This document shows positions 1-64,000 of a stretch of 64,000 nucleotides of DNA, piece after piece. Source of the stretch: Flavobacteriaceae bacterium. Lineage in GTDB: Bacteria > Bacteroidota > Bacteroidia > Flavobacteriales > Flavobacteriaceae. The stretch covers positions 3,488-67,487 of the forward strand of contig NZMG01000030.1 in the NCBI GenBank assembly GCA_002694465.1, written 5' to 3'. Within the stretch, counting starts at the first letter, position 1; the number at the start of each line of letters is the position of its first letter. The position numbers and the translations under genes were made by a program. Below the pieces are notes generated by a model, which searched no databases, had not been told where the DNA came from, and saw only the letters and a list, made by a program, of their open reading frames with translations.

Positions 1-581
1 GAAAGCGATGTTATTTCAAGATTTTCAGAAGAAATAAAAAGCGTGTTTGTTGTGGGGTTGGGGTTTAGGGTGATTTCACTAAATTTTAAGTCTTGATTTG
101 ATAGCAATTCGCTACTGTAGAAAGCACTATTCCCTTCGGTATTATTAATCTCTAGACTAAAAGTATCATCTGGGTTTTGAGTAATTGCATAAGTAAGTAA
201 CGAAGTTATTTCGAGATACATTTCGGAATGTCTTCCATAAATTATTCCACAAGGACTATTGAGCGGATCATCTTCACACAATACTTCCGCAAGGCAAATC
301 ATATTGTTTTGGTCTATAAAAAAGCCAGAAGGATTATTTTGAAAATCAATGATATTGCTTCCACAATGGATTTCAGTAGGTGTAGCAAAATCAATAAAAT
401 ATTCATTGGTATCATCTATCAAATCTAATGTTGGAAAATACCCGTAATCTTCAGGAACATAGTCTACATTATCAATAGTTACTTTGGTAAGTTGCCAAGT
501 TCTAAATAAATCAGGGTCTTGAGCATTCCCTTTAGGAATTACCAAAACTAATAAACAGGCAGCTAAAATTAACGTTTTCAT
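1..581 (-). CDS. Secreted protein with T9SS type A C-terminal sorting domain; partial, runs off the window start; absent from the ORF track
   Basis: Manual translation from ATG at 581-579: MKTLILAACLLVLVIPKGNAQDPDLFRTWQLTKVTIDNVDY...ITLNPNPTTNTLFISSENLEITSL, open to position 1. It has a signal peptide and a CTD 'xPNPT' motif. The ATG overlaps the TGA of the upstream gene (ATGA). Confidence 0.9.
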   Translation of the reverse strand, partial: MKTLILAACLLVLVIPKGNAQDPDLFRTWQLTKVTIDNVDYVPEDYGYFPTLDLIDDTNEYFIDFATPTEIHCGSNIIDFQNNPSGFFIDQNNMICLAEVLCEDDPLNSPCGIIYGRHSEMYLEITSLLTYAITQNPDDTFSLEINNTEGNSAFYSSELLSNQDLKFSEITLNPNPTTNTLFISSENLEITSL

Positions 582-1276
582 TTTTTTACAAACTTTTTTA
601 TGATTGTTCCTTCTTCTGAAGTAATTTCTAAAAAGTAGATGCCGCTTTGTAATGTTGAAACATCAATCTCGCTAGTAGCTTCTTTAATTTTTATCACTTT
701 TTGTCCAGAGAAGTTAAAAATGGAAAGCGATGTTATTTCAAGATTTTCAGAAGCGATAAAAAGCGTGTTTAAGGTTGGGTTGGGGTGTAGGGTGATTAAA
801 GGTATGTTATAGGAGTAAATATTTAAATTTCTATTAATATAAATGGCTTGGTCACCAAATTCATTAGTTATTGTTAATTGTTGGTCTCCATCAGAGTTAG
901 CTTCAACTAGATAGCCATATTCTTGGTCACTGTCATCTAAATAGAAATTGAAATGAAGGTTACTGAATACAGTATTTTCTTCAAAAGCACAATCCTCAAA
1001 ACTATATTCTAATTTATTTAGATAAATAGTATCTTCATCAAACCAAAAACCACCATAGGCATTAGACAATCTTCCACAATGATAATTGTCAAAAACATAA
1101 ATATCCCATTCCCAATATATAAATAAAATAAAACTATTAGTCTCTTCATTAATGGGCGCATCATATGTAATTCCATTAATTACTAATTGTTTAATGTGCC
1201 AATTATCTTCTATACTCTGACTATGAGATAAAATACCAAAGAATAGGATAAAAAATTGTAATATAATTTTTCTCAT
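578..1276 (-). CDS. Secreted protein with T9SS type A C-terminal sorting domain
   Basis: Signal peptide; C-terminus LHPNPTLNTLFI...IDVSTLQSGIYFLEITSEEGTIIKKFVKK is a typical type A CTD. Confidence 0.92.
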   Translation of the reverse strand: MRKIILQFFILFFGILSHSQSIEDNWHIKQLVINGITYDAPINEETNSFILFIYWEWDIYVFDNYHCGRLSNAYGGFWFDEDTIYLNKLEYSFEDCAFEENTVFSNLHFNFYLDDSDQEYGYLVEANSDGDQQLTITNEFGDQAIYINRNLNIYSYNIPLITLHPNPTLNTLFIASENLEITSLSIFNFSGQKVIKIKEATSEIDVSTLQSGIYFLEITSEEGTIIKKFVKK

Positions 1277-1342
1277 AACTCCCCAGTTATTGCTTAGGTG
1301 TAACTAAAGATAGTAATTATTTTAAGAAGGAAATATTAAAAT

Positions 1343-1903
1343 TTACCACCCATCATCTTCCTCGTCTTCGCTTGATTTTGCCAACCCTTTTTTAAATGCT
1401 TCGTTGAGTGTATTAAACAAATCGGAGATGTTTTGAGGCGTCTCTGTGTATTCTTTTTTTAAGTCGCCACCTCTGGTATAAAACGCATCGGGTGCTTTGT
1501 CTAATTCAAATGGAAACCATCCTTTTTTACCGGTATCGTTTATAGGGCCGTATTGCTCCAAGCCTACCACTTCAAATTTGTATTTACCTTCCTTAAAAGC
1601 TACTGCTATTTGATAACGTAAGGCGTTACACGACTTTTTGCCCATGACGGTAAAACACATGGCATTTTCTTTTTCTCCTTGAAAAACTACTTTTTCTCCT
1701 TCTTCTTGAGAAATAACGGTTCGGTTTCCAGTTTTAGACCAAGCAAGCGCCTTTTTGTAAAGTAAACTTTGGCTCATGCCTTCCATTTCTACCACTATAT
1801 AGTTGGGGTGTAGCCCCTCTATGTCGTAGGTAAAAGCTTCGGTTTGGGCAAATAATGTATTGCCAATTAATAAAAAAGCGAAAAGGATTTTGGGGATATT
1901 CAT
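1343..1903 (-). CDS. DUF4468-like secreted/periplasmic protein
   Basis: Signal peptide; 'SQSLLYKKALAWSK...VISQE' and 'YQIAVAFKEGKYKFEV' resemble DUF4468 proteins. Confidence 0.65.
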   Translation of the reverse strand: MNIPKILFAFLLIGNTLFAQTEAFTYDIEGLHPNYIVVEMEGMSQSLLYKKALAWSKTGNRTVISQEEGEKVVFQGEKENAMCFTVMGKKSCNALRYQIAVAFKEGKYKFEVVGLEQYGPINDTGKKGWFPFELDKAPDAFYTRGGDLKKEYTETPQNISDLFNTLNEAFKKGLAKSSEDEEDDGW

Positions 1904-1973
1904 AATAATCTGTCAATTTTAATAGGGGTAAGATATAAATTTTCTTTATTTTGACTAATTAAATAATAAAATC

Positions 1974-2552
1974 ATGTCCCAATTTTGGCTATACTTTCAA
2001 TTAGGTCTTGAGCATGTACTCGATTGGCAGGCCTATGATCATGTGCTGTTTATTGTTGCGCTTTGTGCAGCTTATACCTTGTCTTCTTGGAAAAGATTAT
2101 TGTTGCTTGTTTCGTTATTTACGCTAGGACATACACTTTCTCTTTTTCTAACCCATTATGACGTGGTAACAGTCTCTGCCAAGTGGATTGAGTTTTTAAT
2201 ACCCATCACCATCATTTTTACGGGCTTTTATAATCTTATTAACTTGAAAAGAGGGTTTAAAGAAAACAAAGCCATTGTTCTTTTTATAGTCACTTTGTTT
2301 TTTGGACTCATCCATGGTTTTGGATTTGGGCGTTATTTCAATCAAATAAACGACGATAAAGAAGTGATGCCTTTAATTGAATTTGCCTTAGGAATTGAAC
2401 TTTCGCAATTAATCATCGTTGTTTTTGTAATGGTGTTAGGCTATTTTATGCAAACATTTTTTAGATTTAAGCAACGAGATTGGATTATGATTGTTTCTTC
2501 TATTGTCATAGGAATGGCAATCCCTATGCTTATTGAAAATTGGCCATTTTAA
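1974..2552 (+). CDS. HupE/UreJ family membrane protein
   Basis: Motifs GLEHVLD..YDHVLF, FTLGHTLSL, FFGLIHGFGF, FALGIELSQ; multiple TM segments. Confidence 0.85.
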   Translation: MSQFWLYFQLGLEHVLDWQAYDHVLFIVALCAAYTLSSWKRLLLLVSLFTLGHTLSLFLTHYDVVTVSAKWIEFLIPITIIFTGFYNLINLKRGFKENKAIVLFIVTLFFGLIHGFGFGRYFNQINDDKEVMPLIEFALGIELSQLIIVVFVMVLGYFMQTFFRFKQRDWIMIVSSIVIGMAIPMLIENWPF

Positions 2553-2639
2553 GGTATCTTTATTTTTTTCGGAAACATTTAACACCCACTTTTTTTGTAG
2601 CGACGTAACTTCCAAGTAAATTCGCTGTCTATTAGTAGT

Positions 2640-3068
2640 ATGAAGAAAGAAAAACAATTAAAATACGACATTGCGTATTTACGTATGGCGCGCGAATGGA
2701 GTAAACTTTCCTATTGTAAGCGAAGACAGGTTGGGGCACTCATTGTAAAGGATAAAATGATCATTAGTGACGGGTATAATGGTACTCCCACAGGATTCGA
2801 AAATATTTGCGAAGACGACGATGGTTACACAAAATGGTATGTATTACATGCCGAAGCCAATGCCATATCGAAAGTGGCTTCATCCACACAATCTTGTAAA
2901 GGAGGGACATTATATATTACCATGTCGCCGTGCCAGCAATGTAGTAAGTTAATACATCAAACGGGGATATCTCGATTGGTGTATAACGAGGCTTATAAAG
3001 ATGACTCTGGGATAAAATTTTTACAGAAAGCTGGCGTTGAAATAACACATATTCCAGAGTTGGATTAA
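2640..3068 (+). CDS. dCMP deaminase family protein
   Basis: Zn-deaminase motifs HAEANAI and SPCQQC; N-terminal SYCKRRQVGALIV..GYNGTP. Confidence 0.9.
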   Translation: MKKEKQLKYDIAYLRMAREWSKLSYCKRRQVGALIVKDKMIISDGYNGTPTGFENICEDDDGYTKWYVLHAEANAISKVASSTQSCKGGTLYITMSPCQQCSKLIHQTGISRLVYNEAYKDDSGIKFLQKAGVEITHIPELD

Positions 3069-3069
3069 C

Positions 3070-4665
3070 ATGGGACATTCAAAAAAATACATACCTCTTT
3101 ATATAGGAATTGCCGTGGCGGTAGGAGTATTTATTGGGTCAAAGCTTAATTTTCAGGACAACAACGAAAAAATTTTCGCAACCAATTCAAAAAAAGACAA
3201 GCTCAATAGGCTTATTGATTATATTGATTACGAATACGTCGACAACGTAAATACCGATAGCATTGTAGATGTTACGGTCAATGGTATTCTCGAAAATCTC
3301 GATCCACATTCGGTGTATATCCCAGTATCTGCATACGAAGACAATGCCGATGATATGCGTGGTAATTTTGTGGGAATAGGAGTTAGCTTTTATGTGTACA
3401 AGGATTCTATTGCCGTTATTCGTGCCATTGAAGGAGGAAGCGCTGAAAAAGTTGGAATTAAAGGGGGAGATAGAATTTTATATGCCGATAATAGAAAATT
3501 GTTTGGAGAAAGTATCGATAGGGATAGTATTTCAAAATTTTTGAAAGGAGAAATTAATTCGAAAGTAGATTTAAAGGTTTATCGTAAGGGTGAGAAAAAG
3601 CTACTCGATTTTAAACTGAAACGAAGAAGAATTCCCATTATTAGTGTGGATGCTTCCTATATGCTAAATGAAAAGACAGGCTATATTAAAATCAATCGTT
3701 TCTCTGAAAGCACCTATGCCGAATTTAAAAATGCCTTAGACGATTTGCAGGACGAAGGAATGAAAACGTTGGTTCTAGATTTACGCGATAATCCAGGGGG
3801 GTATATTTCTTCAGCCGAAAGAGTTTTGGATGAATTTTTGGAAGATGATAAACTCATGTTAATTACCAAAAATAAAGCGGGTGATGAAGATAAAAGCTAT
3901 GCCACGCGCAAAGGTGATTTCGAAAAAGGAAAGCTGTATGTTTTAATTAATGAAAACTCTGCTTCGGCAAGTGAAATTGTAGCAGGAGCCCTTCAAGATA
4001 ATGACAAAGGAATTATTATTGGGCGTCGGTCTTTTGGAAAAGGACTGGTGCAACGTGAAATGGCATTGGGCGATGGAAGTGCTGTGCGATTGACGATTGC
4101 TCGCTATTATACCCCAACAGGAAGATCCATACAAAGACCCTATGGCGAAGGAAATGGCAATTATTACAGCGATTACGAAAACCGCTATAGAAATGGGGAG
4201 CTCATTCACGCAGATAGTATGAAGGTAGCAGATTCTTTAAAGTATGTAACCCCAAAAGGGAAAGTAGTTTATGGTGGCGGCGGAATTATCCCAGATGTTT
4301 TTATCCCAAAGGATACAAGCATTGAAAATGAAACACTCAATTATGTAAGCCGTAATGGGTTTATGAGTTACTTCATTTTTGAATATTTAGAAAACAACCG
4401 GTCTCAGTTTAACAAATTATCTTACGAAGACTTCAAAAAGAATTATAAAGTGTCTGATAAATTGGCCGAAGATTTTGTAGTGTATTCAAGGCTTCAGGAA
4501 GCACAAATAGATTTAAGTAACTACCAAGAAGAATTAAAAATGGCTTTAAAAGCCAATATTGCGCAGCAATTATACGGACCCAATGCGTATGAGTTTATTC
4601 TAAATGCAGACGATGCTATGCTAAAAAAAGTCTTGGAGCTAGAAAAAAAGGCAGCGGAGAAGTAA
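3070..4665 (+). CDS. S41 family carboxy-terminal processing protease
   Basis: LDPHS, PDZ-like region, DLRDNPGG, SASASEIVAGALQD, GRRSFGKGLVQ. Confidence 0.93.
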   Translation: MGHSKKYIPLYIGIAVAVGVFIGSKLNFQDNNEKIFATNSKKDKLNRLIDYIDYEYVDNVNTDSIVDVTVNGILENLDPHSVYIPVSAYEDNADDMRGNFVGIGVSFYVYKDSIAVIRAIEGGSAEKVGIKGGDRILYADNRKLFGESIDRDSISKFLKGEINSKVDLKVYRKGEKKLLDFKLKRRRIPIISVDASYMLNEKTGYIKINRFSESTYAEFKNALDDLQDEGMKTLVLDLRDNPGGYISSAERVLDEFLEDDKLMLITKNKAGDEDKSYATRKGDFEKGKLYVLINENSASASEIVAGALQDNDKGIIIGRRSFGKGLVQREMALGDGSAVRLTIARYYTPTGRSIQRPYGEGNGNYYSDYENRYRNGELIHADSMKVADSLKYVTPKGKVVYGGGGIIPDVFIPKDTSIENETLNYVSRNGFMSYFIFEYLENNRSQFNKLSYEDFKKNYKVSDKLAEDFVVYSRLQEAQIDLSNYQEELKMALKANIAQQLYGPNAYEFILNADDAMLKKVLELEKKAAEK

Positions 4666-4666
4666 T

Positions 4667-4864
4667 TTACACCTTTCTATTTCCTTTTATTCTATACGAA
4701 ATGTTTAGAATCACCATGAGTAAAATGGCACAAGCAGAGGCTAATATACAAATAACTGCAACTTTGCTGTCTCCTTCAAAAAGACTTTCGAAATTAAGCT
4801 TGGTAGCATTGTAAATTAGTAAGGCTAATGCTACTACAATAATAATATACCTAAAGATTTTCAT
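4667..4864 (-). CDS. Small two-TM hypothetical membrane protein
   Basis: 65 aa with two hydrophobic segments; fills the gap directly downstream of the MarC gene on the same strand. Confidence 0.7.
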   Translation of the reverse strand: MKIFRYIIIVVALALLIYNATKLNFESLFEGDSKVAVICILASACAILLMVILNISYRIKGNRKV

Positions 4865-4870
4865 TTCAAA

Positions 4871-5452
4871 TTAATTAAATAATTCTTGAATGTTTGAGGT
4901 AAATAATTTTACCGCAATGGCTAATAAAATTACTCCAAATATTTTCTGAATAACGGCTATTCCATTTTTACCTAAAACCCGTTGTAATTTTCCTGAGGTT
5001 TTCAAAACAATGTAAATAATAATAACGTTTACAATCACGGCAACAATTACATTTTCCAAGGCATATTCTGCCCTTAAAGAAAGCAGTGTTGTAAGAGTTC
5101 CTGGTCCCGCAAGCATAGGAAATGCTAAAGGAAAAACCGAAGCCATATCGGGGCTACTTCCATCGTCTTTAAAAAGGGTAATGCCGAGAATCATTTCCAA
5201 CGCAATAAAAAAGAGTATAAAGGCCCCAGCCACAGCAAACTCATTTACATTAATACCAATAAGCTTCAATATGCTCTCTCCTAAAAAAAGAAACATCGTC
5301 ATCACAACGGCTGCAATAATAGATGCTTTTTCGCTATGAATATGTCCAACACGCTTTCGTAAGGATATCACAATAGGGATGTTTCCTATGATATCGATAA
5401 CGGCAAACAAAATCATACTTGCGGTGGCAATTTGCTTAAAATTGAGTTCCAT
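4871..5452 (-). CDS. MarC family membrane protein
   Basis: FAVIDIIGNIP, FAVAGAFILF, PLAFPMLAGPGTLTT, IFGVILLAIAV. Start reassigned to MELNFKQ (5452). Confidence 0.9.
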   Translation of the reverse strand: MELNFKQIATASMILFAVIDIIGNIPIVISLRKRVGHIHSEKASIIAAVVMTMFLFLGESILKLIGINVNEFAVAGAFILFFIALEMILGITLFKDDGSSPDMASVFPLAFPMLAGPGTLTTLLSLRAEYALENVIVAVIVNVIIIYIVLKTSGKLQRVLGKNGIAVIQKIFGVILLAIAVKLFTSNIQELFN

Positions 5453-5550
5453 TAATGGTTGTTTAAAGTGCAAAATTAGTGGTTTTAAATGGATAATCTA
5501 TTTAGTATTACAATCTTCTCAATTCTGTTGTAAAGTAATATCTTTGCGAC

Positions 5551-6114
5551 ATGTTTCAACTAGGGAAAACCATAGTATCCGAAGATTTAATCGAAAAAGA
5601 ATTCGTCTGTAATTTGCATGCGTGCAAAGGCGCATGTTGTATCGAAGGCGAGGCGGGAGCACCTGTTACTAAAGAGGAAGTTGAAATTTTAAAGGAAATT
5701 TATCCCAAAGTGAAACCATTCCTTCGCTCCGAAGGAATTTCTGCCATTGAAAACCAAGGAACGCACATTGTAAACGAATTGGATGAGTTGGAAACCCCCT
5801 TGGTAGATGGTAAAGAATGTGCCTATGTAACATTTACCGATAAAGGAATTGCTAGTTGTGGTATTGAAGATGCATATAATGCGGGCGCAGTTGATTTTAG
5901 AAAACCGATTTCGTGTCATTTATACCCCGTGAGAGTACAGCAATACAGTGAGTTTGCGGCTGTAAACTATCATAAATGGCCTATTTGTGATGATGCATGT
6001 ACGCTTGGTAAAGAACTTAAAGTGCCGGTCTACAAATTTGTAAAAGACGCTTTAATAAGAAAGTTTGGGGAAGACTGGTATAAAGAGTTAGAGAAAGTTG
6101 CTTCAGATTATTAG
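5551..6114 (+). CDS. DUF3109 family Cys-rich protein
   Basis: FVCNLHACKGACCIEGEAGAP...KPISCHLYP...WPICDDAC pattern. Confidence 0.8.
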   Translation: MFQLGKTIVSEDLIEKEFVCNLHACKGACCIEGEAGAPVTKEEVEILKEIYPKVKPFLRSEGISAIENQGTHIVNELDELETPLVDGKECAYVTFTDKGIASCGIEDAYNAGAVDFRKPISCHLYPVRVQQYSEFAAVNYHKWPICDDACTLGKELKVPVYKFVKDALIRKFGEDWYKELEKVASDY

Positions 6115-6170
6115 TTGCTATTCACTTCATTTTCATTATTTTAGTAGTCTAACTACTAACTATTCCAATT

Positions 6171-6773
6171 ATGAAAAATTCACTCTTTTTAATTGTAGCC
6201 TTATTGTTTTTTGTTGGCTGTAAAGATAATCCAGTTTCAAAAAAAATTAAAGAGGCTAAACAAAATGTCAGCAATACCAATAGTGCAATTGAAGAACTCA
6301 ACGATATGCAAGAGGATATCGAAGAATTAAAAGAGATAACACCCCTTACTAATGATGAACTGAAAGCTTGGTTGCCAGATGAAATTAACGGTATGAAACG
6401 TACTTCTTTCAAAGCTGGGCAAACTAGCTTTATGAAAATTGCATCTATTGAAGCAAGTTATTCTAACGAAGACAAATCAAAAACATTTAAAATACAAGTC
6501 ATTGATGGTGCAGGCGAAATGGGAGCTGCAGCAACCGCAGGAATGCGCATGCTCTTTTCACAGGATTTTGAGGAAGAAACAGAAACACAAGTAAAAAGAT
6601 CTATAAAAAAGAAGGGTGTAAAAGCGATTGAAGAATATCGTAAAGATGGAAGCAATTGTACTATCCAATTTATGCAAGATGATCGTTTTTATATAAATGC
6701 TAGTGGTCGTAACATGGATTTAGATGAAACATGGAAAGCGATAGATGATTTAGATGTTCAAAATTTGGGATAA
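6171..6773 (+). CDS. Hypothetical lipoprotein
   Basis: Lipobox LLFFVG-C followed by a coiled-coil-like segment; own terminator downstream. Confidence 0.75.
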   Translation: MKNSLFLIVALLFFVGCKDNPVSKKIKEAKQNVSNTNSAIEELNDMQEDIEELKEITPLTNDELKAWLPDEINGMKRTSFKAGQTSFMKIASIEASYSNEDKSKTFKIQVIDGAGEMGAAATAGMRMLFSQDFEEETETQVKRSIKKKGVKAIEEYRKDGSNCTIQFMQDDRFYINASGRNMDLDETWKAIDDLDVQNLG

Positions 6774-6797
6774 TTTTATTCATTTTTAGTACTAATT

Positions 6798-6830
6798 AAA
6801 AGCAGAGTGAGTCTCTGGTTTTCTTTTTTT
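6798..6830 (+). terminator. Rho-independent terminator
   Basis: aaaagcagag-tgagt-ctctggtttt (one mismatch) followed by a T run. Confidence 0.65.
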
Positions 6831-6863
6831 CTTAAAAAAATGAAAAAAATGGTCAATCAAATT

Positions 6864-7075
6864 TGTTAAAAAATAAGCGCGTTAAAACAGTATAAAATTG
6901 TTTCTCACGCTTAGTAGAATGGGCAGCTTTTAGGGTTTTCAACTGCTAATTTTCAGATTGTTTATAAACTCATCAAAAATATTGTAATAAATTGATTTAC
7001 AATTATTTAAAACGATTTTTTAACAAAACAATAATAACAATACATTTACATACGTGTTGAAAACTTTGTTAAAAA
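6864..7075. promoter_or_regulatory. Cluster of six DnaA-box-like 9-mers upstream of nrdB
   Basis: TGTTAAAAA 6864, TTTTCAACT 6936, TGTTTATAA 6959, TTTTTAACA 7017, TGTTGAAAA 7055, TGTTAAAAA 7067. These approximate TT(A/T)TNAACA, one base off the canonical TT(A/T)TNCACA. Confidence 0.35.
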
Positions 7076-7176
7076 CCCAAAGCAACTTTCCCCCATTTCC
7101 GTTTTAATTTTTTTCATATTTGTTAGTCCCTAGTAACAAGAAAATTTCATTAATTTTTAAAAACGGAAAGGACAAC

Positions 7177-8154
7177 ATGAGTGCAGTAGAACCCATTTTA
7201 GCAGAAAACAAAGACAGATTTGTAATTTTCCCTATTCAACACCACGATATTTGGGAATGGTACAAAAAAAGTGAAGCCAGTTTTTGGACCGCAGAGGAGA
7301 TAGATCTTCATCAAGATTTAACCGACTGGACCAATAAATTGAGTGATGACGAGCGCTATTTTGTAAAGCACATTCTTGCTTTTTTTGCTGCTAGTGATGG
7401 CATTGTAAATGAGAATTTGGCAGAGAACTTCGTAAATGAAGTTCAGTACAGTGAAGCTAAATTTTTCTATGGATTTCAAATCATGATGGAGAACATTCAT
7501 AGTGAAACCTATTCGTTACTCATAGATACTTACGTAAAAGACGATAAGGAAAAGGACAAGCTTTTTAATGCTATTGAAAATTTCCCAGCGATAAAGAAAA
7601 AGGCAGATTGGGCGCTTAAATGGATCGATAGCCCAAGTTTTGCAGAACGACTTATAGCTTTTGCTGCTGTAGAAGGCATATTTTTCTCGGGAGCTTTTTG
7701 TTCTATCTTTTGGTTGAAAAAAAGAGGGCTCATGCCTGGACTTACTTTTTCTAATGAATTAATTTCTAGAGACGAAGGAGTACACTGTGATTTTGCCGTG
7801 CATCTTCACAATCACCACTTGGTAAACAAAGTGCCAAAAGAACGCATTCGTGAAATTATTGTTGATGCTCTTAATATTGAAAGAGAATTTATCACCGAAT
7901 CGCTTCCTGTAAGTTTAATAGGGATGAATGCGAAGCTAATGACACAATACTTGGAGTTTGTAACCGATAGATTATTGGTTGAACTTCAATGTGAAAAAGA
8001 ATATAACTCCAGCAATCCGTTTGACTTTATGGATATGATATCGTTACAAGGGAAGACCAACTTCTTCGAAAAGCGAGTTTCAGAATACCAAAAAGCTGGT
8101 GTAACAAACATGGATAAAGAGTCGAATAAAATAAGTTTCGACGCAGACTTTTAA
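7177..8154 (+). CDS. nrdB: Class Ia ribonucleotide reductase beta subunit
   Basis: ENIHSETYS (radical Tyr), [32 protein letters not shown]. Start reassigned to MSAVEPIL (7177). Confidence 0.96.
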
Positions 8155-8160
8155 ATAATT

Positions 8161-8190
8161 TCCGTCTGTTCCCCAAAGGGCGGATTTTTT
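8161..8190 (+). terminator. Possible terminator/attenuator between nrdB and nrdA
   Basis: tccgtc...ggcgga stem (one G-U pair) followed by a T run. Confidence 0.4.
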
Positions 8191-8266
8191 TAAAGCTTTG
8201 ATAATGCGCTTTTTAATGATTGCGTAAGAAATAATTTTTTCAAAAAACTAAAAAACCTCTAGCAAA

Positions 8267-10693
8267 ATGAATGTAGTAAAAAGAGATGGCAGGAAAGAAC
8301 CCGTAATGTTCGATAAGATTACGGCCCGAGTACGAAAACTGTGTTATGGACTCAACGAATTAGTCGATCCCGTAAAGGTAGCTATGCGTGTAATTGAAGG
8401 ATTATACGATGGTGTTACAACAAGTGAATTAGACAATCTTGCCGCAGAAATTGCAGCTACCATGACGGTTTCACACCCAGATTATGCAAAGTTAGCCGCA
8501 AGAATTTCAGTCTCTAACCTTCATAAAAATACCAAAAAGACTTTTTCTGAAGTCATGACAGATTTATATGAATATGTCAACCCAAGAACAGGAAAAAAAG
8601 CCCCTCTTTTAAGTGATGAAGTGTACGAAATCATTAAAAATAATGCAGATGAGCTAGACTCTGCCATTATTTACAATAGAGATTTCAACTACGATTATTT
8701 TGGTTTTAAAACGTTAGAGCGTTCGTATTTATTAAAATTAAACGGAAACATTGCAGAGCGTCCACAACATATGCTCATGCGTGTTTCGGTTGGGATACAT
8801 TTAAACGATTTAGCTGCTGTTAAGGAAACGTATGAGTTGATGTCGAAGAAATTCTTTACTCATGCAACACCAACTTTATTTAATAGTGGAACGCCAAAAC
8901 CACAAATGTCTTCTTGTTTCTTATTAACAATGAAAGAAGATAGTATTGACGGCATTTATGATACCTTAAAACAAACGGCAAAAATTTCACAATCTGCAGG
9001 AGGTATAGGACTGTCTATTCATAACATTAGAGCAACAGGATCTTACATTGGAGGAACCAACGGAACCTCAAACGGAATCGTCCCTATGTTGCGTGTCTAT
9101 AACGATACAGCGCGATACGTGGACCAAGGAGGAGGAAAGAGAAAAGGAAGTTTTGCCATGTATATTGAGCCATGGCATGCCGATATTTTCGACTTTTTAG
9201 ATTTAAAGAAGAACCACGGAAAAGAAGAAATGCGAGCTCGCGACCTTTTCTATGCTATGTGGATTCCAGATTTGTTTATGAAACGAGTGCAGGAAGATGC
9301 AGAGTGGACCTTAATGTGTCCTAATGAGTGTCCGGGATTATTTGATGTGCACAGTGAAGAATTTGAAGCATTGTACCTAAAATATGAAGCTGCAGATAAA
9401 GGAAGAAAAACGATAAAAGCGCGCGAACTTTGGGAGAAAATTCTCGAATCCCAAATTGAAACGGGAACACCGTATATGCTCTATAAAGATGCAGCAAACC
9501 GTAAGAGCAACCAAAAAAACTTAGGAACCATTCGTTCTTCAAATCTTTGTACAGAGATTTTAGAGTACACCTCTCCAGACGAAGTGGCTGTTTGTAACTT
9601 GGCATCTATTGCGCTACCTATGTTTGTAAAGAATGGTGAATTTGACCATAAAGAACTATTTAGAGTTACCAAACGAGTTACAAAGAATTTGAATCGTGTA
9701 ATTGACAGGAATTACTACCCCGTAATTGAAGCACAAAATTCGAATTTCCGTCATCGTCCAGTAGGCTTAGGAGTACAAGGATTGGCAGATACATTTATTA
9801 TGCTACGCATGCCATTTACAAGTGACGAGGCAAAACAATTGAATCAAGAAATATTTGAAACACTTTATTTTGCAGCAGTAACAGCTTCTATGGAAGAAGC
9901 TAAAGTAGATGGCCCTTATGAAAGTTATAAAGGTTCTCCTATTTCTGAAGGATTATTTCAACACAACCTTTGGAATATTAAAGATGAAGAATTAAGTGGT
10001 CGCTGGGATTGGGCAAAATTGAGAAAAGACATTAAAAAGCATGGGGTTCGTAATTCATTGTTAGTAGCTCCAATGCCTACCGCATCTACCTCTCAAATTT
10101 TAGGGAACAACGAAGCTTTTGAGCCTTATACCTCCAATATTTATACCCGTAGAGTACTCTCTGGAGAATTTATTGTAGTGAACAAACACCTGTTAGAAGA
10201 CTTGGTTGGATTAGGCCTATGGAATGATGATTTAAAAGAAGAAATCATGCGTGCCAATGGATCTATCCAGCATATTGAAGGCATCCCTCAAGAGTTAAAA
10301 GAATTATATAAGACGGTTTGGGAGTTGAGTATGAAAGATATTATTGATATGTCTCGTCATAGAGGATATTTTATAGATCAGTCGCAATCTCTAAACTTAT
10401 TTATGGAAAATGCGAATATGGCAAAACTAACATCCATGCATTTTTACGCGTGGAAGAGTGGCTTAAAAACAGGAATGTATTATTTAAGAACGAAGAGTGC
10501 TGTAGATGCTATTAAGTTCACCTTAAATAATGAAACCAAAAAAGAACCTGTGGAAGCGGTAGCCGAAGCAAAAGTTGAGGCTGTTTCTGCTGCTTCAGAA
10601 AAACCATTAACAGCAAAAGAACTAAAGGATTTATTGGCGCAGTCTAAAAACGCAGCCGAAAATGATGAAGATTGTTTAATGTGTGGTTCTTAA
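8267..10693 (+). CDS. nrdA: Class Ia ribonucleotide reductase alpha subunit with ATP-cone
   Basis: N-terminal [16 protein letters not shown]-cone, [22 protein letters not shown]-terminal CLMCGS. Confidence 0.97.
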
Positions 10694-10710
10694 TTTTTAA
10701 GTGTTATAAT

Positions 10711-10742
10711 AAAAAAGTGGCTCTGATTTAGAGCCACTTTTA
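10711..10742 (+). terminator. Bidirectional-type terminator after nrdA
   Basis: aaaagtggctct-gattt-agagccactttt perfect stem. Confidence 0.85.
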
Positions 10743-10790
10743 TTAAAAGATTGTTTAATAGTATAAAATTAATTGCTGAGATATAGAAAA

Positions 10791-10820
10791 TAAAAAAAGG
10801 GACGCCTGAGAACATCCCTT
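10791..10820 (-). terminator. Terminator of the candidate minus-strand sRNA
   Basis: Minus strand: aagggatg-ttctcagg-cgtccctt followed by a T run. The stem is fully paired only on the minus strand (G-U pair). Confidence 0.75.
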
Positions 10821-10897
10821 CTTGTTTTTAATGATTCGGTTTTTTCACGTCCGATTAGTTAACTAAAGTCAATGAGATAATCTCATCTCCTTTTGTT
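10792..10897 (-). ncRNA. Candidate ~105-nt small RNA
   Basis: Consensus promoter TTG-N20-TACATTTG upstream, own terminator, no ORF longer than 5 codons from an ATG, internal hairpin atgaga-tta-tctcat. Confidence 0.6.
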
Positions 10898-10901
10898 GCT
10901 T

Positions 10902-10932
10902 CAAATGTAACAATTCGATTTAAGGCTTGCAA
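10902..10932 (-). promoter_or_regulatory. Bacteroidota housekeeping-type promoter (-33 TTG / -7 TACATTTG)
   Basis: Exact TAnnTTTG at 10909-10902 and TTG at 10932-10930, with a 20-nt spacer. Confidence 0.7.
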
Positions 10933-11019
10933 GGTAAATGTTCTCTCAATTAAAAGTATTTATTAAAACCTGATGTTAATAAATAGATAATAGATGTTAA
11001 CACCACAAAACAGAGAAAC

Positions 11020-11697
11020 ATGAAAGAAATTAAAATTTCAGCTAATCAACTCGCCACATTCCCAGAAGGAACCGAGGCAAAAAAGAAAGCAATAATTCGA
11101 CAACAGAAAAATCCAAGTCCAATTATTGTTGCTCGATATGCAAAGGCAAGGTCGAAAATGAAAAGAACTTATTCAGATAAAGGTGATATAAAGCATATTG
11201 TTGATGGTATTGAAGAATTAAAAAGAATAATACCTGAGACAGATTGGAAGCGAAATGATAAAATGGTATCCATAGAAGCTTTAACTAGATTTTTAAGAAT
11301 GGGTTTGCCTGATTTTTTAGAAAAAGTCCCTTATGAAGTATTGAGCAAGCCTAAAATTAGTTACATAATAGTAAACGGTGTAAAAATTATAGTATCTCCA
11401 GATATTATTGTCAGAATCAATATAGATGGGCAGTTTTACTTGGGTGCAATCAAGATTAGAATAGCTAAAAGCAGTTTATTTACTCCCAAACAATCTAGAA
11501 GAATAGCTACTATGATTCATAAATATTTAGAAGATGTTGTTGCAAATGATGATGATATGGTTTCCAAAAAAATGTGTGTCGCTCTTGACGTATTTCACAA
11601 CTCGACTATTACAGCTCCTTCAAAAATGAAAAAAATTTTCAGCGAAATTGAAAGTAGTTGTAATGAGGTTAAGCTGCTTTGGAGTAGTATTGCGTAG
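11020..11697 (+). CDS. Hypothetical protein, possible degenerate PD-(D/E)XK-fold
   Basis: 225-aa ORF with own terminator; N-terminal ISANQLATF and SPDIIV...GAIKIR resemble RecB/Cas4-like nuclease motifs with the second acidic residue replaced by Ala. Confidence 0.7.
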   Translation: MKEIKISANQLATFPEGTEAKKKAIIRQQKNPSPIIVARYAKARSKMKRTYSDKGDIKHIVDGIEELKRIIPETDWKRNDKMVSIEALTRFLRMGLPDFLEKVPYEVLSKPKISYIIVNGVKIIVSPDIIVRINIDGQFYLGAIKIRIAKSSLFTPKQSRRIATMIHKYLEDVVANDDDMVSKKMCVALDVFHNSTITAPSKMKKIFSEIESSCNEVKLLWSSIA

Positions 11698-11725
11698 TAA
11701 CAATAATAAATATTCTAAATTTATA

Positions 11726-11752
11726 GGGAGCGCCAACGGCGCTCCTTTTTTA
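11726..11752 (+). terminator. Rho-independent terminator
   Basis: ggagcgcc-aac-ggcgctcc followed by a T run. Confidence 0.88.
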
Positions 11753-11866
11753 TTTTAAAAATGTTCAATTTAATCCCTAATTAGATTCACTTTTTTGAAA
11801 TCTGATTTTTATCAGTTCAAGAAAATTCAATTTTGCTATTTTTAAACCTGGCAAGAACAACGATTT

Positions 11867-13612
11867 ATGAATTACGGGTTTACCGACTTTCTACAATTAT
11901 TTGGGTCTCTGGGTCTCTTCCTCTTCGGAATGAAAGTAATGAGCGACGCCCTTCTTAATTTGGCTGGCGATCGCATGCGAAAGATATTGGCAACCATGAC
12001 TTCCAATAAGTACATGGGTATTTTTACGGGGTTTTTAATTACTTCTGTTATACAGTCTTCCTCTGCGACAACCTTGATGGTTGTTAGTTTTTCTAACGCT
12101 TCATTGTTAACGCTTACAGAAGCAATAAGTGTTATTATGGGGGCCAATATTGGTACTACAATTACAGCTTGGTTAATAACAATTTTAGGGTTTAAAGTTA
12201 GTATGAGTGCTATTGCATTACCCTTAGTGGGTTTTGGTTTTGCTTTTACTTTCTCAAAAAAGCCTTCATTAAAAAATTGGGGTGCCTTTATAATTGGGTT
12301 TTCCATTTTATTTATAGGATTACAATTCTTAAAAGATGCTGTACCAGATATTAAAAGCAATCCTGAGATTTTAGCTTTTTTAACGAGCTACACAGATTTA
12401 GGCTTTTGGTCTATATTAATCTTTTTACTTATAGGAACATTATTAACTGTAATAATTCAGTCATCCAGTGCTACTATGGCACTAACGTTAATTATGACTG
12501 CACAAGGATGGATTTCATTCGAGTTGGCTGCTGCTATGGTTTTAGGGGAAAATATAGGAACAACCATTACGGCCAATCTAGCTGCAATAGTAGCAAACTT
12601 CCAAGCAAAGCGAACGGCAAGAGCGCACTTTTTATTTAATATTATTGGGGTAATTTGGGTATTGATTTTATTTTACCCATTCCTAAAATTAGTTACTTGG
12701 GTTTCAGAAAAAGCAGGCTCGGATTCTCCTTATCTTACTGCTGCTGCTATTCCTGTTGCAATTTCTTTGTTTCACACTATTTTCAATATCTGTAATACAT
12801 TTTTATTGATGTGGTTCATCAAGCCTATAGCAAAAATTGTGGAACGATTAGTGCCAGAAAAAGAAATTGTTGAGAAAGAAATGGATGAGCCTAAATTTCT
12901 TATGAATAGCGTTCTGGAATTTCCAGAAACATTAATTCATTCATTAAAAAATGAATCGAAATATTTGTTTGAAAATTCAATTCTTGAAATAGTTTCAAAA
13001 GCAATGAATATTATTTCAACAGATTTAAAATCTGAAACTAAAATTAAAAAGGTAGTAAAGAAGAATAAACAAGACTTAAAAACGGATGTAGATAATTTGT
13101 ATTACACCAAAGTAAAAAATATTTATGGGAAGATTATTGAGTATGCAACAAAGGGGCAGAGTAGTTTAAAACTTACCCAAAAGCAAACCAAAGAAATTTC
13201 GGAAGTTAAATTAGCCAATAGAGTTATGGTAGAGATAGTTAAAAATTGTGTTGGGCTAAATAAGAATGTTACTAAGTACTTTAATTCTGAAAATGAATTT
13301 GTTAAAAAAGAATACTATAAATACCGAAAAAAAATCGCTAAAGTTATAAGAGTAATTTATCTATTCGCTGAGCAAGATGAGAAAGATAAATATTATTTAA
13401 AATTAAGAAAGCTAAAACAAGAAGCAGAACAGGAATACCATCATTCTAATGAATCTATTAATAGTTTAATACGTCAAAATCTCATTAGTGTTTCCATGGC
13501 TTCTTCTTTAATTAATGATAATGATACTGTTAATGATATTATTAAGAAACTCATCATCGTAGCAGAGTTGTTATTTACTACTAAAGATAGTTTATTAGAA
13601 AATGGAACATAA
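11867..13612 (+). CDS. Na/Pi cotransporter family protein (NptA-like) with PhoU-like C-terminal region
   Basis: Two QSSSAT repeats, GANIGTT and GENIGTT motifs, soluble helical C-terminus. Confidence 0.93.
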   Translation: MNYGFTDFLQLFGSLGLFLFGMKVMSDALLNLAGDRMRKILATMTSNKYMGIFTGFLITSVIQSSSATTLMVVSFSNASLLTLTEAISVIMGANIGTTITAWLITILGFKVSMSAIALPLVGFGFAFTFSKKPSLKNWGAFIIGFSILFIGLQFLKDAVPDIKSNPEILAFLTSYTDLGFWSILIFLLIGTLLTVIIQSSSATMALTLIMTAQGWISFELAAAMVLGENIGTTITANLAAIVANFQAKRTARAHFLFNIIGVIWVLILFYPFLKLVTWVSEKAGSDSPYLTAAAIPVAISLFHTIFNICNTFLLMWFIKPIAKIVERLVPEKEIVEKEMDEPKFLMNSVLEFPETLIHSLKNESKYLFENSILEIVSKAMNIISTDLKSETKIKKVVKKNKQDLKTDVDNLYYTKVKNIYGKIIEYATKGQSSLKLTQKQTKEISEVKLANRVMVEIVKNCVGLNKNVTKYFNSENEFVKKEYYKYRKKIAKVIRVIYLFAEQDEKDKYYLKLRKLKQEAEQEYHHSNESINSLIRQNLISVSMASSLINDNDTVNDIIKKLIIVAELLFTTKDSLLENGT

Positions 13613-13642
13613 AAAAACCCTCCAATAAAGGAGGTTTTTTTT
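13611..13642. terminator. Bidirectional terminator between the convergent phosphate transporters
   Basis: aaaaaaac-c-ctcc-aataaa-ggag-gttttttt, with an A run on the left and a T run on the right. Confidence 0.8.
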
Positions 13643-13657
13643 AAGAATTTAAACAAA

Positions 13658-15901
13658 TTAATTCTTTTTATAACTATTGTAATACTCTTCCATTAAGTGG
13701 ATAAGAGCTGTCACAAGATCTTTAGTTTCCATTAATAAATTGAAATAAAGTGTGGTATTCTTTGGACTAGACTCTTCCGTTCTAGTTCTTTGAATTTGCT
13801 TCTCAATTTTTGCTGAGATATCTGCATAAGCCTTTTCTTTTCGGTCTAAAATACCTTCAAGTCTTTCAAAATCCTTGGTATCAAAAATATTTACAATATC
13901 CATTAGTAGGTGCTCGAATGAAGCATTTATTTCTTGAAGATCTTTAATTTGATTAAATTTTAGGGCCTTGTGATTATTGTTAACATGCTTGTAACTCTTT
14001 TTTGTTATGTATTCTAAGGACTGAGCCACATCGGTTAAATATCCAAGTATAATGATATAGAAGTTACTACCTCTTACACTTGTATCATCAAGATTTTTAA
14101 TAAAATAGAATATGTTATTTCTTAAATCTTCAATTTCATTATCGAGTTTTTCAACCCCCTTCTTTGTCTTTTTAAGTTTCTTTTCATCTTGCTTTGCAAG
14201 ACCTTTAATTACCTCTGTATAAATCTTATTTGTTCTGGAAACAACATTTGAAATGTTATTTGCACTTTCAGAAATAATTCCTTGTACCGTTTTACTTTCA
14301 GACTTTTTTAAACCAGTTTTGTCTAGTTTTTCTATTCCTTTTCTTTTATGTGACAAATAATTTCTTATTAATAATGCTAATGCGACTAATAATAGGATAG
14401 CAATAGCAGGTCCTCTTCCTATATAAATGATATAGGTTAAGGTTCCCGCGGCTAAAAAAGCACTGAATGCTGTAAAAAACCAGCCTCCAATGACGTTTAG
14501 TACTCCTGCTACTCGATATACCGCACTTTCACGCCCCCAAGCTCTATCTGCCAATGAGGTACCCATAGCTACCATAAAAGTTACATAGGTAGTGGAAAGA
14601 GGTAACTTCATTGAAGTGGCAATGGCAATAAGAATACCAGCTACCGTTAGGTTTATAGAAGCACGAATCAAATCAAATGCAGGTATTTCGTGAGCTTTAC
14701 CAGCTGGAATTTTTACCTCTGGTTTTTCGAAACTTTTCGCAATTTTATCTTGTGTTGACTGAGGTATAGCACCCCCTAATAATGAAGCTAATTTTGTACT
14801 TCCTTTAACAACAGCACGAGATAAGATGTTAGGATTAAATTTTTCTGCCCCGTCACCTTGTCTAGAGAGTCCTATTTCTGTTTCGGTAACAGTTCTTGCT
14901 TTTTTGGAAAACCAAAGTGTTAATACCATTATAGCACCAGAGACAAATAGTAAAAGAGGTTCTGCAGGGACTTTTTCTTCAAGAACATTCATTGAAAATG
15001 CATTCGCCGCTTCTCCAGAGACAGACCAAGCTTCATAACTATGGTATGCAGCCATAGGAACACCAATAAAGTTAACTAAATCGTTTCCAGAAAACGCTAA
15101 TGCTAACCCAAATGTCCCAATTGCTATTACTACCAATAGGATGCTTTTTTTAAATATTTTAGTAAATAATATTGAAAAGGCAGTCCAAAAAAGAAACCCA
15201 ATTCCTATTACTATCCAAAAATTTGTAGCTAGAATTTCTTTAAAAGCACTATAATTTGGAGCTCCTTTAAGTCCTTTAAAAAAGATAAAATAGCTAATTG
15301 CGGTTAGGGTTAAACCCCCAAAAATGGCCCCAAAATTCTTCATTTTTTGTTCGTAATGAAACGAAAATACAAGCCTAGATAACCATTGAACCAGTGCTCC
15401 TAGGGTAAAAGCAATTACTACTGAAAGTAAAATACCTGTGATAATTTCTATTGCCTTTTCAGAATTTATATAATTTCCTATATCAGCCATCGTTTCCGAA
15501 GAGGACGCGCCAATTTTTATAAGCGCCATTACTACAGTAGCACCTAGTAAAGAAAAAACTATGGATACTGTAGTGGAAGTGGGCATTCCTAGTGTATTGA
15601 AGAAATCTAGTAATAAAATATCCGTAATCATTACGGCTAAAAATATTATCATAATTTCATCAAAATAGAATTCTCCAGGGATAAAAATCCCTTTACGAGC
15701 AACTTCCATCATCCCACTGGAATAAACGGCTCCAATAAAAATTCCTAAACTCGCAACAATCATAATGGTACGGTAAGGAATAGCTTTAGAACCAATTGCA
15801 GAATTTAGAAAGTTTACAGCATCATTACTAACACCAACAACTAAATCAACAATAGCTAAAACCGCTAAAGCTACAAGCATTAAAATGTAAATATTATCCA
15901 T
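13658..15901 (-). CDS. PiT/PHO4 family inorganic phosphate transporter with PhoU-like C-terminal domain
   Basis: GVSNDAVNFLNSAIGS, GMPTSTTVSIV, GNDLVNFIGVP, LPLSTTYV signature motifs. Confidence 0.93.
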   Translation of the reverse strand: MDNIYILMLVALAVLAIVDLVVGVSNDAVNFLNSAIGSKAIPYRTIMIVASLGIFIGAVYSSGMMEVARKGIFIPGEFYFDEIMIIFLAVMITDILLLDFFNTLGMPTSTTVSIVFSLLGATVVMALIKIGASSSETMADIGNYINSEKAIEIITGILLSVVIAFTLGALVQWLSRLVFSFHYEQKMKNFGAIFGGLTLTAISYFIFFKGLKGAPNYSAFKEILATNFWIVIGIGFLFWTAFSILFTKIFKKSILLVVIAIGTFGLALAFSGNDLVNFIGVPMAAYHSYEAWSVSGEAANAFSMNVLEEKVPAEPLLLFVSGAIMVLTLWFSKKARTVTETEIGLSRQGDGAEKFNPNILSRAVVKGSTKLASLLGGAIPQSTQDKIAKSFEKPEVKIPAGKAHEIPAFDLIRASINLTVAGILIAIATSMKLPLSTTYVTFMVAMGTSLADRAWGRESAVYRVAGVLNVIGGWFFTAFSAFLAAGTLTYIIYIGRGPAIAILLLVALALLIRNYLSHKRKGIEKLDKTGLKKSESKTVQGIISESANNISNVVSRTNKIYTEVIKGLAKQDEKKLKKTKKGVEKLDNEIEDLRNNIFYFIKNLDDTSVRGSNFYIIILGYLTDVAQSLEYITKKSYKHVNNNHKALKFNQIKDLQEINASFEHLLMDIVNIFDTKDFERLEGILDRKEKAYADISAKIEKQIQRTRTEESSPKNTTLYFNLLMETKDLVTALIHLMEEYYNSYKKN

Positions 15902-15921
15902 TTTTTAAAAATTATTTTCGG

Positions 15922-15966
15922 GCAAAATTCTTAATTAATTTATGATTACCTGTTATCAAATTGTTA
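15922..15966 (-). promoter_or_regulatory. PiT promoter with Pho-box-like TAACA direct repeats
   Basis: Plus-strand TGTTA at 15951 and 15962 (11-bp spacing), 29 and 40 nt from GCAAA (the -7 TTTGC) at 15922. Confidence 0.6.
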
Positions 15967-15973
15967 CGTTTTA

Positions 15974-17176
15974 TTAAAAATGCAGGTCAAAACCTATTCT
16001 AAATTCAATGCTATCTGCATCACCTTCTAACGTAGTATAACTAACATCAGATTGAACTTTAAGTTTGTGGCCTACAATATACTTAGAAACACCTAAAGTA
16101 TACTGTTCTTCACCTAGTCTACTAGTAATGTTATTATAATCTGTATTAGTAAACCTTCCTGCAATTTCATAATTATTTTTAAATAAATAACCAGCTTGTA
16201 AATTTAATGCATTACCTACTAATACAATATCTCCAGTTTCGGTTCCGTCTGCTTCGATGGCTACAGGGTTTTCGGCATCTCTATTAGCATATTCTCCCAT
16301 AAATGAAAAACCTTTGTATTTAAACATGGTATCAATAAACAAAGTGGTAATATCGGTTTCGTATAAAGAGCCATCTTCCAAAAACATATAGGAACCTAAA
16401 TTACTTCTTGTTTTTACAGCATCTTGATTTAAATCGTAAGTTACTCCTATCATTAATTTTGGTGAAGCCTCTCTAGCTAAATCTGCTTGAAAATAATCTC
16501 CATTGGATTTAAATAATCCAAATGGAAGGAACTCTAATCTACCGGTATATTGTAACCCACCTTCATTTCCTTCGGTGATATTTCTTCCTTCTCCCTGTGA
16601 AATAGCAACTTTTTCACGAATTATAAAATCTCCGCCCAAATTTGCGTGATGACGTAATTGCATTCCTATATCGCGGTCAATATTGAAGCGGCTGTTTAGT
16701 AAGGATCGGTCTATTAATTGCATATTTGCTGAAGAAACAACACGTTCTACGTTTCCTGGCAATTTTGTTTGCCCTACCCATAATTCGAAATTTTCATAAA
16801 AATTCCACATAATTACCGCATCCAATATATATCTAGGCGTATTTCGGTTAAATTCATTTGCTCCTGATATGTCTCTATTAGAAAGACCTAATTCAATTTT
16901 ATATTCAAGTTTAGGTGAGTATGCCCATCCATCAAATTTTAAACGAGCACGTCTTATTAAAAAATTATGCTCTGGGCTATTATAATTATTACCATTATAA
17001 TCCCAGTTCGTTTCAGAACGAAATTGAATCCTTGGAGCAAATTTGATACTAAAAGTACTATCTTTTGCAGTGTAATTAATGATTCCTTTTCCAAATGAAG
17101 TGTCACTAATTTCTTGAGCTTCAATAGTAAGTGTGGAAAATAAAATTGCCAAAATGGCAAACTTTAAAAGTTTCAT
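15974..17176 (-). CDS. Phosphate-selective porin (OprO/OprP family)
   Basis: Signal peptide, FLIRRARLKFDG, VGQTKLPGNVERVVSS, C-terminal DLHF; context among Pi transporters. Start reassigned to MKLLKF (17176). Confidence 0.85.
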   Translation of the reverse strand: MKLLKFAILAILFSTLTIEAQEISDTSFGKGIINYTAKDSTFSIKFAPRIQFRSETNWDYNGNNYNSPEHNFLIRRARLKFDGWAYSPKLEYKIELGLSNRDISGANEFNRNTPRYILDAVIMWNFYENFELWVGQTKLPGNVERVVSSANMQLIDRSLLNSRFNIDRDIGMQLRHHANLGGDFIIREKVAISQGEGRNITEGNEGGLQYTGRLEFLPFGLFKSNGDYFQADLAREASPKLMIGVTYDLNQDAVKTRSNLGSYMFLEDGSLYETDITTLFIDTMFKYKGFSFMGEYANRDAENPVAIEADGTETGDIVLVGNALNLQAGYLFKNNYEIAGRFTNTDYNNITSRLGEEQYTLGVSKYIVGHKLKVQSDVSYTTLEGDADSIEFRIGFDLHF

Positions 17177-17202
17177 GTAAATCGTTTTAAGTTTTTGTCG
17201 GT

Positions 17203-17247
17203 GCAAAGAACTTAAACCAATGTTAACTGAATGTTACCTATAAGTTA
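17203..17247 (-). promoter_or_regulatory. Porin promoter with four phased Pho-box-like half-sites
   Basis: Plus-strand ACTTA 17210, TGTTA 17221, TGTTA 17232, AGTTA 17243 (all 11 bp apart), at offsets 7/18/29/40 from GCAAA at 17203. Confidence 0.65.
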
Positions 17248-17265
17248 TTTTTAAAAATATTATAC

Positions 17266-17291
17266 AAAAAGGGTCGCCCATTGGGCGACCC
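17266..17291 (-). terminator. Terminator of the candidate phosphate-island sRNA
   Basis: Perfect 9-bp GC-rich stem gggtcgccc-att-gggcgaccc, with a T run only on the minus strand. Confidence 0.85.
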
Positions 17292-17355
17292 CACACATTG
17301 ATAAAATCTAGTCGACAAAAACTTAACGATTTATATGTGTATGTGTATTAAACAC
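17266..17355 (-). ncRNA. Candidate ~90-nt antisense sRNA of the phosphate island
   Basis: Own terminator, TTTATTTG -7-like element at 17368-17361, 5' hairpin GUGU-UUAAU-ACAC, and a 25-nt stretch complementary to the porin and Na/Pi symporter 5' UTRs. Confidence 0.7.
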
Positions 17356-17478
17356 AAAAACAAATAAAGGCCATCTGTATAGCTAAATCGTCATCTAAAT
17401 ATTAAATAAATATTAAGTTTTCTCTTTAATGCTGAAAAGGCATATATAGCACTGAAAATCAGTTTAATAATAATTCAA

Positions 17479-17533
17479 TGTTAATTTAATGTTATGCAAA
17501 CCTTTATTAATTGTTACCAATTTTGTAAATTTG
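17479..17533 (+). promoter_or_regulatory. Promoter of the 17.5-kb gene overlapped by TGTTA repeats
   Basis: Exact -7 TAAATTTG at 17526-17533; TGTTA at 17479, 17490 and 17512 (11 and 22 bp spacing). Confidence 0.55.
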
Positions 17534-17552
17534 AGCTATTAACCCTTAAAAT

Positions 17553-17921
17553 ATGTTTATCATGAGAAAATTATTAGTAGTATTTACTATTTCTCTTTTA
17601 GCAGGGTCGGCTTTTTCACAAGAAAAAGTACAAGATGAATTTGTTAAAGAAGGAAAAGTGATTAAAGCTACGCTTTACCATGAAAATGGAATGGTAGCTC
17701 AAACTGGTTTTTACACATTGGATAATAAACTAGAGGGTGAATGGATAAGTTATGATGCAGTAGGAAATAAAACTGCTGTAGCTCACTACAACAAGGGAAA
17801 CAAAGTTGGTACATGGTATTTTTACCAAGGTAATGAGATTAAGGAGGTAAATTACTCCAATTCTAAAGTTGCCAAAGTGACTTCTTTTAAGATTACAGAT
17901 GCTGTTGTGATATCCAACTAA
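17553..17921 (+). CDS. Secreted MORN-variant repeat protein (YwqK-like)
   Basis: Signal peptide (start may be 17562); repeats YHENGMVAQTGFY, LEGEWISYDAVGNK, KVGTWYFY. Confidence 0.75.
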   Translation: MFIMRKLLVVFTISLLAGSAFSQEKVQDEFVKEGKVIKATLYHENGMVAQTGFYTLDNKLEGEWISYDAVGNKTAVAHYNKGNKVGTWYFYQGNEIKEVNYSNSKVAKVTSFKITDAVVISN

Positions 17922-17940
17922 AGACAAAAACTTACAAATC

Positions 17941-17972
17941 AAAAAATGCCTCAATTTTGAGGCATTTTTTGT
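17941..17972 (+). terminator. Rho-independent terminator
   Basis: aaaaaatgcctca-attt-tgaggcatttttt perfect stem. Confidence 0.88.
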
Positions 17973-18044
17973 TTATGGGATATATTTAAAACTTTAACAA
18001 AGTAATAAGATTTGAAAATTTTTAAAATATATATTTTTGGGGTC

Positions 18045-18317
18045 ATGTTAAAATCGGTTGCACATAGCTTTTTTTCGCTTTTTTTCATCATAGCGTTGTT
18101 AGGACCTTCTGTTTTTCAGTTGTGTGCTAAAGATGTTGCTCCAATTGTTATAACTATTCAGGAGGAAGAGGCGAAAGAAAAAATATTTTCAATTACCGAT
18201 TACGTTTCTCATATTCATGTTTATGTTCCCAAAAAGGAATTAAATACTGCCTACGTTGAAAGGCGCTATATACACACTTCAGAAGTTTTTCTACCTCCCC
18301 CAGAACATATTAGTTAG
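18045..18317 (+). CDS. Small uORF ending in ...EVFLPPPEHIS upstream of SulP; probably leaderless
   Basis: 90 aa from ATG 18045 (the track uses TTG 18012); hydrophobic N-terminus, acidic middle, C-terminal PPP. Exact -7 TATTTTTG at 18032-18039 puts the TSS at about the ATG. Confidence 0.7.
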   Translation: MLKSVAHSFFSLFFIIALLGPSVFQLCAKDVAPIVITIQEEEAKEKIFSITDYVSHIHVYVPKKELNTAYVERRYIHTSEVFLPPPEHIS

Positions 18318-18391
18318 TTTTTCGATTTTTTAAAAAATTAATATAAAATCTGTTTGAAAAGTATTTTTTCAAACCACTAATCTATTATAAT

Positions 18392-19984
18392 ATGTTTAAA
18401 TCGTTACGAAATGACATACCAGCGAGTATTGTCGTATTTTTTGTAGCATTGCCGTTATGTTTAGGTATTGCCCTTGCCAGTGGAGCACCTTTATTTTCAG
18501 GTTTAATTGCTGGTATTGTAGGGGGGGTTATTGTTGGATCTTTAAGTGGGTCTAAAATTGGAGTTTCTGGTCCTGCGGCAGGATTAGCAGCCATTGTATT
18601 GACAGCCATAGGAACCTTAGGTGGGTTTCAAAATTTTTTGGTGGCTGTTGTATTGGCAGGTGTAATACAGCTTTTGTTTGGAATTTTAAAAGCTGGAATT
18701 ATTGCATATTACTTTCCTTCTTCTGTGATAAAGGGAATGCTAACAGGAATAGGAATTATTATTATATTAAAACAAATCCCCCATTTTTTTGGATATGATC
18801 CAAATCCAGAAGGAGATTTTGCTTTTTTTGAAGTTTCAGGAGATAATACTTTTTCAAGTCTTATTAAGACCATTAATAACATCATCCCCGGCTCTGCCTT
18901 AATTGGTATAGTTGGCTTAGGAATATTAATCCTGTGGGAAAAAGTGTTGTCTAAAAAAGGAAAGATATTTCAATTAGTTCAAGGACCCTTGGTAGCCGTG
19001 ATTGTGGGGATTGCGTTTTATGCACTTACAAAGTCTCATGATTCACTTTCCATTGCAGGATCACATTTGGTAAGTGTACCTGTTCCAGAGGATGCCGCCT
19101 CTTTTTTAGGACAATTTAGTTTTCCAAATTTTTCAGTCATTACCCAACAAGATATTTGGATTGTGGCATTTACTTTAGCTTTGGTAGCGAGTCTTGAAAC
19201 TCTGCTTTGTGTTGAAGCAACCGATAAACTTGACCCAAATAAAAACGTTACACCTACTAATAGGGAACTTTTCGCACAAGGGGCGGGAAATATTATTTCG
19301 GGATTAATTGGAGGGTTGCCTATTACACAAGTAATTGTGAGGAGTTCTGCTAACATCCAATCTGGAGGAAAGAGTAAAATGTCCACCATTATACATGGGT
19401 TTTTCCTATTAATTTCTATCATATTGATACCAAAATTGCTTAATATGATTCCCCTTTCTGTACTTGCAGCAATTTTACTTGTGGTTGGTTATAAATTGGC
19501 AAAACCGCAATTATTTAAAAAGATGTATGATTTAGGGTGGAAACAATTTGTACCTTTTACGGTAACAGTTTTGGGGATTATTTTTATTGATCTTTTATAT
19601 GGAATAGGATTAGGATTACTAGTAGGGATTGTTGTAATTCTTATTAAAAGTTATCAAAATTCCCATTTCCTGCATAAAGAGGATGTAAGTAATGGAGTCC
19701 AGAAATTGAAAATGACGTTAGCGGAGGAAGTGACCTTTTTTAACAAAGGAGCAATATTAAAGGAATTGGATAGAATCCCTAGTGATTCATATGTTGAGTT
19801 AGACGTAAGAAAAACTCGATATTTGGATAATGATATTATTGAAATATTAGATGATTTTGCGTATAAAGCTAAGGAAAGAAATATTACGATTAAGTTAATT
19901 TCTGAAAGAGGGACGGTTGTTAACCCTCCTAGTTATATTGAATTTTTTAAATTAAGACCAGTAACCGAACAATTTACAAACTAA
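18392..19984 (+). CDS. SulP family inorganic anion (probably bicarbonate) transporter
   Basis: ALPLCLGIALASGAP..SGLIAGIVGG, VSGPAAGL, NRELFAQGAGN, C-terminal STAS-like domain; directly upstream of a carbonic anhydrase. Confidence 0.93.
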   Translation: MFKSLRNDIPASIVVFFVALPLCLGIALASGAPLFSGLIAGIVGGVIVGSLSGSKIGVSGPAAGLAAIVLTAIGTLGGFQNFLVAVVLAGVIQLLFGILKAGIIAYYFPSSVIKGMLTGIGIIIILKQIPHFFGYDPNPEGDFAFFEVSGDNTFSSLIKTINNIIPGSALIGIVGLGILILWEKVLSKKGKIFQLVQGPLVAVIVGIAFYALTKSHDSLSIAGSHLVSVPVPEDAASFLGQFSFPNFSVITQQDIWIVAFTLALVASLETLLCVEATDKLDPNKNVTPTNRELFAQGAGNIISGLIGGLPITQVIVRSSANIQSGGKSKMSTIIHGFFLLISIILIPKLLNMIPLSVLAAILLVVGYKLAKPQLFKKMYDLGWKQFVPFTVTVLGIIFIDLLYGIGLGLLVGIVVILIKSYQNSHFLHKEDVSNGVQKLKMTLAEEVTFFNKGAILKELDRIPSDSYVELDVRKTRYLDNDIIEILDDFAYKAKERNITIKLISERGTVVNPPSYIEFFKLRPVTEQFTN

Positions 19985-19995
19985 AATAAAAGAGT

Positions 19996-20625
19996 ATGAA
20001 AGCACACACTAGAGAAACACAGGCTACAATGACGCCTCAAAAGTCATTACAATATTTAAAAGAAGGAAACGAACGATTTCAAAATAACTTAAAGGCAAAT
20101 AGAAACCTCTTAGAGCAAGTAAACGATACTAGCGATGGGCAATTTCCATTTGCAACCATTTTAAGCTGTATAGATTCTAGAGTTTCTGCAGAGTTAGTTT
20201 TTGACCAAGGATTAGGAGATATATTTAGCGTAAGGATTGCTGGAAATTTTGTGAATGAAGATATCTTAGGAAGCATGGAGTTTGCTTGCAAATTGGCTGG
20301 AACAAAGCTCATAGTTGTTTTAGGACATACCGCATGTGGCGCTGTAAAAGGGGCTTGCGACCATGCCGAAATGGGAAACCTTACAAAACTTATTCAGAAA
20401 ATAACGCCTGCAGTAAATGCTGTTACCGAGCCTAAAGATGAAAGTTTACGTAATTCGGCCAATGCTGAATTTGTGGATGCGGTTTCTGAAAAGAATGTTC
20501 AACTTACTATTGATCGAATACATGCAGAAAGTCCAATACTTTCCGAAATGGAGAAAAATGGTGAAATCATGATTATTGGAGCTATGTATGATATCAATAC
20601 TGGTGCAGTTACATTTTATGAATAA
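19996..20625 (+). CDS. Beta-class carbonic anhydrase
   Basis: GQFPFATILSCIDSRV, VRIAGN, VVLGHTACGAV Zn-ligand motifs. Confidence 0.95.
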   Translation: MKAHTRETQATMTPQKSLQYLKEGNERFQNNLKANRNLLEQVNDTSDGQFPFATILSCIDSRVSAELVFDQGLGDIFSVRIAGNFVNEDILGSMEFACKLAGTKLIVVLGHTACGAVKGACDHAEMGNLTKLIQKITPAVNAVTEPKDESLRNSANAEFVDAVSEKNVQLTIDRIHAESPILSEMEKNGEIMIIGAMYDINTGAVTFYE

Positions 20626-20642
20626 TTCTACCAAACTTGATT

Positions 20643-20673
20643 AAAAAAAAGGCTCCAAAGTGGAGCCTTTTTT
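20643..20673. terminator. Bidirectional terminator
   Basis: aaaaaaggctcca-aag-tggagcctttttt. Confidence 0.88.
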
Positions 20674-20692
20674 GTTGAGAACAAAATATAAA

Positions 20693-21892
20693 TTAGTTAC
20701 GAGTCCAACCCGCTTTCCAATTGTCATAATCTGCACCAGTTCCATTTCCATCACCAGAAATAAAATCTGCTTCAGTAAAGGTAAACTCAGTGTCATTTTT
20801 CATTTTAAGGATAACATCTGTAAAGGTGACGTTGGTAACACTTAAGTTGCCATTTAGAACACCCTGTCCAGTTGGATTATCTGCCATATCACCGTCAAGG
20901 TCAAAACCTTCTTCAAATCCTTGGATGACCATGTTAGTAAAAATACCTTGCGTACCAGCTCTTAGACGTACCGCTTCGTTTTCTGTGGCAGAACCTCTGC
21001 CAACTATTGTTACGTTGTTTACACTTGGTTTTGAAAAAAATAATGGGCTTGAGTTATTTCCGATATCGGTATTAAAACCATCGGCTTCAATTCCTTTGTC
21101 GTGAGAAACGCCGTGCTCAATATAAACATTAGTTAAAGTGCCAGTAAACCCTTCGGTCCAATCTACAGAATCATCTTGACATCCTATTACAGAAATATAA
21201 CTTGCATTTACAGTACCCCCGAAGAATTCTATACCATCATCTTTCCCTTCAAAAGCTTGGATATATTCTACAGTAGTTCCATTTCCAACTCCATAGAAAG
21301 AAAAACCGTTGTTTTCTGAAGACGCGTCAGCAGCACCACCAGAATACTCTACACGAACATATTTTATCACTCCTGAGTTATCACTTGCATCACTTCCTCC
21401 GTAAGGTAAACCTCCAATTTCTGAGGAAGAAGTAGCATCGCCACCTACGACAGAGTTAATGGGTGCTTTTCCCAGGATAATTAATCCTCCCCAATCACCA
21501 GCGTTTGGAGTAGCTTCGTTAGAAGTTAGCACAATGGGTTGAGACGAAGTACCTTCAGCCATAATTTTAGCACCTTGAGCAATAGCGATATATACGCCCG
21601 CTCCATTATTAGCTTTAATAATCGTTCCAGCTGGAATTGTTAGGGTAGTTCCGTTAGTCATGATTAATGCTTCTGTAAGCACATAATCTTTGTCTGCCTC
21701 CAAAGTAAAATCTTCAGTTTTTGTACCACCAATTTCTACTAGGTTACTAGTATCTGTACCACCAGAACCACCTTCGTTGTTTATGGTCGTGCTATTGTCT
21801 GTAATTACAATATCGGCAGTATCATCTGCTTGACAAGAAGCAAAAAGCAATGCGACAGTAGCAAGACTTAAAAAAAAATAATTAGTTTTCAT
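20693..21892 (-). CDS. Surface lipoprotein with predicted beta-helix-like repeats, co-transcribed with the TBDR
   Basis: Lipobox LLFAS-C, Gly/Ser linker, TLTIPAGTIIKA, GDWGGLIILG, YVRVEYSG, DDGIEFFGGT, DDSVDWTEG. Confidence 0.8.
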   Translation of the reverse strand: MKTNYFFLSLATVALLFASCQADDTADIVITDNSTTINNEGGSGGTDTSNLVEIGGTKTEDFTLEADKDYVLTEALIMTNGTTLTIPAGTIIKANNGAGVYIAIAQGAKIMAEGTSSQPIVLTSNEATPNAGDWGGLIILGKAPINSVVGGDATSSSEIGGLPYGGSDASDNSGVIKYVRVEYSGGAADASSENNGFSFYGVGNGTTVEYIQAFEGKDDGIEFFGGTVNASYISVIGCQDDSVDWTEGFTGTLTNVYIEHGVSHDKGIEADGFNTDIGNNSSPLFFSKPSVNNVTIVGRGSATENEAVRLRAGTQGIFTNMVIQGFEEGFDLDGDMADNPTGQGVLNGNLSVTNVTFTDVILKMKNDTEFTFTEADFISGDGNGTGADYDNWKAGWTRN

Positions 21893-21928
21893 TTGTTTAC
21901 GTATTAATTAAATTATTGTTTTCGGTTA

Positions 21929-24736
21929 TTAAAATTTGTATTTAAGTTGTAATGATAGATTTATTCCTTTCTTGTAAGAAGCAATTCCTTTTCCGTTTGG
22001 AGAGGTGACAAAAATGTCTCCTGTAGCGGTTTCTCTTATATATTCAATACTTGGGTCAAGTAAGTTAAATGCACTTGCGTTTACTTCTAAATTATCTCCT
22101 ATTTTGTTTTTGAAAACAAGATTTAGTGTGGGTACGCCTTTTTCAATAATATTTCCTAATTGTCCAGATCCTATTGCATCAATTCTATCACTGAAGTATG
22201 AAAATACTGCATTAAGAGTAGGTTTATAATTACCAAAAGTTGGACTATAGTTAATATCTGCATTTACAATTATGGGTGCTGCACCCTGAAGTTCTTCAGT
22301 TCTACCTTCTTCAAAAGTAGTGGTGAAAACTCCTTCTGAGCTTTTTAAATCTTGCTTGGTATATGTATAGGTAGCATTGAATCCAGCAGAGAGCTGCGCC
22401 TCTTGATTTTCATCTACTAAAATATTTTTTCTCACTTCAAGTTCAGCTCCAACCACCTCTGCCTTATCTCCTGTTCTAAAATAACGTTGTGTTCCAGTTG
22501 CGTCATTTGCAATCACTCGGTTAATAGGGTCATTAATTTGTTTTCCAAAAGCAGCAATTGAAAGCAATTCGCTTCTTCCAAAAAACCATTCGTATTTTAA
22601 ATCTACATTATAGATTTTTGAAAAAGAAGGGTCCGATAATAAGTCTTGGTTCCCTCCAACACGGTTAGAAACATCTTCATACACAAAGGGAGCTACTTCC
22701 TTAAACTCAGGGATAGAAACTGTTTGACTTGCAGAAAAACGTAAGTTTTGTTCATCGTTTAATGCATATCTTAAATTAAGACTTGGTAAGTAGAAATTTT
22801 CATACGATTTTCTAAAACCTGGATCGGTTTCGGTTAAGTTAATAACATCATATTTTATTGATTGGGTTAGAGACTCTGCTCTAAATCCAGGAACGATCAA
22901 AAATTTATCCCCTAAAGCAATTTCTGTATTAATATAGGCAGCGTGTACGTCTAGATTTCCAGTATAAGTGTTTTCGTTTAAACCTGGATAGTTAGTATTG
23001 TCGATTCCTCCTTCTGGGTAAATTGGGTTGAAAACAAAAGTGTTGTAAACAATCCCAAGGTTTTCTAAAGTAAATACATTATTGAAGTTGTTGACATCCA
23101 AAGCTGGAGTATTGGGCTCAATGATTTCGTAACCATAACGAATATTGTCGAAATAGCGCTCCTTGGTTCTTCCGTTGTATCCAAAGTTGAATTTTAGTTT
23201 TTCAGAAGCAGTATATTCTAAGTTAATACGACTATTTAATTCTTCATCTTCGATATTTTGAAAATAACGTTGATTATCGAAATTAATATTATTGAAAAAA
23301 GAAGGGTTTGTTGCTTCATCTGCGTCTAAGGCTAAATCATAGCGCTCAAGGGTAATACGTTTTCTGTCGGGTTGGCGAGCAAATACTTTATTGTAACCAA
23401 CACCCCAATCGACTTTAAATTTTTCATCGATTGAATGCGAACCAATAAGCTGGTTTACAAAAATCATATCTTGCTCAAATTGAACGTTCATTTGATAAAA
23501 CCCTTTATCGGTATCCAAAATAGCATCTCTGTTTCTTCCCCCACCATCAATACCAAAGTATCCAACTTCATCTGTGGCATCATTCACAAAAAGAGAGTTG
23601 AAACTTACCTTATGGTCACTATTGATTTTGTAAACCAAATTCATCATTCCGGTAGTGTTAGTACCATACTCATATTCCTGAGCCTTTGGAAAACTTTTCT
23701 TTTCCACAGTACTAAAATCTGTAGCTTCCCCTTCTCGATATTCAAAATTATTACTGAAAGACCCTGTAAAGAATAAGCTTAATCGAGAATCATTTTTAAA
23801 CTTAAAAGTAGTTCCTCCAGAAATAGCAGCACTTAAAGCAATAGGCTCATAGGCTGCTACTGGATCAACTCCGTGTGATAAAACAACTGCAAATGGGTTG
23901 TTGTCATAGCGGTTATAATATCCAAAAAAGCTTGTTCCTTCACTTTTTACAAAAGCTTTCCCAGAGGCTGTAGTGTTTATTCCTGAGCCTACCTGTACAT
24001 CGATATAAAACTTTCCAGCGTAATCTTTTGAAGTGATGTTTACGTTTCCTGCAGCAAAATCTCCATAAAATTGAGCGTCGTATGCTTTACTTACGGCAAC
24101 ATTTTGAATAATATCTGATGAGAATAGAGAAAGATTGATATTTTTTCTTTCAATATCATTTGATGGGAGAGATAAGTTGTTGTAAGTAGTATTTTGATAG
24201 CGATCTCCAAGACCCCTTACATACACATTTCCACCACCTTCTTGTTTTGAAACTCCAGAGATTTTAGCAACCGCTCCAGCGGCATCATTTACTCCTTTTC
24301 TAGATAATTCTTCTGCTCCAATACTTTGTTTAATGGTTGTAGCATTTTTTTGTTCAAGGAGTAAAGCAACTTCACTTTCTCTTTTGGTAGTTGTTTTAAT
24401 AACTACTTCATCTAATGTTGCAGCACTGGCCCCCATTGGGACATTTATGGTGGTTACCTTATTTGCTTCTATGACTACATTATTTATATCTACTGTTTCA
24501 TACCCTACAAAACTATAGGATACAGTATAAGTACCTACTTTCAAATTTTCCAATCTATATAAACCGTCAATGTCCGAGGTTGTTCCTGTTGTAGTGCCTT
24601 TAATGATTATATTTGCAAAAGGTAGCGGTTCGTTACTATATTCTTTGTCGGTTAATTTTCCAACCAAAGTACCTGTCTCTTGTGCAAAAGTTGAAGCTGT
24701 AAAAACTAAAACTAGAATTGTAAAAAGTTTCTTCAT
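21929..24736 (-). CDS. TonB-dependent receptor (N-terminal carboxypeptidase-regulatory-like domain, plug, barrel)
   Basis: EPLPFANIIIKGT, LDEVVI TonB-box-like segment, YVRGLGDRYQNT plug motif, C-terminal YKF. Start probably MKKLFT (24736). Confidence 0.92.
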   Translation of the reverse strand: MKKLFTILVLVFTASTFAQETGTLVGKLTDKEYSNEPLPFANIIIKGTTTGTTSDIDGLYRLENLKVGTYTVSYSFVGYETVDINNVVIEANKVTTINVPMGASAATLDEVVIKTTTKRESEVALLLEQKNATTIKQSIGAEELSRKGVNDAAGAVAKISGVSKQEGGGNVYVRGLGDRYQNTTYNNLSLPSNDIERKNINLSLFSSDIIQNVAVSKAYDAQFYGDFAAGNVNITSKDYAGKFYIDVQVGSGINTTASGKAFVKSEGTSFFGYYNRYDNNPFAVVLSHGVDPVAAYEPIALSAAISGGTTFKFKNDSRLSLFFTGSFSNNFEYREGEATDFSTVEKKSFPKAQEYEYGTNTTGMMNLVYKINSDHKVSFNSLFVNDATDEVGYFGIDGGGRNRDAILDTDKGFYQMNVQFEQDMIFVNQLIGSHSIDEKFKVDWGVGYNKVFARQPDRKRITLERYDLALDADEATNPSFFNNINFDNQRYFQNIEDEELNSRINLEYTASEKLKFNFGYNGRTKERYFDNIRYGYEIIEPNTPALDVNNFNNVFTLENLGIVYNTFVFNPIYPEGGIDNTNYPGLNENTYTGNLDVHAAYINTEIALGDKFLIVPGFRAESLTQSIKYDVINLTETDPGFRKSYENFYLPSLNLRYALNDEQNLRFSASQTVSIPEFKEVAPFVYEDVSNRVGGNQDLLSDPSFSKIYNVDLKYEWFFGRSELLSIAAFGKQINDPINRVIANDATGTQRYFRTGDKAEVVGAELEVRKNILVDENQEAQLSAGFNATYTYTKQDLKSSEGVFTTTFEEGRTEELQGAAPIIVNADINYSPTFGNYKPTLNAVFSYFSDRIDAIGSGQLGNIIEKGVPTLNLVFKNKIGDNLEVNASAFNLLDPSIEYIRETATGDIFVTSPNGKGIASYKKGINLSLQLKYKF

Positions 24737-24757
24737 TATCTTGATTAATTTCACGTG

Positions 24758-24835
24758 GCAAAGATGACCCTGTTATGTAAAGTTGATGTTAATCTAAAAT
24801 TATGATTAAGTCATTTCAAGGTTATCTAAATGTTA
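24758..24835 (-). promoter_or_regulatory. TBDR promoter with six 11-bp-phased half-sites
   Basis: Plus-strand TGTAA 24776, TGTTA 24787, AATTA 24798, AGTCA 24809, GGTTA 24820, TGTTA 24831, at offsets 18-73 from GCAAA at 24758. Confidence 0.6.
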
Positions 24836-24894
24836 AATAGTTAACCTTAAAAAAATGATTGAATTAAGTATCTTGCATCTTCAATATTTTAAGT

Positions 24895-26226
24895 ATGATG
24901 CAATGGGAAAAACTCCTTTCTTTAAAAAGACAAGGAGATACCAATAAACGATTACGAATAGAACAAGACGAAACTCGATTGGGTTTTGAAGTAGATTATG
25001 ACAGAATTATTTTTTCTTCAGCATTTAGAAGTCTCCAAGATAAAACACAAGTAATTCCCCTATCAAAAACTTCGTTTGTTCATACTCGTTTAACACATAG
25101 TTTAGAGGTTTCTGTAGTTGGGCGTTCTTTGGGAAGAGCTGTTGGAAAAGCGATTTTAGAAAAGCACCCATTTTTGGAAAAAACCCATGGGTATCGTTTT
25201 AATGATTTTGGAGCTATAGTAGCGGCAGCATCCTTGGCGCACGATATAGGAAACCCACCCTTTGGTCATTCTGGGGAAAAAGCAATTGGCAATTATTTTT
25301 TAAACGGAAATGGAAGCAGATTCAAAAAAGAATTAACAGATAAGCAATTTCAAGATTTAGTGGATTTTGAAGGGAATGCAAATGGCTTCAAAATTTTAAC
25401 TGAAACTAAAGATGGAGTTGAAGGTGGGTTACGCCTATCTTATGCAACTCTTGGTGCTTTTATGAAATACCCAAAAGAATCACTCCCCAAAAAACCAACC
25501 ACGCATATAGCCGATAAAAAGTATGGTGTTTTCCAGAGTGAAATTTCCTTTTTTAATGAAGTTGCCGATGAGTTAGGATTAATAAAAAAACTAGACAATA
25601 GATATAGTAGGCATCCCTTAACCTATCTGGTTGAAGCGGCAGATGATATTTGCTACACACTAATTGATTTTGAAGACGGAATAAATTTAGGATTAATTGA
25701 AGAAGAATTCGCTTTAGAATATCTAGTAAATCTTGTAAAAGATACAATTCAGAAAAAGAAATATACTAAGTTAACCCAGGCTTCAGATAGGCTTGCTTAT
25801 TTGCGATCATTAGCAATAAACACTTTAATTGAAGAAGCTGTTTCAGTATTTATTAATAATGAAGAAAAAATTTTAAATGGAGAATTTGGTAATTCTCTTT
25901 TAGACCACTGTAAATACACTCCACAAATAGAGGATATTATTAAAGTGAGCGTTGAAAAAGTTTATAAAAGTCAGGAAGTTATTGAAAAAGAGATTGCAGG
26001 GTATAAAATACTAACAACACTTTTGGATGGGTATACCCAAGCTATTGAAAGAAAACAAAATAACCAGCTTAGACATTACGATAAGCTACTACTCTCTGCT
26101 TCGCAACTAAATATGGACACTAAAGATAGTACTTATAATTATCTCATGACTTGTTGCAATTATATTTCAAAGCTTACAGATGGTAATGCATTATTACTTT
26201 TCCAAAAGATGAATGGAAAAATATAA
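24895..26226 (+). CDS. dgt: dGTP triphosphohydrolase (HD family)
   Basis: FRSLQDKTQV, HTRLTHSLEV, LAHDIGNPPFGHSGE, FEGNAN, EAADDICY. Confidence 0.93.
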   Translation: MMQWEKLLSLKRQGDTNKRLRIEQDETRLGFEVDYDRIIFSSAFRSLQDKTQVIPLSKTSFVHTRLTHSLEVSVVGRSLGRAVGKAILEKHPFLEKTHGYRFNDFGAIVAAASLAHDIGNPPFGHSGEKAIGNYFLNGNGSRFKKELTDKQFQDLVDFEGNANGFKILTETKDGVEGGLRLSYATLGAFMKYPKESLPKKPTTHIADKKYGVFQSEISFFNEVADELGLIKKLDNRYSRHPLTYLVEAADDICYTLIDFEDGINLGLIEEEFALEYLVNLVKDTIQKKKYTKLTQASDRLAYLRSLAINTLIEEAVSVFINNEEKILNGEFGNSLLDHCKYTPQIEDIIKVSVEKVYKSQEVIEKEIAGYKILTTLLDGYTQAIERKQNNQLRHYDKLLLSASQLNMDTKDSTYNYLMTCCNYISKLTDGNALLLFQKMNGKI

Positions 26227-26307
26227 ACTTCTAAAATATAAAGTAGTGAGTTTTCAGAAATTTCTATTATATTTAGCTTCCTTAATTTTTTAACTAAAAA
26301 CTAAACT

Positions 26308-28881
26308 ATGAAAAAATTACTCTACCTGCTTGCATTTCTTACGGTGAGCATTGCAGGAGCTCAGGATTATACACAGGTAATCCAATCGTACTTAAACAAT
26401 AATCGAGCACAGTTAGGCTTGACCGCTGGAGATGTGGAACAGGTAACTGTTTATTCTCAAAGTTTTTCAAAAAGCATGAACGTAAATAATGTTTATGCGG
26501 GTCAAACCATTAATGGAATTGACGTATTCAATTCTGTTTCTAGTTTTGCAATTAAAGCTGGATTAGTTGTAAACGCAAATGTTTCTTTTATTGATGATGC
26601 GTCATCAAAAGTGAACGCTTCAACTCCATCCATTACTGCCGAGGCAGCAATTACAAGAGCCGCGCAGAATTTGGGGATTAACTCTCCTTCACAGCTGGAG
26701 CTTATTGATAATAATGGATTAAATTATTTGTTCAATAACGGAAATATTTCTTTAAATGAAATTCCAGTAAAACTTGTCTATCAACCCATGCCAGACCAAA
26801 CATTGCGTTTATCTTGGGATTTAAGTATTTACCTTTTAGATGCAAGCCACTATTACAGTGTTAGAATTGATGCATTATCTGGTGAACTTATTGATACTAT
26901 AGACTGGGTTGTAAATTGTGACTTTGGTGCTGGTAGTCATGGGCACAAAGTTGAGCACAGCATTTTATTTAAAAATGAAAACGAATTTTCTATTGGTGGG
27001 GCTCAGTATAGAGTTTTCCCAATACCATTTAGTAATCCTTTAGATGGAGCAGATGTAATTGTAACTAGTCCAGAGGATGCTACTGCATCTCCATTTGGAT
27101 GGCACGATACAGATGGTGCTGGAGGAGCAGAATTTACTATTACAAGAGGAAACAACGTTTGGGCTATGGAAGACCAAAACGGGAATAATGGTACTGGAGC
27201 ATCTCCAGATGGAGGAGCAACATTAAATTTTGACTTTCCATTCGGGCTACCTCAACCTCCTGCCAATTATGTGGATGCTTCAACAGTAAATTTATTTTAT
27301 TGGAATAACATTATCCACGATGTTTTGTATCAATATGGTTTTGACGAAGAAAGTGGAAACTTTCAAGAAAATAATTATGGTAATCCAGGAAATGATGGTG
27401 ATGGGGTGTATGCAGATACACAAGATGGTTCTGGAACAAATAACGCAAACTTTTCAACCCCTCCAGATGGTAGTAACCCAAGAATGCAAATGTTTATTTG
27501 GGATGGCGGAGGCGCTGGACCTGTAGATATTCTTACCATAAATAATGGACCTTTAGCTGGAGTATACCAAGGTGTGCCAGCTGGTTTTGGAGGAGAAATT
27601 CCTTTCCCACCTCTCACAGAAGATTTAGTTGTTGTTGAAGATGATGACTCTGGAGTCTCAACAGACCCTAATGATGCTTGTGATCCTATTACTAATGGAG
27701 GAGCATTAAGTGGAAAAATTGCTGTAATTAGAAGAGGTGAATGTGAATTTGGGTTTAAGGGACTTGCTGCTCAAAATGAAGGTGCAGTGGCAGTTATTAT
27801 GGTTAATAATGTAGCTGGCCCTCCAATTGTTATGGGAGCAGGAGCTGTTGGAGCCTCTGTTACCATTCCAATGTTTATGGTTTCAGATGTTGACGGCGAA
27901 GCAATTATAGCTGAAGCACTTTTAAATACTGTAAACGGAACTATCTCAGGAGAAAATATTCCTCCAGACTTAGATAGCTCTCTTGACAATGAAATTGTTG
28001 TTCACGAATATGGTCATGGTGTTTCTAATCGTTTAACAGGTGGGCCTAACAATACCAGTTGTTTAAATAATCAAGAACAAATGGGTGAAGGATGGAGTGA
28101 TTATTTAGGATTAATGTTAACCATGCAAACAGGTGATCAAGCAGAAGATGTTAGAGGTTTAGCAGCATATGCTTCTAGTAATCCAAATGGAATAAGAGAG
28201 GCTCCCTATAGCACAGACTTTGGAGTAAATGATTATACCTATGCCGATGTAAATGGAAATGTATCCGTTCCACATGGTGTAGGATTTGTATGGGCAACAA
28301 TGCTATGGGAAATGACTTGGGATTTAATTGACCAATACGGTTTTGATGCTGATATTTATAATGGCACAGGAGGAAATAATATCGCTCTTCAATTAGTAAT
28401 GGATGGTATGAAATTACAAGCTTGTAACCCTGGATTTATAGATGGTAGAGATGCTATTTTACAAGCAGATGCTTTGGCAAATGCTGGAGCAAATTGCGAA
28501 ATTATCTGGGCAGCATTCGCTCGAAGAGGACTTGGTTTTAGTGCAAGCCAAGGATCATCAGGTTCAACAACAGATGGTGTAGAAGCTTTTGATTTACCAC
28601 CAGCTGGAACTTGTTTACTAGGTATCGCCGATGCTAATTTTGACAGTAACTTTAATGTGTACCCTAATCCATCAAGTGGACAGATAAACATTGCGTCAAA
28701 AATTAGTTTAGGTGAAACTACTGTAACTATTGTGGATATGAACGGTAGAACCGTTTATTCACAAAAAGTAAACTTAGGAACGCTAACAACGTTAGATGCT
28801 TCTAAATTAACTACTGGAATTTATCTAGTTAATATTGAAGGAGATACTTATACTCATACTTCAAAATTAATTATGAAATAA
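26308..28881 (+). CDS. M36 (fungalysin) metallopeptidase with PA domain and T9SS type A CTD
   Basis: HEYGH zincin motif, MGEGWSDY, PHGVGFVWA, PA domain GKIAVIRRGECEFG, C-terminal VYPNPS...KLIMK. Confidence 0.95.
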   Translation: MKKLLYLLAFLTVSIAGAQDYTQVIQSYLNNNRAQLGLTAGDVEQVTVYSQSFSKSMNVNNVYAGQTINGIDVFNSVSSFAIKAGLVVNANVSFIDDASSKVNASTPSITAEAAITRAAQNLGINSPSQLELIDNNGLNYLFNNGNISLNEIPVKLVYQPMPDQTLRLSWDLSIYLLDASHYYSVRIDALSGELIDTIDWVVNCDFGAGSHGHKVEHSILFKNENEFSIGGAQYRVFPIPFSNPLDGADVIVTSPEDATASPFGWHDTDGAGGAEFTITRGNNVWAMEDQNGNNGTGASPDGGATLNFDFPFGLPQPPANYVDASTVNLFYWNNIIHDVLYQYGFDEESGNFQENNYGNPGNDGDGVYADTQDGSGTNNANFSTPPDGSNPRMQMFIWDGGGAGPVDILTINNGPLAGVYQGVPAGFGGEIPFPPLTEDLVVVEDDDSGVSTDPNDACDPITNGGALSGKIAVIRRGECEFGFKGLAAQNEGAVAVIMVNNVAGPPIVMGAGAVGASVTIPMFMVSDVDGEAIIAEALLNTVNGTISGENIPPDLDSSLDNEIVVHEYGHGVSNRLTGGPNNTSCLNNQEQMGEGWSDYLGLMLTMQTGDQAEDVRGLAAYASSNPNGIREAPYSTDFGVNDYTYADVNGNVSVPHGVGFVWATMLWEMTWDLIDQYGFDADIYNGTGGNNIALQLVMDGMKLQACNPGFIDGRDAILQADALANAGANCEIIWAAFARRGLGFSASQGSSGSTTDGVEAFDLPPAGTCLLGIADANFDSNFNVYPNPSSGQINIASKISLGETTVTIVDMNGRTVYSQKVNLGTLTTLDASKLTTGIYLVNIEGDTYTHTSKLIMK

Positions 28882-28900
28882 TAATAGAATACTTATTTTT

Positions 28901-28940
28901 AAATGGGCTTTTCAATTTAATTGAAAAGCCCATTTTTTTT
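28901..28940. terminator. Bidirectional terminator
   Basis: aaatgggcttttcaa-tttaa-ttgaaaagcccattt, 15-bp perfect stem. Confidence 0.9.
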
Positions 28941-30711
28941 AAAGATATTTTTCGAGTGTGTTATTTATTTTTTCTGAAGAAATTCCTGCTAAATCTTGAA
29001 GTTGTTCTACCGTTCCGTGTTCTGGAAAAATATCAGGAATCCCTATAATCTCAATAGTAGATGTATAATTATTCTCTGATGCAAACTCTAAAACAGCACT
29101 TCCAAAACCTCCTTTTTTATTACCATCTTCAACTGTAATAATAGTTGTGTATTTTTTGAAAACACTATGTAATAATCCTTCATCTAATGGTTTTACAAAC
29201 CGCAAATCATAATGTGCAATCAGATTAGGATTGCTTGTATGTAAAATAGCTTCAGTGCAATTATTGGCTATCGTTCCAATAGATAGAACAGCAATTTTTG
29301 AACCCTCCTTTAGACAGACACCTTTGGCTATTTCAATTTTGGAAAAGGGTTTCTTCCAATCTATTATATTTCCTCTCCCACGTGGGTATCTGATGGCTAT
29401 TGGATTGTCTAAACCCAATTGAGCTGTATATAAAATATTTTGAAGTTCTTCTTCATTCCTTGGGGCAAATACAATTAAATTTGGAATACAGCGTAAATAC
29501 GCTAAATCAAAGATACCATGGTGTGTAGCACCATCTTCTCCAACAATCCCAGCTCTGTCTAAGCAAAATATGACTGGAAGCTTCTGCAAACAAACATCAT
29601 GAATTAACTGGTCAAATGCCCGTTGTAAAAAAGTAGAATATATATTGCAAAAGACAATCATTCCTTGAGTAGCAAGTCCTGCTGCTAATGTTACCGCATG
29701 TTGTTCTGCAATGCCTACATCAAATGCTCGTTTGGGATAGGTATCCATCATATATTTTAGGGAGCTTCCAGTTGGCATAGCGGGAGTTATGGCAACGATT
29801 CTTTCATTATCTGATGCCAACTCTACCAAGGTTTTTCCAAATACATCTTGAAATTTTGGAGGTTGCATTTCTTTACTTTTTGGAATCAAATCACCCGTAT
29901 CTGCATTAAATTTTCCTGGTGCATGATAGGTAACTTGATCTTCCTCCGCTTGACGAAGTCCTTTTCCTTTTGTCGTTATCACGTGCAAAATTTTTGGGCC
30001 AGGGACATTTTTTAATCTCTTTAATTCAGGAATTAACTTGTCTAAATCATGACCATCAATAGGACCAGAATAATTAAAATTTAATGCTTCAAAAATATTG
30101 TCACTTTCGGGAATGGTGTCTAAGGTAACCTTTGTTAAATACTCTTTTAATGCACCTACACTTGGATCAATTCCTATGGCATTATCATTTAAAATTACTA
30201 ATAAGTTAGTGTTGGTTACTCCGGCATGATTCAACGCTTCAAAGGCCATTCCGCTAGCAATTGAAGCATCACCAACTACGGCAATATGTTGTTTTTTAGA
30301 ATCTCCTTTCAGCTGAGCGGCGATTGCCATCCCCAATGTCGCTGAAATGGCTGTGCTACTATGACCCACCCCAAAAGGATCGTAAATGCTTTCGGTTCTT
30401 TTAGGAAAACCACTAATGCCGCCTAATTGTCTATTAGTGTGAAAAATATCTTTTCTGCCAGTTAATATCTTATGTCCGTAAGCTTGATGACCTACATCCC
30501 AAACTAAGACATCATTAGGGGTATCAAAAGTATAATGTAGTGCAATTGTTAGTTCTACAACACCCAAACTAGCACCAAGATGTCCTTCTTTGGTGGCTAC
30601 GATATTTATAATAAAATCACGTAATTCCTGTGCAAGATGAGGTAGTTGATCTGCAGAAAGCTTCCGAAGATCTTTAGGAAATTGAATTGTATCTAGTAAT
30701 TTTTTTTGCAC
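28939..30711 (-). CDS. dxs: 1-deoxy-D-xylulose-5-phosphate synthase
   Basis: GHLGASLGVVEL, WDVGHQAYGHK, GDASIASGMAFEALN, DVGIAEQHAV; GTG start. Confidence 0.97.
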   Translation of the reverse strand: MQKKLLDTIQFPKDLRKLSADQLPHLAQELRDFIINIVATKEGHLGASLGVVELTIALHYTFDTPNDVLVWDVGHQAYGHKILTGRKDIFHTNRQLGGISGFPKRTESIYDPFGVGHSSTAISATLGMAIAAQLKGDSKKQHIAVVGDASIASGMAFEALNHAGVTNTNLLVILNDNAIGIDPSVGALKEYLTKVTLDTIPESDNIFEALNFNYSGPIDGHDLDKLIPELKRLKNVPGPKILHVITTKGKGLRQAEEDQVTYHAPGKFNADTGDLIPKSKEMQPPKFQDVFGKTLVELASDNERIVAITPAMPTGSSLKYMMDTYPKRAFDVGIAEQHAVTLAAGLATQGMIVFCNIYSTFLQRAFDQLIHDVCLQKLPVIFCLDRAGIVGEDGATHHGIFDLAYLRCIPNLIVFAPRNEEELQNILYTAQLGLDNPIAIRYPRGRGNIIDWKKPFSKIEIAKGVCLKEGSKIAVLSIGTIANNCTEAILHTSNPNLIAHYDLRFVKPLDEGLLHSVFKKYTTIITVEDGNKKGGFGSAVLEFASENNYTSTIEIIGIPDIFPEHGTVEQLQDLAGISSEKINNTLEKYL

Positions 30712-30790
30712 GAAGCAAAGATACAGTTATTCCCACTTTTTAATCATCAAGACTTTTTGAATTTGTATTTTTGAATATCTATTTTAAATT

Positions 30791-31240
30791 ATGTTACAGC
30801 CATTCGACGATGCCTATTTTATGAAAAAAGCTTTGCATGAAGCTGAAGCTGCTTTTGAAAAGGGTGAAGTTCCCATAGGTGCTGTGGTGGTTTGTAAAAA
30901 TCAGATTATTGCTCGTGCCCATAATCTTACCGAAGCGCTAAACGATGTAACGGCACATGCCGAAATGCAAGCCATTACTGCAGCAGCAAATTTTTTAGGA
31001 GGAAAATATTTAAAAGATTGTACCCTTTACGTAACGCTTGAGCCTTGCCAAATGTGCGCTGGTGCTTTGTTTTGGAGTCAGATAACTAAAGTGGTTTTTG
31101 GTGCTCGTGATACTGAGAGAGGGTGTATTGCATTAAAGACGAAACTTCATCCAAAAACTGAAATGATAGGAGGTGTGATGAAAGAGGAGACCTCGCATTT
31201 ATTGAAACGTTTTTTTATTGAGAAAAGAAATTTAAATTAA
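30791..31240 (+). CDS. tadA: Nucleoside deaminase, tRNA adenosine deaminase-like
   Basis: GEVPIGAVVV, TAHAEMQAI, TLEPCQMCAGAL. Confidence 0.88.
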   Translation: MLQPFDDAYFMKKALHEAEAAFEKGEVPIGAVVVCKNQIIARAHNLTEALNDVTAHAEMQAITAAANFLGGKYLKDCTLYVTLEPCQMCAGALFWSQITKVVFGARDTERGCIALKTKLHPKTEMIGGVMKEETSHLLKRFFIEKRNLN

Positions 31241-31273
31241 AAAAACCCTCCGAAGCTATACTCGGGAGGGTTT
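31239..31273. terminator. Terminator between convergent tadA and csp
   Basis: aaaccctccga-agctatac-tcgggagggttt stem with an A run on the left. Confidence 0.75.
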
Positions 31274-31299
31274 CAAATTCGGTTAGTTACAAATATATC

Positions 31300-31497
31300 T
31301 TAGTCGTGGATAACGCGAACTTTTGCTGCTACCACTCCTTTTCTTCCTTCTTCTTCTTCATATTCTACTTTGTCTCCTTCGTTAAGGGCTTCGCCATTAA
31401 GTCCGGTTACATGTACGAAAATGTCTTTTCCGGTCTCATCGTTGGTGATGAATCCGTAACCTTTTGATTCGTTAAAAAACTTTACTGTTCCTTCCAT
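31300..31497 (-). CDS. Cold-shock protein (CspA family)
   Basis: GTVKFFNESKGYGFI and DIFVHVTGL RNP motifs. Confidence 0.95.
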   Translation of the reverse strand: MEGTVKFFNESKGYGFITNDETGKDIFVHVTGLNGEALNEGDKVEYEEEEGRKGVVAAKVRVIHD

Positions 31498-31594
31498 TGT
31501 AATAAAAAAATAAATTAATAATATCCCAAAGGTAGTATAATTATGGACTCGAAAATGAAGAAATTATCAAATTTTTTTTAAAATAATACCTGAT

Positions 31595-31840
31595 TTATAG
31601 CTTTTTGTCTTTACTATATGCTTGCATTTTCTCAATATTTTCCTTGGTAAGCATGTAGTCTTTTACATTTTTATTCTTCCAACGATGGTAGACAAACAAA
31701 GGCATAAGGACTAAAAATAATCCAGAAACAGAAAGCCCAATGAGTAAATTACCCGTTTTTGGATCATCTGGTTTAACATAGTAACCCGTAATTAAGGCAA
31801 CTACTATGGCAATAAATAATATGATTAAGAAGTATTTCAT
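31595..31840 (-). CDS. Small two-TM hypothetical membrane protein
   Basis: 81 aa with two hydrophobic helices; abuts the ClC stop codon. Confidence 0.75.
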   Translation of the reverse strand: MKYFLIILFIAIVVALITGYYVKPDDPKTGNLLIGLSVSGLFLVLMPLFVYHRWKNKNVKDYMLTKENIEKMQAYSKDKKL

Positions 31841-33634
31841 CTATTTTCCTGAAAAATCTATTAATTTTCTTCGGTAGGCAGTTAGAAGTTTTGATTTTGA
31901 TACAAATCCAAAATAACAATTTTGAGAAACAACTGGCAAATTCCATGCTCCCGAATCTTGAAATTTTTTCATAACATCAGTCATTTTATCCTTTTCTAAA
32001 TCAATAATTGCCAATGGGTTTTGCATAACATCTCTCGCAGTAACTTCAGCATATAAACTTTGATCAAACATAACAGGGCGTAGGTCATCTAGTAGTATTA
32101 TTCCTTCCAGAGTATTGGTTTCGGGATGGACCACAGGGAAAATGTTTCGGTTAGATTTTACTACTGCTTTATGTACAATATCTCCGAGAGTCATTTCTGG
32201 ATTAATAGAAATAAAATTTTGCTCCACGACAGATTGAATATCCATTAATGTGAGTACAGCATGGTCTTTATTGTGTGTAATAAGCTCCCCTTTTCGTCCT
32301 AACTCCATGGTATAAACCGAATGAGGATGGAAGTATTTTGTTATAGAAAAAGAGATGGCCGCCGTAATCATTAACGGAATAAAAAGTTCGTATCCACCGG
32401 TTACTTCGGCAATTAAGAAGATTGCGGTTAGGGGCGCGTGAAGTACTCCAGCCATTACACCTGTCATCCCGACTAGGGTGAAATTACTTTCAGAAATATT
32501 AAAAGATAACCCTAATTGGTTCAAAATTTTGGCAACCGTATAGCCCATAATGCTTCCCATAAATAGGGTAGGGGCAAAAATACCTCCAACACCTCCAGCA
32601 CCGAAGGTTAGGGAAGTTGCAATGACTTTAAAGAATACCAATCCACCCAGCAACCCAATCACCGTCCAACTGTTAGATAAATCTAAATCGAGAAAATTAT
32701 TTTGTAATGCGGCTTCTGGGTTTCCTTGTACCAGATTATTCATTATATCGAATCCTTCCCCATATAAAGGTGGGATAAAATAAATGAGTATTCCAATTCC
32801 TAATCCACCAATAATAAGACGCTTTATGGGAGAGGCAATTTTGTCGAAAAATTTCTGAATACGTTCATACATTTCAGTGAAGTAAATAGAGACAAAACCG
32901 GCAACAATACCTAGAATAATATAAAATGGAATATCCTTCAACTCAAAGGAATCTTCAATTGAAAAAGGAAGAAGAATATCATTTCCGAAGAAAAAATAAG
33001 AGGTAATGATAGCTGAAACAGAAGCTAACAGTAAAGGAATTAATGAGGCCAATGTTAAATCTAAACTAAATACTTCTACAGCAAAAATGATAGCTGCAAT
33101 AGGTGCTTTAAAAATAGAGGCCATAGCTCCGGCAGCAGCGCAACCTATAAGTAATGTGCGTGTTGACTGATTTAAATGAAGAAATCTTGAAAGGTTGGAG
33201 CTGAACGCTGCACCTGTGGCAACAGTGGGTCCTTCTAGTCCAACAGATCCTCCAAACCCTACCGTAATTGGAGCTGCGATAAGGCTTCCAAACATCTGAA
33301 ACCGTTTCATTATTCCTTTTTTCTTGGAAATGGCAAAAAGCGTAGATGGGATGCCGTGGTTTACTTTATTACGAAGAACATATTTAATATAAAGATAGAC
33401 GATAGTAAACCCAATAATTGGAAAAATAAAATAGAAGGCGGCATGATAATCTTTAACCAACTTTCCTTCCAATAAGGATTGAATAAAATGGGTTAAGTTT
33501 TTGATGATTACTGCACCAATCCCAGCCATAAAACCTACCAAAATGCTTACGATAAAAACAAACTGCTTATGGGATATGTGCTTTAAGCGCCATATCAAAA
33601 AACGAGTAAGCAATGTTTTTCTTTGTGTGGGCAT
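31841..33634 (-). CDS. ClC family chloride channel/antiporter with two CBS domains
   Basis: GGSVGLEGPTV (gating Glu), GGVGGIFAPTLF, HAPLTAIFLIAEVTG, C-terminal CBS pair. Confidence 0.93.
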   Translation of the reverse strand: MPTQRKTLLTRFLIWRLKHISHKQFVFIVSILVGFMAGIGAVIIKNLTHFIQSLLEGKLVKDYHAAFYFIFPIIGFTIVYLYIKYVLRNKVNHGIPSTLFAISKKKGIMKRFQMFGSLIAAPITVGFGGSVGLEGPTVATGAAFSSNLSRFLHLNQSTRTLLIGCAAAGAMASIFKAPIAAIIFAVEVFSLDLTLASLIPLLLASVSAIITSYFFFGNDILLPFSIEDSFELKDIPFYIILGIVAGFVSIYFTEMYERIQKFFDKIASPIKRLIIGGLGIGILIYFIPPLYGEGFDIMNNLVQGNPEAALQNNFLDLDLSNSWTVIGLLGGLVFFKVIATSLTFGAGGVGGIFAPTLFMGSIMGYTVAKILNQLGLSFNISESNFTLVGMTGVMAGVLHAPLTAIFLIAEVTGGYELFIPLMITAAISFSITKYFHPHSVYTMELGRKGELITHNKDHAVLTLMDIQSVVEQNFISINPEMTLGDIVHKAVVKSNRNIFPVVHPETNTLEGIILLDDLRPVMFDQSLYAEVTARDVMQNPLAIIDLEKDKMTDVMKKFQDSGAWNLPVVSQNCYFGFVSKSKLLTAYRRKLIDFSGK

Positions 33635-33668
33635 ACAAAAAAATCCTGCCGTAACAGGATTTAAAAAC

Positions 33669-35423
33669 TTAGGGTTTTAATACTACTTTTAAATTTAATT
33701 CATCTAATTGATCTTTATCTATAACCGCAGGTGCATCTATCATGACATCTCGACCTGCATTGTTTTTAGGAAATGCAATAAAATCGCGAATAGTTTCCTG
33801 TCCGCCTAAAATGGCAACCAATCTATCCAATCCAAACGCGATTCCACCGTGAGGAGGGGCACCATATTGAAAGGCATCCATTAAAAAACCAAATTGTGAT
33901 TTTGCTTCTTCAGGAGTAAAGCCTAAATAGTCAAACATTTTTGATTGGATTCCTTTATCGTGAATACGAATAGATCCTCCTCCAATTTCATTTCCGTTTA
34001 AAACTAAATCGTACGCATTTGCCTTTACATCCCCCGGATTGGTTTTTAATAACTCCATTTGCCCTGGCTTTGGAGAAGTAAAGGGATGGTGCATGGCATG
34101 GTAACGCTTTGTGTCTTCATCCCACTCTAACAATGGAAAGTCGACAACCCAAAGGGGAGCAAATTCTGTGTTTTTACGAAGCCCTAGTCGTTCTGCAAGG
34201 TGCATTCGTAAAGCACTTAGCTGAGTTCTTACTTTGTTTGTTTCACCGGAAAGGACACAAATGAGATCGCCAGGTTTTGCTCCTGTTGTTTCGGCCCATT
34301 TTGCTAAATCTTCTTCGGTATAAAATTTATCTACGGAAGATTTAAAAGTACCGTCATCATTATAACGACAATAGACCATTCCCATAGCGCCAATTTGTGG
34401 CCGTTTTATCCAGTCTATTAGGTTATCTATTTCTTTTCGAGTAAAAGAATTACCGCCCGGAACTGAGATTCCCACCACTAATTCGGCAGTATTAAAGACA
34501 TTAAAGTCTTTATGTTGAGTAACTGCATTTAATTCTCCAAACTCCATTCCAAAACGAATGTCTGGTTTGTCATTTCCATAGCGTTTCATGGCTTCATCAT
34601 ATGTCATTCTTGGAAAATCCCCAATGTTAACACCATTAATTTCTTTTAGTAAATGTCGTGTTAACCCTTCAAATGTATTCAGGATATCTTCTTGTTCCAC
34701 AAATGCCATTTCACAGTCTATTTGGGTAAATTCTGGCTGTCTATCGGCACGTAAATCTTCATCGCGGAAGCATTTAACAATTTGAAAATATTTATCCATT
34801 CCTCCCACCATTAATAATTGTTTAAAGGTTTGGGGAGATTGAGGTAGCGCATAAAATTGACCGGCGTTCATTCGGCTTGGAACGACAAAATCACGAGCCC
34901 CTTCAGGGGTTGATTTTATAAGGTAAGGAGTTTCAACTTCTACAAAATTCTTAGCAGAAAGATAATTTCTAACTGCCATAGTCACTTTATGACGAAAAAT
35001 TAAATTCTCGCGAACAGGTTTACGACGAATATCAAGATAGCGATATTTCATGCGTAAGTCTTCTCCACCATCGGTTTCATCTTCAATAGTAAAAGGAGGT
35101 GTTAGTGAATTATTTAAAATAGTAAGTTTGGAAACTAATATTTCAATATCTCCTGTAGGTATATTTGGATTTTTAGATTCGCGTTCTATCACCTTTCCAG
35201 TGACTTGAATTACAAATTCACGCCCAAGTTTGGAAGCAACTTCCATAACTTCTTTAGGAGTTCTTTCTTCATCAAAAATTAATTGGGTAATCCCATAACG
35301 ATCACGAAGATCGACCCAGATCATAAATCCTTTATTACGTAATTTTTGCACCCACCCAGATAGGGTAACGGTTTCGTTAATATTAATTTTTGTTATCTCC
35401 CCGTTGCTATGTGTTCTATACAT
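33669..35423 (-). CDS. aspS: Aspartate--tRNA ligase
   Basis: [59 protein letters not shown]. Start reassigned to MYRTH (35423). Confidence 0.97.
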
Positions 35424-35583
35424 GATTTTAAAAATAAAGTGCAAAGGTAATAAGAAGTTAAGATAGAGATTGCAATTTTTTAAGGTATCTCAATTGTTTG
35501 CATTTTATAAATATCGTATCGTAATCGATGAGGATTGATAAATCTTTAGTAACTTAGTTGGATAAAACTCAAAACCAAAAACT

Positions 35584-38559
35584 ATGAAACAAAACGACTT
35601 TAAATTCAGGATACTCCTGTTTTTATTAATTTCCCCTTTTTTGATGGTGGCACAGGTGTCACTCTCGGGGAAAGTAAACAGCGATAAAGGGGATACTGTT
35701 CCCTTTGTAAACGTTATTGAGAAAGGAACATCCAATGGTACAACTACTGATATGGATGGTAATTATCGCATTGAGGTTTCTAGTCTTCCAGCGACATTAG
35801 TGTTTTCTTCTCTTGGATATGAAACATTCGAACAGTCTGTATCAGCAGCTGGGGTAGTGAATGTGACCATAAAGGAATCTGCAGAATCTTTAGAAGAGGT
35901 TGTTATTACAGGATTGGCTACATCTGTTAAACGGAGTAATTCTGCTAATGCAGTAGCTTCCCTTTCTGCCGAAGACATAACAGGGATAACACCTCCACCT
36001 ACTTTAGATGGGGCGTTATATGGTAAATTTCCTGGTGCTATTGTTAGTGCCAATTCGGGAGCTCCTGGAGGAGGTTTATCTGTTAAACTTCGTGGAGCAA
36101 CGTCACTTCAAGGAAACATACAACCATTATATATTATTGATGGAGTGTATGTAGATAACTCTTCATTTGCAGCAGGGTTAAATGCAGTTTCTGCAGCGGC
36201 GGCCGGTGGGAGTGCTTCAAATCAAGATAACCCAACAAATCGTATAGCAGATATTAATCCAGACGATATTGCCAATATCGAAATTTTAAAAGGAGCATCT
36301 GCAGCTGCTATTTATGGATCTAGAGCGGCAGCTGGGGTGGTTATCATTACAACCAAAAGAGGAAAATCTGGAGAAACAAAATTTAGATTTTCTCAATCTG
36401 TTGGATGGACAGAAGCCATAAACTTATTAGGTGTAAGAGACTATACCTATGATAGAGTTTTAGACACTTTTGGTGAGAGTGCTGCTAACGATTTTCAAGC
36501 TGCTCAAAATAGTAATTCACTAGTGGATTATGAAAAAGAGATTTTTGGGAATAGTGGTCTTTTGTTAAGCACTAATTTTAATATGAGTGGAGGTAATGAA
36601 AAGTCTAAATTTTATGCAGGTGTTAGTCATAATAATGACAAAGGCATTGTGAAAAATTCTGGATATGAGAAAATTTCATTCCGTCTTAATTTAGATCATA
36701 AAGCCACAGATTGGTTAAAATTTGGGCTTAGTTCCAATTATATTTACTCGTCTTCAAATAGAGGATTCTTCAATAATGATAATTCTGGAACAACTATAGG
36801 GATTGCTTTAACAGCAACGAGACCTTGGGATAAATTATTTCCAAACGAAGATGGAGTTTTCCCAGACCATCCAAACAACTCTTCAAATCCACTACAGACT
36901 ATTGAGCGAGTGACTAATAATGAGAAAGTAAATCGTATCATAATGGGAGGTTCCATGAATATGGATATTTATAAGGCTGAAAGTTCGAACCTTGAATTAA
37001 TTTTAAGAGGGGGTCTTGACTTTTACGGTCAACAATCTAGAGCAATTTTTCCAAAAGATTTACAATTTATGAAGCCTAGCAATGGTGGATTAAATGGTGT
37101 TTCGGTTCAGGGAGATACACAAAACAAAAACTACAACTTATCTGCATTTTTAGTTCATAATTTTTTCACTAATAATGATATTAATTTTAGAACCCAAGCA
37201 GGTATTACCAATGAATTTTTTGATACAAACACACAATTAATTACTGCTAGTGGGTTAGTTGCTTCTGAAACAAATGTGGATCAAGCGGCAAACACAGGAG
37301 TTGTGCAGACTAGGTTGCAACAGGAGGATTCAGGATTCTTTGTTCAAGAGGAAATTAACTTTCAAGATATGTTTATTGTTACAGCAGGTCTTAGAGGAGA
37401 TAAATCTTCAAATAATGGAGATGCTAATAAATTATATTACTATCCAAAAGGATCATTGGCAATTAATTTAAATGAATTTGGTTTCTGGAGTGAATCTTCA
37501 AAATGGAATCAGTTTAAGTTAAGAGCGGCCTATGGAGAAGCTGGTAATTTCCCTCCGTTTGGGGCATTATTTACATCCTATACATCATTTACAACCGAAG
37601 GCTTACTTGGTATTAGTTTACGCGGGGTAAGAGGAGATGCTGCCATTAATCCAGAAAGACAAAAGGAACTAGAATTTGGTACAGATTTAGGCTTTTTTAA
37701 CGGAAGACTTTCATTATCTGGAACCTATTATATTAAAACAATCGATGACTTAATTTTAAATTCTTCTTTACCTCCATCTTCTGGATTTACAACAGAATTT
37801 GTTAACGCTGGAGAATTACAAAATAAAGGGATTGAATTAGGTTTAAATGCCACTCCTTTTGAAAGTGATAACTTTTCTTGGGATATAGGGGTTAACTGGT
37901 TTAAGAATAAATCTGAAATCACAAGATTGGATGTAGAGCCATTTAATGTAGGTGCTTTTGGGGCAACCTTAGGGACGTACAGAATTGAAGAAGGATTTAG
38001 CGCCACTCAAATTGTTGGAATTGGACCAAATCCAGGTCCCAACGGATTCCAAGTTTGGGGAGATTCTGAACCTGATTTCCAAATGGGTGTCAATAACTCA
38101 TTGCGATATAAAAATGTTGACTTATCGTTCTTGTTTCAGTGGAAAAAAGGAGGTGATAATATTAACTTAAGCGCCTTGTTAACAGATCTTAACGGAACCA
38201 GTCATGATTATGATACTATAGACCTAGATCCTAATGGGGAACTTGGTAATGGTCCATATAGAGTAAGCCAATTGGGGTCTTCTGCAGGAGTATTTGTAGA
38301 AGATGCTTCGTATTTGCGTTTGCGTGAATTGGGGATTTATTATACTGTACCAGGGAAGATGTTAGCAAATGTACTTAATGGAAGTATTGATTCTGTGAAA
38401 TTTGGATTCTCAGGAACTAATATAATTAACATATTTGATTATAATAGTTACGATCCAGAAGTTTCAAACTTTGGAGGAGGAACCATATTTACTGGAGTAG
38501 AGGTGACTCCTTTTCCTTCATCCAAAAGATTTTTGTTCCACATAGCGGTTAACTTTTAA
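35584..38559 (+). CDS. SusC/RagA family TonB-dependent transporter
   Basis: PLYIIDGV, IEILKGASAAAIYGSRAAAGVVIITTKRG, C-terminal VNF. Confidence 0.96.
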   Translation: MKQNDFKFRILLFLLISPFLMVAQVSLSGKVNSDKGDTVPFVNVIEKGTSNGTTTDMDGNYRIEVSSLPATLVFSSLGYETFEQSVSAAGVVNVTIKESAESLEEVVITGLATSVKRSNSANAVASLSAEDITGITPPPTLDGALYGKFPGAIVSANSGAPGGGLSVKLRGATSLQGNIQPLYIIDGVYVDNSSFAAGLNAVSAAAAGGSASNQDNPTNRIADINPDDIANIEILKGASAAAIYGSRAAAGVVIITTKRGKSGETKFRFSQSVGWTEAINLLGVRDYTYDRVLDTFGESAANDFQAAQNSNSLVDYEKEIFGNSGLLLSTNFNMSGGNEKSKFYAGVSHNNDKGIVKNSGYEKISFRLNLDHKATDWLKFGLSSNYIYSSSNRGFFNNDNSGTTIGIALTATRPWDKLFPNEDGVFPDHPNNSSNPLQTIERVTNNEKVNRIIMGGSMNMDIYKAESSNLELILRGGLDFYGQQSRAIFPKDLQFMKPSNGGLNGVSVQGDTQNKNYNLSAFLVHNFFTNNDINFRTQAGITNEFFDTNTQLITASGLVASETNVDQAANTGVVQTRLQQEDSGFFVQEEINFQDMFIVTAGLRGDKSSNNGDANKLYYYPKGSLAINLNEFGFWSESSKWNQFKLRAAYGEAGNFPPFGALFTSYTSFTTEGLLGISLRGVRGDAAINPERQKELEFGTDLGFFNGRLSLSGTYYIKTIDDLILNSSLPPSSGFTTEFVNAGELQNKGIELGLNATPFESDNFSWDIGVNWFKNKSEITRLDVEPFNVGAFGATLGTYRIEEGFSATQIVGIGPNPGPNGFQVWGDSEPDFQMGVNNSLRYKNVDLSFLFQWKKGGDNINLSALLTDLNGTSHDYDTIDLDPNGELGNGPYRVSQLGSSAGVFVEDASYLRLRELGIYYTVPGKMLANVLNGSIDSVKFGFSGTNIINIFDYNSYDPEVSNFGGGTIFTGVEVTPFPSSKRFLFHIAVNF

Positions 38560-38565
38560 AATAAA

Positions 38566-39912
38566 ATGATTATGAAAAAACATATATATAAATTTTTATT
38601 CTTACTCGCGATTACAGGAACGTTTTTCTCTTGTAACGTAGAAGAATTTTCAGACTTAAATAATCCTGAAGTAGATGCTTTTAGTGAAAGTCTTACTCGA
38701 GGGGATTTGCAAGATTTAGTATCTGGAGTATTATATAGCTCTAGAGTTGGTCTTGGTACTTATTTTGACGATTGTGGCGTTATAGGAAGAGAGTATTGGA
38801 GGTTTTCAAGTTCCGATCCTAGATTTACATCAGACCTATTAGGAGGAAGTAACGCCGTGTTAGATAACAACACATTTTACTTGACCATTCCTTGGGCAGC
38901 TCGATATAGAACAGTTAAAAATGCTAACTTGATTTTAGGCTTTTTAGATAGTCAAGATTTATCGGGTCAATTTACAACTCAGGAAATAAATGCAACAAGA
39001 GGTTTCTTGAAAACATTTATTGCTCACGAATTGTTGTTAAACCTTAACTTAACAGATGAAAACGGAATACGAATAGATGTTTCTGATGCCAACAATCTTG
39101 GAGCATTTGTTTCTAAAAGCGAAGCACTTTCTGCTATTAGAACTATGTTAACAGATGCCGCCTCAGACCTAAACAATGGGGGAGGGAGTTTTCCATTTTC
39201 CTTAACCTCTGGCTTTGGTGCTTTTAACACTCCATCGAGTTTTGCTCAAGTATCTCATGCGCTAGCAGCACGGGTTGCCGCGTATCAAGGAGACGCCTCT
39301 GCAGTATTATCACACCTAGGAAGTTCATTCTTTAATTTGGATGGATCCGATCTTTCCACAGGGCTGTATTATAATTTTTCAACAGACCAAACAGGATTAT
39401 TGAATCCAATGTTTTTCCCTGTTGAAGCTACCACAGCAGGTGCTAGGATTATGCATCCTTCCTTCTTAGCAGATGCTGAGGAAGGGGATAGTAGACTTAG
39501 TAAAGTAGCGCAACGTAGCGAAGCATTAACATTGGATAATTTAACAGGTGACTACTCTGTGTTTTTATATTCATCAAATTCTGATGCAATACCAATGATA
39601 CGTAATGAAGAGCTAATCCTTTTATATGCTGAAGCTAATATTACTGTAAATCCTGGTGAAGCAGTAAACGCGCTTAATGTAATAAGAGCAAGTGCTGGTT
39701 TAGACCCTTATACTGGAGCAACAGATACCGAATCTTTAATAGAAGAAATGCTTACTCAAAGAAGGTATTCTTTGTATGCAGAAGGACATCGTTGGATTGA
39801 TGTGAGACGATATAATCGATTGGATACCTTGCCTATTGATAGAGTAGATAGCGAAGGTAACCCCGACGATGTTTGGAGTTCATTCCCTATTCCATTAACA
39901 GAAAATCAATAA
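38566..39912 (+). CDS. SusD/RagB family nutrient-binding lipoprotein
   Basis: Lipobox FFS-C, IRNEELILLYAEA, RRYSLYAEGHRWIDVRR. Confidence 0.95.
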   Translation: MIMKKHIYKFLFLLAITGTFFSCNVEEFSDLNNPEVDAFSESLTRGDLQDLVSGVLYSSRVGLGTYFDDCGVIGREYWRFSSSDPRFTSDLLGGSNAVLDNNTFYLTIPWAARYRTVKNANLILGFLDSQDLSGQFTTQEINATRGFLKTFIAHELLLNLNLTDENGIRIDVSDANNLGAFVSKSEALSAIRTMLTDAASDLNNGGGSFPFSLTSGFGAFNTPSSFAQVSHALAARVAAYQGDASAVLSHLGSSFFNLDGSDLSTGLYYNFSTDQTGLLNPMFFPVEATTAGARIMHPSFLADAEEGDSRLSKVAQRSEALTLDNLTGDYSVFLYSSNSDAIPMIRNEELILLYAEANITVNPGEAVNALNVIRASAGLDPYTGATDTESLIEEMLTQRRYSLYAEGHRWIDVRRYNRLDTLPIDRVDSEGNPDDVWSSFPIPLTENQ

Positions 39913-39933
39913 GTATATTTAATTTTTAAAATG

Positions 39934-39967
39934 AAAAAAGCCCTTCAGAATTTTGAAGGGCTTTTTT
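39934..39967. terminator. Bidirectional terminator
   Basis: aaaaaagcccttca-gaattt-tgaagggctttttt. Confidence 0.9.
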
Positions 39968-39980
39968 ATAAAATTGGGAT

Positions 39981-42900
39981 TTAAGCTTCAGTTGTTATTT
40001 CATCAATTTCTTTGATCACTGGTCGTGTCTTTCTTCGTAACCATATTTTAAATTTAGTAATTAAAAAGAAAAGTACTGGGACAATAATCAGTGTCAAAAA
40101 TGTTGCAATAAATAATCCATAAATTACTGTCCAAGCCAAAGGCCCCCAGAACACAACATTATCCCCTCCCATATAAATGTTAGGGTCAAAATCTTTAAAT
40201 AATGTAAAAAAGTTAATATTAAATCCAATGGCAAGTGGTATTAAACCAAAGATGGTTGTAATGGCTGTTAAAAGCACTGGGCGTAAACGGGCCCTACCTG
40301 CTTGAACAATTGTGTTTAATAAATCATCTATGTCTAAATATTCATCCTCGTCCATGTCAAGCGCTACTTTTTTTCTGTCAATTAATAACTGAGCGTAATC
40401 CAGTAAAACAACTCCGTTGTTAACAACTACTCCAGCGAGCGAGATAATACCCACCATAGTCATCATAATTACGAAGGCACTACCCGTAATTACAATCCCG
40501 CCGAAAACGCCAATTAAGCTTAAGAAAATAGCCAACATTATAATAGTTGGTTTTGAAATGGAGTTAAATTGAAATATTAATATAAAGAAGATTAAACCTA
40601 ATCCAGTAAAAAAGGCACCCATTAAAAAGGCCATTTGTTTATTCTGTTCTTCAATTTGCCCCGTATAATCTACTTTTACACTATTCGGCATATTTTCAAA
40701 ACTTCGCATCTCATTTTGAATTTGTGTTACCACCGCGCCTGCATCTGTATATCCTGGTGCCAATGCCGAATATACTGTTACCACACGCTTTGTATCTTTA
40801 TGCTTAATAGCGCTAAACCCAGAAGAATTTTCATAATCGGCTACCGCAGAGACTGGGATTTCTTTAATTTGTCCCGAAGCCATGTCTCTAAATGTAATTT
40901 TTTGATTAAATAAAGCGCTTTTATCGTATCTATTCTCTTCATTGAAACGAACGTAAATGTCAAAGTCATCACCATCCTCTTTATAAATTCCTGCTTTACT
41001 ACCAAAAATAGAGTTTCGTAATTGTTGGCCAATTTGTGAAGCACTCACACCAAGCTCTCCAGCTTTTTCACGATCTACCACAACCCTAGTAATAGGTTTG
41101 TCTTTGTTTACATCAATTTTGAGTTCATCTATACCGGCAATATTTTTGGTATTTATATACTCACGCATTTGTTCTGCGATATTAATTAATTGGTCATAAT
41201 CATCGCCTTCAATTTCTATATTAATGGGTGCTCCTGCAGGAGGTCCAGCGGCATCTTTTTCAACAGAGATTAAAACCCCAGGATATATTCCTACCAATGC
41301 TTCTTGAACTTTTTGACGCAAAAGCTCACTGTTTTCTCCTCTTCGGTATTTAAACTCCCTCATGGAAGCAGTAATTTTTGCTTTATGAGGCATTTCGGCG
41401 GCGGAACCTCCGTCTGTTTGTGGGTTTCCAGCTCCTTCACCTACTTGAGATACTGCGTTTTCTACCAAGAAATTATACGAACCATCCTTGTACTGTTCAT
41501 TGTCTAAAACTTGATAGACTCGTTCTTCAATTTGTTTCGTAATGGCATTGGTTTTTTCAATGGCAGTACCTTCTGGGTATTCTATATATACAATAATTTG
41601 GTTAGGAATATTATCTGGGAAAAATTCTACTTTAGTGCGTTGGGTTCCTAAGGAAACTCCAAATGTGACAAAAGCAATAATTAATAATAAGAAGGTACCT
41701 ATACTCATTGCATAAGGGCGCCAACTTGTTAATGCCCAGCGAAGGGTTTTTTCATAAAAACGCTCAAGCTTTACGAGAGTAACCGTTTGGAAGCGATTGG
41801 CCAACTTACGTAAAAACAATCGATATATCCAAAGCATAATGGCTGTAAAAACCATTAAGGTTCCCAAGGCTCTGTACTCACCAGCAACAAAATATACAAT
41901 GAGCCCGAGTAAGGCCATGATACTGGTTAAAATAATAATTCTTTTAAGTGGCATGTCCTTATCTTCAATGCTCATGAATTGAGAGACTAACACCGAATTA
42001 AAGAAAATAGCTACAAAGAGTGATGATCCTAGAACAATAGATAGGGTTTGTGGTAAAATCATCATAAATTCTCCCATAATACCTGGCCATAATCCTAAAG
42101 GAATAAAAGCCGCTACCGTTGTGGCTGTTGAAATAATGATAGGAAAAGCAATTTCTCCAATACCCTTTTTGGCAGCCTGAATGCGAGACATGCCTTCTTC
42201 ATCCATTAAGCGATACACATTTTCAACCACTACAATACCATTATCCACAAGCATTCCTAGACCCATAATAAGTCCAAATAATACCATAGTGTTTAGGGTG
42301 ATGCCAAACATGTTTAAAATCATTAACGACATAAACATGGACATAGGGATAGCAAACCCCACAAATATGGCGTTTTTGAAACCAAGGAAAAACATCAATA
42401 CGGTTACAACTAGGATTACCCCAAAAATGATGTTATTTACTAGGTCGTCAACCTGGCCAATGGTGACCGAAGATTGATCGTTTGCAATGGTTACTTTTAA
42501 ATCTGGTGGAAATACATTTTCAATTGCATTTTTTACAATAATTTGAATCTGCTCGGCCGCCGCCACCATGTTTTTCCCAGCACGTTTTTTAACGTCTAGC
42601 ATAACAACTGGAGCGCCAAACTCCCTTGCAAAAGTCGTTTTATCTTCTTCTTTAAAAGTTACGGTAGCAACATCCTTTAAATAAATAGGGTTGTCATTCT
42701 CAGATTTAACTACAAAATTTTCTAATTGCGAGGGGGATTCAATCTCACCAAGAATGCGGATGGTTCTTCTTTGTCCACTGGCGATCATATTTCCAGCAGA
42801 CATAGTAACATTACCCGAGTTAATAGCACCAATAATGTCACTAAACGTTACTTGTGAAGCCATCATTTTATAGATATCCACAGCAACTTCTACTTCTTTT

Positions 42901-43487
42901 TCTTGGGCACCTCTAATGGCAACTTCCTTTATTTCAAGTAAGTCTTCAATTTCATCCTGAAGATACTCCCCATATTCTTTAAGTTTTTCAACTGGGTAAT
43001 CTCCCGAAATATTAATATTTAGAATTGGAATTTCTTCTGAAAGACTCAGCTCAAAAACATCTGGTTCTACCTTAGCTTCATTAAACGTAGGCCAATCTTC
43101 ACCTGCTGTTATAGATTCTACTTCATCCTTTACTTTTAATTTGGCTTCTTCTACGGTAATGTTTTCGTCGAATTCCACTATAATTATGGAATAATCTTCT
43201 GAAGAAGTGGAAGTAATTTCAACCACATTGCTTACCGTTTTTAACTCATCTTCTAACGGATCGGTGATGAGTTTTTCAATATCTTCTGCAGTGTTCCCTG
43301 GATATACTGTACTAACATAAATTTTAGTTTCATTTACCTCTGGGAAGTTTTCTCGAGGCATATCAAAAAAGGCACTTAACCCTAAGTAAAAGAAAACCAA
43401 AATAAGCACATATATTGTAGTCTTATTGTTAATAGCCCATGAGGAGAGTTTAAACTCTTTATCGACTTTTTTCTGTCTTTCGGTCAT
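39981..43487 (-). CDS. RND efflux permease (AcrB/AcrD/AcrF family)
   Basis: GMLVDNGIVVVENVYR, VVVNNGVVLLD, RARLRPVLLTAITT. Confidence 0.95.
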   Translation of the reverse strand: MTERQKKVDKEFKLSSWAINNKTTIYVLILVFFYLGLSAFFDMPRENFPEVNETKIYVSTVYPGNTAEDIEKLITDPLEDELKTVSNVVEITSTSSEDYSIIIVEFDENITVEEAKLKVKDEVESITAGEDWPTFNEAKVEPDVFELSLSEEIPILNINISGDYPVEKLKEYGEYLQDEIEDLLEIKEVAIRGAQEKEVEVAVDIYKMMASQVTFSDIIGAINSGNVTMSAGNMIASGQRRTIRILGEIESPSQLENFVVKSENDNPIYLKDVATVTFKEEDKTTFAREFGAPVVMLDVKKRAGKNMVAAAEQIQIIVKNAIENVFPPDLKVTIANDQSSVTIGQVDDLVNNIIFGVILVVTVLMFFLGFKNAIFVGFAIPMSMFMSLMILNMFGITLNTMVLFGLIMGLGMLVDNGIVVVENVYRLMDEEGMSRIQAAKKGIGEIAFPIIISTATTVAAFIPLGLWPGIMGEFMMILPQTLSIVLGSSLFVAIFFNSVLVSQFMSIEDKDMPLKRIIILTSIMALLGLIVYFVAGEYRALGTLMVFTAIMLWIYRLFLRKLANRFQTVTLVKLERFYEKTLRWALTSWRPYAMSIGTFLLLIIAFVTFGVSLGTQRTKVEFFPDNIPNQIIVYIEYPEGTAIEKTNAITKQIEERVYQVLDNEQYKDGSYNFLVENAVSQVGEGAGNPQTDGGSAAEMPHKAKITASMREFKYRRGENSELLRQKVQEALVGIYPGVLISVEKDAAGPPAGAPINIEIEGDDYDQLINIAEQMREYINTKNIAGIDELKIDVNKDKPITRVVVDREKAGELGVSASQIGQQLRNSIFGSKAGIYKEDGDDFDIYVRFNEENRYDKSALFNQKITFRDMASGQIKEIPVSAVADYENSSGFSAIKHKDTKRVVTVYSALAPGYTDAGAVVTQIQNEMRSFENMPNSVKVDYTGQIEEQNKQMAFLMGAFFTGLGLIFFILIFQFNSISKPTIIMLAIFLSLIGVFGGIVITGSAFVIMMTMVGIISLAGVVVNNGVVLLDYAQLLIDRKKVALDMDEDEYLDIDDLLNTIVQAGRARLRPVLLTAITTIFGLIPLAIGFNINFFTLFKDFDPNIYMGGDNVVFWGPLAWTVIYGLFIATFLTLIIVPVLFFLITKFKIWLRRKTRPVIKEIDEITTEA

Positions 43488-43509
43488 GTTTTAGTTTTTT
43501 GTTGGGTTG

Positions 43510-44697
43510 TTAGTTTTTTGAAGTTGACTCTTCGTATTCTATTACCTTAACAGGCTGGTTGTCTTTTACACTCCGTGCGCCTTCTTTAATAATTTCGGTG
43601 CCAGATTTTATGCCAGAAAGCACTTCAATAACATCTCCTTGTGTTTTTCCTGTGGTAATAATCACTTTTTTGGCAATTCCTTCATTTTCAGAATTCTTGT
43701 TGTCGACAACATATACATATTGTTCCCCTTGTGCATTTTCAGAAATAATACTTTGCGGAATTAAGATGGCTTTTTCATTGGTGTAATCATTAATCTTAAG
43801 TTTGGCTGTAAGATTTGGTTTTACCAAATGATCTTTGTTGGGAATACTCACTTCCACCTTAAATGTTCTATTGGCTGGATTAATAAAATCACCTGCTTGT
43901 CGCACTTGCGTTTCAAAGGTTTTTCCTAAAACTGGAAATTCTGCCATAACAGTTTTTCCTTTGGTTACATCACTTATATAACTTTCTGGAACTTCGGTTT
44001 CAATGTACATATTGTTTAAATTTACAATACGTAATAGTGGTGTTTGGCCAGCTGCTACAACGCTACCTTGCTCTGTAATTACATCGTCAATAGTTCCAGA
44101 AAACGGTGCTCTAACAATTGTTTTAGCTACTTGCTGTTGCAATTGACTAACAGCTCTAGATTGGGCTTCGTAATTAGATTTGGCTTGTAGGTATTGAATT
44201 TCACTTCCTATTTTTTGATCCCATAATCTTTTTTGACGCTCAAAAGTAGTTTTTGCTAATTCTGCTTGTATTTCTAGTTGTGCTAACTGCTGCCCTAAGC
44301 CGCCGTCATCAATTTTTGCTAAGGCTTGTCCGCGACTCACTTTTTGCCCTTCTTTTACATAGACATTAGTAAGAATACCATTATATTCTGGTGTTACCAC
44401 CAAAAGGTCTTTTGTAGTAACACTTCCTTGTACTTCAAAAAAGTGGTTAAATAATTCTTCTTTTGCTGTTATACTTGTAATTAAAGGTACGTGCTTTACA
44501 GTATCCAATTTACTAATGGCTTCATCTATCGTTTTTAGTTCTTCTTGAATTTCCGTTTGCTTAGTTACAATTTCTGCTCTTTTTGCTCGTATGGCTTCTA
44601 GATTTCCAGATTCAATAATAGCTTCAGTTGATTTTTTATCCCCTCCACAGGAAACCAATACTAAGGCTGTAAGAAATAGGATGGATATTTTTTTCAT
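43510..44697 (-). CDS. RND periplasmic adaptor (membrane fusion lipoprotein)
   Basis: Lipobox VLVS-C, VKEGQKVSRGQAL, VRAPFSGTI, ANRTFKVEV. Confidence 0.93.
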   Translation of the reverse strand: MKKISILFLTALVLVSCGGDKKSTEAIIESGNLEAIRAKRAEIVTKQTEIQEELKTIDEAISKLDTVKHVPLITSITAKEELFNHFFEVQGSVTTKDLLVVTPEYNGILTNVYVKEGQKVSRGQALAKIDDGGLGQQLAQLEIQAELAKTTFERQKRLWDQKIGSEIQYLQAKSNYEAQSRAVSQLQQQVAKTIVRAPFSGTIDDVITEQGSVVAAGQTPLLRIVNLNNMYIETEVPESYISDVTKGKTVMAEFPVLGKTFETQVRQAGDFINPANRTFKVEVSIPNKDHLVKPNLTAKLKINDYTNEKAILIPQSIISENAQGEQYVYVVDNKNSENEGIAKKVIITTGKTQGDVIEVLSGIKSGTEIIKEGARSVKDNQPVKVIEYEESTSKN

Positions 44698-44723
44698 GAG
44701 TGTGTTTTTATGTGGCTAATTTT

Positions 44724-46073
44724 TTAGTTGTTGAATTGTACAGTATTTAATACTGTTTCTAGTTGTGTTTTGGCATTGATTACATCAAGCATGGACTGAA
44801 AATACTGTTGCTGGGCAGAATAAAGTTGTATTTGCGCTTGACGTAAATCGAAACTTGTTGAAAGTCCTTCGGTAAATTTTATCTGATTTTTATTTTCGAT
44901 ACGTTCTGCTAGTGCTAGGTTTTTCTTGGCATTTTCGTACTTATCGATGCTAAATTGGTAATCACTTTTTGCGGAGTCAAACTGAAGCTTTACATTTTGA
45001 ATGGTCTCTTCCAATTGTGTTTTTGATTGGTCCAAAGCAATTCTGGCTTGCTGAGTTCTTGCGCCGCGCATGCCACTACTAAAAATGGGAATGTTCATAC
45101 TTACCCCAAGAATGGAGGATTGATACCAAATTTGATCATTGTCTAAAAAGGTAAAACTATCACTATTTGCCTGAGTGCCATAATTAACAAAGGCCGAAAG
45201 GCGAGGTAAGGCACGACTTTTTTCCAATTTCATTTCTAACGAACGTTGTTCGGTAAGGTTGTATGCAATTTTATAGTCGACATTATTCTCTATAGAAAGA
45301 TCTTCTGTTAAGGTAGTTAACTGAATATTTTCTTTAGTAAGCTCATCGAGATTTTGGGTTAAAATAACTTTGGCGTTAATATCAATCCCAAGTGATGCGT
45401 TAAACATTTGCTTGGCAATACCTTCCATTCGCTCTGCATTGTTGAGGTTGGTTTCAATATCCAAAAGCGTAACTTCTAGTTGTTCTACGTTTTCTTCTTC
45501 GGTGAGTCCGTTTTCATAAATTTTCTGAGTTTCGAAGAGATTTTTTTCAAGATTCTCTTTATTCTTTCTGAAAATGGCTACAAGTTCTTCGGCAAGTAAA
45601 ACACTTCCGTAGGCATTAATAACACCTTTTCGAACTTCCAACTGTGTTTTTTCGTTTGCATTTTCAGAATAATCTAGAAAAGCTTTTGCTGCTTGTAGCC
45701 CTACAAGATAGCTTCCGTCAAAAATAAGTTGTTCTAGTGTTGCTACTGCATTTGCACTTTGCTTAGTGCCAAAAACGACAGGTGAAAAAGTGCCAGGCTC
45801 GCCTCCAAAAAATTCTGAAGGAATTAAAGAAACAGGCTGTTTTAAATTGTTATTGTACGAGACGTTTCCGTTGATTTGCGGAAGTCCCGTGGCAGTTGTT
45901 TCCCATTTCTTTTTGATGGCCTTTGCAATGTCTCTTTTGGCGTTCAGAGCAGTGTAATTACTGTCTAGCGCAAAAGTAACTGCTTCTTCCAAAGAAAAAG
46001 AATAGGTTTTTTCTTGGGAAAAGGCAATGACTGAATAGAAAACAAAAATGATTAAGGTGAGTTTTTTAGTCAT
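44724..46073 (-). CDS. TolC family outer membrane efflux protein
   Basis: SLEEAVTFAL, LPQING, ALPRLSA, KFTEGLSTSFDL. Confidence 0.92.
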   Translation of the reverse strand: MTKKLTLIIFVFYSVIAFSQEKTYSFSLEEAVTFALDSNYTALNAKRDIAKAIKKKWETTATGLPQINGNVSYNNNLKQPVSLIPSEFFGGEPGTFSPVVFGTKQSANAVATLEQLIFDGSYLVGLQAAKAFLDYSENANEKTQLEVRKGVINAYGSVLLAEELVAIFRKNKENLEKNLFETQKIYENGLTEEENVEQLEVTLLDIETNLNNAERMEGIAKQMFNASLGIDINAKVILTQNLDELTKENIQLTTLTEDLSIENNVDYKIAYNLTEQRSLEMKLEKSRALPRLSAFVNYGTQANSDSFTFLDNDQIWYQSSILGVSMNIPIFSSGMRGARTQQARIALDQSKTQLEETIQNVKLQFDSAKSDYQFSIDKYENAKKNLALAERIENKNQIKFTEGLSTSFDLRQAQIQLYSAQQQYFQSMLDVINAKTQLETVLNTVQFNN

Positions 46074-46674
46074 TGGTTTTTGTATTGATGAATTGGTTTA
46101 GTATTTCTTTTCCTTTGTCTGTTACGATTCCTCTAAGGTGATATTCCAGATAATCTTCCATTATCATAATTTTAGGGAATTGGTGGGTAGGGAAAATAGT
46201 TTCATTGTTAATTTCGCTGAGTGCCAAAAAGTATATTCTTGAAATAAAGTCGATGTTAATGTTTTTACGGTAATAGCCACCTTCTACACCTCTCTTAAGG
46301 TTGTCCACCGTGCATTGGTTCATGTTTTCAAACTTCATCTCTCTTATCATAGCATATATCTCAGGATAATACTTTTGAAGTTGGTATTGCGGTGATGCTT
46401 TTTCGTTTTTAAGCTGTAGCATCGCAAATTTTTTAATCTCATATAACTCCTCAATTGGGTTTTTCTCTTGCGATATTATATGATCAATCCCGCACGTAAT
46501 AGTATGAAAAACAGAGAGCACAGTTTCTTTTATTAATTGCGTTTTATTTTCAAAATGAGAATAAATAGTTTTCTTTGAGATCCCCATTTCATTAGCAATA
46601 TCATCCATGGTCACACTTTTAAAACCAAGGTTTATAAACATCTCTGCTGCTTTTTGTATAATTTTTTCTTTCAT
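46066..46674 (-). CDS. TetR/AcrR family transcriptional regulator
   Basis: GFKSVTMDDIANEMGISKKTIYSHF helix-turn-helix. Start reassigned to MKEKII (46674). Confidence 0.93.
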   Translation of the reverse strand: MKEKIIQKAAEMFINLGFKSVTMDDIANEMGISKKTIYSHFENKTQLIKETVLSVFHTITCGIDHIISQEKNPIEELYEIKKFAMLQLKNEKASPQYQLQKYYPEIYAMIREMKFENMNQCTVDNLKRGVEGGYYRKNINIDFISRIYFLALSEINNETIFPTHQFPKIMIMEDYLEYHLRGIVTDKGKEILNQFINTKTND

Positions 46675-46697
46675 AATAGGGGGTAAAAGTAACATAA

Positions 46698-46725
46698 GGA
46701 AACTTTAAAAACAACAAAAGTTTCC
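46698..46725. promoter_or_regulatory. Putative TetR operator (9-10-9 inverted repeat)
   Basis: GGAAACTTT-aaaaacaaca-AAAGTTTCC just upstream of the tetR start and its TACTTTTA -7-like element. Confidence 0.6.
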
Positions 46726-46817
46726 AAAGTTTTACAATTATTTAACATTTGCTTATTTTCAGAACTATTTGTGAAGTCATTTAATTTCCAAACCTTATTT
46801 TAGCGACAAAATTTGTT

Positions 46818-47792
46818 ATGAAAGAACTGGACTTCTTTAAAGATGCATTGGAAAAATCACTTGGCTCTCGAAATGTAAATGTAGAACCAGAACAACTTTA
46901 TTCTCCCATTAATTACATTCTTTCTTTAGGTGGCAAGCGACTTAGACCTGTGCTAACATTAATGACTTGTGATTTTTTTGGAGGGGATTATAAGGAGGCA
47001 ATGCCAGCTGCTATGGCAGTCGAGTTGTTTCACAATTTTAGTTTGATTCATGATGATATTATGGATGAAGCTCCTTTGAGAAGAGGTAAAGAAACGGTTC
47101 ATAAAAAGTGGGATATTAATACAGGAATTTTATCGGGAGATGCTATGCTTATATTGGCATATCAGTATTTTGAATCTTATGAACCTGCTCTTTTTCAAGA
47201 ATTGGCAAAATTATTTAGTAAAACAGCTATTGAGGTTTGTGAAGGACAGCAATACGATGTGGATTTTGAAACTCGAAACGATGTTTCCATTCCAGAGTAT
47301 TTAAAAATGATAGAATATAAAACAGCTGTTTTAGTAGGTGCTGCGATGAAAATGGGAGCAATTGTTGCAAAAACATCTCAAAAAAACAAGAAGGATATTT
47401 ATGAATTCGGAAGAAATTTAGGAATCGCTTTCCAGTTGCAGGATGATTATCTCGATGCTTTTGGAGACCCAAAATCCTTTGGCAAACAAGTGGGGGGTGA
47501 TATTTTATCGAATAAAAAAACCTTTCTTTTCTTAACAGCCTTGCAAAGTGGGACAGAAAATGATGTGGCCGAATTAAGAACTTTTTTTAAAAGTAAATCT
47601 GAAAATAACGCTCAAAAAATAGAAAAAGTAAAAAGTATTTTTGAGACTTCTGGGGCAAGCAAAGCCACGCAATTAGAGATTGAAAAATATACAGATAAAG
47701 CTTTTGAAACACTTGAAAACCTTGATCTTTCAGAAGATAAAAAGGAAAAACTAAGAGTTTTTGCCAAAAACTTAATGAATAGACAGGTTTAA
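46818..47792 (+). CDS. Polyprenyl synthetase (FPP/GGPP synthase family)
   Basis: GGKRLRP, IHDDIMD..RRG, EGQQYD, FQLQDDYLD motifs. Confidence 0.94.
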   Translation: MKELDFFKDALEKSLGSRNVNVEPEQLYSPINYILSLGGKRLRPVLTLMTCDFFGGDYKEAMPAAMAVELFHNFSLIHDDIMDEAPLRRGKETVHKKWDINTGILSGDAMLILAYQYFESYEPALFQELAKLFSKTAIEVCEGQQYDVDFETRNDVSIPEYLKMIEYKTAVLVGAAMKMGAIVAKTSQKNKKDIYEFGRNLGIAFQLQDDYLDAFGDPKSFGKQVGGDILSNKKTFLFLTALQSGTENDVAELRTFFKSKSENNAQKIEKVKSIFETSGASKATQLEIEKYTDKAFETLENLDLSEDKKEKLRVFAKNLMNRQV

Positions 47793-48307
47793 AAATATAT
47801 TCTCACAAAGGGCATCCAGGCATTTGCATAAATACTTCTGTTAGAATCATAAAGAACATCATAGCGTATTCCCATTGTAAAATTTTGGTTTCGATACCCA
47901 GCTCCTAAAAATAAAGCTGGATACCAATAATTTTCATCTTCGATAGCAAAGGCAGTATCATATTTTCGGGAAACATTTAATTCTTCAAATTCTGCAGAAA
48001 ATTGTAGTTCTGGAATAACATTAAAAAGAGAAAGTATACTCCCACCAACGATAGTAGATTTATAAGTATTCTTTAAACTGTTATAGGTTCCATTAAGTCC
48101 AACACCCAAAGCAAATTGGTCGTTAAATTCGTAAATAGCACTTGGGGCAATAGTTCCACTAAAAAAACCATCTCCAAAACTTAATCCAAGCCCACCACCA
48201 AACCTTACATGATCCCAAAATTTAAACGATTCATCCTGGGCTTTAAGACCCCAAAATGACGATGTTAGAAAACAAAAAAGGACGATAAAAAGTATTCGAA
48301 ACTTCAT
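47789..48307 (-). CDS. Small outer-membrane beta-barrel-like protein
   Basis: Signal peptide, alternating beta-strand pattern, C-terminal VRIYF. Confidence 0.7.
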   Translation of the reverse strand: MKFRILFIVLFCFLTSSFWGLKAQDESFKFWDHVRFGGGLGLSFGDGFFSGTIAPSAIYEFNDQFALGVGLNGTYNSLKNTYKSTIVGGSILSLFNVIPELQFSAEFEELNVSRKYDTAFAIEDENYWYPALFLGAGYRNQNFTMGIRYDVLYDSNRSIYANAWMPFVRIYF

Positions 48308-48423
48308 AATACGTAACTAAAAGTTAATGCATTTATAAATATATAAAATCGCTCATAGTAATTATTGGATTTATTGTATTTTTGTACTCGCTTTATTCAA
48401 AAATTAGAGCCCGACATTTTACT

Positions 48424-51162
48424 ATGGATCGATTTTCTTTTCTAAATGCTGTGCATCCCGCTTATATTGCAGAGCTTTATGATAAATACCTTCAATTTCC
48501 AGACACTATTGAGCCAAGTTGGCGTGCTTTTTTTCAAGGATTTGATTTCGGAATTGAAAATGGGTCTTTAGAAGCACTAGGCATTGAAAGTGGCTCTGTT
48601 GTTCCTGAGGGAGTTTTAAAAGAATTTCAAGTCATAAAACTTATCGATGCCTATCGTAATAGGGGGCATCTTTTTACCAAAACAAATCCCGTACGTGAAC
48701 GAAGAAAGTATACACCCACTTTAGCATTAGGAAATTTTGGACTGGGTGAAGAAGATTTAGACCTTCAGTTCGAAGCAGGATCTATTATTGGCTTAGGTAA
48801 AACAACACTTCGAGATATAGTTAACCATTTAGAAGCTATTTACTGCGACTCGATTGGGATTGAGTATATGTATATTCGTAATCCTAATGAAATTCAGTGG
48901 ATTCAGGATTGGTTAAATGTAAATGATAATCATCCTAAATTTTCAGCCCAAGAAAAAAAGCATTTACTGAAAAAATTAAATGAAGCTATTTCATTTGAAT
49001 CGTTCCTTCATTCAAAATATGTTGGTCAAAAGCGTTTCTCAATTGAAGGTGTAGATTCTGTTATTCCAGGCTTGGATACTTTAATTGAAAAGGGTTCAGA
49101 AAAAGGCATTGAACATTTTGTGGTTGGGATGGCACATAGAGGCCGATTGAATGTATTGGCAAATATTTTCGGAAAATCGCCAGAAGCCATTTTTAGTGAA
49201 TTCGATAGTAAAGAATACGATGAGGAGGAATTGTTCGACGGCGATGTAAAATACCATATGGGATGGACTAGTTTCCGATCTACCGACAAAGGGAAAAAAG
49301 TTCGAATGGATTTAGCTCCCAATCCTTCTCACTTAGAGACCGTAAATGCGGTTGTTGAAGGTATTGCACGTGCCAAATTGGATAACCAATGGGGAGGTGA
49401 TGAGAAAAAAATATTACCTATTTTAATTCATGGAGATGCCGCTATTGCGGGTCAAGGTGTGGTCTACGAAGTGGTGCAAATGGCACAATTAGATGGCTAT
49501 AGAACAGGGGGAACCATTCATATAGTAGCAAATAACCAAGTTGGGTTTACTACAAATTATTTAGATGCACGTTCCTCAACCTATTGTACCGATGTTGGTA
49601 AAGTAACACTTTCGCCAGTACTGCACGTAAATGCAGATGATGTGGAAGCTGTTTGTCATGCGTTTTCGTTTGCATTAGATTTTAGAATGAAATTTGGAAG
49701 AGATGTCTTCCTAGATATTTTGGGATACAGAAAATATGGGCATAACGAAGGGGATGAACCTCGATTTACACAGCCAAAATTATACAAGGCAATTGCCAAA
49801 CATAAAAATCCTAGGGATATTTATGCCCAAAGATTGGCGAAGGAAGGGATTATTGATGCCCAATTTGTTTCACAATTAGAGGACACATATAAATTAGATT
49901 TAGAGGAAAATTTAGAAGCTTCTCGTAAGAAAGATAAAACCGTAATTACTGAAATTTTAGCAGATGACTGGAAATCTTACAAGCTTGGTAATCTTCAGGA
50001 TATTTTAACTAAAACAGATACCAAGTTCAGTTTAGAAACACTTGATAAGCTTGCTGAAGGTATTACCAAACTTCCTGAAAAAAAATCATTTATAAAAAAG
50101 ATTCAACGTATTGTTGATGATAGAAAACTACGTTATTTTGAAACCAACGAATTGGATTGGGCCATGGGAGAATTACTCTCCTACGCTACCCTTATGGAAG
50201 AAGGTTTTAACGTTCGTATTTCGGGTCAAGATGTAGAGCGAGGTACGTTTTCACACAGGCATGCCATTATTAAAACGGAAGACGATTCTGAAGAAATAAA
50301 CCTTCATAATAATTTAGGTGTAGAGGGCAAAATGTATATTTATAATTCACTGCTTTCAGAATACGGAGTTGTTGGATTTGATTATGGATATGCGATGGCC
50401 GCCCCAAAAACATTAACCATTTGGGAAGCACAATTTGGAGATTTTTCCAATGGTGCTCAAATTATGCTGGATCAATACATTTCAGCAGCAGAGTCTAAAT
50501 GGAAAGTACAAAACGGATTGGTCATGCTATTGCCTCATGGATATGAAGGACAAGGTTCTGAGCATTCTAGTGCACGTATGGAGCGATATCTTCAATTGTG
50601 CTCAAGGCATAATATGGTATTGGCAGATGTAACAACTCCAGCTAACTTTTTTCATTTATTGAGAAGGCATATGAAGTGGAATTTCAGAAAACCACTTATT
50701 GTATTTACACCAAAGAGTTTGTTGCGTCACCCAAAAGTTGTTTCGACTAAAGAAGAATTAGCACAGGGCGAATTTCAAGAAGTAATAGATGATACTACAG
50801 TAGATAAAAAGAAAGTTACTTCGTTGGTTTTCTGTACAGGGAAATTTTATTATGATTTATTAGAACGAAGAGAAGAGAATGGAAGAGATGATGTGGCACT
50901 TGTACGATTAGAGCAATTGTTCCCATTAGCCTTGGATAAAATTGAAGCTATTATTAAATCATATCCTAATGCAACAGATTATGTTTGGGCGCAAGAGGAG
51001 CCACGTAATATGGGTGCTTGGGGGTATTTACTAATGAATTTTAACCTCGTAAAACTACGTGTAGCTTCGCGAAACGTTTATAGTTCGCCAGCTGCCGGAA
51101 GTAGTACGCGATCTAAAGCCAGACATAAAAAAGTGATTGATAGTGTTTTTGAAACACTTTAA
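48424..51162 (+). CDS. sucA: 2-oxoglutarate dehydrogenase E1
   Basis: GMAHRGRLNVL, NPSHLE, HGDAAIAGQG, GHNEGDEP, PHGYEGQGSEHSSAR. Start reassigned to MDRFSF (48424). Confidence 0.97.
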   Translation: MDRFSFLNAVHPAYIAELYDKYLQFPDTIEPSWRAFFQGFDFGIENGSLEALGIESGSVVPEGVLKEFQVIKLIDAYRNRGHLFTKTNPVRERRKYTPTLALGNFGLGEEDLDLQFEAGSIIGLGKTTLRDIVNHLEAIYCDSIGIEYMYIRNPNEIQWIQDWLNVNDNHPKFSAQEKKHLLKKLNEAISFESFLHSKYVGQKRFSIEGVDSVIPGLDTLIEKGSEKGIEHFVVGMAHRGRLNVLANIFGKSPEAIFSEFDSKEYDEEELFDGDVKYHMGWTSFRSTDKGKKVRMDLAPNPSHLETVNAVVEGIARAKLDNQWGGDEKKILPILIHGDAAIAGQGVVYEVVQMAQLDGYRTGGTIHIVANNQVGFTTNYLDARSSTYCTDVGKVTLSPVLHVNADDVEAVCHAFSFALDFRMKFGRDVFLDILGYRKYGHNEGDEPRFTQPKLYKAIAKHKNPRDIYAQRLAKEGIIDAQFVSQLEDTYKLDLEENLEASRKKDKTVITEILADDWKSYKLGNLQDILTKTDTKFSLETLDKLAEGITKLPEKKSFIKKIQRIVDDRKLRYFETNELDWAMGELLSYATLMEEGFNVRISGQDVERGTFSHRHAIIKTEDDSEEINLHNNLGVEGKMYIYNSLLSEYGVVGFDYGYAMAAPKTLTIWEAQFGDFSNGAQIMLDQYISAAESKWKVQNGLVMLLPHGYEGQGSEHSSARMERYLQLCSRHNMVLADVTTPANFFHLLRRHMKWNFRKPLIVFTPKSLLRHPKVVSTKEELAQGEFQEVIDDTTVDKKKVTSLVFCTGKFYYDLLERREENGRDDVALVRLEQLFPLALDKIEAIIKSYPNATDYVWAQEEPRNMGAWGYLLMNFNLVKLRVASRNVYSSPAAGSSTRSKARHKKVIDSVFETL

Positions 51163-51193
51163 ATAAATTCCGATTAGGAAAAAATAATATACT

Positions 51194-52399
51194 ATGCTAG
51201 AGATGAAAGTTCCCTCGCCGGGAGAATCCATTACCGAAGTTGAAATAGCCCAATGGCTAGTAGAAGATGGTGATTACGTAGAAAAAGATCAAGCCATTGC
51301 AGAAGTAGATAGCGATAAAGCTACCTTAGAACTTCCTGCAGAAGCCAGTGGAATTATTACCCTTAAAGCCGAAGAAGGTGAAGCGGTAGCCGTTGGTCAA
51401 GTCGTTTGTTTAATCGATACTGATGCAGCAAAACCTGAAGGAAAATCGTCTGCAAAAGAGGAAACTAAAAAAGTAGAAGAGAAAAAGATTGTTGAGGATA
51501 GGGTTTCAACAAAAGAATCTTATGCAACGGGAACCCCATCACCCGCGGCAAAAAAGATACTCGATGAAAAGGGAATTTCAGAAAAGCAAGTATCTGGAAC
51601 TGGGCGAGATGGTAGAATTACCAAAGAAGATGCTGTAAATGCCGTGCCTTCTATGGGTTCACCAGGGGATGGCGATAGAGGTTCAGAAAGACAAAAACTT
51701 TCTATGCTTCGAAGAAAAGTAGCGGAGCGATTAGTATCGGCAAAGAATGAAACGGCCATGCTAACTACTTTTAATGAAGTAGATATGGGACCTATCTTCG
51801 AAATAAGAAAGCAATATAAAGAAGCATTTAAAGAAAAGCACGGAGTAGGATTGGGCTTTATGTCGTTCTTTACTTTGGCTGTTGTACGTGCTTTAGAGTT
51901 ATACCCAGATGTAAACTCGATGATTGATGGAGATTACAAAGTAACCTACAAGTATAAAGATATTTCAATTGCTGTTTCAGGACCCAAAGGACTTATGGTG
52001 CCTGTAATTCGTAATGCCGAAAATTTATCTTTTAGAGGAGTAGAAGATGAGGTAAAACGATTAGCTATTAGAGCAAGAGATGGTCAAATTACGGTAGATG
52101 AAATGACGGGCGGAACGTTTACAATTTCTAATGGAGGAGTTTTTGGAAGCATGCTTTCGACCCCTATAATTAACCCACCACAATCTGGTATTTTAGGAAT
52201 GCATAACATTGTAGAGCGTCCAGTGGTTAAAAATGGCGAAATTGTTGTTGCACCTGTGATGTTTGTGGCTTTGAGTTACGACCATAGAATCATTGATGGA
52301 AGAGAATCTGTAGGGTTTTTAGTAGCTGTGAAAGAGGCGTTAGAAAACCCAGAAGAATTATTAATGAATAATAATGTTAAAAAGGCATTAGAATTATAA
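51194..52399 (+). CDS. sucB: 2-oxoglutarate dehydrogenase E2 (dihydrolipoyl succinyltransferase)
   Basis: Lipoyl domain EVDSDKAT, GTGRDGRITKED, LSYDHRIIDGRE. Confidence 0.97.
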   Translation: MLEMKVPSPGESITEVEIAQWLVEDGDYVEKDQAIAEVDSDKATLELPAEASGIITLKAEEGEAVAVGQVVCLIDTDAAKPEGKSSAKEETKKVEEKKIVEDRVSTKESYATGTPSPAAKKILDEKGISEKQVSGTGRDGRITKEDAVNAVPSMGSPGDGDRGSERQKLSMLRRKVAERLVSAKNETAMLTTFNEVDMGPIFEIRKQYKEAFKEKHGVGLGFMSFFTLAVVRALELYPDVNSMIDGDYKVTYKYKDISIAVSGPKGLMVPVIRNAENLSFRGVEDEVKRLAIRARDGQITVDEMTGGTFTISNGGVFGSMLSTPIINPPQSGILGMHNIVERPVVKNGEIVVAPVMFVALSYDHRIIDGRESVGFLVAVKEALENPEELLMNNNVKKALEL

Positions 52400-52420
52400 C
52401 CAAACAATGCCTTAGATAGT

Positions 52421-52451
52421 AAAAAAGCCCAACATTTAGTTGGGCTTTTTT
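52421..52451. terminator. Bidirectional terminator
   Basis: aaaaaagcccaac-attta-gttgggctttttt. Confidence 0.9.
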
Positions 52452-52481
52452 GGTTAGTTAGTTGAAAATATATAAACCTAT

Positions 52482-52598
52482 CTATGATACTATGTAATTC
52501 ACGATATTCATTAATATGATCGCGACAATAAGAACGGAGATGATAAAAATGGCTAGCCTTTTTTTCCCTTCTTTCTTAACTTTTAAATCCAAATCCAT
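52482..52598 (-). CDS. Unannotated 38-aa single-pass membrane protein
   Basis: Manual translation MDLDLKVKKEGKKRLAIFIISVLIVAIILMNIVNYIVS*: basic patch followed by a TM helix; ends just before the bidirectional terminator. Confidence 0.65.
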   Translation of the reverse strand: MDLDLKVKKEGKKRLAIFIISVLIVAIILMNIVNYIVS

Positions 52599-52648
52599 AC
52601 GTTTAATTTGTACACTGTAAAATTGAAGATTTAAAGTCTAAAAGTAAA

Positions 52649-52664
52649 TACGTGGAAACACGTA
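52649..52664. promoter_or_regulatory. Inverted repeat TACGTG-GAAA-CACGTA, putative NarL-family operator
   Basis: Palindrome with 7-2-7-like geometry between the response-regulator stop codon and the small ORF. Confidence 0.5.
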
Positions 52665-52669
52665 ATTTT

Positions 52670-53302
52670 CTACTGAAGATTCTCTTGATGTTCTTTTGCC
52701 CATATAAGAAGGCTGTTTGTTTTATGCTCTAAATTGAGTTTGGAAATAATATTACTGCGATGTTTTTCTACCGTTCGGTAAGAGATAAAAAGTAACGATG
52801 CAATGTCCTTGTTGGTTTTGTCCATTGCAATGAGCTTTAGTATTTTCTTTTCTGAAGGAGTTAAAACATCCAAAACATTATTTTTTTTAGAGTTGCTCCC
52901 AAGGACATCGCTTATTTTTGGACTGAAAAATGGGTTGCCTTCAGCAACCGATTTTAAACAATTTTCAATTTCTTCTAGTGCAAATTCTTTTAAAATGTAG
53001 CCATAAATATTGAGGTCATTTGCCTCATTGTAGAGTTGTTTTTCCTTGTGAAACGTGATAAGGATAATTTTAGTTTCTATTCCATTATTATTACATTTTC
53101 TGGCAATTTCAAGACCCGACATAAAAGGCATTTGAATATCCAAAATGGCGATATCTGGTTTCAATTTATTGATAAGGTTAAAAGCTTCTCTGCCATTAGT
53201 TCCGCTACCAACAACATTATAGCCTTTTTCAAGCAAAAAATCACTTAATCCCTTTAATAAAAGCGGATGATCATCTGCTATTATAATAGATTCGTTTTTC
53301 AT
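52670..53302 (-). CDS. NarL/FixJ family response regulator (REC + LuxR HTH)
   Basis: IADDHPLL, AILDIQMP, LTPSEKKILKLIA..TNKDIASLLFISYRTVEKHRSNI. Confidence 0.95.
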   Translation of the reverse strand: MKNESIIIADDHPLLLKGLSDFLLEKGYNVVGSGTNGREAFNLINKLKPDIAILDIQMPFMSGLEIARKCNNNGIETKIILITFHKEKQLYNEANDLNIYGYILKEFALEEIENCLKSVAEGNPFFSPKISDVLGSNSKKNNVLDVLTPSEKKILKLIAMDKTNKDIASLLFISYRTVEKHRSNIISKLNLEHKTNSLLIWAKEHQENLQ

Positions 53303-55326
53303 GTTGTGGGGAAAATAAATTCTATGGTAGTTCCTTGATTTTTTTTAGATGTTACCTTCATTTGTCCATTAAGGAACTTGGTTCTTTCTAAAAGGGTTTT
53401 TAGTCCCATAGATTTAATGTTTTGATATTTTTCTGAAAAATCAAAACCAATGCCATTGTCTTTAATTTCCAAAAAAATAGAATTTAAATTTCGCTTTAAA
53501 GTTACTTTGCTGGCTTCTGCATTGGCATGCTTAATAATATTGCTCAGGGACTCTTGAACAATCCTGAAAATATTAATTTCTTGTCTTTTGTCGAAAATGT
53601 TATCTATGTTATCAATTTCAGAAGATATAAAGAGTGTTGTGTTCTCATCAATTTGACTAAGAGTCATCTCAATGGCTTTAGTGATGCCTAATTCCTGAAG
53701 TTGAAAGGGATGGAGGTCTCTAGAGATTCCTCGTACTTCTTCAATGGCAGTTTCAACAAGGTTTTTTGCTTCATCATCATTACTTCTAACAACTTTATTT
53801 TTAATTAATAATAATTGCTGGCCAAGACCATCATGTAGGTCTTTCGAAATTCTTTTACGCTCTTCTTCTTGAGATACAAGTAATTCTTGACTAAACTTTT
53901 CTTGAAGGATTTTTTTGTTTTTTAATTGCATTCTATTTCTATATAGAAATACAAGTCCAAAAAATAAAATAAGTGAAAATGTAATAAATATAAGTCGGCG
54001 TTGCGAGGCTTCATTGTCTTTTTCTAAAAGCTGTATACTTGCATTTTTTGCAATGAGTTCACTCTCTTTTTTTTCAGTTTCATAAAGTGTTTGGTAGTAG
54101 GCTAAAGAATTTGCTGTTGAATTGTTATATAAGGAATCTTTAAGTGTTTGGGAAGAATTTTTAAAGTTTAGAGCTTTTTTGTAATCACCCATACTTGCAT
54201 ATATCTCTGAAAGTAACTCCTCTGCATACATAATATCCTCCTCATAGCGCATCGTTTTTGCAGCCTCTAATTTTGTTTCGCCAAATTGTAAAGCGCTGTC
54301 ATTGTCACCAAGTGCCAAATTATATCTTGCCATGATTTCACTATAATGACTTTTGTAAAGCAAGTCTTTAATATTTGGGTCGTGATTTTTTTGGACTAAA
54401 TCAAAGTATTTTTTCGCTTCGGTTAGGTTTCCTTCTTCAATATAATATCCAATGAGTTTTGAGTATACATAGGTTCTATCTGCAAGAATAATATGGTTGT
54501 TAACGTCATTTTTTATATAATCATAGGCTTTTAGTAAAAACTCAATATGAAGATTTTTTTTGCCCATTTTTTTATAATCTAGTGCCTGATTATAATACAT
54601 AATGGGAATATTTTTTTCCAGCCCAAGTTCTTTGAGTTTTCGAATATTTTTCTCTCTTTCTTCTTTAGCTTTATCATAAAACCCATTCATACTATACATA
54701 GTGGTTATCCCTTGCTGGGCAAAAACCATGTATTCGTAGTCCTTAAGTGCTTCAAAATACTCAAAGGCTTTTCTATAATTTTCTCCGGCAGGGACAAACT
54801 TTCCTAAATTTGAGTAAGCTTGACCACTAAATAAATAGGCATCGGCTTTATAGAGGGAATCCTTTTCTGTGAAGGTTTCAATCGCTTTTTTGTAATCTTC
54901 AGTAGCTTCTTCGAGGTCAAGCCTATAGTTTGCCCCACCTCGTTTAAGGTAAAGACTTCCCAATAGGAAAGAATCATTTATTTTATATTTCCTAGCCAAC
55001 AACTCATCTATCATTCTTCTAGCTTTTTCTGGCTGATTTAAAATAGATGTAAGCGTATAACTAAGGCCAATCATTTTCTTGGTAGCGGCTTCAACACTAT
55101 CCAATTCTTTAGCGAACTCAATATATGCTTCACAGTTTTTAACAAACTGATCAATATCTTTCCTTCCTTCAATTGAAATGATAGAATCTAAGGCAAAGAG
55201 TTTTTCAGTTTTATTGGAAGTTGTTTCTACTATATTTTTGTAATACTCAATGTTTTGAGCAAATGAGGATGTGCCAAAAAAAATGACAACAGATAGAATA
55301 ATAAGAGAGCATGCGTTCGTTCTCAA
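53299..55326 (-). CDS. TPR-containing sensor histidine kinase (HisKA_3 type)
   Basis: Signal peptide, TPR-like helices, one TM, ERKRISKDLHDGLGQ, NIIKHA, DNGIGF, GLKTL. Confidence 0.94.
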   Translation of the reverse strand: MRTNACSLIILSVVIFFGTSSFAQNIEYYKNIVETTSNKTEKLFALDSIISIEGRKDIDQFVKNCEAYIEFAKELDSVEAATKKMIGLSYTLTSILNQPEKARRMIDELLARKYKINDSFLLGSLYLKRGGANYRLDLEEATEDYKKAIETFTEKDSLYKADAYLFSGQAYSNLGKFVPAGENYRKAFEYFEALKDYEYMVFAQQGITTMYSMNGFYDKAKEEREKNIRKLKELGLEKNIPIMYYNQALDYKKMGKKNLHIEFLLKAYDYIKNDVNNHIILADRTYVYSKLIGYYIEEGNLTEAKKYFDLVQKNHDPNIKDLLYKSHYSEIMARYNLALGDNDSALQFGETKLEAAKTMRYEEDIMYAEELLSEIYASMGDYKKALNFKNSSQTLKDSLYNNSTANSLAYYQTLYETEKKESELIAKNASIQLLEKDNEASQRRLIFITFSLILFFGLVFLYRNRMQLKNKKILQEKFSQELLVSQEEERKRISKDLHDGLGQQLLLIKNKVVRSNDDEAKNLVETAIEEVRGISRDLHPFQLQELGITKAIEMTLSQIDENTTLFISSEIDNIDNIFDKRQEINIFRIVQESLSNIIKHANAEASKVTLKRNLNSIFLEIKDNGIGFDFSEKYQNIKSMGLKTLLERTKFLNGQMKVTSKKNQGTTIEFIFPTT

Positions 55327-55376
55327 GCTTCATTTTTTTTGGGGAGTATATAAATTTAATAAAAAAAAAGGAGTTA

Positions 55377-55817
55377 TTATTTTTTTAAATACACGCAATT
55401 TCTTCCGTAATCTATTACTGCGTGAAGTTTTTTCAGAATATCCGCTCCTAAGATTCCGTGCACTGGAGTTTCCCCAACTTGCTCCAGTGCTTGGTTTACG
55501 TGAATTAAGTCGAAAAGGACAAATTCATAATTACTAAGACAAATGTTTCCAATTTCCAAGCTATTGCTTTTAGTGGCCAGCGTTTCCATATCAATGGCAC
55601 CAGCTCCAGCTGCCTTTATTTCGCTTTTCTCAGAAATTAAATTGAAATAAGTCGCTTCAAGAATCCCTATACAACTTGTTGAAGCACCTGTGTCCAAAAT
55701 AAAATAACCTAAAACAGAATTTACTCTTACGTTAAGTTTATAATGTCCTGTTTTCAATTTTTTTAATGGAATTCTCTCAAATCCGTTTTGCTCAAGAAGC
55801 TTTCTTAGTGTCGCCAA
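55377..55817 (-). CDS. Retropepsin-like aspartic protease
   Basis: FILDTGAS and GILGADIL motifs. The track start (55931) overlaps tatD; a TTG start at 55817 (MATLRKLL) is more plausible. Confidence 0.85.
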   Translation of the reverse strand: MATLRKLLEQNGFERIPLKKLKTGHYKLNVRVNSVLGYFILDTGASTSCIGILEATYFNLISEKSEIKAAGAGAIDMETLATKSNSLEIGNICLSNYEFVLFDLIHVNQALEQVGETPVHGILGADILKKLHAVIDYGRNCVYLKK

Positions 55818-55856
55818 AGGTTTTTTGGTAAATATAGACAACAAAATAGTAGTTTT

Positions 55857-56627
55857 GTGTATATGTTGACCGATACCCATACCCATTTGTATAGTGAAGC
55901 CTTTGATGACGATCGAAGTGAAATGATGCAACGTGCTTTTAATAAGGGAATTACGAGATTTTTTATTCCTGCAATCGATTCTGGCTATACAGAGGCGATG
56001 TACAAATTGGAAAGGGAATATCCTGAGAATATTTTTTTAATGATGGGACTGCACCCAACTTCGGTAAAAGAAAATTATGAAGAGGAATTAAAACTTGTTG
56101 AAGACGAGTTTAAAAAAAGAAGCTTTTGTGCTGTGGGGGAGATTGGGATAGATTTGTATTGGGATAATAGTACGTTGGAAATTCAGAAAATAGCTTTTAG
56201 GAGGCAAATTCAATTGGCCAAAAAGTACAAATTACCTATAGTGATACATTGCAGAGAGTCCTTCGATGAAATTTTTGAAGTGTTGGAAACTGAAAGAGAT
56301 GAAAAGCTCTTCGGAATTTTTCATTGTTTTACCGGAACCTATGAGCAGGCAAAACGAGCGATAGAGTTTAATATGAAATTAGGAATAGGAGGAGTGGTAA
56401 CTTTTAAAAATGGCAAGATAGATCAGTTTTTAAATCAAATTGACTTAAAGCATATTGTATTAGAAACCGACTCACCATACCTTTCCCCTGTTCCGTATCG
56501 CGGAAAAAGAAATGAAAGTAGTTATCTTAGCTTAGTTTGTAAAAAGGTGGCGGGGGTATACGGTATTGCTGAAGACGAAGTAGCCAAAATTACCACTCAA
56601 AATTCAAAAGAAATATTCGGCATATAA
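55857..56627 (+). CDS. TatD family hydrolase
   Basis: DTHTHL, GLHP, VGEIGID, IVIHCR, HCFTG, LETDSPYL. Confidence 0.94.
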   Translation: MYMLTDTHTHLYSEAFDDDRSEMMQRAFNKGITRFFIPAIDSGYTEAMYKLEREYPENIFLMMGLHPTSVKENYEEELKLVEDEFKKRSFCAVGEIGIDLYWDNSTLEIQKIAFRRQIQLAKKYKLPIVIHCRESFDEIFEVLETERDEKLFGIFHCFTGTYEQAKRAIEFNMKLGIGGVVTFKNGKIDQFLNQIDLKHIVLETDSPYLSPVPYRGKRNESSYLSLVCKKVAGVYGIAEDEVAKITTQNSKEIFGI

Positions 56628-57652
56628 TGAGCAAACCTAACATATTACTTATTTATACAGGGGGAACCATAGGGATGATTAAGGACTTTAAAACAGGTGC
56701 CTTAAAGAATTTCAATTTTGACGAATTATTAAAACACATCCCAGAACTTCACCTTTTGGATTGTCATATTAAAACAAAAAGTTTTGATAATCCTATAGAT
56801 AGTTCAAATATGAAACCTGAATATTGGGTTCGTTTAGCTGAAATGATTGAGGATAATTATTCAAAATTTGATGGCTTTGTTGTTTTACATGGAAGTGATA
56901 CCATGTCTTATACTGCTTCAGCATTAAGTTTTATGTTGGAGAATCTTTCAAAACCTGTAATTTTTACTGGATCGCAATTGCCTATTGGAGATTTACGAAC
57001 CGATGCCAAAGAAAATTTAATTACGTCCATTCAGATAGCTGCGGTACAGGAAAAGGGTAAACCTAAAATTCAGGAAGTCTGCCTTTATTTTGAATACAAG
57101 TTATATAGAGCCAATAGGACAACAAAAATAAATGCCGAACATTTTGAAGCTTTCGCTTCTTTAAATTATCCGCCTTTAGCCGAAAGTGGAGTGCATCTTG
57201 TTTTTAACGACCACGCTTTGTTGAAGTTAAAAAGTAATAAGGAGTTGAAAGTTCACAAAAAAATGGAAACACAGATTTTATTAATAAAAATGTTTCCAGG
57301 GTTAAATGAAGACACCTTAACTCACTTACTTTCATGGAAGGAGCTGAAAGGAGTAATATTAGAATCCTTTGGAAGTGGAAACGTAACCAATGAATCTTGG
57401 TTAACCAATGCATTGTCAAAAATTATTTTAAAAGGTATTCCTGTTGTAAATGTAACACAATGCTCCGGAGGAAGTGTGGCAATGGGGCTTTATGAAACAA
57501 GCACACATTTAAAAAAGATTGGGGTTATCTCTGGTAAGGACATCACAACCGAGGCGGCATTAGGGAAAATGATGTTGCTATTAGGAGAAAGTGTAAATCC
57601 TTCAGAATTTAAAAACTTATTTGAAAAGTCACTCTGTGGAGAAATGGATTAA
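56627..57652 (+). CDS. ansA: Type I (cytoplasmic) L-asparaginase
   Basis: YTGGTIGM, IDSSNM, LHGSDTMSYTASAL, TGSQLP. Confidence 0.93.
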   Translation: MSKPNILLIYTGGTIGMIKDFKTGALKNFNFDELLKHIPELHLLDCHIKTKSFDNPIDSSNMKPEYWVRLAEMIEDNYSKFDGFVVLHGSDTMSYTASALSFMLENLSKPVIFTGSQLPIGDLRTDAKENLITSIQIAAVQEKGKPKIQEVCLYFEYKLYRANRTTKINAEHFEAFASLNYPPLAESGVHLVFNDHALLKLKSNKELKVHKKMETQILLIKMFPGLNEDTLTHLLSWKELKGVILESFGSGNVTNESWLTNALSKIILKGIPVVNVTQCSGGSVAMGLYETSTHLKKIGVISGKDITTEAALGKMMLLLGESVNPSEFKNLFEKSLCGEMD

Positions 57653-57723
57653 ATAACCCATTAAAAAATTTCACTAAGTATTATTTTTTTTGTTATTTGC
57701 CCTCCCTTATAAAAGAGGAAATT

Positions 57724-57811
57724 AGAGAGGTGGCCGAGTGGTCGAAGGCGCACGCCTGGAAAGTGTGTATACGCCAAAAGCGTATCGAGGGTTCGAATCC
57801 CTTCCTCTCTG
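57724..57811 (+). tRNA. tRNA-Ser (anticodon GGA); CCA not encoded
   Basis: Acceptor stem AGAGAGG/CCTCTCT, anticodon arm CACGC-CTGGAAA-GTGTG, long variable arm, GGTTCGAATCC T-loop. Confidence 0.97.
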
Positions 57812-57966
57812 CAAAATTGTAATCTTGGGAATAAAAGTAAAAAATAGAGCAACCATTTTATAAAACAAGACTATAATTAAGACTGCGCAAATTAATTGTT
57901 GCAGATTAACTAAATAATTTTATATCTTTAAACCTTTAACTAAAAACAAACTTTAAGTCGATAGCA

Positions 57967-58770
57967 ATGAAAAAATTATTTTCTATTCTAGCAATTGCCG
58001 CAATGGTTTTTGCAGGCACTAGCAACGTAAACGCAACCGCTGTACAATCTTTACCAACAAGTGTACAATCTTTGTCTTCAGCGGCTACCGTAACTATTAT
58101 TCAAGAGGAAGAAGCCTCAACGGCAACAGAATCCAAAGGGTTTCATCAAGAGCTCAAGCAACGTTTCATTGAAGGAGGTCCTGGATTTATGGGGATTGTA
58201 CTTCTTTGTTTAATTCTTGGATTAGCTATTGCTATCGAAAGAATTATTTATTTAAATCTTTCTACAACGAACACTTCAAAACTTGCAAGCAGCGTTGAAG
58301 ACGCCCTTAATAGTGGTGGTGTTGAAGCAGCTAAGGAAGTTTGTAGAAATACAAAAGGCCCAGTAGCTTCCATCTACTATCAAGGTCTTGATCGTGCAGA
58401 TGAGAGTATCGATGCAGCCGAAAAAGCTGTGGTATCTTATGGAGGAGTACAAATGGGACAATTAGAAAAGAATGTATCTTGGATTTCATTATTTATTGCA
58501 TTAGCACCTATGCTTGGTTTCATGGGAACTGTAATTGGGATGATTCAAGCATTTGATAAAATTCAAGCAGCTGGAGATATGAACCCATCTTTAGTAGCTG
58601 GAGGTATTAAAGTAGCACTTTTAACTACAGTATTTGGTTTGATCGTGGCGATTATTCTTCAAATTTTCTACAACTATATTGTAGCCAAAATTGATAGTAT
58701 TGTAAATAACATGGAAGACGCATCTATTACTCTAATAGATATGCTTGTAGATTACAAAAACAAAAAATAA
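57967..58770 (+). CDS. exbB: MotA/TolQ/ExbB proton channel protein
   Basis: APMLGFMGTVIGMIQAF, GGIKVALLTTVFGL. Confidence 0.93.
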   Translation: MKKLFSILAIAAMVFAGTSNVNATAVQSLPTSVQSLSSAATVTIIQEEEASTATESKGFHQELKQRFIEGGPGFMGIVLLCLILGLAIAIERIIYLNLSTTNTSKLASSVEDALNSGGVEAAKEVCRNTKGPVASIYYQGLDRADESIDAAEKAVVSYGGVQMGQLEKNVSWISLFIALAPMLGFMGTVIGMIQAFDKIQAAGDMNPSLVAGGIKVALLTTVFGLIVAIILQIFYNYIVAKIDSIVNNMEDASITLIDMLVDYKNKK

Positions 58771-58788
58771 TTAAAATCGTACCATACC

Positions 58789-59232
58789 ATGGGATTACAT
58801 AAAATAATTAAAATTTTAGCACTTATCTTAAGCGTTGTTGGAATCATATTTTTCGTTATGATTCTTAGCGCTGGAGATGCAGCTATTGAAGCTGGAGAGA
58901 GTGCTGGATCTGTAAATGGAGCCTTATATACATCCTATATTATCTTAGGTTTAGTTCTAGCATTTGTGCTTGTATTTGTTCTTAAGGGGGTTTTTGCTGG
59001 AGATATCAAGAAAACACTTATCACAGTAGGTGCTTTTTTGGCCATAGCAATCATAGGATATGTTATGTCTAGTGGAAGTTTAGAAGGCTTACCGGAAGAT
59101 TTAATAATAACCGAAAATGTAACTGAAACAACCTCAAAATGGGTTGGAGCAGGATTAAATACGTTTTACATTTTAGGTGTTTTGGCTATTGGAGCCATGA
59201 TTTTAAGCGGACTTAAAAGAGTAACTAAATAA
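58789..59232 (+). CDS. Four-TM membrane protein within the ExbB/ExbD operon
   Basis: 147 aa with four hydrophobic helices; its stop overlaps the exbD start. Confidence 0.8.
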   Translation: MGLHKIIKILALILSVVGIIFFVMILSAGDAAIEAGESAGSVNGALYTSYIILGLVLAFVLVFVLKGVFAGDIKKTLITVGAFLAIAIIGYVMSSGSLEGLPEDLIITENVTETTSKWVGAGLNTFYILGVLAIGAMILSGLKRVTK

Positions 59233-59858
59233 TGGCAAGAAGAGCATCACCCGAAGTTAATGCAGGATCTATGGCAGACATAGCATTCCTACTACTTATT
59301 TTTTTCTTGGTTACTACAACCATTGAAAAAGATAAAGGGATTGCTAGACAATTGCCTCCAAAAATAGAGGATACTCCAGATGTAATTATAAAGCAGAAGA
59401 ATCTCTTTATAGTTAATGTGAATAAGCATGATCAACTTCTTGTAGAAGAAGAATTAATGGATTTAAAAGATTTGCGTCAAGCCGCGATCGAATTTATCGA
59501 TAATGGGGGCGCGCCCTCTGGATCACCAGAGTTTTGTAATTTTTGCAAAGGAAAGAGATCTCCAGAATCTTCAGATAATCCAGATAAAGCTGTTATATCT
59601 GTTCAGAATGATAGATTAACCTCCTATAAAATGTATATAGCAGTTCAAAATGAATTAGTGGCTGCCTATAATTTTTTAAGAGATAGAGAATCTGAGCGTT
59701 TATATGGTTGGAAGTATACTCAAATGAAAAAGGCGATTGATGAAGGGGATATTACAGATGAAAAGCGAGTGGAGTCGATTCAAGAAAAGCTTCAAACGGT
59801 TCAAGATTTAATTCCTCTAAAACTTTCAGAAGCAGAACCCAAAAAATCTGGATCTTAA
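59232..59858 (+). CDS. exbD: ExbD/TolR family protein (first copy)
   Basis: NAGSMADIAFLLLIFFLVTT with the conserved TM Asp. Confidence 0.9.
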   Translation: MARRASPEVNAGSMADIAFLLLIFFLVTTTIEKDKGIARQLPPKIEDTPDVIIKQKNLFIVNVNKHDQLLVEEELMDLKDLRQAAIEFIDNGGAPSGSPEFCNFCKGKRSPESSDNPDKAVISVQNDRLTSYKMYIAVQNELVAAYNFLRDRESERLYGWKYTQMKKAIDEGDITDEKRVESIQEKLQTVQDLIPLKLSEAEPKKSGS

Positions 59859-59869
59859 AATTGTAAGAA

Positions 59870-60340
59870 ATGTCAAAATTTAAAAAGAAAAAAAGCGGCG
59901 AAATCCCTGCAGTAAATACTGCATCATTGCCAGATATTGTGTTTATGTTACTGTTTTTCTTTATGGTTGTTACCGTATTAAGGGATAGCCAACTTTTGGT
60001 GCAACAAAAGCTTCCAAAGGGAGATCAAGTAGAAAAACTAAAGAAGGACAGATCTGTATTTATTTATGCAGGTAAACCTGGTGCTGGATATGAAAAGTTC
60101 GGGAAAGAGGCTAAAATTCAAATTGGAGATAAATTTACCGATGTTTCAAACATTAAATTTGCTTTAGAAGAATTAAGAAGAAAACTACGCCCAGAACTTC
60201 AAGATAAGGTAATGGTTGCGCTTAAAGTTGATGAAGAAACCAATACCGGTTTGGTTACGGACATTAAACAAGAACTTAGAGATTTAAATTTGTTAAAGTT
60301 AATTTACATAACTACTCCAGGAAATCAATTGGAAAATTAA
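59870..60340 (+). CDS. exbD: ExbD/TolR family protein (second copy)
   Basis: NTASLPDIVFMLLFFFMVVT with the conserved TM Asp. Confidence 0.9.
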   Translation: MSKFKKKKSGEIPAVNTASLPDIVFMLLFFFMVVTVLRDSQLLVQQKLPKGDQVEKLKKDRSVFIYAGKPGAGYEKFGKEAKIQIGDKFTDVSNIKFALEELRRKLRPELQDKVMVALKVDEETNTGLVTDIKQELRDLNLLKLIYITTPGNQLEN

Positions 60341-60358
60341 TAAATTAAATAATTTATT

Positions 60359-60397
60359 AAAACGCCTTACACTTTAATATAGAGTAAGGCGTTTTTT
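60359..60397 (+). terminator. Rho-independent terminator
   Basis: aaaacgccttac...gtaaggcgtttt followed by a T run. Confidence 0.85.
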
Positions 60398-60436
60398 TAT
60401 GACATTATTTGGAACGTAATTAATTATATTTACAAT

Positions 60437-61144
60437 ATGCAGGATAGTAAAACGATACTTCTTTATTTTCTCTTTGGGGTCCTTTCCTTCAGTTTATATT
60501 CACAGGATATTATAAAGGATAGTATCGTGGATTCTAAATACAGAGAAGATCAGTTTTATGCGGGTGTGACCTACAATATGGTTACAAAAACACCAAGTGG
60601 ATTTAATTTTAAGGGTGTCTCTGGTGGAATTCACTTTGGATTTTTAAGAGATATGCCTATTAACGAACAACGTAATGTTGCTATTGCAATAGGGATTGGT
60701 CTTAGTTTTGACCAATATGGGCAAAATCTTTTTATAGGAGAAGATTCATCCGAAAATACCCTTTTTAGTATTTTGGATGACTCTGTAGATTATACTTCAA
60801 ATGTTTTTAGGACGGCTTCCATAGAATTGCCTTTTGAAATTAGATGGAGAACCTCAACACCAACTGTTTATAAATTTTGGAGAGTATATGCAGGTGTAAA
60901 GCCGGGTTATACCTATTGGTATCGATCGCAGTTTAAACAAACTGATAATACGGTTTCGCAAACTAAGATTCCTGAATTTCAAAAATTAAGTTTGGGAGCG
61001 ACATTGGCTTTTGGTTATGGGACATTTAACTTCTATGCTAATTATAGTATTCTTCCTTTCTTTAAGAATGCTACTATAGAGGATACTAACGAAAGTATTT
61101 CTTTTAATCCACTTAAAATAGGAATCATCTTCTATATCCTATAA
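60437..61144 (+). CDS. Outer membrane beta-barrel (porin family) protein
   Basis: Signal peptide, KYREDQFYAGVTYN, ELPFEIRWR, aromatic C-terminus IFYIL. Confidence 0.8.
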   Translation: MQDSKTILLYFLFGVLSFSLYSQDIIKDSIVDSKYREDQFYAGVTYNMVTKTPSGFNFKGVSGGIHFGFLRDMPINEQRNVAIAIGIGLSFDQYGQNLFIGEDSSENTLFSILDDSVDYTSNVFRTASIELPFEIRWRTSTPTVYKFWRVYAGVKPGYTYWYRSQFKQTDNTVSQTKIPEFQKLSLGATLAFGYGTFNFYANYSILPFFKNATIEDTNESISFNPLKIGIIFYIL

Positions 61145-61744
61145 CCAAAAATTTAGCATAAGTAGTTGAGGTATTACACCTAAAAAAAAACCTAAAATAA
61201 GCTCTATTTTGGTATGTGAATTGGTGTGTAGTCTCGAGGATGCTACCCACCCATTGGCAAAGATTAATGCACCAATCCAAAATAGCATATTTATTTTAAA
61301 ATGAATACTCAATGCTATGACAAAAAAGGTGAGTCCAGCAATCCCCATTTGGTGTAAACTTGCTTTAATTTTAAAAACGACTAAGAATAATGCAGCAAAT
61401 GTTGAAAACAATACGCCTACAAAAAAGAAATAAAGTTCTGGTGTAATATAAGCGTCAAACACCATTTTTATTATTAAAAATATGAGGACGCATTGAAGCA
61501 TTAACGGGATTTTTCGTTCTCCAACTTCTTCGAGTTTTATCGACTTAACAAGTTTTAAGTTCCGAAGTAAAAAGTAGGTAACTATAGGTACAAATACGGT
61601 AATGATAGCAATAGCTAATAGTTTATTGCCTATAGTTTCTGTTTCTACGTACCTAGGTGTAATTATATAATAAATTGCTGCGCCTAAAAAAGGCATTAGC
61701 AATGGATGCAGCACATACGCTCCTAATCTAAGAAAATGGTTCAT
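61139..61744 (-). CDS. PAP2-like integral membrane protein
   Basis: Several TM helices; KASLHQMG and SRLHTNSHT motifs reminiscent of PAP2 phosphatases. Confidence 0.6.
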   Translation of the reverse strand: MNHFLRLGAYVLHPLLMPFLGAAIYYIITPRYVETETIGNKLLAIAIITVFVPIVTYFLLRNLKLVKSIKLEEVGERKIPLMLQCVLIFLIIKMVFDAYITPELYFFFVGVLFSTFAALFLVVFKIKASLHQMGIAGLTFFVIALSIHFKINMLFWIGALIFANGWVASSRLHTNSHTKIELILGFFLGVIPQLLMLNFWL

Positions 61745-63207
61745 TAAATTTCTTTTCGAAGTCTGGCCACTGGTAAATCCAGTTGTTCTCTATATTTTGC
61801 TATGGTTCTTCTTGCGATAGGATAGCCCTTCTCTTTTAGAATTTTTGCCAATTTATCGTCTGTTAGAGGCTTTCTCTTGTTTTCTTCGGCTATGGTCATT
61901 TCAAGAATTTTCTTGATTTCTTTTGTAGAAACATCTTCGCCTTGATCATTCTTCATCGATTCACTAAAAAAGTCTTTTATGAGCTTTGTTCCATAGGGAG
62001 TATCAACATATTTACTATTTGCCACACGAGAAACCGTAGAAACATCCATATTAATTTTATCGGCAATATCTTTTAAAATCATAGGTTTTAACCTGCGTTC
62101 ATCGCCTGATAAAAAATACTCCTTTTGATAATGCATAATGGCATTCATAGTAACGTAGAGTGTCTGTTGCCGTTGTTTTATTGCATCAATAAACCACTTT
62201 GCAGCGTCGAGTTTTTGCTTAATAAACATGACCGCATCCTTTTGAGATTTTGATTTCTCTTTGGATTCTTTATAGCCTTTTAACATGTCACTATAATCTC
62301 TAGAGACATGTAGTTCTGGCGCATTTCTACCATTTAAAGTAAGATCGAGTTCACCTTCAATTATTTTAATAGCAAAATCTGGAACAATATGTTCAATAAT
62401 TCTAGTGTTTCCCGAATAGGCACCCCCCGGTTTTGGATTGAGCCCTTCAATTTCATGGATGGCTTCGCGAAGTTGGTCTTCGGAAATGTCGAATTTTGAA
62501 ATTAATTTTTTGTAATGCTTTTTTGTGAATTGATCAAAAGCAGTTTCAATGATTTTTGTGGCAAGTTGAACCGAAGGTTCTTCTTCTTTCCTTTTTAACT
62601 GAATTAATAAACATTCTTGAAGATTTCTTGCGCCCACTCCTGCGGGATCCAATTCTTGGACAATACCTAACACTTTTTCAATGCGTTCTTTGGAGGTGTA
62701 AATATTTTGAGTAAAAGCTAAGTCATCTACAATATCTTCGATATCTCTTCTTATATAACCACTCTCATCAACGCTTCCAATTAAAAACTGCGCTATTTCA
62801 AATGCTTCGTCATCAAGCCTGTAGGTGTTTAATTGTTGTAAAAGATATTGATTAAATGAGGTACCCGAAGCAAACGGAGTTTCTTTTTCTTCATCATCTG
62901 CACTGTAGTTATTAGCTGAGAGTTTATAACTTGGAGTTTCGTCATCACTCAAATAATCATCTACATTTATGTCGGTTTCAATAACTTCGTTACCATCATC
63001 ATAATCGTCAAACTCATCATTGTCAAACTCGTCATTTTCTAAGGTATCTTTCTCATCTTTTCCTCCTTCTAAGGCAGGGTTTTCCTCCAATTCCTGTGAG
63101 ATGCGTTGTTCAAAGGCTTGTGTTGGCAATTGAATTAACTTCATCAACTGGATTTGTTGAGGAGATAACTTTTGTGATAACTTAAAATTAAGTTGTTGTT
63201 TTAACAT
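61744..63207 (-). CDS. rpoN: RNA polymerase sigma-54 factor
   Basis: Gln-rich region I LSQKLSPQQIQLMKL, DPAGVGARNL, RpoN box ARRTIAKYRE. Start reassigned to MLKQQL (63207). Confidence 0.96.
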   Translation of the reverse strand: MLKQQLNFKLSQKLSPQQIQLMKLIQLPTQAFEQRISQELEENPALEGGKDEKDTLENDEFDNDEFDDYDDGNEVIETDINVDDYLSDDETPSYKLSANNYSADDEEKETPFASGTSFNQYLLQQLNTYRLDDEAFEIAQFLIGSVDESGYIRRDIEDIVDDLAFTQNIYTSKERIEKVLGIVQELDPAGVGARNLQECLLIQLKRKEEEPSVQLATKIIETAFDQFTKKHYKKLISKFDISEDQLREAIHEIEGLNPKPGGAYSGNTRIIEHIVPDFAIKIIEGELDLTLNGRNAPELHVSRDYSDMLKGYKESKEKSKSQKDAVMFIKQKLDAAKWFIDAIKQRQQTLYVTMNAIMHYQKEYFLSGDERRLKPMILKDIADKINMDVSTVSRVANSKYVDTPYGTKLIKDFFSESMKNDQGEDVSTKEIKKILEMTIAEENKRKPLTDDKLAKILKEKGYPIARRTIAKYREQLDLPVARLRKEI

Positions 63208-63234
63208 AAAATAATTGACCTTTCTATAAAAATA

Positions 63235-63270
63235 AAAAAAATCCAGCAACGAAACTACGGAACTGGATTT
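63235..63270 (-). terminator. Terminator after asnS
   Basis: aaatccag...ctggattt stem with a T run on the minus strand. Confidence 0.65.
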
Positions 63271-63291
63271 AATATCTCTGGTTTTGTATAA

Positions 63292-64000
63292 TTAAAAGGA
63301 AGCATTACCTGGGGTTCTTGGATAAGGTATAACATCTCTAATATTTCCCATTCCCGTAACAAATAATACCAGCCTCTCAAATCCTAGTCCAAATCCACTG
63401 TGGACGCAGGTTCCAAATTTTCGTAAATCTAAATACCAATACAATTCTTCTTCTGGAATGCCCATCACTTCCATCTTCTTTTTCAACACGTCATACCGTT
63501 CTTCTCTCTGTGAACCCCCAACAATTTCACCGATTCCTGGAAACAAAACATCCATGGCTCTAACGGTTTCTCTCCCCTTTTCATCCGCATCATTTAAACG
63601 CATATAAAAGGCCTTTATTTTGGCAGGATAATCGAATAATATAACGGGGCATTTAAAGTGCTTTTCTACTAAAAAGCGTTCATGTTCACTTTGCAAATCA
63701 GCGCCCCATTCTTCAATAAGGTATTTGAATTTCTTCTTTTTGTTTTCTTTACTGTTTTTAAGAATATCAATAGCCTCAGTATATGTAATTCGAACAAAAT
63801 TATTCTCTAACACAAACCGAAGCTTATCGGTTAATTTCATTTCGCTTCTTTCGGCCTGAGGCTTATTTTTTTCTTCAGTAAGTAGTCGCTCTTCTAGAAA
63901 CTCCAAATCTTCTTGACAGTGATCCAATGCATATTGAATGACATACTTAATAAAATCTTCAGCAAGGTCCATATTGGCATCCAAATCGTTAAAAGCAACC
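63292..64000 (-). CDS. asnS: Asparagine--tRNA ligase; partial, 5' end lies beyond the window
   Basis: [41 protein letters not shown]-like [19 protein letters not shown]. Confidence 0.96.

Follow-up and report, generated by a model that had tools for sequence, protein, structure and literature searches.

The window (the whole stretch of 64,000 nucleotides that was analysed) carries a small RNA (sRNA) gene, predicted on its minus strand, in the gap between nrdA and a gene for a protein of 225 residues. In Table 1 we list the coordinates of these genes and of the elements that lie between them; the minus-strand sequence of the RNA unit is CCTTGCAAGCCTTAAATCGAATTGTTACATTTGAAGCAACAAAAGGAGATGAGATTATCTCATTGACTTTAGTTAACTAATCGGACGTGAAAAAACCGAATCATTAAAAACAAGAAGGGATGTTCTCAGGCGTCCCTTTTTTT. 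A sequence-only reading of this DNA had described most of the smaller elements, all of which were found in place on the minus strand. It had also proposed an independent gene, about 105 nt long, that is read from a consensus Bacteroidota promoter and stops at its own terminator, distinct from the hairpin that ends nrdA. Both proposals hold, and the same RNA recurs at more than 20 loci from about 17 Flavobacteriaceae genera and from metagenomes (detected by covariance model and synteny). What had been overlooked is that the sRNA and one protein gene together form an accessory cassette, which is tied to the nrdA 3' end.

Table 1. Coordinates of the nrdA-linked cassette and its elements (positions within the window)
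Feature	Position	Strand	Remark
nrdA, class I ribonucleotide reductase (RNR) large subunit	8267..10693	+	convergent with the sRNA
Accessory insert of ~1.0 kb (hairpin, sRNA and partner gene)	10706..11724	.	missing in the closest relatives
Bidirectional hairpin now terminating nrdA, part of the insert	10713..10741	.	missing at the empty sites of G006 and G003; kept within cassette subgroups
Conserved block TCTATATCTCAGCA, between both terminators	10774..10787	-	seen in alignments
Predicted sRNA, ~105-107 nt	10792..10898	-	match to covariance model R1 of 87.9 bits; fold z = -4.05; without Rfam match
Inferred sRNA ends	start site near 10897; 3' end inside U-run 10798-10792	-	
SL3, intrinsic terminator	10794..10823	-	followed by the U-run 10798-10792
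SL2, TCGG/CCGA hairpin	10836..10854	-	position and structure kept, sequence varies
Palindrome TTAGTTAACTAA	10855..10866	-	lineage-specific, in the window and L051 only
SL1 hairpin, purine-rich 5' arm with AAAGGAG (10893-10887) and pyrimidine-rich 3' arm	10861..10897	-	per-sequence folds and pair counts
Mini-ORF of 5 codons (ATG AGA TTA TCT CAT TGA), within the hairpin	10869..10886	-	non-conserved, probably non-coding
-7 element TACATTTG	10902..10909	-	Bacteroidota consensus TAnnTTTG
-33 element TTG, inside conserved ATTTAnCTTG	10930..10932	-	kept relative to the -7 box in all promoters extracted
Region from sRNA promoter to partner ATG	10933..11019	+	partly conserved between cassettes with both partner types
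Partner gene, 225 aa, predicted PD-(D/E)XK fold (Cas4/RecB/Dna2-like)	11020..11697	+	second acidic catalytic residue is Ala (GAIK)
Terminator common to the empty sites	11725..11747	+	ends nrdA there, the partner gene here

A spacer of 20 nt separates the -33 TTG from the -7 box in the window, and the corresponding distance amounts to 18-20 nt in 15 out of 15 extracted sRNA promoters. The -7 box reads TAnnTTT(G/A) in 12 of these and TTnnTTTG in two others (G170 and G123), while the call is ambiguous for the Cyclobacteriaceae copy. Further upstream, towards the partner gene, two TTAACATC boxes are located at 11000-10993 and 10979-10972; a consensus -7 box serving the partner gene itself was not found in the region between sRNA promoter and partner ATG. 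Some of the conserved elements in the sRNA promoter region are operator-like.

The boundaries of the cassette follow from a comparison with the closest same-genus genomes (G006 and G003, with NrdA C-termini that are 100% and 98% identical to that of the window). Here the nrdA stop and the adjoining sequence ...TTAAGTGTT are followed by 14 bp, the terminator AGGAGCGCCAACGGCGCTCC and a Na/Pi transporter gene. The terminator at these empty sites (AGGAGCGCC) equals the one found after the 225-aa ORF in the window. Given that both genomes are devoid of the entire stretch and have the same terminator downstream, the region of about 10706-11724 is an insert of approximately 1.0 kb. A recombinase gene is absent from it.

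The cassette directly follows nrdA at every locus for which the context was read, the sRNA is convergent with nrdA and divergent from the partner gene at every locus examined, and the gap between nrdA and partner measures 323-340 bp in every homologue contig that is long enough to provide context. Two non-orthologous nrdA types (27% identity between types) act as host, and right-flank genes vary from locus to locus. In two genomes (G377 and G182) near-identical RNAs are even found beside different nrdA types and different flanks. These patterns also dispose of two further ideas about the site. A link to a Pho island, brought up by the frequent presence of PHO4 after the cassette and by TAACA-like boxes, was rejected since nrdA, and not the right flank, is what stays the same between loci; a role as guide or bridge RNA for the nrdA site was rejected because the RNA does not follow the nrdA type (G377/G182).

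Structure and conservation of the RNA

Folding of the minus strand yields three hairpins (SL1 to SL3) with a minimum free energy (MFE) of -31 kcal/mol and a z-score of -4.05, against -1.46 for the plus strand. The three-hairpin layout returns in each of the 15 sRNA instances that were folded. For the SL3 terminator, 96% of the cells are paired in an alignment of 19 sequences (against about 55-65% in slid controls), and compensatory changes occur at 6 out of 12 pairs (for instance GC:12/AU:4/CG:3 and AU:10/GC:7/CG:1). The observed covariation score was reached by none of 500 shuffles. As the G·U pairs correspond to A·C mismatches on the opposite strand, the sRNA strand is the minus strand of the window.

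SL1 can form in two registers because GAG is present twice: either GAGAU pairs with AUCUC or AUGAG with CUCAU, in addition to an outer stem of AGGAG with UUUCU. The first register has 86% of its cells paired, and the inner pairs of the second are formed in 16-19 of the 19 sequences. In both registers GGAG is mostly paired. Either GGAG or GAGG is retained in most of 20 homologues, the exceptions being L091 (GUAG) and L089 (GAGAG).

SL2 behaves differently in that it is kept as a structure. A hairpin is present at this position in 19 out of 19 folds, and the z-score of the middle-region MFE averages -1.5 and is negative in 18 of the 19 sequences. Between different genera, the SL2 apex is found as an exact 12-nt reverse complement.

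Further insight is obtained from L051, a relative that is 88% identical to the window. Identity is 95.5% for the sRNA, 82% for nrdA, 83% for the partner gene and 66-87% for other intergenic DNA; by this comparison the sRNA is under purifying selection that is stronger than that on adjacent coding DNA. Alignment of the nrdA-partner gaps of five loci with partner homologues shows a nearly invariant terminator (GGGATGTyCT...rCGTCCCTTTTT) and conservation of the -33 and -7 boxes, of AAAnGGAG with its hairpin and of the nrdA-side hairpin, with a variable sequence for the middle hairpin. Promoter, SL1, SL2 and SL3 can be aligned across these five loci and ten family genomes. Judged from the alignments, the conserved parts of the sRNA are the purine-rich 5' arm (GGAG/GAGGU) with its hairpin, SL2 as structure only, and the terminator.

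This outcome sorts the elements to which the sequence-only reading had drawn attention. Sequence conservation of the RNA is highest in the Shine-Dalgarno (SD)-like purine motif and the hairpin it belongs to, and the GGAGATGAG hairpin is indeed retained in related genomes. The AGTTAA/TTAGTTAACTAA block, for which conservation would likewise have been expected, is restricted to the window and L051. AAAGGAG had been regarded as unusual in a short transcript; as a bare 7-mer it is common here, with 22 occurrences in the window, and it is the conservation that counts, which does stand. The mini-ORF varies in length from 1 to 21 codons and lacks a start codon in 7 out of 20 homologues. The complementarity of the 9-mer TTAACTAAA to sites upstream of the M36 protease and exbB genes, offered as a weak extra observation, is at chance level (six occurrences in the window against 3.4 expected, equalled by 11 out of 100 shuffles) and concerns a non-conserved segment.

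Distribution of the sRNA and its partner proteins

Neither of the database searches suggested for this RNA returned a relative. With Rfam 15 no family matched the sRNA interval in permissive and gathering scans (12-20 bits against gathering thresholds of 55-100), and the sole gathering-level match in the window is a tRNA. With BLASTN the RNA had no further match in its own genome, and among 60 relatives none was detectable. Homologues were therefore reached solely via the partner protein and a covariance model (R1, built from 14 sequences). Among 401 family genomes this model recovers every known copy and adds those of G111 and G419, and it finds two further copies in an order-level sample (including one from another genus, G732). 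One more locus with the 225-aa partner (type 1) is present in a metagenome; a metagenome scan with protein patterns gave nothing. In viral contigs no copy of the sRNA was found, and pattern matches in IMG/VR are attributable to chance (covariance model scores of at most 35 bits). A Cyclobacteriaceae metagenome-assembled genome (MAG) carries a homologous RNA that is shorter (about 80 nt) and has a promoter, a hairpin (UGAGGUGCUAAGCCUCA) and a terminator, the last with G·U pairs.

The cassette occupies 14 of the 401 family genomes, always at nrdA. The sRNA is missing from about 96% of the family genomes, and it was never seen without a partner gene.

The 225-aa partner has no match in Pfam, PADLOC, PHROGs or NCBIfam, and a sequence search against the PDB found nothing. 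Its AlphaFold model (pLDDT 72.9) is matched by Foldseek to Dna2, Cas4 (SSO0001), MGME1 and AddB/AdnAB, and on the basis of this model the protein is predicted to adopt a PD-(D/E)XK fold of the Cas4/RecB-like kind. Since the acidic residue of the ExK motif is replaced by Ala, nuclease activity is uncertain. A word-based protein search gave six close homologues. An exhaustive profile search expands the family to 995 cluster representatives (E <= 0.001), all annotated as hypothetical. For this large PD-(D/E)XK family of about 1,000 cluster representatives, which is without annotation, the cassette provides a first point of access.

Within the 401 family-level genomes, 17 carry a member of the 225-aa family. 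Close members are all accompanied by the RNA and located after nrdA (two of them as decaying copies), whereas both the RNA and the nrdA context are missing from the five distant homologues. A culturable carrier of the cassette with the 225-aa partner is Marinirhabdus gelatinilytica DSM 101478. The protein of the Cyclobacteriaceae MAG (28% identity to the 225-aa partner) follows nrdB-nrdA. Xanthomonas, Flavobacterium suzhouense and a metagenome contig contain other distant members, located elsewhere in the genome and without such an RNA. Phage records yielded no relative of this partner, and the lone plasmid match is partial (48% of the query, on a Planctomyces plasmid).

The copies in G111 and G419 reveal a second type of cassette. 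The RNA is again convergent with nrdA, but its divergent neighbour encodes a different protein of 311-316 aa; the two copies are 39% identical to each other and unrelated to the 225-aa family (hhalign probability 0.3%). Ten database homologues were found, and in three out of three for which the context was read (Olleya sp. HaHaR_3_96, Gaetbulibacter sp. 5U11 and a metagenome contig) the gene follows nrdA with the RNA in the gap. Pfam, PADLOC and NCBIfam are without match for the 311-aa protein. A fold search results in weak TTM/CYTH matches only (TM-scores below 0.2), with no recognisable nuclease fold. Both cassette types have the sRNA promoter and the block CCAAGTTAAATATTTCTA in common, as well as a portion of the leader. 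From these comparisons the sRNA appears to be the constant component of an accessory cassette of ~1 kb in which the partner is exchangeable.

Interpretation of the cassette

Overall, the locus very probably represents a real gene of a previously undescribed sRNA family, in an equally undescribed nrdA-linked cassette of some marine flavobacteria; that the gene is genuine and belongs to the cassette is the claim in which we have by far the most confidence. Few sRNAs have been characterised in Flavobacteriia, and as this new family comes with a clear genetic partner its function is directly testable. An RNA that does not vary is combined with exchangeable unannotated proteins, residence is strictly at the 3' end of two different nrdA types, and the distribution is patchy; this combination is unusual, and together these four features point to an undescribed mobile defence, addiction or homing module.

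A module controlled by the RNA (of toxin-antitoxin (TA), defence or selfish type) fits best with a constant RNA next to exchangeable, unannotated and probably harmful proteins in a patchy insert of ~1 kb. In this explanation the cassette would be a two-gene module of which the sRNA forms the regulating or neutralising half, and the sRNA would hold an effector-like partner in check via its conserved 5' arm, through either short-seed pairing or protein binding. Taken together, both genes would act as an element of addiction, defence or selfish type with the nrdA 3' site as its place of residence. Our confidence of roughly 0.55 in this explanation is a blend of that in the real cassette sRNA and that in its regulatory or antitoxin-like role. 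Considered separately, the regulator or antitoxin-like role is the tentative part and is less likely than not. The occurrence of one RNA with two unrelated proteins argues against direct protein neutralisation by the RNA.

The most similar example might be RalR/RalA, a type I TA system of the E. coli rac prophage, in which a DNase toxin is controlled by an sRNA with 16 nt of complementarity between RalA and the ralR mRNA (PMC4041452). By analogy, the cassette may likewise be seen as a small accessory module that joins a gene for a nuclease-like or toxic-type protein to an adjacent, separately transcribed sRNA with its own promoter and terminator. In tisB/istR-1-type loci the sRNA is divergent from the toxin gene and does not overlap it; similarly, the cassette sRNA is divergent from the protein gene, to which it is linked at every locus examined. 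Nonetheless, for a type I system a helix of ~16 nt or more would be expected, whereas in both the window and L051 the best helix between sRNA and partner mRNA measures 8-9 bp, a length that shuffled sequences reach as well (284 and 196 out of 300, respectively). In a crude duplex scan cognate sRNA-partner pairs do not perform better than non-cognate ones. As far as is known, Hfq is mostly missing in Bacteroidota. Two other differences with RalR/RalA are the association of the same RNA with two unrelated proteins and the fixed position at the nrdA 3' end. In type III (ToxIN-like) TA systems a tandem-repeat RNA precedes an endoRNase toxin gene and is co-transcribed with it; the cassette RNA forms one unit in which no tandem repeats stand out, and it is divergent from the partner gene.

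In general build, the RNA resembles the Bacteroidota sRNAs present in Rfam (the FopS family and BTnc sRNAs), being intergenic, about 100 nt long and equipped with a TAnnTTTG promoter and an intrinsic terminator. GibS and MasB are further known Bacteroidota sRNAs of the same construction. The cassette RNA differs from FopS and the BTnc sRNAs in that sequence and structure do not match and that the known ones are not tied to a mobile cassette.

A more far-reaching idea is that Bacteroidota possess a so far unnoticed class of small cassettes confined to the nrdA 3' end. The conserved sRNA, with a hairpin that mimics SD/anti-SD pairing, and its regulatory region would make up a constant chassis for interchangeable effectors (a Cas4-like nuclease or the unrelated 311-aa protein, neither of which is matched by PADLOC), and the whole would be an RNA-gated defence or addiction module or a homing element. 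Through its convergent placement with nrdA, the cassette would then respond to transcription of the RNR genes, to replication or to stress caused by phages. We regard this generalisation as doubtful.

Alternative explanations

The alternative that survives best, though we consider it unlikely, is a homing-type selfish cassette: the partner would cut cassette-free nrdA loci, repair would copy the cassette in, and the sRNA would only throttle expression of the nuclease. It overlaps with the RNA-controlled module preferred above and differs from it in what drives the link to nrdA. In phage T4, mob and seg genes cluster at nrd genes. As for T4 mobE-type free-standing homing endonuclease genes at phage nrd loci, we are dealing with a sporadic intergenic insert of ~1 kb by RNR genes that encodes a nuclease-fold protein (PMC2790892, PMC2988022). 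Different proteins occupying one slot in related genomes is another shared property, and RNR genes are known hot spots of such endonucleases (PMC2790892, PMC2988022). Homing would explain why the cassette always abuts nrdA of two non-orthologous types, is scattered over 14 of 401 family genomes, leaves a clean empty site in the closest relatives, and accepts different proteins in the same slot, of which the type-1 partner has the predicted PD-(D/E)XK fold; also the near-identical RNAs adjoining different nrdA types in G377 and G182 would be in line with it. This has to be weighed against the Ala in the ExK motif of that partner, which makes its activity uncertain, the second partner without a recognisable nuclease fold, and the failure to find a partner relative in phage records or an RNA copy in viral contigs. 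Moreover, within its C-terminal 297 aa NrdA of the empty-site genome G006 is 100% identical to that of the window, which leaves no obvious polymorphism that could confer immunity. Unlike T4 mobE, the cassette is chromosomal and bacterial rather than phage-borne, its PD-(D/E)XK protein has an incomplete catalytic motif and is not of the HNH or GIY-YIG kind, and a dedicated sRNA is included. To our knowledge, no known free-standing homing endonuclease gene carries a dedicated sRNA gene.

It might also be argued that the sRNA is a trans-acting chromosomal regulator that pairs with nrdAB or other core mRNAs (for example of dNTP or phosphate metabolism), with the protein gene as a hitch-hiker. We find this improbable. 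The conserved convergent placement at nrdA and the conserved operator-like elements of the promoter region would agree with such a role, and so would the single-stranded linker AAUCAUUAAAAA of the window RNA, which is a perfect 12-nt complement to positions 8210-8221, 46-57 nt upstream of the nrdA ATG. However, this match is equalled by 10 out of 200 shuffles for the nrdA leader alone and by 118 out of 200 for the whole operon, and it is lost in L051, where the same linker faces a leader with the same-sense AATCATT. Pairing with the nrdB or nrdA leaders was rejected accordingly, with this one marginal match as the total yield. An RNA that is missing from about 96% of the family genomes, is never found without its partner and has a sequence that does not follow the nrdA type is difficult to reconcile with a core regulator.

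Ribosome-directed roles are very improbable. The sequence-only reading had pointed at the anti-SD complement, from which one could imagine a decoy or 30S sponge, a translated SD-led mini-ORF, or a CreT-like RNA that traps tRNA or ribosomes. An anti-SD-complementary core (GGAG/GAGGU) is indeed present in most homologues, with an exact match of up to 8 nt (GGAGGUGA) in L060, and it is often directly followed by AUG or GUG and then AGA or AGG. Strong SD sequences are otherwise rare in Flavobacteriia, rpsU being the known case (PMC9976891, PMC13000453). The rpsU SD of Flavobacteriales is comparable as a conserved purine tract where ribosomes normally ignore SD sequences, but it precedes a real ORF at a functional spacing (PMC9976891, PMC13000453). 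In the cassette RNA no ORF is conserved (7 of the 20 homologues have no start codon), the spacing from SD to AUG is 0-1 nt, and in most homologues GGAG is not exposed, being base-paired with the pyrimidine arm of SL1. This pairing and the missing ORF argue against a ribosome-directed role and weaken the decoy idea. In addition, the exact anti-SD match is just 4-5 nt in many copies, and the anti-SD of Bacteroidia is itself sequestered on the ribosome (PMC7797042). A conserved SD-like element among SD-blind ribosomes is a curiosity all the same (PMC7797042, PMC9976891, PMC13000453). The draft assembly does not include the rRNA operon with the 16S 3' tail. The CreT RNA toxin of CRISPR-associated CreTA modules, reportedly described by Li et al. 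in Science in 2021, is likewise a small RNA in which SD and start codon are followed by an Arg (AGA) codon and a stem-loop. It differs from the cassette RNA, in which start codon and AGA are not conserved and tandem rare codons do not occur; the stretches around the cassette that were examined showed neither cas genes nor an antitoxin RNA.

Least probable of all is that there is no RNA gene and that the conserved blocks are signals at the DNA level (back-to-back terminators, operators and promoter elements of the partner): a region with two terminators between convergent and divergent genes might be expected to contain these, and an SL2 apex that is an exact reverse complement across genera would not be tolerated by an RNA loop that is read as sequence, but in every copy the unit is preceded by a consensus promoter of fixed spacing that is directed into it, a single strand is singled out by G·U pairs and compensatory changes, the fold z-score is far lower on the minus than on the plus strand, and the whole 105 nt are more constrained than nearby coding DNA. 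Finally, the conserved block TCTATATCTCAGCA downstream of the sRNA terminator, of which the CTCAGC core is visible also in G111 and G732, may belong to a read-through isoform of the RNA.

Hairpin-loop inversions and a decaying cassette

In SL2, the variable middle hairpin of the sRNA, the apex reads GGATCCGACCCC in G164 (L084) and GGATCCGACACC in G124 (L091); in G377 and G182 (L085 and L086) it reads GGGGTCGGATCC, the reverse complement of the G164 counterpart. This difference is a hairpin-loop inversion in which the structure is kept. A second inversion affects a small hairpin between nrdB and nrdA: its loop reads TAATGATT in the window (8210-8221) against GAATCATT in its 88%-identical relative (L051:138-274). 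The window version is complementary to the sRNA linker over 12 nt.

The G124 cassette is degenerating: an insertion of approximately 1.3 kb interrupts the 225-aa partner gene. Its RNA carries GUAG in place of GGAG, and the opposite arm is altered to match (UCUAC).

Sites around the sRNA and its partner gene

A palindrome (AGAAnnTTCT / AGAATTCT) is frequent in the spacer of the sRNA promoters, between -33 and -7 (for example L084, L083 and L060), and could act as a repressor site; it is missing from the spacer in the window itself (10910-10929). For the partner gene, the Bacteroidota -7 consensus (TAnnTTTG) is absent in the window. The two TTAACATC boxes found there (see the table) may form an operator or activator site, and GTTAAC/GTTAAT boxes are also present in other cassettes. 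On the other side of the sRNA, the conserved block TCTATATCTCAGCA may reflect a longer read-through isoform.

Positions of features (G, compared genome; C, contig; L, excerpted locus)
Feature	Position	Context
TTAACATC boxes, 21 bp apart	window 10993-11000 and 10972-10979	between sRNA promoter and partner ATG
Conserved block TCTATATCTCAGCA	window 10774-10787	downstream of sRNA terminator, ahead of nrdA hairpin
Decaying cassette	G124:C1:882905-885171 (L091)	
Weak match	G070:C2:67275-67389 (L133:1476-1590)	covariance model R1
Weak match	G103:C2:620069-620179 (L135:1570-1680)	covariance model R1

Related loci and motif frequency

Two loci scored weakly with R1, the covariance model of the sRNA (48-50 bits). 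Their unit differs from the cassette sRNA, consisting of a GGAAACAGGAAG...CUUCCUGUUUCC hairpin plus terminator with tandem UspA-like genes immediately downstream, and probably represents a family of its own, either an sRNA or a leader.

One and the same chromosomal slot is occupied by class I RNR operons that come in two architectures (window 7120-10693; L055, L081, L085, L131, L138), with the ATP-cone either on an NrdA of 808-827 aa or on NrdB, NrdA then measuring 595-597 aa. Identity between the two NrdA types is just 27%.

The whole window contains 22 copies of AAAGGAG where 12.3 would be expected, and 1 of 100 shuffles reaches the observed count; at least one of the copies (11742-11748) is part of a terminator stem.

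What the first reader, a model, noticed from the sequence alone, without database searches (positions are those of the whole stretch)
11850..11869. Second target 5 kb away: the Na/Pi symporter 5' UTR also pairs with the sRNA seed
Seen: the leader ggcaagaac-aacgatttATG (11850-11869) can form 9 bp (two G-U) with sRNA GUUUUUGUC, then a 2-nt sRNA bulge, then 10 perfect bp with AUAAAUCGUU that overlap the AUG. This gene is on the opposite strand and unrelated in sequence to the porin, so local duplication does not explain the match. I see no phased TAACA boxes in its promoter. Inference: the sRNA silences a non-Pho-box, presumably lower-affinity Na/Pi symporter when the Pho-like regulon is on.
Basis: partly seen in the sequence, partly recalled or inferred. 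Interest (0 to 1): 0.8.

Follow-up and report, generated by a model that had tools for sequence, protein, structure and literature searches.

The report
Conserved sRNA site on Na/Pi transporter leader
The short leader of a sodium/phosphate transporter gene carries a pairing site for a neighbouring, undescribed small RNA; the match is modest in this genome, but related flavobacteria keep it through compensatory changes, so it is probably a real second target of a phosphate-linked regulatory RNA.

Summary
Bases 11849-11869 (UGGCAAGAAC-AACGAUUUAUG) pair with the candidate sRNA (minus strand, about 17345 to 17262). There are 10 bp with three G·U, then a 2-nt sRNA bulge, then 10 Watson-Crick bp reaching the AUG (-20.5 kcal/mol).

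In this genome alone the evidence is only suggestive:
- By hybridisation energy it is the second-best start region, after the porin.
- With accessibility added it ranks 63 of 2,564.

Comparative evidence is strong:
- The sRNA has three hairpins and an invariant loop, AGUUUUUGUCGACUA. It occurs in about a third of Flavobacteriaceae genomes sampled.
- In 12 of 28 loci with a cognate sRNA, the orthologous symporter start region pairs at -20 kcal/mol or better. Only 6 of 364 control start regions do.
- Core substitutions are all wobble-compatible transitions, whereas flanks show 68% transversions.
- Two compensatory sRNA/mRNA changes separate Altibacter from Halomarinibacterium.
- Site-bearing leaders always co-occur with the sRNA and never carry the phased Pho-box-like repeats that many other orthologs have.

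The most likely mechanism is that the sRNA blocks the translation start region. No Rfam family or paper describes this sRNA.

The parts
11849..11869 (+). sRNA pairing site in the 5' UTR and start codon of the Na/Pi symporter mRNA (UGGCAAGAAC-AACGAUUUAUG)
   Evidence: duplex -20.5 kcal/mol. Orthologous sites are conserved with wobble-only and compensatory changes.
11867..13612 (+). Na/Pi cotransporter II-related protein (581 aa)
   Evidence: PF02690 at 2e-58. TIGR00704 at 248 bits, above the curated cut-off of 210. N-terminus MNYG is conserved in 70 orthologs.
11828..11835 (+). Putative Bacteroidota-type -7 promoter box (CAATTTTG, consensus TAnnTTTG). It would place the pairing site inside a leader of about 25-30 nt.
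   Evidence: Read from sequence. The consensus is from my own knowledge. The transcription start site is not mapped.
11725..11747 (+). Intrinsic terminator of the upstream gene, so the symporter has its own promoter
17262..17345 (-). Candidate trans-acting sRNA of about 85-90 nt: a small 5' hairpin, a long hairpin presenting the invariant loop, and a terminator. The 5' end is inferred.
   Evidence: Fold z-score -4.3. Three-hairpin fold in 26 homologs. Terminator pairs covary: 8 of 9 show compensatory changes. Terminator scan.
17309..17323 (-). Invariant loop AGUUUUUGUCGACUA (13 nt identical in 26 homologs from many genera)
   Evidence: The 14-mer is found in 145 of 401 family genomes.
17311..17336 (-). 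Extended seed AUAUAAAUCGUUAAGUUUUUGUCGAC, used against both the porin and symporter leaders
17177..17201 (-). First target: porin leader CCGACAAAAACUUAAAACGAUUUAC, immediately before the ATG (17176-17174)
   Evidence: -24.1 kcal/mol. Conserved in all 27 porin-linked loci at -20.6 to -31.8 kcal/mol.
15974..17176 (-). Phosphate-selective porin O/P family gene
   Evidence: PF07396 at 7.8e-11
13658..15901 (-). PiT/PHO4-family phosphate transporter, downstream of the porin on the same strand
   Evidence: PF01384 at 8.8e-29
17217..17238 (-). Phased boxes GGTAACAT-TCAG-TTAACAT in the porin promoter (11-bp period, Pho-box-like)
17395..17417 (-). Phased boxes TTAATAT-TTAT-TTAATAT upstream of the sRNA (11-bp period)
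   Evidence: sRNA promoters score 16-20, against a random 99th percentile of 18.

Best explanation
Bases 11849-11869 are a genuine, selectively maintained binding site for a conserved Flavobacteriaceae small RNA. That sRNA is encoded about 5.4 kb away, directly upstream of the porin O/P-PiT operon.

The sRNA presents an invariant loop (AGUUUUUGUCGACUA) at the tip of a long hairpin. The loop nucleates pairing with a CGACAAAAAC-like motif at the very 5' end of two short, unstructured leaders, those of the porin and the Na/Pi symporter. Lineage-specific flanking pairs then extend the duplex to the start codon. In this genome the loop pairing is weakened (three G·U) and compensated by a perfect 10-bp extension over the AUG.

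Bound sRNA most likely blocks 30S access and so lowers symporter synthesis.

Shown here: the pairing, its conservation, and co-variation with the sRNA. Inferred: that the sRNA is expressed as a separate transcript, that the effect is repression, and that it operates when the box-binding (probably PhoB-type) regulator is active.
For: - **Pairing in this genome.** The duplex is as described.
- **Ortholog pairing.** In 12 of 28 loci where the cognate sRNA is known, the symporter start region pairs at -20.4 to -36.1 kcal/mol. It ranks first or second in its locus. Only 6 of 364 control start regions reach -20 (Fisher 2e-11, not corrected for phylogeny).
- **Another genus.** The ortholog in G017/L074 carries a perfect 15-nt complement, TAGTCGACAAAAACT, ending 8 nt before the ATG.
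- **Substitution pattern in the site.** In the 10-nt core of 13 distinct symporter sites there are 110 matches and 16 A>G or C>U changes on the mRNA strand, all wobble-compatible. There are no other transitions. The 4 apparent transversions come from a shorter A-run.
- **Core versus flank.** In pairwise comparisons the core shows 20 transitions and 0 transversions. The flanking leader shows 66 transitions and 138 transversions, and up to 50% divergence.
- **Compensatory changes in trans.** Altibacter (L047) and L051 sRNAs have GUCAAC instead of GUCGAC, and their symporter leaders have U at the partner position. Altibacter sRNA AUAUCGU pairs with leader ACGAUAU, whereas Halomarinibacterium AAAUCGU pairs with ACGAUUU. 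The Altibacter porin leader does not follow the second change.
- **Not a copy of the porin leader.** Several symporter leaders match the sRNA complement UAGUCGAC where the porin leader has GCAGCGAC.
- **Co-occurrence.** All 12 site-bearing loci with enough flank have the sRNA, against about half of the site-less loci.
- **A free-standing sRNA gene.** It has its own terminator and phased-box promoter region. In L051 it is separated from the porin by two genes, yet both targets keep complementarity.
- **Unstructured leaders.** Fold z-scores are -0.3 and -1.3, so there is no evidence for an activating unmasking mechanism.
Against: - No expression data.
- With accessibility included, the site in this genome ranks only 63rd of 2,564 start regions.
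- Of all site-bearing orthologs, this genome's site has the weakest match to the accessible loop. Most of its 10-bp extension must compete with the sRNA's own stem.
- Sixteen of 28 sRNA-bearing loci have no site on the symporter leader, so the interaction is lineage-specific.
- The statistics are not corrected for shared ancestry. Independent lineages number roughly 5-8.
- If the sRNA and the porin share an activator, the circuit represses a gene it also activates. That is possible but unproven.
Confidence: 0.62

Rival explanations
1. The pairing is real, but its effect is not translational silencing of the symporter. The sRNA might protect the extreme 5' end of the mRNA and stabilise or activate it. 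Alternatively the two abundant leaders might titrate the sRNA as sponges.
For: In most lineages the site begins at or near the predicted 5' end of the mRNA, 2-3 nt after a TAnnTTT[GA] box, and ends 5-10 nt before the AUG rather than over it. Many orthologs without the site carry phased boxes instead. If those boxes activate, then equivalent regulation through the sRNA would need a positive effect.
Against: In this genome the duplex covers the AUG. Everywhere else it lies inside the usual 30S footprint. The leaders have no inhibitory structure to be opened. In box-type leaders the boxes end only 10-15 nt before the start codon, a geometry more typical of repression than activation.
Confidence: 0.13
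2. Chance complementarity in this genome. AU-rich leaders pair easily with an AU-rich sRNA, and the site has no function in Halomarinibacterium, possibly being a decaying remnant.
For: Accessibility-corrected rank is 63 of 2,564. The core has three G·U pairs and a bulge. About a dozen equally good duplexes exist elsewhere in the genome.
Against: Between G000 and G003 the site changed at three positions, and all three changes preserve or improve pairing, while the 42 nt upstream changed once. Sister lineages (Altibacter, L059, L051) keep the site through compensatory changes, although their flanks are 40-50% diverged. The lineage-specific extension AACGAUUUAU matches the lineage-specific 5' part of the seed.
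Confidence: 0.1
3. The shared motif acts at the DNA level. It would be an operator or core-promoter/initial-transcribed element (TTTG-nAG-nCGACAAAAAC) bound by a protein at the porin and symporter promoters, and the 'sRNA' copy would be a third binding site.
For: In many leaders the motif directly follows the putative -7 box. The porin and some symporter promoters look alike over about 25 nt. GTCGAC is palindromic.
Against: Substitutions are strand-specific and exclusively G·U-compatible, and protein-DNA recognition does not predict that. The motif is asymmetric. Co-variation follows the sRNA sequence outside the shared core. In this genome the motif sits 13 nt after the -7-like box, not adjacent to it.
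Confidence: 0.06
4. The 'sRNA' is only a cis-acting leader or attenuator of the porin operon, with read-through from an upstream promoter, and does not act in trans. On this view the symporter match is irrelevant.
For: It has a tandem orientation directly upstream of the porin in nearly all loci. The terminator could serve as an attenuator. The anti-leader sequence could fold back on the porin start region.
Against: A complete box-plus-(-7) promoter lies between the terminator and the porin leader. In L051 the sRNA is separated from the porin by two genes on the other strand, and the porin keeps its own promoter. A cis-only role cannot explain why symporter leaders track the sRNA sequence.
Confidence: 0.05

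Closest known systems
MicF and the OmpR-controlled porin genes of E. coli (my own knowledge)
   Same: A small RNA gene sits next to a porin gene, and both appear to be served by an OmpR/PhoB-type regulator with phased direct-repeat boxes. The sRNA pairs with the translation start region of an envelope or transport mRNA.
   Different: micF is divergent from ompC and represses the other porin, ompF. It depends on Hfq. Here the sRNA is in tandem with, and complementary to, the porin it precedes. It has a second target encoding an inner-membrane Na/Pi transporter, and it belongs to a phylum without Hfq. There is no sequence relationship (no Rfam hit).
Characterised Bacteroidota sRNAs, e.g. GibS of Bacteroides thetaiotaomicron (my own knowledge) and Rfp18 of Flavobacterium psychrophilum (PMC9723704)
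   Same: Free-standing, terminator-ended, structured sRNAs of Bacteroidota. They use one exposed region to pair with several mRNAs of related function. Rfp18 is conserved beyond its species, and its predicted targets share one pairing loop.
   Different: The sequences and targets are unrelated (glycan use; metalloproteases). Nothing in PMC9723704 concerns phosphate or porin genes. The present sRNA is supported only by comparative sequence evidence.
Phosphate-linked sRNAs in other phyla: PhoS of Bacillus (PMC11522486) and sRNA132 of Haloferax volcanii (PMC6560208)
   Same: An sRNA wired into phosphate homeostasis. It is transcribed in response to phosphate scarcity or targets phosphate-transport mRNAs.
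   Different: PhoS is derived from the phoPR 3' UTR and feeds back positively on PhoP. sRNA132 acts on a pst ABC-transporter operon in an archaeon. Neither is linked to a porin or a Na/Pi cotransporter, and neither is related in sequence. Phosphate control of the present sRNA is inferred only from phased boxes.

Membership tests
Trans-encoded base-pairing sRNA with multiple targets | Independent transcription unit (own promoter and terminator) | tested here: inconclusive
   The terminator is strong and its pairs covary. Conserved phased boxes and an ATTTG-type -7 element lie upstream. In L051 the gene is unlinked from the porin.
Trans-encoded base-pairing sRNA with multiple targets | Conserved, exposed seed region | tested here: met
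   13 nt are invariant in 26 homologs whose other positions average 66% identity. The seed sits at the tip of hairpin 2 in nearly all predicted folds, and UUUGUC is always unpaired.
Trans-encoded base-pairing sRNA with multiple targets | Complementarity to target start regions maintained in evolution by compensatory or wobble changes | tested here: met
   Porin: all 27 linked loci pair at -20.6 kcal/mol or better. Symporter: 12 of 28 loci. Substitutions are wobble-only. Two compensatory sRNA/mRNA changes.
Trans-encoded base-pairing sRNA with multiple targets | Seed-dependent change in target protein or mRNA level | not testable with these tools
   Needs reporter fusions or mutants.
Any Rfam RNA family (release 15) | Covariance-model score at or above the gathering threshold | tested here: not met
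   Only a tRNA was found in the window at gathering thresholds. At E up to 10 on 17100-17560, every hit is far below its gathering score (best 23 bits against 114).
Pho-regulon promoter (phased direct repeats replacing the -35 region) | Two or more 7-bp TTAACAT-like boxes at 11-bp period upstream of the symporter | tested here: not met
   The triple-box score is 16 for this leader, against a random-window mean of 14 and a 95th percentile of 16. All 14 site-bearing leaders score 17 or less. 23 of 49 other orthologs score 18 or more.
Pho-regulon promoter (phased direct repeats replacing the -35 region) | Boxes upstream of the sRNA and porin are bound by PhoB and respond to phosphate | not testable with these tools
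   The boxes are present. The genome encodes a best PhoB-like regulator at 218 bits, below the equivalog cut-off of 296. A strict box search found only 4 gene-proximal sites in the genome, none at a recognisable Pho gene other than the porin.
Na/Pi cotransporter II-related protein (TIGR00704 / PF02690) | Profile score above the curated cut-off | tested here: met
   TIGR00704 at 248.1 bits against a cut-off of 210.1. PF02690 at 196.7 bits against 29.1.

The most novel reading that the evidence does not exclude
A family-wide, previously undescribed phosphate-homeostasis sRNA of Flavobacteriaceae controls both an outer-membrane phosphate porin and an inner-membrane Na/Pi transporter. The transporter gene has been repeatedly rewired between two mutually exclusive modes of control. 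One mode is phased regulator boxes overlapping its core promoter. The other is an sRNA site in its leader. The same physiological input would then reach the gene either directly or through the RNA. Sister genomes L057 and L054 show a recent switch.
Probability: 0.4. Interest if true: 0.75.

Novelty: new member of a known kind. Interest (0 to 1): 0.62.

Why it matters
Very few regulatory RNAs of Bacteroidota have known targets. I could find none tied to phosphate acquisition, a nutrient that limits marine Flavobacteriaceae.

This is an sRNA with an invariant 13-15-nt loop, present in roughly a third of the family. It has two predicted targets supported by trans compensatory changes, which makes it a ready-made experimental system. 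It would add a post-transcriptional layer to phosphate uptake control.

The either/or pattern of promoter boxes versus sRNA site on one orthologous gene is a clean natural example of regulatory rewiring between protein and RNA control.

For this specific finding, the comparative evidence is what makes the second target credible. A single-genome target prediction would not have singled it out.

Tried and rejected
- **Rfam.** Searches at gathering and at permissive thresholds found no family.
- **Literature.** Six searches and two papers read gave no description of this sRNA or of a Bacteroidota Pho box.
- **Earlier scan notes.** Nothing was found by place, words or sequence.
- **Longer sRNA query.** A 48-nt query in RNAduplex gave loopy, inflated duplexes, and the ranking was not meaningful.
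- **First accessibility correction.** Scoring only whole suboptimal duplexes penalised long duplexes. It was replaced by a sub-interval scan.
- **Strict Pho-box search.** A genome-wide regular expression for two phased boxes gave only 11 hits, 4 of them gene-proximal. It did not identify a regulon.
- **RNAalifold.** On the MAFFT alignment it recovered the terminator and the tip helix, but not the long stem of hairpin 2, because the stem arms are misaligned. Single-sequence folds show that stem.
- **ECF-sigma promoter idea.** I considered GGAAAC...CGAC as an ECF-type promoter and rejected it, because the 32-nt spacing is wrong.
- **Promoter duplication.** I considered duplication of the porin promoter as the source of the match. 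It is rejected as an explanation for conservation, because symporter leaders follow the sRNA and not the porin leader.
Full report
**1. Anatomy of the region**

The window comes from a Halomarinibacterium genome. It is 99% identical to H. sedimenti at the symporter locus. The assembly is 3.24 Mb at 36% G+C.

| Feature | Coordinates | Strand | Evidence |
|---|---|---|---|
| Na/Pi cotransporter II-related protein | 11867-13612 | + | PF02690, TIGR00704 above cut-off |
| Terminator of the previous gene, so the symporter has its own promoter | 11725-11747 | + | |
| PiT/PHO4 transporter | 13658-15901 | - | |
| Phosphate-selective porin O/P gene (ATG at 17176) | 15974-17176 | - | |
| Porin promoter with phased boxes | 17217-17238 | - | |
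| Strong intrinsic terminator | 17292-17270 | - | |
| Stretch whose RNA reads AUAUAAAUCGUUAAGUUUUUGUCGAC | 17336-17311 | - | |

The symporter and the PiT gene are convergent. It folds far better than shuffles (z = -4.3).

**2. The observation**

Bases 11850-11869 read exactly as reported. RNAduplex gives the reported pairing plus one more U·G pair at 11849. The result is 11 positions with three G·U, an AA bulge in the sRNA, then 10 Watson-Crick pairs over A and U of the AUG. The energy is -20.5 kcal/mol, against -24.1 for the porin leader.

**3. Is it more than chance within this genome?**

- I used the 26-nt seed defined independently by its complementarity to the porin leader, and slid RNAduplex over both strands of the whole assembly (323,842 windows).
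- That scan places the symporter site about 13th. Of those 13 sites, only the porin and symporter sites lie on a start codon. The rest are inside ORFs or antisense.
- An IntaRNA-like score of my own adds the opening energies of both RNAs. It ranks the porin 11th and the symporter 63rd of 2,564 crude start regions.
- Even the near-certain primary target is not first. This measure has little power, and it leaves the symporter site in the top 2.5%.

**4. The sRNA is a conserved family**

- BLAST of the 96-nt stretch against relatives finds it in the same genus. Its central part is found in many other genera of the family.
- Twenty-six homologs from the symporter loci align with an invariant GUUUUUGUCGACU block, amid 66% mean identity elsewhere.
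- The terminator stem shows compensatory changes at 8 of 9 pairs.
- Single-sequence folds give the same architecture almost everywhere: a small 5' hairpin, a long hairpin whose tip carries the invariant block with UUUGUC unpaired, and the terminator.
- The invariant 14-mer occurs in 145 of 401 Flavobacteriaceae genomes (120 of 302 genera), usually once. The reversed control occurs in about 50 genomes.
- Upstream of the sRNA lie three to four TTAATAT-type boxes at an 11-bp period. The porin promoter has GAAACAT/TTAACAT boxes at the same period.
- No Rfam family matches, and I found no paper describing it.

**5. The symporter leader in other genomes**

A search of one genome per species returned 70 orthologous loci with 10-kb flanks. 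The sRNA-porin-PiT-symporter synteny is widespread.

- **Bimodal pairing.** Scoring each symporter start region against its own sRNA gives a bimodal result. Twelve of 28 loci fall at -20.4 to -36.1 kcal/mol, always first or second in the locus and in five loci better than the porin. The other 16 fall at -8.6 to -16.3, like the 364 control start regions (median -11.1; six at -20 or better). Fisher p = 2e-11, uncorrected for phylogeny.
- **A perfect site in another genus.** In G017/L074 the leader carries a perfect 15-nt complement, TAGTCGACAAAAACT, 8 nt before the ATG.
- **Position on the symporter tree.** Site-bearing leaders occupy two separated parts. One is 10 of 13 members of the Halomarinibacterium-Altibacter-Aureitalea clade. 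The other is L114, L065/66 and L074 in the second large clade.

**6. RNA-level signature**

- **Substitution types.** Against the perfect complement of the loop, the 10-nt core of 13 distinct symporter sites shows 110 matches and 16 substitutions. All 16 are A>G or C>U on the mRNA strand, so they are G·U-compatible. The four remaining mismatches come from a shorter A-run.
- **Core versus flank.** In pairwise comparisons the core has 20 transitions and no transversion. The remaining leader has 66 transitions and 138 transversions, and reaches 40-50% divergence.
- **Compensatory change 1.** Altibacter (L047) and L051 sRNAs read GUCAAC instead of GUCGAC, and their symporter leaders have U at the partner position. 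The series C-G, U·G (this genome), U-A is the classic path.
- **Compensatory change 2.** In the lineage-specific extension, Altibacter pairs sRNA AUAUCGU with leader ACGAUAU. Halomarinibacterium pairs AAAUCGU with ACGAUUU. The Altibacter porin leader (ACGAUUU) does not follow.
- **Closest relative.** Between this genome and G003 the site differs at three positions. Each change preserves or improves pairing, while the 42 nt upstream differ once.
- **Not a promoter copy.** Several symporter leaders match the sRNA complement UAGUCGAC where porin leaders have GCAGCGAC. The site therefore tracks the sRNA and is not a duplicated porin promoter.
- **Co-occurrence.** Every site-bearing locus with enough flank has the sRNA (12 of 12), against roughly half of the other loci.
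- **Unlinked sRNA.** In L051 the sRNA is separated from the porin by two genes on the other strand, and both targets keep complementarity. This argues for a free-standing, trans-acting gene.

**7. What is particular to this genome**

- Halomarinibacterium has the weakest loop match of all site-bearing orthologs: UGGCAAGAAC against the ideal CGACAAAAAC.
- It also has the longest perfect extension, AACGAUUUAU, reaching the AUG.
- Most of that extension must displace the sRNA's own stem. That is why the accessibility-corrected score is modest.
- Regulation here may therefore be weaker than in lineages such as L074 or L114.
The family-wide conserved element is the loop complement.

**8. Mechanism and circuit**

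- Both leaders are short and unstructured (z = -0.3 and -1.3).
- The duplex covers or abuts the start codon, so occlusion of the initiation region is the most economical mechanism.
It also generalises: none of the 14 site-bearing leaders scores above background, whereas 23 of 49 other orthologs carry three phased TTTACAT/TTAACAT boxes (hypergeometric about 6e-4).
- The sister loci L057 (site) and L054 (boxes) show a recent switch.
- In box-type leaders the last box ends only 10-15 nt before the (often TTG or GTG) start codon. In the porin promoter the gap is 42 nt. This suggests that the boxes overlap the core promoter there and repress.
- If so, both wirings would turn the symporter down when the box-binding regulator is active: directly in one case, through the sRNA in the other.
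- This step is inference. Transcription starts are unmapped, and the regulator is unidentified. The best PhoB-like protein scores 218 bits, below the equivalog cut-off. A strict box search did not reveal a recognisable Pho regulon.

**9. Comparison with known systems and verdict**

- It works like a classical trans-encoded sRNA with an exposed seed and several envelope or transport targets. The nearest analogy in layout is MicF beside ompC.
- Within Bacteroidota it resembles GibS or Rfp18 in style, but not in sequence or function.
- Phosphate-linked sRNAs exist in Bacillus (PhoS) and Haloferax (sRNA132), but they are unrelated.
- It belongs to no Rfam family.
- I rate it a new member of a known kind.

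| Claim | Odds |
|---|---|
| The site is a true, selected pairing site | about 0.75 |
| The outcome is repression, given a true site | about 0.6-0.7 |
| The input is phosphate limitation | about 0.4 |

**10. Limits**

- Gene calls for the background were crude.
- The accessibility scoring is my own approximation.
- Many loci come from metagenome bins.
- The counts are not phylogenetically independent.

Noticed in passing
L049, L056, L058, L060, L069, L070, L072, L075, L095, L098, L100, L106, L108: 40 nt before the symporter start: Many orthologous symporters (Maribacter, Dokdonia, Aquimarina, Aurantibacter and others) start with TTG or GTG. They carry three phased boxes (TTTACAT-TATA-TTTACGT-TAAn-TTAACAT) ending only 10-15 nt before the start codon. 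This is an unusual promoter and leader geometry that may mean repression or a very short leader.
   Followed up: partly
window 11806-11817 (CTGATTTTTATCAG); same position in L046, L047, L051, L052, L057, L059, L104, L109: An imperfect inverted repeat, TGAnATTTATCA, is conserved about 55-60 nt upstream of the ATG in the site-bearing clade of symporter promoters. It could be an operator for another regulator.
   Followed up: no
window 17478-17495 (minus strand reads ATAACAT-TAAA-TTAACAT): A further pair of porin-type phased boxes lies about 130 nt upstream of the sRNA, between it and the divergent 122-aa gene (17553-17921). It is also present in G017. Which promoter it serves is unclear.
   Followed up: no
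L052:15773, L104:15749, L109:12856, L077:15777 (+ strand, proteins of about 123-130 aa): The small gene divergent from the sRNA, with no Pfam or NCBIfam hit in this window, has a start region that pairs with the cognate sRNA at -17 to -19 kcal/mol in several genera. It is not notable in this genome. It is a possible third target in some lineages.
   Followed up: no
L051 14251-18604: In this MAG the sRNA is separated from the porin by a SulP-like 613-aa gene and a 209-aa gene on the other strand. The same two genes lie beyond the sRNA in the window (18392-20625). This indicates a local rearrangement.
   Followed up: partly
G129:C1:55351/55472, G099:C32:9575/9697, G399:C10:222404/222588: In some genera the invariant 14-mer occurs twice in opposite orientation, 120-185 nt apart. 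The porin leader there is therefore a perfect complement of the whole loop, including UAGUCGAC.
   Followed up: no
window 13619-13634: A bidirectional terminator hairpin (CCTCCAATAAAGGAGG flanked by T-runs on both strands) lies between the convergent symporter and PiT genes.
   Followed up: no
G006:C9:427273-427286: The closest relative, H. sedimenti, has a second exact copy of the 14-mer on another contig. The window's genome has only one.
   Followed up: no

What the first reader, a model, noticed from the sequence alone, without database searches (positions are those of the whole stretch)
15922..17415. Shared Pho-box-like promoter architecture: TAACA half-sites at fixed 11-bp phase from the -7 element
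Seen: aligning the PiT (GCAAA at 15922), porin (17203), TBDR (24758) and sRNA (ACAAA at 17360) promoters on the -7 TTTG puts TGTTA-like half-sites at identical offsets of 29 and/or 40 nt, with extras at 18 and 51. All four -7 elements deviate from TAnnTTTG, and the boxes occupy the -33 region, as expected for activator-dependent promoters. Established: PhoB/OmpR-family regulators bind 11-bp direct repeats (E. coli Pho box core CTGTCA). Inference: this is the binding motif of the Flavobacteriaceae phosphate-starvation regulator, which is encoded outside this window.
Basis: partly seen in the sequence, partly recalled or inferred. Interest (0 to 1): 0.72.

Follow-up and report, generated by a model that had tools for sequence, protein, structure and literature searches.

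The report
Flavobacteriaceae Pho-box promoter architecture
Short TAACA repeats, one DNA turn apart and at fixed distances from weak promoters of phosphate-uptake genes, are kept across some 30 genera of this bacterial family. They are most likely the docking sites of its PhoB-like phosphate regulator, a lineage-specific version of a well-known kind of switch.

Summary
On the minus strand, TAACA-type half-sites 11 bp apart sit at fixed distances from a degenerate -7 TTTG:
- PiT: 29/40 nt.
- OprP-like porin: 18/29/40 nt.
- TonB receptor: 18/29/62/73 nt.

The small-RNA promoter in this window has only weak look-alikes (TAATA, TGACG).

The same offsets recur in about 30 genera, and also at the moxR promoter. 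Applying the same procedure to 1121 promoters of this genome finds only porin, TonB receptor and moxR. PiT was not tested there, because its upstream spacer is too short.

Four results link the motif to phosphate and to a PhoB-like response regulator:
- pstS, where present, usually follows the porin, and some pstS genes carry boxes of their own.
- The best PhoB candidate, on another contig, has a conserved reverse-oriented box pair upstream.
- In many genera that regulator gene is the divergent neighbour of the TonB receptor, as in the F. johnsoniae PhoBR cluster.
- Riemerella PhoP DAP-seq gave the motif TTTAACA and binding at the phoPR, moxR and TonB-receptor promoters.

Binding and phosphate response were not tested here. 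The fixed-phase architecture is new detail on a known kind of operator.

Seen in passing: a conserved ~94-nt small RNA whose seed pairs, with covariation, to the porin 5'UTR.

The parts
15951..15966 (-). PiT promoter box pair TAACAatttgaTAACA, at 40 and 29 nt from the -7 TTTG
   Evidence: The 29 and 40 sites are each kept in 19 of 27 genera.
15923..15930 (-). PiT -7 element GAATTTTG, which lacks the T of TAnnTTTG; the ATG is 25 nt downstream of the start of TTTG
   Evidence: Relatives have GA(a/t)ATTTGCA.
13658..15901 (-). PHO4/PiT-family phosphate transporter, 747 aa
   Evidence: Pfam PF01384, E = 8.8e-29.
15974..17176 (-). Phosphate-selective porin O/P family protein, 400 aa
   Evidence: Pfam PF07396, E = 7.1e-11. 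An orthologue is present in 76 of 121 genera.
17221..17247 (-). Porin promoter array TAACTtataggTAACAttcagtTAACA, at 40, 29 and 18 nt from TTTG
   Evidence: The 18 site is kept in 23 of 28 genera and the 29 site in 24 of 28. This is the top PWM hit in the whole genome.
17204..17211 (-). Porin -7 element GTTCTTTG
   Evidence: Relatives have GTT(c/a)TTTGCA.
17180..17200 (-). Porin 5'UTR segment CGACAAAAACTTAAAACGATT, complementary to the small-RNA seed
17263..17356 (-). Conserved small RNA of about 94 nt: a 5' hairpin, the invariant seed GTTTTTGTCGAC (17311-17322), then an intrinsic terminator (17292-17270) with a T-run
   Evidence: The seed is present in 27 of 29 porin loci. The terminator has 6 pairs with compensatory changes. 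The terminator scan finds it. There is no Rfam family.
17361..17415 (-). Small-RNA promoter: -7 TTTATTTG plus the weak look-alike half-sites TAATA (51), TAATA (40) and TGACG (29)
   Evidence: Relatives have xTTACA at 29 nt in 11 of 23 loci, and a conserved TTAATAnTTAnTTAATATT.
17479..17516 (+). Reverse-oriented boxes TGTTAatttaaTGTTA plus TGTTA, at 51, 40 and 18 nt from the canonical -7 TAAATTTG (17526-17533) of the divergent 122-aa gene
   Evidence: In relatives the 51 site occurs 12 times, the 40 site 11 times and the 18 site 7 times among the 16 loci that have a TAnnTTTG anchor.
17553..17921 (+). Conserved divergent gene for a 122-aa secreted protein with no family match
   Evidence: tblastn finds it next to the small RNA and porin in 23 of 30 genera. 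No Pfam or NCBIfam hit.
24776..24791 (-). TonB-receptor proximal pair TAACAtcaactTTACA, at 29 and 18 nt from TTTG (24762-24759)
   Evidence: The 29 site is kept in 26 of 28 genera and the 18 site in 21 of 28.
24820..24835 (-). TonB-receptor distal pair TAACAtttagaTAACC, at 73 and 62 nt, in helical phase with the proximal pair
   Evidence: The 73 site is kept in 24 of 28 genera and the 62 site in 19 of 28.
20693..24736 (-). TonB-dependent receptor (935 aa) followed by a 399-aa protein of unknown family
   Evidence: Pfam Plug, TonB_dep_Rec and CarbopepD_reg_2 domains. The receptor is the divergent neighbour of the PhoB-like regulator gene in many genera.

Best explanation
These are operator sites (a lineage-specific 'Pho box') for the PhoB/PhoP-like OmpR-family response regulator of Flavobacteriaceae. 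In this genome that regulator is encoded at C25:8351-9034 next to a PhoR-like kinase.

Proposed mechanism:
- The phosphorylated regulator binds head-to-tail to direct repeats with the consensus (T/a)AACAtt-N4-T(A/t)ACAtt, spaced 11 bp (one helical turn).
- At the activated promoters the repeats lie on the coding strand at rigid distances from a -7 element that lacks its TA and has no -33 TTG. PiT and moxR have them at 29/40 nt. Porin, the TonB receptor and some pstS genes have them at 18/29 nt. The TonB receptor has a further in-phase pair at 62/73 nt.
- The bound dimer therefore occupies the -33 region and recruits RNA polymerase, in the way PhoB does at E. coli Pho boxes and PhoP does at B. 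subtilis TT(A/T/C)ACA repeats.
- Reverse-oriented pairs upstream of promoters with a good -7 (the regulator operon itself and the divergent 122-aa gene) probably mediate autoregulation or repression.

Shown here: the sequence architecture, its conservation and specificity, and the gene associations.
Inferred: which protein binds, the direction of regulation, the transcription start sites, and the response to phosphate.
For: (1) In-window geometry is exact.

(2) Phylogenetic footprint across one genome per genus:
- Porin: offset 18 in 23 of 28 and offset 29 in 24 of 28.
- PiT: offsets 29 and 40, each in 19 of 27.
- TonB receptor: offsets 18/29/62/73 in 21/26/19/24 of 28.
- moxR: offsets 29 and 40 in 26 of 30.
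- The flanks diverge.

(3) Specificity: the same procedure on 1121 promoters of this genome finds in-phase pairs only at porin, the TonB receptor and moxR. The strict pattern upstream of a gene is found only at porin and PiT.

(4) Phosphate link:
- The genes are a PiT transporter and an OprO/P-type porin.
- pstS occurs in 10 of 121 genera. In six of the eight above the family cut-off it lies immediately downstream of the porin orthologue.
- Two pstS promoters (G079, G005) have the exact 18/29 pair.

(5) Regulator link:
- The C25 regulator is the best PhoB match of the OmpR-family regulators scanned: TIGR02154 scores 218.7 bits against 158, 150 and 132 for three others.
- It is present in 118 of 121 genera.
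- 23 of 30 genera have a box pair 85-100 nt upstream of its ATG.
- It is the divergent neighbour of the TonB receptor in many genera. That matches the F. johnsoniae OprP-PhoR-PhoB-Tbdt cluster, in which the Tbdt is induced by phosphate depletion (log2 fold change 8.0; PMC8115612).

[quoted passage not shown] EMSA showed binding at the phoPR, moxR, TonB-receptor and outer-membrane beta-barrel promoters (PMC9603813).
Against: - No binding or expression data exist for this organism.
- The regulator scores below the curated PhoB cut-offs: 218.7 against 296.2, and 200.6 against 270.
- In F. johnsoniae the OprP gene was not induced by phosphate depletion (log2 fold change -1.3, not significant).
- The Na/Pi cotransporter in the window has no boxes.
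- PhoX-like genes of the family show no consistent boxes.
- moxR is one of the best-conserved targets, so the regulon is broader than phosphate.
- A second, RprY-like regulator operon (C27) also has a GTTAA direct repeat upstream. Related regulators may therefore share similar sites.
- Orthology with Riemerella PhoP was inferred from shared targets and conservation, not tested by sequence.
- In other families of the order, moxR promoters lack the strict architecture.
Confidence: 0.78

Rival explanations
1. The repeats are bound by a different OmpR-family regulator, for example one of the two RprY-like regulators, or by several regulators with overlapping specificity. They would then respond to an envelope or redox signal, not to phosphate.
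For: - The genome has five proteins with an OmpR-type DNA-binding domain.
- The C27 kinase-regulator operon has TGTTAAcatttGGTTAA 42 nt upstream.
- moxR, of the aerotolerance operon, is a top conserved target.
- The Riemerella authors linked the motif to ArcA-like redox control. They found 583 peaks, which suggests relaxed specificity.
Against: - Boxes at the PiT, OprP-type porin and pstS promoters point to phosphate.
- Synteny and the shared intergenic region tie the TonB-receptor boxes to the PhoB-like regulator, not to the RprY-like ones.
- The DAP-seq protein is the PhoR-paired regulator, and that operon is up-regulated on phosphate starvation (PMC9603813).
Confidence: 0.12
2. The regulator represses, and does not activate, the PiT, porin and TonB-receptor promoters by sitting on the -33 region. 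Alternatively, the TTTG elements are not the real -7 elements and the boxes lie elsewhere relative to the true start sites.
For: - Transcription start sites are not mapped.
- In Riemerella, pstS was 8-fold higher in the phoPR deletion mutant, and many PhoP targets were up-regulated in the mutant.
- F. johnsoniae OprP was not induced by low phosphate.
Against: - The -7 elements lack TA and no -33 TTG is present, which is typical of activator-dependent promoters.
- The TTTG-to-ATG distance is conserved at about 25-32 nt.
- The orthologous F. johnsoniae Tbdt next to phoB is strongly induced.
- Promoters with reverse-oriented boxes have canonical -7 elements. This fits a split between activated and repressed classes.
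Confidence: 0.08
3. The pattern is chance, or a compositional feature of AT-rich intergenic DNA, with no function.
For: - Exact TAACA-N6-TAACA is not enriched genome-wide over other spacings.
- One-mismatch matches in the window are at chance level: 15 against 10.5 expected.
Against: Conservation at identical offsets in about 30 genera at five promoters, against 3 of 1121 control promoters.
Confidence: 0.01

Closest known systems
Riemerella anatipestifer PhoP binding motif (DAP-seq and EMSA; PMC9603813)
   Same: - Same order (Flavobacteriales).
- A PhoR-paired OmpR-family regulator that is conserved across the group.
- Core motif TTTAACA, ArcA-like.
- Binds its own operon, moxR, a TonB-dependent receptor and outer-membrane beta-barrel genes. 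Here moxR, a TonB receptor and the regulator operon carry the boxes.
   Different: - That paper, in the passages I read, reports no 11-bp phasing, no fixed distance to the -7 element, and no PiT or porin targets. It frames the regulon as virulence and aerotolerance.
- Sequence orthology to the C25 regulator was not tested here.
- Outside Flavobacteriaceae, the moxR promoters lack the strict 29/40 geometry.
Bacillus subtilis PhoP boxes: TT(A/T/C)ACA repeats at 11-bp periodicity, on the coding strand of activated promoters and the non-coding strand of repressed ones (from my own knowledge of the Hulett laboratory's work)
   Same: - The half-site is nearly identical. TTAACA, TTTACA and TTCACA are all seen here.
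- 11-bp periodicity and multiple in-phase repeats.
- The split in orientation matches: boxes on the coding strand go with weak promoters, and reverse-oriented boxes go with promoters that have a good -7.
   Different: - A different phylum and a different sigma-factor promoter grammar (-33/-7 instead of -35/-10).
- The resemblance is recalled from memory and was not tested with B. subtilis sequences.
E. coli Pho box: CTGTCAT-A(A/T)A(A/T)-CTGTCA(C/T), two 11-bp direct repeats replacing the -35 (PMC9306846; details from my own knowledge)
   Same: - Two 11-bp direct repeats (7 + 4).
- They overlap the upstream promoter element of phosphate-transport genes.
- The regulator gene is autoregulated.
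   Different: - The core is TGTTA, not TGTCA.
- Orientation relative to transcription is opposite: here the coding strand reads TAACA.
   Same: The same half-site and 11-bp phasing in front of phosphate-scavenging genes in another Bacteroidota family.
   Different: - A different family and a different gene set.
- It is an unchecked AI note. I used it only as a pointer to PMC9603813.

Membership tests
Pho box (operator of a PhoB/PhoP-type response regulator) | Direct repeats with about 11-bp periodicity | tested here: met
   Pairs are exactly 11 bp apart and arrays are in phase at 18/29/40/62/73 nt. The PWM from 91 sites in relatives reads (T/a)AACAtt-N4-T(A/t)ACAtt.
Pho box (operator of a PhoB/PhoP-type response regulator) | Located at promoters of phosphate-acquisition genes, including pstS | tested here: met
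   Found at the PiT and OprO/P-type porin promoters. pstS promoters in G079 and G005 have the exact 18/29 pair, and others have partial boxes. The Na/Pi cotransporter and PhoX-like genes lack boxes.
Pho box (operator of a PhoB/PhoP-type response regulator) | Overlaps or replaces the upstream promoter element of a promoter with weak core elements | tested here: inconclusive
   The -7 octamers lack TA, and the boxes, not a -33 TTG, fill that region.
Pho box (operator of a PhoB/PhoP-type response regulator) | A site upstream of the regulator's own operon (autoregulation) | tested here: met
   This genome has three half-sites upstream of C25:8351. A reverse-oriented pair occurs in 23 of 30 genera.
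Pho box (operator of a PhoB/PhoP-type response regulator) | Bound by the phosphorylated regulator | not testable with these tools
   Indirect only: Riemerella PhoP DAP-seq and EMSA (PMC9603813).
Pho box (operator of a PhoB/PhoP-type response regulator) | Target genes induced by phosphate starvation | not testable with these tools
   Literature only. The F. johnsoniae Tbdt next to phoB is induced, and OprP is not (PMC8115612).
PhoB equivalog (NCBIfam TIGR02154 / NF053854), for the regulator at C25 | HMM score above the curated cut-off | tested here: not met
   The scores are 218.7 against a cut-off of 296.2, and 200.6 against 270. It is still the top-scoring PhoB match among the regulators scanned. 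The partner kinase's top hits are the phosphate-regulon kinases PnpS (243.7 bits) and PhoR (228.6 bits), with WalK (230.2 bits) between them. All are below their cut-offs.
Known RNA family, for the small RNA | Match to an Rfam covariance model | tested here: not met
   Only chance-level hits, all far below the gathering scores.

The most novel reading that the evidence does not exclude
The boxes are one half of a family-wide, hard-wired phosphate-uptake module.

- A PhoB-like regulator reads rigidly phased TAACA arrays. Two activation geometries (18/29 and 29/40 nt) exist, plus a reverse-oriented geometry at promoters with a good -7.
- A previously undescribed, conserved ~94-nt small RNA sits between the boxes of the divergent 122-aa gene and the porin promoter.
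- Its invariant seed pairs with the A-rich leader of the porin mRNA, and in one genus with that of pstS. This would give post-transcriptional control over the same genes, that is, a mixed transcriptional and small-RNA circuit in a phylum where few trans-acting small RNAs are understood.
Probability: 0.45. Interest if true: 0.68.

Novelty: new member of a known kind. Interest (0 to 1): 0.45.

Why it matters
Marine Flavobacteriaceae are major recyclers of organic matter. Most of them lack the Pst system: only 10 of 121 genera sampled here have pstS.

A defined operator with rigid geometry lets the Pho regulon of any genome in the family be predicted from sequence. In this genome that gives PiT, an OprP-like porin, a TonB receptor with a 399-aa partner, moxR and the regulator itself.

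It also explains why these promoters deviate from the Bacteroidota -33/-7 consensus. And it yields clean reporter and mutagenesis targets for studying how an OmpR-family activator works with the unusual Bacteroidota sigma factor.

The motif itself is not new, because Riemerella DAP-seq found it. The value lies in the promoter grammar, the phosphate-transport targets and the associated small RNA.

Tried and rejected
1. Genome-wide count of exact TGTTA-N6-TGTTA at all spacings. There is no enrichment at 11 once coding DNA is included. Only the intergenic subset and the looser GTTA core show a peak.

2. A PWM seeded on the seven intergenic exact hits. Apart from the sites in the window, most top hits lay next to genes with no obvious phosphate link: dnaA, parA, a peptidase and an MscS channel. 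I replaced it with a PWM built from orthologous promoters.

3. PhoX-like genes as an independent marker of the Pho regulon. There are few true PhoX genes and no consistent boxes. One locus has a 29/40 pair, and five genera share a TAACT-N6-TAACC pair close to the ATG. The test is inconclusive.

4. The Na/Pi cotransporter promoter in the window has no boxes.

5. moxR promoters in 16 other families of the order. Box-like pairs occur in some, at 10- or 11-bp spacing, but none has the strict 29/40 geometry.

6. Rfam search for the small RNA found nothing.

7. Other targets of the small RNA in this genome. One weak candidate leader lies at C6:7645, in front of an unknown gene.

9. The library searches I ran found no paper describing a Pho box for Bacteroidota.
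Full report
**What is in the window**

The finding lies in a phosphate-uptake gene cluster (Pfam; NCBIfam):
- Na/Pi cotransporter, 11867-13612 (+).
- PHO4/PiT-family transporter, 13658-15901 (-).
- Phosphate-selective porin O/P family protein, 15974-17176 (-).
- A 122-aa secreted protein with no family match, 17553-17921 (+).
- SulP and a beta-carbonic anhydrase (+).
- A 399-aa protein with no family match, 20693-21892 (-).
- A TonB-dependent receptor, 21929-24736 (-).
- A dGTP triphosphohydrolase, 24895-26226 (+).

The window is C30:3488-67487 of a 3.24-Mb genome with 36% G+C.

**The observation**

I read the minus strand and confirmed positions with pattern searches. Half-sites sit at these distances from the first T of a TTTG element:
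- PiT: TAACA at 40 and 29 nt.
- Porin: TAACT at 40 nt, TAACA at 29 nt and TAACA at 18 nt.
- TonB receptor: TAACA at 73, TAACC at 62, TAACA at 29 and TTACA at 18 nt.

All offsets differ by multiples of 11. The -7 octamers (GAATTTTG, GTTCTTTG, CATCTTTG) lack the TA of the Bacteroidota TAnnTTTG consensus, and no -33 TTG is present.

It is a weak case.

Exact TAACA-N6-TAACA occurs three times in the window against 0.29 expected.

**Is it more than chance?**

Genome-wide, the exact pair shows no excess at 11-bp spacing once coding DNA is included. In intergenic DNA the GTTA core does peak at 11: 51 hits against about 25.

The decisive evidence is comparative. I used one genome per genus of the family and collected the orthologous promoters. 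I then measured half-site offsets from the TTTG nearest the start codon.

| Promoter | Offset (nt) | Genera with a half-site |
|---|---|---|
| Porin | 18 | 23 of 28 |
| Porin | 29 | 24 of 28 |
| PiT | 29 | 19 of 27 |
| PiT | 40 | 19 of 27 |
| TonB receptor | 18 | 21 of 28 |
| TonB receptor | 29 | 26 of 28 |
| TonB receptor | 62 | 19 of 28 |
| TonB receptor | 73 | 24 of 28 |
| moxR | 29 | 26 of 30 |
| moxR | 40 | 26 of 30 |

The porin, PiT and TonB-receptor counts are and the moxR counts. Almost nothing occurs at other offsets, and the flanking sequence diverges freely.

My procedure picks the TTTG that gives the most in-phase sites, which biases it towards the pattern. I therefore ran the identical procedure on all 1121 promoters of this genome that have at least 100 nt of upstream spacer. 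Only porin, the TonB receptor and moxR have an in-phase pair. PiT was excluded there by its short spacer. A strict regular expression for the whole architecture, when required to lie upstream of a gene, finds only porin and PiT in the genome.

A PWM built from 91 sites in relatives reads (T/a)AACAtt-N4-T(A/t)ACAtt, with a nearly invariant C. Its two best hits in this genome are both in this window. The sites were pre-selected by a regular expression, so the information content of the core positions is inflated.

**Link to phosphate**

- pstS is present in only 10 of 121 genera.
- In six of the eight with a hit above the family cut-off, it lies immediately downstream of the porin orthologue (coordinates).
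- Where pstS has its own promoter, TAACA-type sites are present. Two of five promoters (G079, G005) have the exact 18/29 pair with TTTG. One has only the 18 site. Two have a pair at another distance.

**Link to the regulator**

- The genome has five proteins with an OmpR-type DNA-binding domain.
- The one at C25:8351-9034 scores best against the PhoB models: TIGR02154 gives 218.7 bits, against 158, 150 and 132 for three others. It stays below the curated cut-offs.
- It is paired with a PhoR-like kinase.
- It is present in 118 of 121 genera at 55-85% identity.
- Upstream of it this genome has three half-sites 11 bp apart. 23 of 30 genera have a pair 85-100 nt before the ATG, in the opposite orientation.
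- In many genera (for example G115, G114, G027, G091, G042, G098) this regulator gene and the TonB-receptor orthologue are divergent neighbours that share one intergenic region.

That arrangement matches the F. johnsoniae OprP-PhoR-PhoB-Tbdt cluster. There the Tbdt and adjacent lipoproteins are strongly induced by phosphate depletion, although OprP itself is not (PMC8115612).

**Experimental anchor**

There the PhoR-paired regulator PhoP was studied by DAP-seq. [quoted passage not shown] EMSA confirmed binding at the phoPR, moxR, TonB-dependent-receptor and outer-membrane beta-barrel promoters (PMC9603813). The two-component system is reported as conserved across the group and up-regulated on phosphate starvation.

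The moxR result above therefore ties the Flavobacteriaceae architecture to a regulator with measured binding. I did not test sequence orthology directly.

In 16 other families of the order, moxR promoters show box-like pairs only sporadically, and none has the 29/40 geometry. The rigid architecture therefore appears to be specific to this family.

**Mechanism proposed**

The phosphorylated regulator binds the direct repeats head-to-tail on one face of the helix. At 18/29 nt (porin, TonB receptor, some pstS) or 29/40 nt (PiT, moxR) it occupies the position of the missing -33 element and recruits polymerase to a promoter with a crippled -7.

A second class has the repeats in reverse orientation upstream of good -7 elements:
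- The divergent 122-aa gene has boxes at 51/40/18 nt from TAAATTTG. This gene is conserved beside the small RNA and porin in 23 of 30 genera.
- The regulator operon has a pair about 46-49 nt from TATCTTTA.

By analogy with B. subtilis PhoP, from my own knowledge, this orientation may mean repression or modulation. All of this is inference from sequence.

**Seen in passing: a small RNA**

Between the 122-aa gene's boxes and the porin promoter lies a conserved small RNA of about 94 nt (17356 to 17263, minus strand).
- It has a 5' hairpin, an invariant seed GTTTTTGTC(G/A)AC, and a terminator. The terminator has six pairs with compensatory changes.
- The seed is present in 27 of 29 porin loci.
- There is no Rfam match.
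- The seed region is the reverse complement of the porin leader (CGACAAAAACTTAA here, 8-17 nt before the ATG in most relatives).
- The positions flanking the invariant core covary between lineages: TTAAG/CTTAA, ATTAG/CTAAT and TACAG/CTGTA.
- 117 paired cells were observed, against 96.9 +/- 3.7 when RNA and leader were paired across genomes. None of 2000 permutations reached the observed value.
- The pstS leader of G079 carries the same target.

This suggests post-transcriptional control of the same uptake genes. The direction of that control is unknown.

**Verdict**

The interpretation as the site of the family's PhoB-like regulator is well supported by comparative and published data, but it is not proven for this organism.

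The motif is already known from Riemerella, and the kind of element is classical. What is new is the promoter grammar, the phosphate-transport targets and the linked small RNA.

Noticed in passing
window 17263-17356 (-), target 17180-17200 (-): A conserved small RNA of about 94 nt lies upstream of the porin. It has a 5' hairpin, the invariant seed GTTTTTGTCGAC and a terminator. The seed is complementary to the porin 5'UTR, and the positions flanking the invariant core covary across genera (0 of 2000 permutations reach the observed pairing). There is no Rfam family, and no paper on it turned up in the held library.
   Followed up: partly
window 17553-17921 (+): A 122-aa secreted protein with no Pfam or NCBIfam match is divergently linked to the small RNA and porin in 23 of 30 genera. 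Its promoter has reverse-oriented TGTTA boxes at 51/40/18 nt from a canonical -7.
   Followed up: partly
G000 C8:8209-9213 (outside the window) and L129-L158: The moxR (Bat/aerotolerance operon) promoter carries TAACC-N6-TAACA at 40/29 nt from TTTGC in 26 of 30 genera. It is one of the best-conserved targets of the motif, so the regulon reaches beyond phosphate uptake.
   Followed up: yes
G048, G081, G079, G010, G029, G065: Only 10 of 121 sampled genera of the family have pstS. In six of the eight above the family cut-off it lies directly downstream of the OprP-like porin orthologue, taking the place that PiT holds in this genome.
   Followed up: partly
window 17395-17415 (-) and relatives: The sequence TTAATAnTTAnTTAATATT, that is TAATA-N6-TAATA at 11-bp spacing, is highly conserved 40-60 nt upstream of the small-RNA -7. 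It might be a C-less variant of the box or the site of another factor.
   Followed up: no
G000 C27:22059 (outside the window): An RprY-like kinase-regulator operon has TGTTAAcatttGGTTAA 42 nt upstream. This could be cross-regulation, or a paralogous regulator with a similar site.
   Followed up: no
G000 C30:156028 (outside the window): The third-best PWM hit in the genome, AAACAtttccTTAACA, lies about 30 nt upstream of TTCGCA. It sits in front of a 230-aa secreted protein of unknown function.
   Followed up: no
window 24820-24894 (+ strand reading): The distal TonB-receptor pair reads GGTTAtctaaaTGTTA on the plus strand. It lies about 42 nt upstream of a TATCTTG element of the divergent dGTP triphosphohydrolase gene, an arrangement like the one at the regulator operon.
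   Followed up: no
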